From contig NW_002060997.1 of the NCBI RefSeq assembly GCF_000150275.1, positions 3,061-13,225 on the forward strand: 10,165 nucleotides of DNA, given 5' to 3'. The stretch's first letter is position 1. Each line of letters opens with the position of its first letter. The position numbers were made by a program, and so were the translations under genes. The notes under the pieces were generated by a model. That model made no database searches. It was not told where the DNA came from and saw only the letters and a program-made list of their open reading frames with translations. This document shows, in pieces, positions 1 through 10,165 of this stretch. The DNA comes from Trichoplax adhaerens. Lineage: Eukaryota > Animalia > Placozoa.

Positions 1-208
1 CTCTCGCTTATTACTTTTCCGCCTTACAATCTTAGCACCTTACTTACTACACACTTCATTATTAGCATCTTAAATACAGAATCATTTACACCTTTCATGT
101 GAAGCTCTAGTGTGAGCACTGTAGTAGTTCTCTTCAAAACGATACAGTTACTAAGCTAGCTATATTCGTATTGAATACTTAAGCCTCTAACGAAATATCT
201 AATACACG

Positions 209-394
209 TTGTATGAAAATAGTTTCAATAATTCTAGTTTGAATATTTATAACCCCCAAACACTACAGCTACAAATCACTCTACCATTCCCTCACTTCTA
301 CATACGGGACATGCAATGGAATCTTCAACACTCTCAACTCATCATCAGGAGTGATCAGGATTACTGCTTAGTAAATTCAATGAAAAAGGAATAA
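209..394 (+). pseudogene. Possible C-terminal WD40/beta-propeller blade remnant
   Basis: SLNIYNPQTLQLQITLPFPHFYIRDMQWNLQHSQLIIRSDQDYCLV fits by eye the WD40-like pattern l.Iy(d/n)..t.....tl..h...I..l.W......l...s.D. The same frame has several TAA stops upstream (e.g. 188) and no ATG, so at best this is a decayed or terminal exon. Confidence 0.3.
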
Positions 395-459
395 TACTTG
401 CGTGAAATGTAAAGCTAATCTTGTATCTTGTACCCAGTACAATTTAACGAGAGTGTCAA

Positions 460-1380
460 TCAACTAAGTTAATATTGCTTCCATAATCAATGAAGATGAT
501 TGATGTGTATACTGTACAGATGGATAAAGTATACCCCCAATGTCAGTAAAACCAATACCCAAAAATAAATAAAGCAAAGCATAATTAAAAGTAGTCTATA
601 TCTAGTCTATGGTCAATGCTATTGCTGAGTTAGTTTAATGTCTATTACAAATCGTAGTCAAAGAGGGACTTGAAAGAGAAAAGGAAAAACATCTCTAACA
701 AAACATTGGTAAAATAGGAGGAGAACATAAAGATCAACATAGGGATGGAGAAAATGGATTGCAAAATTGCAGCCTATCTATCATTAAGCATCCCATCTAG
801 TCTAAAGCAAATATTGATGACAGTCTTGTAATACTGTAGATGGCGATCTCTTCAGCTATTAATAAACTAAATTAACGTCACTTCTATCCATGAAGATGAT
901 AGATGTGTATACTGTATAGATGGATAAAGTATACCCCTAATGTCAGTAAAACCAATACCCAGAAATAAATAAAGCGAAACACCATTGCATTCGTCCATGG
1001 GGCGAATGCAATGGTTGAGTTGGTTCAATTCCAATTATAAATGGTAGTGAACGAGAGATTTGAAGAGAAAACGAAAACATTTGTAAAAAGATTTAGGATT
1101 AAGATGAAAGTAAAATAGGATGAGAAAATAAATAAAAACAGGGATAAAGAAAATGATTTGCGAAATTGCGGTCTACCATGGACTATCTCGCCGATCATAA
1201 AGCAAACCCCCAAAAGTCAGTTTAGCCAATACCCAAAAATAAATCAAAACAAAATTAATAGTATTGCAATCAATGCAATTGTGCTGCTAGTTCAATGTTT
1301 ACAATTGCAGTAAAAGACGGACTTGAAAGAGAAACAATCTCAGCAAGTTCTTGGTCAAAATAACATGAGAAGATAAAATA
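460..1380. repeat. Three diverged tandem direct-repeat copies (offsets 400 and ~274 nt)
   Basis: 491-575 vs 891-975 differ at only 4 of 85 positions. CCAATACCCA(A/G)AAATAAAT occurs at 552, 952 and 1226. The downstream motifs AATGC...GTT(T/C)AAT...GTAGT/GCAGT...GA(C/T)TTGAA...GAGAAA...AAAATA are shared, with much more divergence, by all three copies. Confidence 0.85.
981..1015. repeat. Perfect 13-bp inverted repeat (hairpin)
   Basis: ACCATTGCATTCG (981-993) pairs with CGAATGCAATGGT (1003-1015). As + strand RNA it extends inward by U.G, C-G, C-G to a 3-nt loop. Confidence 0.9.
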
Positions 1381-1439
1381 GTCTGCTAGCAAAGGCGATC
1401 ATGACTGGAAGGGATATTGCCAACAGAAAATCGTCTTAC

Positions 1440-1517
1440 CTTGTTGTCCATGTTGTCTTCCACTTTTTCCCGACCCCAAAGGCGAGATTGCCTGCTTTCA
1501 TTCTCTTTCTCACCTTG
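1440..1517 (-). other. Candidate 78-nt orphan exon of unknown product
   Basis: On the minus strand, a branch-point-like CACTAAT lies ~25 nt upstream of a TAG acceptor (1520-1518) and a consensus donor AAG|GTAAGA begins at 1439. Phase 0 is open (QGEKENESRQSRLWGREKVEDNMDNK) and GC is locally raised. No recognisable domain. Confidence 0.3.
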
Positions 1518-1830
1518 CTATCCACAGTTTACAAAGTAAATTAGTGATTTCAATTAGAGCCAAGAAAAGTGAATGGCGAGCATGCAGTAAGCAGCGTGCC
1601 TGTGCGATACTTTCTTAGTCCAAGTGAGGTTACTCGGTTGATATCTTGCTTATAATATTGTCCGCTGTAGACTCCATTCCTACTTCTATAGAGTGACAAG
1701 CTATTTTGCACAGTAGCTTGCAGCGCCGACTCTCTACTTGGTCTTCCTCTTCTTCTACTGCCTTCTACACGTGAAATGGCAGTCAACCATCAAACATCTT
1801 TTTTTCTCACTTTCTTTTTCCATACTACAG

Positions 1831-2228
1831 ATTTCTCTCTCATACTTATTAATCTGTGCTTTTGACAGATATTGTTGGGTGTTAGCATTGTCATCTTGCT
1901 TAGCAGGTACGTCTTTCAACCAGTTAAAGCAATCTTAATTAATCGATGTCATTTTAAACGCAAACCCTAACATTATTGCAATAATATAATCGTCCCTTTA
2001 TCGCCATTAGACCTATAGTTGACATTTTGGGTTGTGAACTGAATTTCTCTTATACTTGTTAATCTGTGTGTTTTATAGATATTACTGGGTGTTATCCCTG
2101 GACAATATCCTGGATATAAATGCAAATACTTTACAATTGGAAATCTGCTCGTCTATAAAGTTGTCTACAATGACGATCAAAAAATGGCTACACAATCCAA
2201 AGAAGTGATGATTATATTTGGTTACTTG
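1831..2228 (+). other. Duplicated ~53-nt segment (1831-1884 / 2043-2094) overlapping two candidate orphan exons (1831 or 1869..1906; 2079..2228)
   Basis: A long pyrimidine tract ends in tacAG at 1830 and a donor CAG|GTACGT lies at 1907, giving ISLSYLLICAFDRYCWVLALSSCLA. In the second copy, ttttatAG (2078) to TTG|GTATGC (2229) brackets an open 150-nt stretch (ILLGVIPGQYPGYKCKYFTIGNLLVYKVVYNDDQKMATQSKEVMIIFGYL). The duplication is directly visible. Exon status and product are not established. Confidence 0.35.
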
Positions 2229-3614
2229 GTATGCCCTACCTAACACTATTGAGTGCGGTGTTGTTACTCAATAAAATGCTTTAATAAAGGATGATTTCAA
2301 TGGCAAATATTGACTACGCCTTTAACAGTATCATATTGACCATTTTGTTGGACATGATGATATGTCCTCTCTCTTCAAATTTAGTAGTTCTTGCTACTTG
2401 TATCGAGTAGAGTACAGTATATAAAGTTTTTGAACTGGATGATGAAGTAAAGTTAATGCTGTAGATTATGGGCCATTGGTCAACAGTCGTGCCTGCTGTA
2501 TCCTGAAATAACAAACTACGGTCAACAAAATAACCAATTGCCCAACTTTAACCACAACGAAGCCTTGAAGGCAAGCGAAGAAATGACATTTGCTCTGAAC
2601 CCGTACAAGCCTGGCACAGCCATTGCTGCATAGTTTCAATAGTATCTCATAGGACACTTGGGCTGAAAATGGCGCCTTGAAGAATCATGAATTTGGACAT
2701 ATCCAACAACATGCACATAGCAGAATATCATTTCACTACCATTATATTTGTACGCGCATATTGAGGGTTGAAAATCGATTACCTTTGAACTGGCTACGTT
2801 GTAGGGAACATTTTTGCCTAATGTAATAGGATTTTTAGTGGGTAGAAGTTTACTCGTATGCCATCTTCAATTCTATTTGGTTCTATTTGCTGACTTTGCT
2901 TATCGTTAGAATAAGCAGCATACAGTGCAATTGATAGAATTATACCTACATTTCGGCCCAAAATAACATCAAACTATCATTAGCCAGTCATGAAAAAATT
3001 AAATTGGTAAGTTTGACATTTGCTTGAATTTCTATCACATTATTCGTTACTTTTGAACTAGAAATAGAAATTGAAGGTTTCCAAAAGACGTGGACAAAAG
3101 CCATCTTACTGTACATGCTATCTTAAGAATCTTATTCAATTATTAATGTCATTAACATTAACTTCTCATAAATTGATGCAAAAGATTCTTCACTAGCGTT
3201 GTGTCTAAACTTATCATCTACAATTAGATTTCATTATTCAGTGACAGTCCAGCCTCGGTCTTTGCAACATGGATGGTTGCATTTTCAAGATCAATTTCTA
3301 TTTACATTTATATATGAGTTTGTAGGAGCATCTTGAATTATTGTCCAACCTTTTAAATAACCGAATTGTTTGTATTTCTGTGTTGGAATACGAATCGTAT
3401 GCATATAAATTTGTACCCGACATACGCCTACTATGCCATTAATTAAATAAGCATAATATCAATTCGCTGACAAGTACCATAATCGATTATTGCAACAAGA
3501 CTTTATTCGAATTGGCACTAACTTGTCGTTTTTGTCAAGGACGAATATCATTTATATATGTTGAAGTTATCAAATCAACTCAACATTTTTCATTGACCAA
3601 TAGTCAAGGAAAAG

Positions 3615-4430
3615 ATGGCCGATAATAAATCCATCCACTCTATAATTCCTCCTCATATACAATCATTGTATGAAAATGGTGAAAAGTATAAGACTACCTA
3701 CAATTGAACCCAAGGATTATCTTATTATACGCAAGCTCTAGATGAGATTCAAGTGTTTTGCAATCCTTGTGTCAAGATGGATCGACTTCGATGCGATATA
3801 TGTCTTGATATCTGCGATATTTATATTTTACAAAAAGAACAGCAAAAGAATGGAAAGAAAAGGGACATCTCTGCCTACTTAACTGCAAGATAAAGTGAGA
3901 ATGGCTGAATAGTTAGACAGACAAAGTAAGATTAAGGGATGGCAACGGGATTGGAAAGAAGCACTGGAAGACTGTTATAAATCGCTGAACTTGAAATTAA
4001 AATGCTTCCATAAAAATGATCCACGCCTTGCTGATAGTTATCCGCAGATTGGGCGCATCTACCGTCATCAGGGCAAGTCTACAAAAGCGCTTTCTAAGTA
4101 TGACAAATCCCTTAAAATTGGATTATTAGTTCTTGGTCACAATCATCCCGATGTTATATAACAATATTGGAGTTGTCTATGAGAAACGAGGCGAGTATAA
4201 TTTGGCTCTTTCTACATATAACAAGCCACTCAAGATTCGATCATTACTTCCTGGTCACAGTCATCCTGATGTTGGGCTCTTATATAACAACATTGGAGTA
4301 TCTATTCTAGACAAGGAAGGCACCATGAGGCTCTGCATATGTATAATAAGTCACTCAGTATTATTCTACCAGCCTTAGGCGTAAATCATCCCGAAGTTGG
4401 AAAAAAACGAAAAACAATATGGCCATTACT
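3615..4430 (+). pseudogene. Disrupted paralogue of the 8959 TPR gene (N-terminal region plus about 4 TPR units)
   Basis: ATG 3615 gives MADNKSIHSIIPPHIQSLYENGEKYKTTYN*TQGLSYYTQALDEIQ...RLRCDICLDICDIYILQ, which aligns by eye with MANQTSNSTIFDEIESIRKKGVKYHGEGNYEDALFYFQKAVTQIK. In-frame stops: TGA 3705 and TAG 3910. Frameshifts: near 3840-3885, ~4155 (8 nt shorter than the next unit), ~4300 (1 nt) and ~4410. Reconstructed TPRs: ...EALEDCYKSLNLKLKCFHKNDPRLADSYPQIGRIYRHQGKSTKALSKYDKSLKIGLLVLGHNHPDV/LYNNIGVVYEKRGEYNLALSTYNKPLKIRSLLPGHSHPDVGLLYNNIGV/YSRQGRHHEALHMYNKSLSIILPALGVNHPEVG. Track ORFs 4133 and 4339 are pieces of this. Confidence 0.9.
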
Positions 4431-4627
4431 CCCCGGGTGCAACGATCACAGTATAATCAGTCAACGTCAATGGCGAAAAGAGGGAAAGATAATCATGATG
4501 TTAATCAACACGTCCAAGATATAGCTTCGTCAATCGACAACAGCATTTTAATATACTAGTATTCAAGACTACCATAAATACAGTCCTATATCATAACAAC
4601 CATATTCTGTACTTTTTTATCCTACAG

Positions 4628-5037
4628 ATTTACAAGAAAAGGAATATTACCATGCGTATACCAAGGCATTAAATCAAGGTCATTGCTATCATAATTTAAT
4701 ACGAGGCATGTTTATTGGCCCTCCCAATGTGGGTAAATCTTCTGTTAGAAAAGTATTTACTCAACAAGTATTAATCATTAATCAATCTCCTACACAAGTG
4801 GTTGAGAATTCTGATTTCATGGTGGAGACTGAATAGTATGGTATTCATAATTGAAAGAATTGTGACTGGACTGAGGTAGTAGACGATAAAGTCAAAACAA
4901 GCATCGATAGTCAAGAGAATATCAATCAGCAAATTACCCATGTGCATCCAATACATCGACCCGTTTTAACAGATAACCTACCATTGCCAAATTTACAAAA
5001 AGACAATGTGCAATCTCCTATAGTTAGTAATGCTTAA
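4628..5037 (+). pseudogene. Pseudo-exon encoding the N-terminal part of a P-loop GTPase, Roc (ROCO-family)-like
   Basis: Follows the acceptor-like ctttttatcctacAG (AG at 4626-4627). Frame +1 reads DLQEKEYYHAYTKALNQGHCYHNLIRGMFIGPPNVGKSSVRKVFTQQVLIINQSPTQVVENSDFMVETE*YGIHN*KNCDW. Walker A/G1 GPPNVGKS is at 4717-4740, preceded by a hydrophobic strand (IRGMFI) and the 'Y..AL..G' helix I recognise from invertebrate Roc domains. A candidate G2 Thr lies in SPT. Stops at 4834 (TAG) and 4852 (TGA). No G3/G4 motifs or COR domain are visible. Confidence 0.72.
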
Positions 5038-5120
5038 ACGATAGAACTATTAATCGATTGTTGCTATTTTTATTCCACTACTTTAGACCGATGGAATGAT
5101 ACCAAAGATGAAGGTAAACC

Positions 5121-5427
5121 TTGGCACTTTCTATGCTAAATATTGCTCACAAAATTCGATTGCGCTTATTTGGTAATCTTCATCTTCTTATAGCGAATTC
5201 ACTTCAGATAATGGCTGTTTGTCGCTCATATCTTGGCCAGCATAAAGTGGCTTTTACGATGCTAAATAATGTATTATACATTCGATTAGCACACCTTTCT
5301 AAAAATCATGCCCATATTGCAGACACTTATGAGCATATGGGGGATGTTGGTAGCAATAATGGGGACTATCAACAGGCTATTTCTAAATATAACATGTCAC
5401 TAGATATGAGACATGCAATCTTAAAAT
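5121..5427 (+). pseudogene. Fragment of about 2.5 diverged 42-aa TPR units
   Basis: LALSMLNIAHKIRLRLFGNLHLL-IANSLQIMAVCRSYLGQHKVAFTMLNNVLYIRLAHLSKNHAH-IADTYEHMGDVGSNNGDYQQAISKYNMSLDMRHAILK. The spacing IANS to IADT is exactly 42 aa. It starts mid-repeat on TTG with an in-frame stop just upstream, so it is not a stand-alone gene. Confidence 0.8.
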
Positions 5428-5501
5428 TTGTCATTTTTATTCTATGTTATTCCAGGATTCGACTACAAAATCGGATTCTAACTAAATATAAATAATACTA
5501 T

Positions 5502-5929
5502 TGTCACAACGTTGTTTGTGGCACAAATAACTAATTTATTCCTAGTGTAACCGCTGTACCGTTAAATACCGTTGCTAATAAGTGTCACTAACTCGACTAG
5601 CTCAGTATAAGACCTTATTCAGCAGTGAGTATATCCAGACAACTTCGTAAGTCATCTTTATTCGAACGATAAAATATACTACTAGGTAATGTAATATGAG
5701 AACCCATTCTATGATTAAAGACACGCTCTTATATACCTTTGCCAATTTCCATCGGTGTAAATTAATACATAATTCTATTTACAATATACTTGATTTTGTA
5801 TAAAATATATTTATGATAATTATTATAGAATAAATAGGTGTTCATTAATATTGTGTACTTACCACTCTTACTCCTATTAACAAATCAACTAGACTTGTTA
5901 CTTAACAATTCACAGTAACAAGTGTGACA
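5502..5929. mobile_element. Possible solo-LTR-like or short-TIR non-autonomous element (428 bp)
   Basis: Bounded by inverted termini TGTCACA (5502-5508) and TGTGACA (5923-5929), i.e. TG...CA. Contains TATATA (~5730) and AATAAA (5829). No 4-6 bp target-site duplication (ACTAT vs ATCTC; only AT on each side), which weakens the call. Confidence 0.25.
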
Positions 5930-8900
5930 ATCTCTATTACACATTCTACTCTTATTAGATGATTTAAATCATCAGAGTCGCTAATAGAAATCCATTAACG
6001 ATTTAACATATCGTCACTCTACTTTAGATAAAAATATGAATAAATATTTTTTTATGTACGGTAATGATGAACCGTAACAACCATCAACAATAAAACTTTT
6101 TCTGAGAAAGAAATAATTAATAGAATATCGGATTATAATTGTAATCTATAATAGCAAGAAAGATTACTATTTTCGTTGTGCGACATTCTAAAGTAAAATT
6201 GAAAGCACATTTCACGTATCGATACTTTAACTAGGTAAAGTAAGATGCTATTTCTATTATCTATCGAATAATAAAATTGCAAGAATTCAAACTTCCAACA
6301 AAAACTATTCATGATTTATTTTGCTTTTTTTCAAACACATTATTTCATTAATTAAAAATAGAGGACCTCATGCTGTAAATACGCTGAAAAATATTATGAC
6401 AGTTTATGTATGATATTGCCTTTGTAAAATGTAAATGTTACAGATTTTCTTATACATACACCTGTACTAAGAGAAGTGGATAGAAGAAAAGCACATTACA
6501 ATAGGCAAATTATTGGCGATAGCTAATTCAAATCTGATTATTGACGACAATCGCATACACTTTTTGGCCAAGATTATGCTTATTTGCTGTTTGAATTAAT
6601 CTATATAATCTGCCAATATCTACTCAATTTTGGTTAAAAGAGAACAAAGAAAAATTAGAAGCACATACGTTCAAAGTTACCAAACCTTGCTATTTCCCTC
6701 CTTCCACCAAAACCTCCACATAGTTTCAGGTCTTTGCAGCTTCTTAAGCAAGCAGAATTTACATATAAATTTCGCATTACTGGTAAAATACTGTAGTGAT
6801 ATAAACTATTAATGAATTATTAAGAATCACATTCAATATACCGTACTCAATTTCGATTGAAATATACGGTAATTAATATTACCAACAGCAATGACTTTTC
6901 CTGCAAGATCGTTCATTTATTATTATGCTGGATAGATGATTAAAAAATAATGATTTTCTACAATACCAGTAAAAGAATTTTTGAAAGAATTTATTAAAGT
7001 TCTGATATAGCATCTTGCAGCTACTATAACAAACAGCACGATTTCTTACTAATTTTATAATGTCAACTGTATCAGCCTAGCAATAACAATTTCAACTTAA
7101 TCCTACGTAAATTTCGGGGCTGCTCTATGTAAGTGTAATTGCATTACTAATCCCCATTTTAAAAGACCGTTACTTCTATTTAACTGATAGTACCGTTGTA
7201 AGCCATCATTTTGATGTTCTCTAGCCTAAAATACTAATTTTCCATGATTAGTTTTACTTCTTCGCAATAATACAGTTAATATAAATGATAAATACACTTG
7301 CAATTCCATGAATATGTGATTACGATATTATGATAAATCCTAACCAGAGTCAAGTCATTGGGCTCATGCTATATTTACGCTATATACTATATGCATGCTA
7401 TCTATGTATAGCATATACATATACTTTGATAATTCAATTTTGCCCTTCCCATACGATTATGGAAAATAAGTTTCCATTTGAAGACACTAGCAGCTATGCA
7501 ATTAGTGTTAGCTTTATGTAAGTGTTTCTTTAAGCAAGTATAATGAAGGAAGTCGGTGGTAGGCAATGTACGATATAGTAGATTAATGTTGAAGTATATC
7601 GACAGTTTATACTCGTCGCTATTTATCATTAGCTTCAATGAATATGTTCTTATTGCTTACTGCTGATTGTTATTGCTTAATAAAAATACGCAACTTAAAA
7701 TACCGATAATTATATTGCAAAACCACATCATTAATATTACATAACGTGAAGTATTTCTTTATTACCCTTTTCCAATAGCCTATAATCTGCGATTGCAGTT
7801 CTAATTTGCAAATTTTCAATTATGCTTTGTAGTCATGAAATAATATTAATTAACTTACGGTTACAGTAGTAGATTACCCTAAAAAAGATAAAAGCTATTT
7901 TAATTAGGTGCTAATTGAATATTATTAATTAATCAAGCTAGCAAGTCAGTCATTGAATGTATACTCGTATAATGATAGATTTTAATCGCATCGTTTTCAT
8001 TATACATATTTAATTTCAGTTACTGATGTTTTCGACATCAATGTGATAACTATGATATTTGAAAATAGGATTGAAAGTTTACGGATTTTAAATGAAATGG
8101 TGAATCTACCCTACGGCTTTAACTTGTATGATTTGTGCTATTTGGATTTTGTATGGTGAATTGAGTACGAATCACTTAAATCGTAAATTGAAATAATACA
8201 GACCACCTCTTATATGCATGGCATTATATAAGATTAAAAATAAACCTGCAATAAAATAGTCTATCTTAGTATCTTATATAAAATTGACACATTTAATAGA
8301 ATACTAGTTTATCCTCGTGTAAGTACCGTAAGTGTCATGTGCTATGCAGGTGATTTATACATTAGCTTTAGTTGAATTAGACATCAAGCAATTTTGTATT
8401 CATCAATCAATTTAATGATGCAAAATTATTATCCAATCAATGTTAATTCAATCTTTATTGGTAAGCGTGGAAGCTATTGTCATGTTCCTATTCTATTCAT
8501 GTTCATGCTAATCTTGAACTTATTGTACGTGTAGGCTCAACATTTGAGTCATTTTGATGCTAGTGTTGTGCTAATGATGCGTTTTTTAATTATTATTATA
8601 ATGATGATTGACATATTAGAAAAACGGATAGAAAGAAGTGTTGACAAGAATGCCTGCCCAATTTAATTTATTTCTTCTCCATCATCCTGATGAATTGTAA
8701 GAGAATAATGGATGAATGATTGAAAACCGCGAACAAATAAAGGCGTATCCGATTTGGCTAATTAGAGCACGCTCCTAACAGAAATAGACTTTGTAATGCT
8801 GATCTTGGTTTTAAAAAATCGAGCATCCATGATAGTGTGCTCTTTACGTATTTTATCACTCATTTGTACAGCGATCAAAACTGTTAACCCGATCGAGTAG

Positions 8901-8958
8901 ACAAATTGTGACTATTTTTCTCAAATTGTATATTTTGATTGTTGTTGAAAAGTAAAAT

Positions 8959-10165
8959 ATGGCCAATCAGACTAGCAATTCTACGATATTTGACGAGATT
9001 GAATCTATACGCAAAAAGGGCGTGAAATATCATGGCGAAGGCAATTATGAAGACGCGTTATTTTATTTTCAGAAAGCTGTAACTCAAATCAAATCGATAG
9101 CGGAGAGTAGCGATAGTCGTCGTCAACTTGAATATTCTATTTATCTCGCTATGGCTCAATCTTACCTGCAAAAATATCAATTGATAGAAGCCAATGAATA
9201 CAGTGGAAAAGCAGAAAAGTTAGCTGAGAAACTAGAAGAGGTCAAGATTTCTTATTGTTTCGATATCCAGGGCGACTGTAAACGACTTCAAAGTGATTTT
9301 ATGGGTGCTTTGAGTGATTACAACAAATCACTTCAAATAAAATTAAAATCGTTAGGGAGTGAACATCTTGATGTCTGTAAGTCCTATCATAACGTTGGCT
9401 TGGTCTACCAGAATCAAGGCAAGCATGACGAGGCTTTAAAGGAATACAATAAATCATTAAAGATTAAACTGACACAACTTGGTGATAATCATCCAAGTAT
9501 TGCTGATACATATAGCAATATTGGTCTTGTCTATGATCGTCAAGGCAAGTATGATGACGCTCTATCAATGTATAACAAGTCACTCAAGATTCGACAAACA
9601 CAACTTGGCGACAATCATCCAAGTATTGCTACAACATATAACAACATTGGTCTTGTCTATCATCATCAAGGCAAGTATGATGACGCTCTATCAATGTATA
9701 ACAAGTCACTCAAGATTCGACAAACACAACTTGGCGACAATCATCCAAGTATTGCTACAACATATCACAACATTGCAAGTGTCTATGATAATCAAGGCAA
9801 GTATGATGACGCTCTATCAATGTATAACAAGTCACTCAAGATTAATCAAACACAACTTGGCGACAATCATCCAAGTATTGCTACAACATATCACAACATT
9901 GCAAGTGTCTATGATAATCAAGGCAAGTATGATGACGCTCTATCAATGTATAACAAGTCACTCAAGATTAAACTGACACAACTTGGCGACAATCATCCAA
10001 GTATTGCTGATACATATAACAACATTGCAAATGTCTATCATCGTCAAGGCAAGTATGATGACGCTCTATCAATGTATAACAAGTCACTCAAGATTCGACA
10101 AACACAACTTGGCGACAATCATCCAAGTATTGCTACAACATATCACAACATTGCAAGTGTCTATG
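8959..10165 (+). CDS. 42-aa TPR repeat protein (kinesin light chain / nephrocystin-3-like TPR class), 5' part, truncated by the window end
   Basis: Frame +1 is open from ATG 8959 to the window end (402 codons, no stop, so absent from the ORF track). Manual translation: MANQTSNSTIFDEIESIRKKGVKYHGEGNYEDALFYFQKAVTQIKSIAESSDSRRQLEYSIYLAMAQSYLQKYQLIEANEYSGKAEKLAEKLEEVKISYCFDIQGDCKRLQSDFMGALSDYNKSLQIKLKSLGSEHLDVCKSYHNVGLVYQNQGKHDEALKEYNKSLKIKLTQLGDNHPSIADTYSNIGLVYDRQGKYDDALSMYNKSLKIRQTQLGDNHPSIATTYNNIGLVYHHQGK... The TPR consensus Y4-I7-G/A8-Y11-G15-Y17-A20-Y24-S27-L28 recurs every 42 aa. Confidence 0.95.
   Translation, partial: MANQTSNSTIFDEIESIRKKGVKYHGEGNYEDALFYFQKAVTQIKSIAESSDSRRQLEYSIYLAMAQSYLQKYQLIEANEYSGKAEKLAEKLEEVKISYCFDIQGDCKRLQSDFMGALSDYNKSLQIKLKSLGSEHLDVCKSYHNVGLVYQNQGKHDEALKEYNKSLKIKLTQLGDNHPSIADTYSNIGLVYDRQGKYDDALSMYNKSLKIRQTQLGDNHPSIATTYNNIGLVYHHQGKYDDALSMYNKSLKIRQTQLGDNHPSIATTYHNIASVYDNQGKYDDALSMYNKSLKINQTQLGDNHPSIATTYHNIASVYDNQGKYDDALSMYNKSLKIKLTQLGDNHPSIADTYNNIANVYHRQGKYDDALSMYNKSLKIRQTQLGDNHPSIATTYHNIASVY
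9250..10165 (+). repeat. Coding tandem repeat, 126-bp unit; 2 diverged leading units (9250, 9376) then near-identical units (9502, 9628, 9754, 9880, 10006, 10132 partial)
   Basis: CAAGGCAAG recurs at 9415, 9541, 9667, 9793, 9919 and 10045, an exact 126-nt period. A 51-nt block (CAAGGC...CTCAAGATT) and a 33-nt block (ACACAACTTGGC...ATTGCT) are identical in five consecutive units. Confidence 0.98.

What the first reader, a model, noticed from the sequence alone, without database searches (positions are those of the whole stretch)
9502..10165. TPR array with a hypervariable code confined to ligand-groove positions and no silent changes
Seen: numbering from the Ala as TPR position 1, units differ only at positions 2, 5, 8/9, 12/13 and 31/32. 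The units read 9502 D-S-GL-DR-RQ; 9628 T-N-GL-HH-RQ; 9754 T-H-AS-DN-NQ; 9880 T-H-AS-DN-KL; 10006 D-N-AN-HR-RQ; 10132 T-H-AS. From 9541 on I find no synonymous difference between units, and many differences are multi-nucleotide codon swaps (GAT/ACA, GGT CTT/GCA AGT, AAA CTG/CGA CAA). Established: helix-A positions 2, 5, 6, 9, 12 and 13 line the concave binding groove of TPR superhelices; here Asn6 is invariant, like a backbone-binding Asn ladder. Homogenised repeats with a few diversified surface codons are the signature of fungal NLR high-internal-conservation repeats (e.g. HET-E/D WD40) and are conceptually like TALE RVDs or the PPR code. Inference: this is a diversifying recognition module, possibly an innate-immune, symbiont- or allo-recognition receptor, or a sequence-reading modular binder, in a probable early-branching animal.
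Basis: partly seen in the sequence, partly recalled or inferred. Interest (0 to 1): 0.9.

Follow-up and report, generated by a model that had tools for sequence, protein, structure and literature searches.

The report
Hypervariable-groove TPR array in Trichoplax
The end of this window is the first exon of one of 100 or more related genes of a placozoan-type animal; its near-identical 42-residue TPR repeats differ almost only at the residues that line the binding groove, and the closest sister gene splices this exon to a death domain, so it is probably a fast-evolving receptor of a kind known from fungi but barely described in animals.

Summary
From 9502 the 126-nt units have identical frameworks. 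All amino-acid differences lie at unit positions 2, 5, 8, 9, 12, 13, 31 and 32, and there is one silent change (codon 6, 9517-9519).

The array belongs to an intronless exon that starts at ATG 8959 and is cut at 10165 by a 24.8-kb assembly gap. At least 100 loci in this genome share its 139-residue N-terminal cap.

In 86 units of the closest paralogues silent changes are common (pS 0.13). Positions 2, 5, 9, 12, 13 and 31 still change 2.6-4.4 times faster than silent sites. Positions 8 and 32 do not.

Positions 2, 5, 6 and 12 align without gaps to experimentally defined groove residues of kinesin light chain 1.

Thirty-seven of 102 family loci have COR-A or Death hits downstream on the same strand. 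In the closest paralogue, contigs from public runs join the TPR exon, at a family-wide AG|GT site, to a death-domain exon.

My reading is a diversifying sensor exon of a TPR-Death (sometimes Roc-COR) signalling family. A TALE-like code is not supported, and the function is untested.

The scan has already reported this family from other pieces of this genome.

The parts
8959..10165 (+). Assembled part (402 codons) of the large first coding exon of a TPR-array gene. It is open from ATG 8959 to the end of the window, where a run of N begins.
   Evidence: Translation. A stop lies directly upstream of the ATG, and M1 is invariant in 14 paralogues. N run at scaffold C1360 13226-38064. Pfam TPR_12 E 5.8e-94.
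8959..9375 (+). N-terminal cap of 139 residues (degenerate helical repeats), the signature of the gene family.
   Evidence: It matches 128 places in the same genome, mostly at the start of long open frames of 400-1675 aa. Ten of them are 95-98% identical. The model is helical with low confidence (pLDDT about 50-65).
9376..9501 (+). First 42-residue TPR unit. It is divergent and not homogenised (many silent and replacement differences from the later units).
   Evidence: Codon table. Unit-profile score 78.6 against 105-108 for the following units.
9502..10131 (+). Five homogenised 126-nt (42-residue) TPR units. The framework is 100% identical at the protein level. Variation lies only in codons 2, 5, 8, 9, 12, 13, 31 and 32 of each unit (first unit: 9505-9507, 9514-9516, 9523-9528, 9535-9540, 9592-9597; add 126 for each later unit).
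   Evidence: Modelled with pLDDT above 90 as helix A (unit positions 39 to 12), loop 13-15, helix B 16-34 and loop 35-38.
10132..10165 (+). Sixth homogenised unit, of which only the first 11 codons are assembled. It is cut by the scaffold gap.

Best explanation
Window 8959-10165 is the start of the large first exon of a member of a placozoan gene family with 100 or more loci. The exon encodes a family-specific N-terminal cap followed by an array of 42-residue, kinesin-light-chain-type TPR repeats.

How the array evolves. Unequal crossing-over and gene conversion keep the repeat framework almost identical, within the array and among its closest paralogues. Selection keeps the units different at six positions. 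Five of these (2, 5, 9, 12, 13) lie on the helix-A face that lines the concave groove of TPR superhelices. The sixth (31) lies near the end of the longer helix B.

How it probably works (inferred). An invariant Asn at position 6 forms a ladder along the groove, probably holding the backbone of an extended ligand. The polar variable residues around it set specificity. The array is therefore a germline-diversified binding surface.

Output. In the closest paralogue that could be examined, the TPR exon is spliced through a short exon to a death-domain exon. About a third of the family loci have Death and/or Roc-COR modules just downstream on the same strand. The most likely function is a sensor whose ligand binding is passed on through death-domain assembly, with or without a Roc-COR GTPase switch. 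This is NLR-like logic without NACHT or NB-ARC.

Shown: the sequence pattern, the selection statistics, the fold prediction, the genomic linkage and the splice joints in a paralogue. Inferred: ligand binding, signalling, any role in non-self or symbiont recognition, and that this particular copy, whose 3' part lies in an assembly gap, has the same downstream exons.
For: - Pattern in the window.
- Family size and shared cap. Long single open frames with up to 35 units.
- Selection, pairwise: pN is 0.25-0.54 at positions 2, 5, 9, 12, 13 and 31 against pooled pS 0.13.
- Selection, on a tree: parsimony counts give replacement rates 2.6-4.4 times the pooled silent rate at 2, 5, 9, 12, 13 and 31 (Poisson P 9e-5 to 6e-13, Bonferroni-significant). 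The 34 framework codons lie mostly at 0-0.8 (one, codon 29, at 1.05). A second subfamily repeats the result at 2, 9, 12 and 31.
- Recombination-robust check: 215 unit pairs have an identical 102-nt framework yet differ at a mean of 7.8 of the 24 variable-codon nucleotides.
- Selection rather than local hypermutation: third codon positions of variable codons 5, 9 and 13 are almost invariant (pi 0.00-0.05) while first and second positions vary.
- Fold: gap-free 42-residue alignment to KLC1 TPR (E 7e-48). AlphaFold array region pLDDT above 90. Foldseek best hit KLC1-TPR 7ai4 (target-normalised TM 0.86, rmsd 2.7 A).
- Groove mapping: the KLC1 groove residues K340/K382, N343, N344/N386 and R266 correspond to unit positions 2, 5, 6 and 12 (PMC3314626 read, register). 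TPR positions 2, 5, 9, 12 and 13 are the hypervariable concave-face positions, and HOP contacts its ligand through 2, 5, 6, 9, 12 and 13 (PMC1261162).
- Architecture: 37 of 102 cap loci have COR-A and/or Death hits within 12 kb downstream on the same strand, against 0 and 3 on the opposite strand.
- Every family open frame ends just after a conserved AG|GT site, even where the reading frame differs.
- Contigs of two public runs join L017:3224 to 1475 exactly at that site with GT..AG ends, and one run also joins 1359 to 1073. Exon 2 is open, and exon 3 is in frame and is a Death domain (E 7.6e-12).
- Trichoplax sp. H2 gene models have TPR-Death (P0022) and TPR-Roc-COR-Death (P0001) architectures.
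Against: - The 3' part of this very gene is missing (24.8-kb N gap), so its death-domain or Roc-COR exons are assumed from paralogues.
- The public runs are only guessed to be RNA and are contigs, not reads. Unspliced contigs crossing the same donor site also exist, so a TPR-only product may be made as well.
- About two thirds of the cap loci show no COR-A or Death hit within 12 kb, although the hit lists are lower bounds.
- Recombination among units inflates parsimony counts at polymorphic sites. No recombination-aware codon model was run.
- Positions 8 and 32 show no excess of replacements. I could not place 31/32 on the concave face because no model coordinates are available.
- No ligand, no expression response and no population data support an immune or recognition role.
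Confidence: 0.65

Rival explanations
1. This copy, and perhaps much of the family, makes a stand-alone TPR scaffold or adaptor protein that ends at the in-frame stop just after the array. It would have no signalling domain and might act as a decoy, a regulator or a reservoir of repeat cassettes for the domain-bearing paralogues.
For: All family open frames reach a stop within 3-60 nt after the AG|GT site. Contigs that cross the donor site unspliced exist in runs X6 and X12. Sixty-five of 102 cap loci have no COR-A or Death hit within 12 kb downstream.
Against: The AG|GT site is conserved even when the frame differs, which argues for a splice donor rather than coding sequence. Spliced joints to a death-domain exon are seen in the closest paralogue. 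Death hits lie downstream of at least 4 of the 10 closest paralogues (C1028, C1333, C1414 twice), and a fifth has a truncated death-like open frame with no Pfam hit. The hit lists are lower bounds.
Confidence: 0.15
2. The variable positions are merely unconstrained surface residues that drift, while gene conversion homogenises everything else. There would be no selection for diversity and no special binding function.
For: The variable residues are polar surface residues. Concerted evolution is evident: within-array and within-subfamily framework divergence is 0.4-3%, against 8-17% between subfamilies.
Against: Drift cannot exceed the silent rate, yet six positions run at 2.6-4.4 times it. Pairwise pN at these positions reaches 0.54 against pS 0.13. 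Conversion tracts cannot skip individual codons 9-21 nt apart, so the 215 framework-identical pairs with about 8 variable-codon differences need selection that retains differences. Other exposed positions (for example 16, 19, 22, 26, 29) are conserved.
Confidence: 0.07
3. The array is a linear code reader like TALE or PPR proteins. Each unit would read one monomer of a polymer (nucleic acid or peptide) through a di-residue or short code.
For: It has modular identical units with variation confined to a few positions, an invariant Asn ladder, and polar or charged variable residues (N, D, H, S, T, R, K).
Against: Six to eight positions vary per unit. The 86 units carry 70 distinct words and 58 distinct helix-A words, far from a small alphabet. 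Apart from the pairs 8/9 and 31/32 the positions assort almost freely. The closest solved relatives bind peptides in the groove. No nucleic-acid-binding family ranks among the strong Pfam matches; the PPR hits are weak, have no stretch passing on its own and lie under the TPR matches.
Confidence: 0.05
4. The pattern is an artefact or a dead copy: a collapsed or chimeric assembly of many paralogous repeats at a contig end, or a truncated pseudogene.
For: The array stops at an assembly gap, and several paralogues sit on small contigs that end in the array. A broken family member lies 3.5 kb upstream in the same window.
Against: The same pattern occurs in about 20 other arrays, including some on multi-megabase scaffolds. 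The frame is open for all 402 assembled codons. Independent public runs from five studies hold 43-69% of the sampled 31-letter words of 8700-10165. A collapsed consensus would not give clean codon-level alternatives with an invariant framework.
Confidence: 0.06

Closest known systems
High-internal-conservation (HIC) TPR/ANK/WD repeats of fungal NOD-like receptors, e.g. Podospora anserina Pa_2_10340 (Dyrka et al. 2014, PMC4986451); solved 42-residue repeat from P. anserina, PDB 4Y6C/4Y6W (Marold et al. 2015)
   Same: Both are 42-residue KLC-type TPR units with more than 85% internal identity. Both show concerted evolution plus positive selection at a few positions, which in the fungal case map to the concave helical face (there modelled on KLC2). 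Both belong to large, variable gene families. PDB 4y6c and 4y6w match the window array at E 4e-17 and 3e-18.
   Different: The fungal arrays are C-terminal to a NACHT or NB-ARC domain. Here the array is N-terminal, sits in an animal, and is joined to Death and sometimes Roc-COR modules. No NOD domain was found in the exon. Repeat-number polymorphism among individuals, shown in Podospora, was not tested here.
Kinesin light chain TPR domain (KLC1/KLC2; PDB 7AI4, 3NF1, 3ZFW, 6FUZ)
   Same: This is the best solved relative by sequence and by fold. It has the same 42-residue register, an Asn-rich helix-A groove (N343/N344/N386) and peptide ligands bound in the groove (PMC3314626).
   Different: KLC has six non-identical, slowly evolving repeats and a heptad-repeat region that binds the kinesin heavy chain. 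Here there are 5 to 35 homogenised units with hypervariable groove residues, and no such region was detected within the 402 assembled residues.
ROCO proteins with repeat sensors: Trichoplax ROCO genes with TPR, LRR, CARD and death domains (Civiero et al. 2014, PMC4104024); brown-alga LRR-ROCO and NB-ARC-TPR candidate receptors (Zambounis et al. 2012, PMC3341825; PMC11378527); DAPK1 (Roc-COR plus death domain)
   Same: In family members, repeat arrays are joined to a Roc-COR GTPase and a death domain (P0001; 26 loci with COR-A downstream). There is diversifying selection on the repeats, gene clustering and high turnover, as in Ectocarpus.
   Different: Civiero et al. listed at least 17 ROCO genes and did not describe homogenised or hypervariable arrays. 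Ectocarpus uses one repeat per exon and exon shuffling, whereas here the whole array is one exon. The closest paralogue examined goes from the TPR exon straight to a Death domain, with no Roc-COR seen in the held sequence.
Placozoan and Hydra NLR-like genes (NACHT/NB-ARC with TPR or WD40 repeats; Kamm et al. 2019, PMC6321704)
   Same: Same organism group, with TPR repeats as the repeat module and death-fold effector domains.
   Different: Those genes are defined by a central NACHT or NB-ARC domain with C-terminal repeats, and the authors judged them unlikely to be pattern receptors. This family has the repeats at the N-terminus and lacks NACHT/NB-ARC. That census searched only for NACHT and NB-ARC domains, so it would not have counted a family that lacks both.

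Membership tests
TPR, 42-residue KLC-type class (Pfam TPR_12 / '42PR') | Profile match above the curated cut-off | tested here: met
   TPR_12 308.8 bits (cut-off 30.1) and TPR_10 219 bits.
TPR, 42-residue KLC-type class (Pfam TPR_12 / '42PR') | 42-residue period with the canonical TPR packing residues at positions 4, 7, 8, 11, 20, 24 and 27 | tested here: met
   Period 126 nt. Y4, I7, G/A8, Y11, A20, Y24 and S27 are invariant or conservative in all units. The alignment to KLC1 is gap-free, and against 34-residue consensus TPRs there is an 8-residue insertion.
TPR, 42-residue KLC-type class (Pfam TPR_12 / '42PR') | Helix-turn-helix repeats stacked into a KLC-like solenoid | tested here: met
   The AlphaFold2 model has pLDDT above 90 in the array with alternating 16- and 19-residue helices. 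Foldseek best hit KLC1-TPR, target-normalised TM 0.86. This is a prediction only.
High-internal-conservation (HIC) diversifying repeats (sense of Dyrka et al. 2014) | More than 85% identity between repeats over at least 100 residues | tested here: met
   Mean pairwise identity of the five full units is 87.4% (range 83-95%) over 210 residues. The framework is 100% identical.
High-internal-conservation (HIC) diversifying repeats (sense of Dyrka et al. 2014) | Positive selection at a few positions on the binding surface | tested here: met
   Replacement rates are 2.6-4.4 times the silent rate at positions 2, 5, 9, 12, 13 and 31, and pN exceeds pS. The method was counting only, with no recombination-aware model. 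Surface location rests on homology to KLC1 and HOP and is not established for position 31.
High-internal-conservation (HIC) diversifying repeats (sense of Dyrka et al. 2014) | Repeat-number polymorphism among individuals or strains | not tested
   Paralogues carry 5 to 35 units, and one array has a 12-unit internal duplication. No comparison among individuals was made.
NOD-like receptor / STAND | Central NACHT or NB-ARC NTPase in the same protein | tested here: not met
   There is no NACHT or NB-ARC match in the 402 assembled residues. None of the 43 NB-ARC hits in the genome lies on this scaffold or within 12 kb downstream of a family locus checked by eye. The unassembled 3' part cannot be excluded.
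ROCO (Roc-COR GTPase) family | Roc and COR domains in the same gene | not testable with these tools
   The 3' part of this gene lies in the N gap. Among paralogues, 26 of 102 have COR-A downstream on the same strand, and the H2 model P0001 joins TPR, Roc, COR-A and Death.
Death-domain proteins | Death domain encoded in the same transcript | tested here: inconclusive
   Met for the closest paralogue examined (C1333): GT..AG joints from the TPR exon to a short exon to a Death exon (Pfam E 7.6e-12). Not testable for the window gene itself.
TALE / PPR-type modular code readers | One or two specificity residues per repeat drawn from a small alphabet, with one repeat per monomer | tested here: not met
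   Six to eight variable positions per unit, and 70 distinct words in 86 units. The only PPR/PPR_2 matches are weak, have no stretch passing on its own and lie under the TPR matches.

The most novel reading that the evidence does not exclude
Placozoans carry a germline repertoire of 100 or more intracellular receptors. In these, a homogenised TPR superhelix with a hypervariable groove is the sensor, and a death domain is the output, with or without a Roc-COR GTPase in place of the NACHT/NB-ARC switch. This would be an animal counterpart of fungal HIC-repeat NLRs, used to recognise microbes, the intracellular symbionts or conspecific non-self. Alternative splicing at the conserved donor could yield both signalling and sensor-only (decoy or regulator) forms.
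Probability: 0.35. Interest if true: 0.85.

Novelty: new variant of a known kind. Interest (0 to 1): 0.62.

Why it matters
Placozoans have no LRR-type NLRs. The published survey of their innate immunity concluded that their NACHT/NB-ARC proteins are unlikely to be pattern receptors (PMC6321704), so how these animals tell microbes and symbionts apart is an open question.

A family of 100 or more genes with a groove under diversifying selection, wired to death domains and Roc-COR switches, is a concrete candidate repertoire. It is testable through expression after microbial challenge, binding screens and variation among placozoan lineages.

It would also show three further things:
- The combination of homogenised framework and hypervariable surface, known from fungal, bacterial and algal receptors, arose in animals too.
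- A ROCO GTPase, or no switch at all, can take the place of the NOD module.
- Natural arrays of identical 42-residue TPR units with six variable positions offer a ready design template for peptide binders.

Tried and rejected
- Extending the gene beyond the window. Scaffold C1360 reads N from 13226 to 38064, and the last 681 bases are unrelated. The unit count and the 3' exons of this copy are therefore unknown.
- Fetching more paralogous loci (C1028, C1333 5' part, C1404, C1396). Roc-COR content downstream of the C1333 death exon could not be checked.
- Orthologue search. Searching with the N-terminal cap returned one protein (Trichoplax sp. H2, 51% identity). The whole 402 residues return generic TPR_12 proteins from diatoms, rotifers and cyanobacteria at 24-59% identity, and H2 paralogues at 41-48%. 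No near-identical orthologue was visible.
- NB-ARC linkage. There are 43 NB-ARC hits in the genome, none next to the family loci examined. The NLR sensu stricto reading was rejected.
- Targeted hypermutation as the source of variation. Rejected because the third positions of variable codons 5, 9 and 13 are invariant.
- Mapping positions 31/32 onto the groove. Not possible, because the model's coordinates are not returned. Only secondary structure and homology arguments are available.
- Literature. I found no paper describing homogenised or hypervariable TPR arrays in placozoans. The nearest statements are '0.8% of metazoan repeats are HIC' (PMC4986451) and 'at least 17 ROCO genes with TPR, LRR, CARD and death domains' (PMC4104024).
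- The spliced model of the paralogue was examined exon by exon by reference. The joined sequence was not built for, or sent to, any search.
Full report
**Observation.** The window's last 1.2 kb is one open frame starting at ATG 8959. A stop lies immediately upstream, and the Met is invariant in 14 paralogues. After 139 residues of degenerate helical repeats come 42-residue units at 9376 (divergent), 9502, 9628, 9754, 9880 and 10006, and a truncated one at 10132. TRF reports period 126, 5.5 copies and 92% matches.

The codon table and the column tally show 18 variable nucleotide columns among the units from 9502 on. Seventeen lie in codons 2, 5, 8, 9, 12, 13, 31 and 32 and all change the residue. 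One is silent (codon 6, 9517-9519). The framework is 100% identical at the protein level, and the eight variable positions are 34% identical. Unit pairs differ at 0-1 of 102 framework nucleotides and at 3-15 of 24 variable-codon nucleotides.

**Where the array ends.** The window is a contig inside scaffold C1360, flanked by runs of N (1644-3060 and 13226-38064). The array is cut by a 24.8-kb assembly gap, so the unit count and the 3' end of this gene are unknown.

**Family.** The 694-nt array matches at least 198 places in the same 105.6-Mb genome. The 139-residue cap matches 128 places, mostly at the start of long open frames of 400-1675 aa. Ten of these are 95-98% identical. In 22 fetched loci I found 457 complete units in single open frames carrying up to 35 units.

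Framework divergence is 0.4% within the window array and 1-3.5% within and between the arrays of the closest subfamily. It is 8-17% between subfamilies. Homogenisation therefore acts at the subfamily level. One array contains a 12-unit internal duplication, a trace of unequal crossing-over.

**Selection.** In the 86 homogenised units of the closest subfamily, silent variation is plentiful (pooled pS 0.13). 'No silent changes' is thus a property of this young array only. Pairwise pN is 0.25-0.54 at positions 2, 5, 9, 12, 13 and 31.

I counted changes by parsimony on a tree built from all sites, which is conservative for the variable sites. Replacement rates were 2.6-4.4 times the pooled silent rate at positions 2, 5, 9, 12, 13 and 31 (Poisson P 9e-5 to 6e-13). 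They were 0.3 and 1.3 at positions 8 and 32, and mostly 0-0.8 at the 34 framework codons (one, codon 29, at 1.05). A second subfamily gives 2, 9, 12 and 31.

Parsimony counts are inflated by recombination, so I added a check that does not depend on a tree. In it, 215 unit pairs have identical frameworks yet differ at a mean of 7.8 variable-codon nucleotides. Conversion tracts cannot skip codons 9-21 nt apart, so differences must be retained by selection.

Third positions of variable codons 5, 9 and 13 are invariant while first and second positions vary. That argues against local hypermutation. Positions 8/9 and 31/32 are coupled (Cramer's V 0.91 and 0.67). The other positions assort almost freely, giving 70 distinct words in 86 units.

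**Structure.**
- The array aligns without gaps to KLC1 TPR (E 7e-48). Against 34-residue consensus TPRs it shows an 8-residue insertion after unit position 30.
- AlphaFold2 models the array with pLDDT above 90: helix A from unit position 39 to 12, loop 13-15, helix B 16-34, loop 35-38. The best fold match is KLC1-TPR (target-normalised TM 0.86).
- In this register the KLC1 groove residues named by Zhu et al. (K340/K382, N343, N344/N386, R266; PMC3314626) fall on unit positions 2, 5, 6 and 12.
- Magliery and Regan found canonical positions 2, 5, 9, 12 and 13 (plus 33 and 34) to be the hypervariable concave-face positions, and 2, 5, 6, 9, 12 and 13 to be the HOP contacts (PMC1261162).
- The overlap of the selected sites with these a-priori sets is significant (P 4e-5 to 7e-6).
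- Position 8 is the canonical small packing residue.
- Positions 31/32 lie in the 42-residue-specific extension of helix B, on the same helical stripe as the packing residues 20, 24 and 27. I could not verify that they reach the groove.

**What the exon is attached to.**
- A Trichoplax sp. H2 protein with a 51%-identical cap carries TPR, Roc, COR-A and Death domains (P0001). Another H2 model is TPR plus Death (P0022).
- In this genome, 37 of 102 cap loci have COR-A and/or Death hits within 12 kb downstream on the same strand (26 and 30 loci). On the opposite strand the counts are 0 and 3.
- Every family open frame ends 3-60 nt after a conserved AG|GT (CAG|GTGAYT, or GCAG|GTACC in the window's subfamily), even where the frame differs. 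That marks a splice donor.
- I laid contigs of four public runs on the closest paralogue for which I held downstream sequence (C1333, locus L017). A joint from 3224 to 1475 falls exactly at that donor with GT..AG ends in two runs, and a second GT..AG joint runs from 1359 to 1073 in one run. The central part of the first skipped stretch (1797-2431) is uncovered in all four runs.
- Exon 2 (117 nt) is open. Exon 3 is in frame and is a Death domain (E 7.6e-12).
- I checked the spliced model exon by exon by reference and did not search a joined sequence.
- Unspliced contigs across the donor also exist, so a TPR-only product is possible.
- The runs are only guessed to be RNA. The canonical joints are the argument that they are.

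**Mechanism (inferred).** The array forms a superhelix whose groove carries an invariant Asn6 ladder, as in KLC and HOP, flanked by polar variable residues (mostly N, D, H, S, T, R, K). Unequal crossing-over and conversion copy units and keep the fold uniform. Selection preserves and shuffles the groove words. Binding is reported through death-domain assembly, with a Roc-COR switch in part of the family.

**Comparison and novelty.** The evolutionary regime is that of fungal HIC-repeat NLRs (PMC4986451) and, more loosely, of the brown-alga NB-ARC-TPR and LRR-ROCO genes (PMC3341825). The fold is that of the kinesin light chain. The family is not an NLR in the strict sense (no NACHT or NB-ARC) and not a TALE/PPR-type code.

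Civiero et al. noted at least 17 Trichoplax ROCO genes with TPR and death domains (PMC4104024), without the hypervariable arrays. Kamm et al. counted only NACHT/NB-ARC genes (PMC6321704). I found no paper describing this regime in an animal.

The scan itself has already reported the same family from other pieces of this genome. Those notes reached the same reading: hypervariable groove, TPR-death genes, offshoot of a TPR-Roc-COR-death family. This window adds another copy rather than a new discovery.

**Limits.** The copy is truncated by the assembly. The function is untested. No recombination-aware codon model was run. No model coordinates were available. The organism name (Trichoplax adhaerens) is my inference from assembly size, scaffold count and best named hits.

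Noticed in passing
window 3597-5495 (+): A broken relative lies 3.5 kb upstream of the gene. It has a cap-like start (3597-3890, with an in-frame stop at 3705-3707), about three KLC-type TPR units spread over frames 0, 1 and 0 (3913-4521), and a Roc-like P-loop stretch (4597-4833, motif GPPNVGKSS; tblastn to P0001 residues 645-700, 37%, E 1e-5; no Pfam hit on its own). More TPR-like sequence follows at 5118-5492. It looks like a decayed short TPR-Roc family member.
   Followed up: partly
L012:596-838 (+) = scaffold C1360:596-838, upstream of the window across the first N gap: A death-domain open frame on the same strand (Pfam Death E 1.7e-9; 45% identical to the C-terminal death domain of P0001). 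It is probably the last exon of the preceding family gene, so the window sits in a tandem cluster.
   Followed up: partly
L017:2432-3250 (C1333, closest paralogue): Besides the spliced joints, contigs of runs X3, X6, X12 and X1 cover the first about 800 nt after the donor site, and some cross it unspliced. This suggests intron retention or an alternative 3' end that would give a TPR-only protein ending at the in-frame stop.
   Followed up: no
L029:2822-7081 (+) = C1413:902821-907080: This 30-unit array contains a 12-unit (504-residue) internal duplication. Units 254-674 recur almost identically at 758-1178. It is a recent unequal crossing-over event inside one array.
   Followed up: no
Ends of the family open frames in L015, L016, L017, L020, L025-L027, L031, L033 and L034: A conserved splice-donor-like AG|GT (CAG|GTGAYT or GCAG|GTACC) lies 3-60 nt before each stop. 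In L034 it overlaps the stop in another frame. Gene models that end these genes at the stop probably miss downstream exons.
   Followed up: yes
C1404:937000-972000 (-), and C1396, C1389, C1392, C1381, C1375, C1411, C1368: There are tandem clusters of cap-TPR, COR-A and Death hits at a regular spacing of about 2.5 kb and 4.5-5 kb on one strand. These are repeated whole TPR-Roc-COR-Death gene units.
   Followed up: partly
Proteins P0005, P0006, P0014, P0037, P0058, P0082, P0102, P0111: Among the more similar TPR_12 arrays outside placozoans, several from bdelloid and other rotifers and from metagenomes are fused to ADP-ribosyltransferase domains (PF01129, PF03496). This is a different effector on the same kind of repeat.
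   Followed up: no

Follow-up and report, generated by a model that had tools for sequence, protein, structure and literature searches.

Repeats of high internal conservation (HIC) in fungal NLRs are reportedly the subject of work by Paoletti in 2007. The WD40, ANK and TPR repeats of these proteins form a 'high internal conservation' regime (PMC4986451, PMC11761791, PMC13449251), exemplified by the WD40 repeats of HET-D/E/R and by the ANK and TPR repeats of NB-ARC/NACHT proteins in Podospora (Dyrka 2014, PMC4986451; Ament-Velasquez 2025/2026, PMC11761791, PMC13449251). In such genes the repeats are 80-100% identical to one another, a few hypervariable codons of the binding surface are under diversifying selection, the number of repeats varies, and recombination shuffles repeats within and between paralogues, mostly, according to the fungal papers, by exchange of whole repeats. 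The fungal proteins typically also carry an NLR nucleotide-binding domain. In TPRs generally, positions 2, 5, 9, 12 and 13 are the most variable, lie on the concave face and contact the ligand (PMC1261162). Kinesin light chain and NPHP3, which have 6-11 diverged TPRs and a fixed ligand, bind peptides by the concave face of helix A. In lamprey VLRs and diversity-generating retroelements, a few positions of the binding surface of a repeat protein are varied among limited alternatives. For Trichoplax adhaerens, 17 or more ROCO genes have been reported, carrying TPR, CARD and Death domains (Civiero 2014, PMC4104024), and a literature search found no account of an HIC-type regime in Trichoplax TPR genes. 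In this study, we analyse a stretch of 10,165 nucleotides of T. adhaerens DNA, referred to as the window, which ends in an array of near-identical TPR units, and compare these units with those of related loci. The first-pass annotation had described all four combinations of alleles at pairs of codons only 12-30 nt apart, and had proposed exchange within short spacers, drawing on a small allele pool, as part of a possibly dedicated, germline or even somatic, process.

Methods

The window corresponds to positions 3061-13225 of scaffold C1360, in an assembly of 105.6 Mb and 1414 contigs. The unit set consisted of 290 in-register units from the window and 20 other loci (given as L numbers), with about 170 kb of the genome sampled. 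Within it, a closest group (group A; 110 units from 14 loci) and a more diverged group (group B) were distinguished. Tandem repeats were located using TRF, and domains were identified by Pfam. Recombination was assessed by the Hudson-Kaplan minimum, by linkage between codons and by a PHI-like permutation test, and pN/pS was obtained by Nei-Gojobori counting.

Results

The TPR gene of the window

A reading frame beginning with the ATG at 8959 was open on the plus strand to the end of the window, and TRF reported a single array at 9472-10165 with a period of 126 bp, 5.5 copies, 92% matches and no indels (Table 1). The encoded protein matched the Pfam families TPR_12 (5.8e-94; 308.8 bits against a cut-off of 30.1) and TPR_10 (1.4e-66). 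The closest solved structures, by sequence match, were TPR chains of KLC1/2 (E 4.7e-47 to 1e-39), and the 42-residue TPR structure from Podospora, 4y6c, was matched at 4e-17. Unit position 1 coincides with the start of the TPR_1 profile, and the numbering of the first-pass annotation, which is kept here, is therefore the canonical TPR numbering. Residues Y4, I7, G/A8, Y11, A20, Y24 and S27 were nearly invariant among 288 units and fit the TPR signature positions. The 3' stretch of the window is thus probably the 5' part of an intronless placozoan gene whose product contains an array of 42-residue TPR repeats of the kinesin-light-chain type.

Table 1. Features of the window gene, and Death and Roc-COR reading frames near paralogous arrays
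Feature	Position	Strand	Basis; residues at codons 2, 5, 8, 9, 12, 13 / 31, 32
Gene start: ATG and about 139 residues of a degenerate TPR-like N-terminal module	8959..9375	+	Open frame
First TPR unit, divergent edge unit	9376..9501	+	90/126 identity to reference unit
Near-identical unit 1	9502..9627	+	D S G L D R / R Q
Near-identical unit 2	9628..9753	+	T N G L H H / R Q
Near-identical unit 3	9754..9879	+	T H A S D N / N Q
Near-identical unit 4	9880..10005	+	T H A S D N / K L
Near-identical unit 5	10006..10131	+	D N A N H R / R Q
Partial unit 6, T H A S ...	10132..10165	+	Cut by N run after window
Death / Roc-COR ORFs	L019:2-1657, L019:2166-2555, L028:2083-2349, L017:1120-1433	-	Domain matches

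At the DNA level, the N-terminal module was 95-100% identical to that of nine paralogues. The edge unit that follows it, recognised by 'KHDEALKEY', was the opening unit of 10 arrays, its position being conserved among paralogues. The window units matched the reference unit at 115-126 of 126 positions. Only 18 of the 126 columns varied among them, all in codons 2, 5, 6, 8, 9, 12, 13, 31 and 32, and units 3 and 4 had an identical helix A, their sole differences lying in codons 31-32.

Upstream of the gene, decayed TPR units of a different, 'HPDV' subtype were spread over several frames of the plus strand at 3991-4524 and 5121-5495, together with an ORF of 124 aa matching TPR_12. A Pfam scan of these pieces gave TPR matches only, without a Roc domain, and they resemble what is left of a further member of the family.

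Relatives with Death and Roc-COR domains

From residue 1, the N-terminus encoded in the window was colinear with the 'Nephrocystin-3' protein P0044 of Trichoplax sp. H2 (RDD40155.1), with 57% identity over 403 aa. In RDD40155.1 the TPR array is followed by Death, Roc, COR and Death domains. ORFs with Death domains were located 2.4-4.5 kb downstream of three paralogous arrays of T. adhaerens on the same strand as the arrays, whose own ORFs end in a stop, and the Roc-COR ORF of L019, about 3.9 kb past the stop codon of the array, was 95% identical to RDD40155.1. These downstream ORFs may be spliced partners of the arrays or neighbouring genes. Judged by its sequence, the window gene is a member of a placozoan TPR/Death/Roc-COR family, with its own 3' end cut by a gap. 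Neither a NACHT nor an NB-ARC domain was found in the complete paralogues, which are TPR-only ORFs, or in neighbouring ORFs. At L018, two identical ORFs of 356 residues, L018:3388-4455 and L018:390-1457, both on the minus strand, were present downstream of the TPR array; neither had a Pfam match at E <= 0.01.

Hypervariable codons and selection

Stop codons were absent from 288 of the 290 units. Amino-acid entropy was 2.2-3.05 bits at positions 2, 5, 9, 12, 13 and 31, and below 1.2 bits at all others. By register, hypervariable positions 2, 5, 9, 12 and 13 match the published variable TPR positions and are predicted to line the concave ligand-binding groove. The pN/pS ratio was 1.8 at the hypervariable codons and 0.24-0.32 elsewhere, an estimate that is crude in that recombination violates tree-based selection tests; on this crude measure, the hypervariable codons are under diversifying selection. 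Scaffold codons hardly differed, either between units or between the paralogues of very recent origin, of which there are at least 10. Minor synonymous codons made up 2% at hypervariable codons and 3-7% elsewhere. The G/A switch at codon 8 went together with codon 9.

Reassortment of groove codons within units

In the units starting at 9502 to 10132, taken in order, codon 2 was GAT, ACA, ACA, ACA, GAT and ACA, and codon 8 was GGT, GGT, GCA, GCA, GCA and GCA; codon 12, in the units from 9502 to 10006, was GAT, CAT, GAT, GAT and CAT. The alleles of units 9502, 9628, 9754/9880 and 10006 confirmed the four combinations noted in the first-pass annotation at codons 2 and 8, 8 and 12, and 2 and 12. 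The Hudson-Kaplan minimum was three recombination events within nt 4-38, assuming that no site mutated twice. It had further been argued that multi-base alleles make recurrent mutation unlikely. This was found to be so for codons 2 and 8/9, whose alleles differ by 3-4 bases, but not for codon 12, where GAT and CAT are one base apart; both incompatibilities that involve codon 12 could therefore be due to recurrent mutation. Within the window itself, the hard evidence is the conflict of codon 2 with codons 8-9 only. The helix-A haplotypes of the window were not found in any other unit of the sampled set.

The same conflict was present across the family. GAT and ACA at codon 2, which are three bases apart, and the dicodons GGT-CTT and GCA-AGT at codons 8-9, which are four bases apart, occurred in all four combinations, in 7, 8, 5 and 15 units (group A; 110 units, 14 loci). 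As had been claimed, whole-unit duplication is excluded as the explanation by these quartets, in which multi-base alleles reassort inside single units, and dozens of further multi-base quartets, some of them with silent markers, also showed four combinations. The silent third base of codon 8 was almost perfectly tied to the codon-9 allele: Gly-8 was GGA when codon 9 was CAA or AAT, and GGT when it was CGT, CTT or (once) TGT, and Ala-8 was GCA with AGT, AAT, ACT or ATT. The codon 8/9 pairs are therefore inherited cassettes and not repeated inventions.

Codons 3-18 nt apart were strongly linked (z = 5-10). Linkage had weakened at 30 nt, and beyond about 50 nt none remained, helix A and codons 31-32 (54-87 nt apart) being unlinked. 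The PHI test had been proposed as a check on recombination, and its PHI-like counterpart gave support in group A, where incompatibility rose with distance (p < 0.001), but not in group B (p = 0.06-0.23, not significant). At the codon level, the trend of incompatibility with distance had p = 0.018 and 0.009. Linkage between neighbouring units was weak and patchy, and is of no help in separating single junctions from short conversion tracts. Residual linkage within helix A could reflect structural co-adaptation instead of physical linkage. At codons 5, 12 and 13, the alleles were one-step neighbours (NAC and NAT series) separated by single first- or second-base changes, and the adjacent codons 31 and 32 also showed four gametes, with CTA and CAA one base apart.

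These data support recombinational reassortment of a limited pool of alleles among units, which rests on the hard quartets, the codon 8/9 tie and the distance-dependent incompatibility. Other parts of the first-pass annotation fared less well. The pool is not as small as had been supposed, there being 6-12 alleles per site and 98 distinct units among the 110. Nor were the 6-nt spacers singled out as sites of exchange, as linkage decays smoothly and mosaic repair of a longer heteroduplex fits equally well. A dedicated or somatic process found no backing: no donor cassettes, no hot spot and no silent excess at variable codons were seen.

Turnover of the arrays

In ten paralogues, 5' flanks and N-terminal regions were 95-100% identical. 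Among paralogues with near-identical flanks, none of 139 interior units at the same index had a helix A in common, and at any index only 3 of 278 interior units were common to paralogues. Turnover is therefore much quicker in the interior of the arrays than in the flanks. Positions at the ends are conserved: the first, second and last units stay in place across paralogues, an edge protection that is expected under unequal exchange.

The paralogous arrays contained 3-30 units at a spacing of exactly 126 bp except at two junctions (120 bp in L030, 127 and 132 bp in L033). Complete paralogues were single ORFs of 873-1489 residues, each beginning with the N-terminal module, continuing with 7-30 units and a small number of divergent terminal units, and ending in a charged tail before the stop codon. 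In the closest paralogues (L017:5953-6500 and L019:5562-6116, both on the minus strand), the C-terminal tail was of low complexity and rich in E, K and Q ('EKQEKQEE' type).

Two arrays had a perfect higher-order structure. In L022 (C1333, minus strand), a block of six units (756 bp) was repeated within the units at 1387-3150 with no differences over 1008 bp, and in L025 (C962) the units at 1633-3648 had a 13-unit period, also with no differences. Both repeats reflect either very recent unequal exchange or assembly stutter. Eight consecutive units were 99.6% identical between L029:6685-7944, on a megabase scaffold, and L032:1836-3095, on a 4-kb scaffold. At the end of this block, identity decayed over about one unit, the helix-A codons differing first; here the edge of a duplicated or allelic block can be seen within an array. 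The window also has a segmental duplicate of 4 kb, in which positions 5422-9389 were 98.2% identical to L021:1056-5034 (C1414, near 13.23 Mb). This duplicate covers the upstream region of the window and the gene start, and the array there has in-frame stop codons; the duplicate is therefore a pseudogene copy.

Discussion

We consider ordinary homologous recombination between misaligned near-identical units, combined with diversifying selection, to be the likely explanation of the pattern. Recombination between misaligned units would be frequent because neighbouring units have long identical stretches in common. It would include gene conversion as well as unequal exchange between sister chromatids or between alleles, operating inside single arrays and probably also from one paralogue to another. 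Every event would leave, within some unit, either a junction or a patchily repaired heteroduplex. Over repeated events, multi-base alleles already present would reassort at groove codons 12-30 nt apart, and new groove combinations would be kept by selection. Recurrent mutation under selection may also contribute, with one-base changes adding to the pattern at codons 5, 12 and 13. General recombination with patchy mismatch repair is the molecular route that we infer from the sequences, and the role of the array as a receptor is inferred likewise.

It is unlikely that recurrent point mutation under diversifying selection acted without any exchange, the same groove alleles arising again and mimicking recombination. 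Such mutation would suit the one-step alleles of codons 5, 12 and 13, fits the four gametes at the adjacent codons 31/32 better than exchange does, and agrees with the non-significant result in group B; the use of one codon per amino acid is likewise expected from one-step change of a shared ancestral codon. As the sole cause, however, it is largely refuted by the three- and four-base alleles found in four combinations, in 5-15 units each, and the tie of the silent base of codon 8 to the codon-9 allele, the increase of incompatibility with distance and the level of silent change, which is not raised at hypervariable codons (2% against 3-7%), also argue against it. Very unlikely, in our view, is an assembly artefact, in which reads from several paralogous arrays of near-identical sequence were combined and haplotypes became chimeric through a column-wise consensus. 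The setting is one in which this could occur, as short-read assemblies fail on HIC-type repeats (PMC11761791), at least 10 paralogues have flanks that are 95-100% identical, many arrays are on small, gap-rich scaffolds, and the two perfect higher-order repeats could be assembly stutter. The window itself lies between two N runs of the 38.7-kb scaffold C1360 (1644-3060, and 13226 to at least 30000, more than 26 kb being N), the second of which cuts the array. No independent assembly confirming the window haplotypes was found: an exact-product look-up for the window protein gave no match, and two word-index protein searches gave no near-identical protein from another assembly, the best matches from Trichoplax sp. 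H2 being 41-57% identical. Against merging of reads stand the near-complete absence of stop codons from the units, the 126-bp spacing that is exact apart from L030 and L033, and the recurrence of the same allele combinations in many loci, including arrays within megabase scaffolds. Random consensus chimeras would, moreover, blur the linkage of neighbouring codons and the near-perfect codon 8/9 pairing, and both are kept.

Least probable of the readings is a dedicated, possibly somatic, process that assembles helix A from allele cassettes in the manner of lamprey VLRs or by a targeted mutator. Shuffling that is nearly saturated beyond about 30-50 nt, and interior units of paralogues that share nothing by position despite almost identical flanks, are what such a process might leave. 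Trichoplax reproduces mainly by fission and, given this, mitotic events would be inherited. Every array examined was, however, a complete in-frame gene and not an incomplete gene with flanking donor cassettes, and the decay of linkage was smooth, with spacers that contain no hot spot; spacers as recombination hot spots were accordingly rejected as a candidate. Targeted hypermutation was rejected, since minor synonymous codons are no more frequent at hypervariable codons than elsewhere and a mutator would leave a silent excess there. The NNC/NNT appearance of codons 5, 9, 12 and 13 had prompted consideration of adenine mutagenesis of the kind seen with diversity-generating retroelements, and this was set aside as well: codon 2 does not fit, template logic is lacking, and the variation is codon-specific and not adenine-specific, many adenines being invariant. 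The fungal analogue is explained by general recombination, somatic change there was too rare to detect (PMC11761791), and a similar somatic claim for brown-algal TPR/LRR receptors has not been borne out (PMC11378527). Nothing in these data points to dedicated or somatic machinery for diversification. That frequent or promoted mitotic exchange in the TPR arrays makes individuals or clonal lineages mosaic for receptor variants is a long shot, hardly more probable than such a machine; if true, this mosaicism would be a repeat-shuffling generator of diversity for Death/Roc-COR-linked receptors in one of the simplest animals.

Recombination between misaligned units with selection on the groove brings the locus close to the fungal HIC repeats. 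The window array has 92% matches in TRF, above the level of about 80-85% identity that marks HIC repeats within a gene, its few hypervariable codons are under diversifying selection and are placed on a binding surface by register, unit number varies from 3 to 30 among paralogues of one assembly, and the TPR type is the same kinesin-light-chain-like unit of 42 residues, as the match to 4y6c indicates. The locus differs from the fungal cases in that its host is an animal, a placozoan, that its relatives carry Death and Roc-COR domains and not the NLR nucleotide-binding domain, and that mixing takes place inside single units, on a scale of 12-30 nt, rather than mostly by whole-repeat exchange. 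The likeness to the placozoan ROCO or 'Nephrocystin-3' type (TPR-Death-Roc-COR-Death) lies in the N-terminal module and TPR array, which are colinear with RDD40155.1; in contrast, the window gene is cut by a gap, its complete paralogues stop after the charged tail, and repeats are much less uniform in the H2 proteins that were retrieved. With kinesin light chain, NPHP3 and consensus-designed TPRs the array has fold residues 4, 7, 8, 11, 20, 24 and 27 in common, and a counterpart of their peptide-binding helix-A face is predicted by register, but its repeats are near-clonal, number up to 30 and form a variable groove, where those proteins have 6-11 diverged repeats and a fixed ligand. Lamprey VLRs and diversity-generating retroelements resemble the locus in outcome only; an incomplete germline gene, a field of donor cassettes, an adenine-specific pattern and an associated enzyme are absent here.

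The reassortment of groove codons is therefore genuine, though in receptor repeats of high internal conservation it is largely to be expected. As the arrays adjoin assembly gaps, long reads are needed before claims at the level of haplotypes are trusted, and the locus offers a concrete case in which the rate of change of such arrays can be followed in an animal that propagates clonally. The TPR array genes are plausible candidates for non-self or symbiont recognition in placozoans, and mixing below the level of the unit multiplies the binding surfaces that can be obtained from a small pool of alleles. The combination of a homogenised scaffold with a hypervariable groove, long studied in immune-type receptors of fungi, operates in an early-branching animal too, in a gene family that is tied to Death and Roc-COR signalling domains and not to NLR ATPases.
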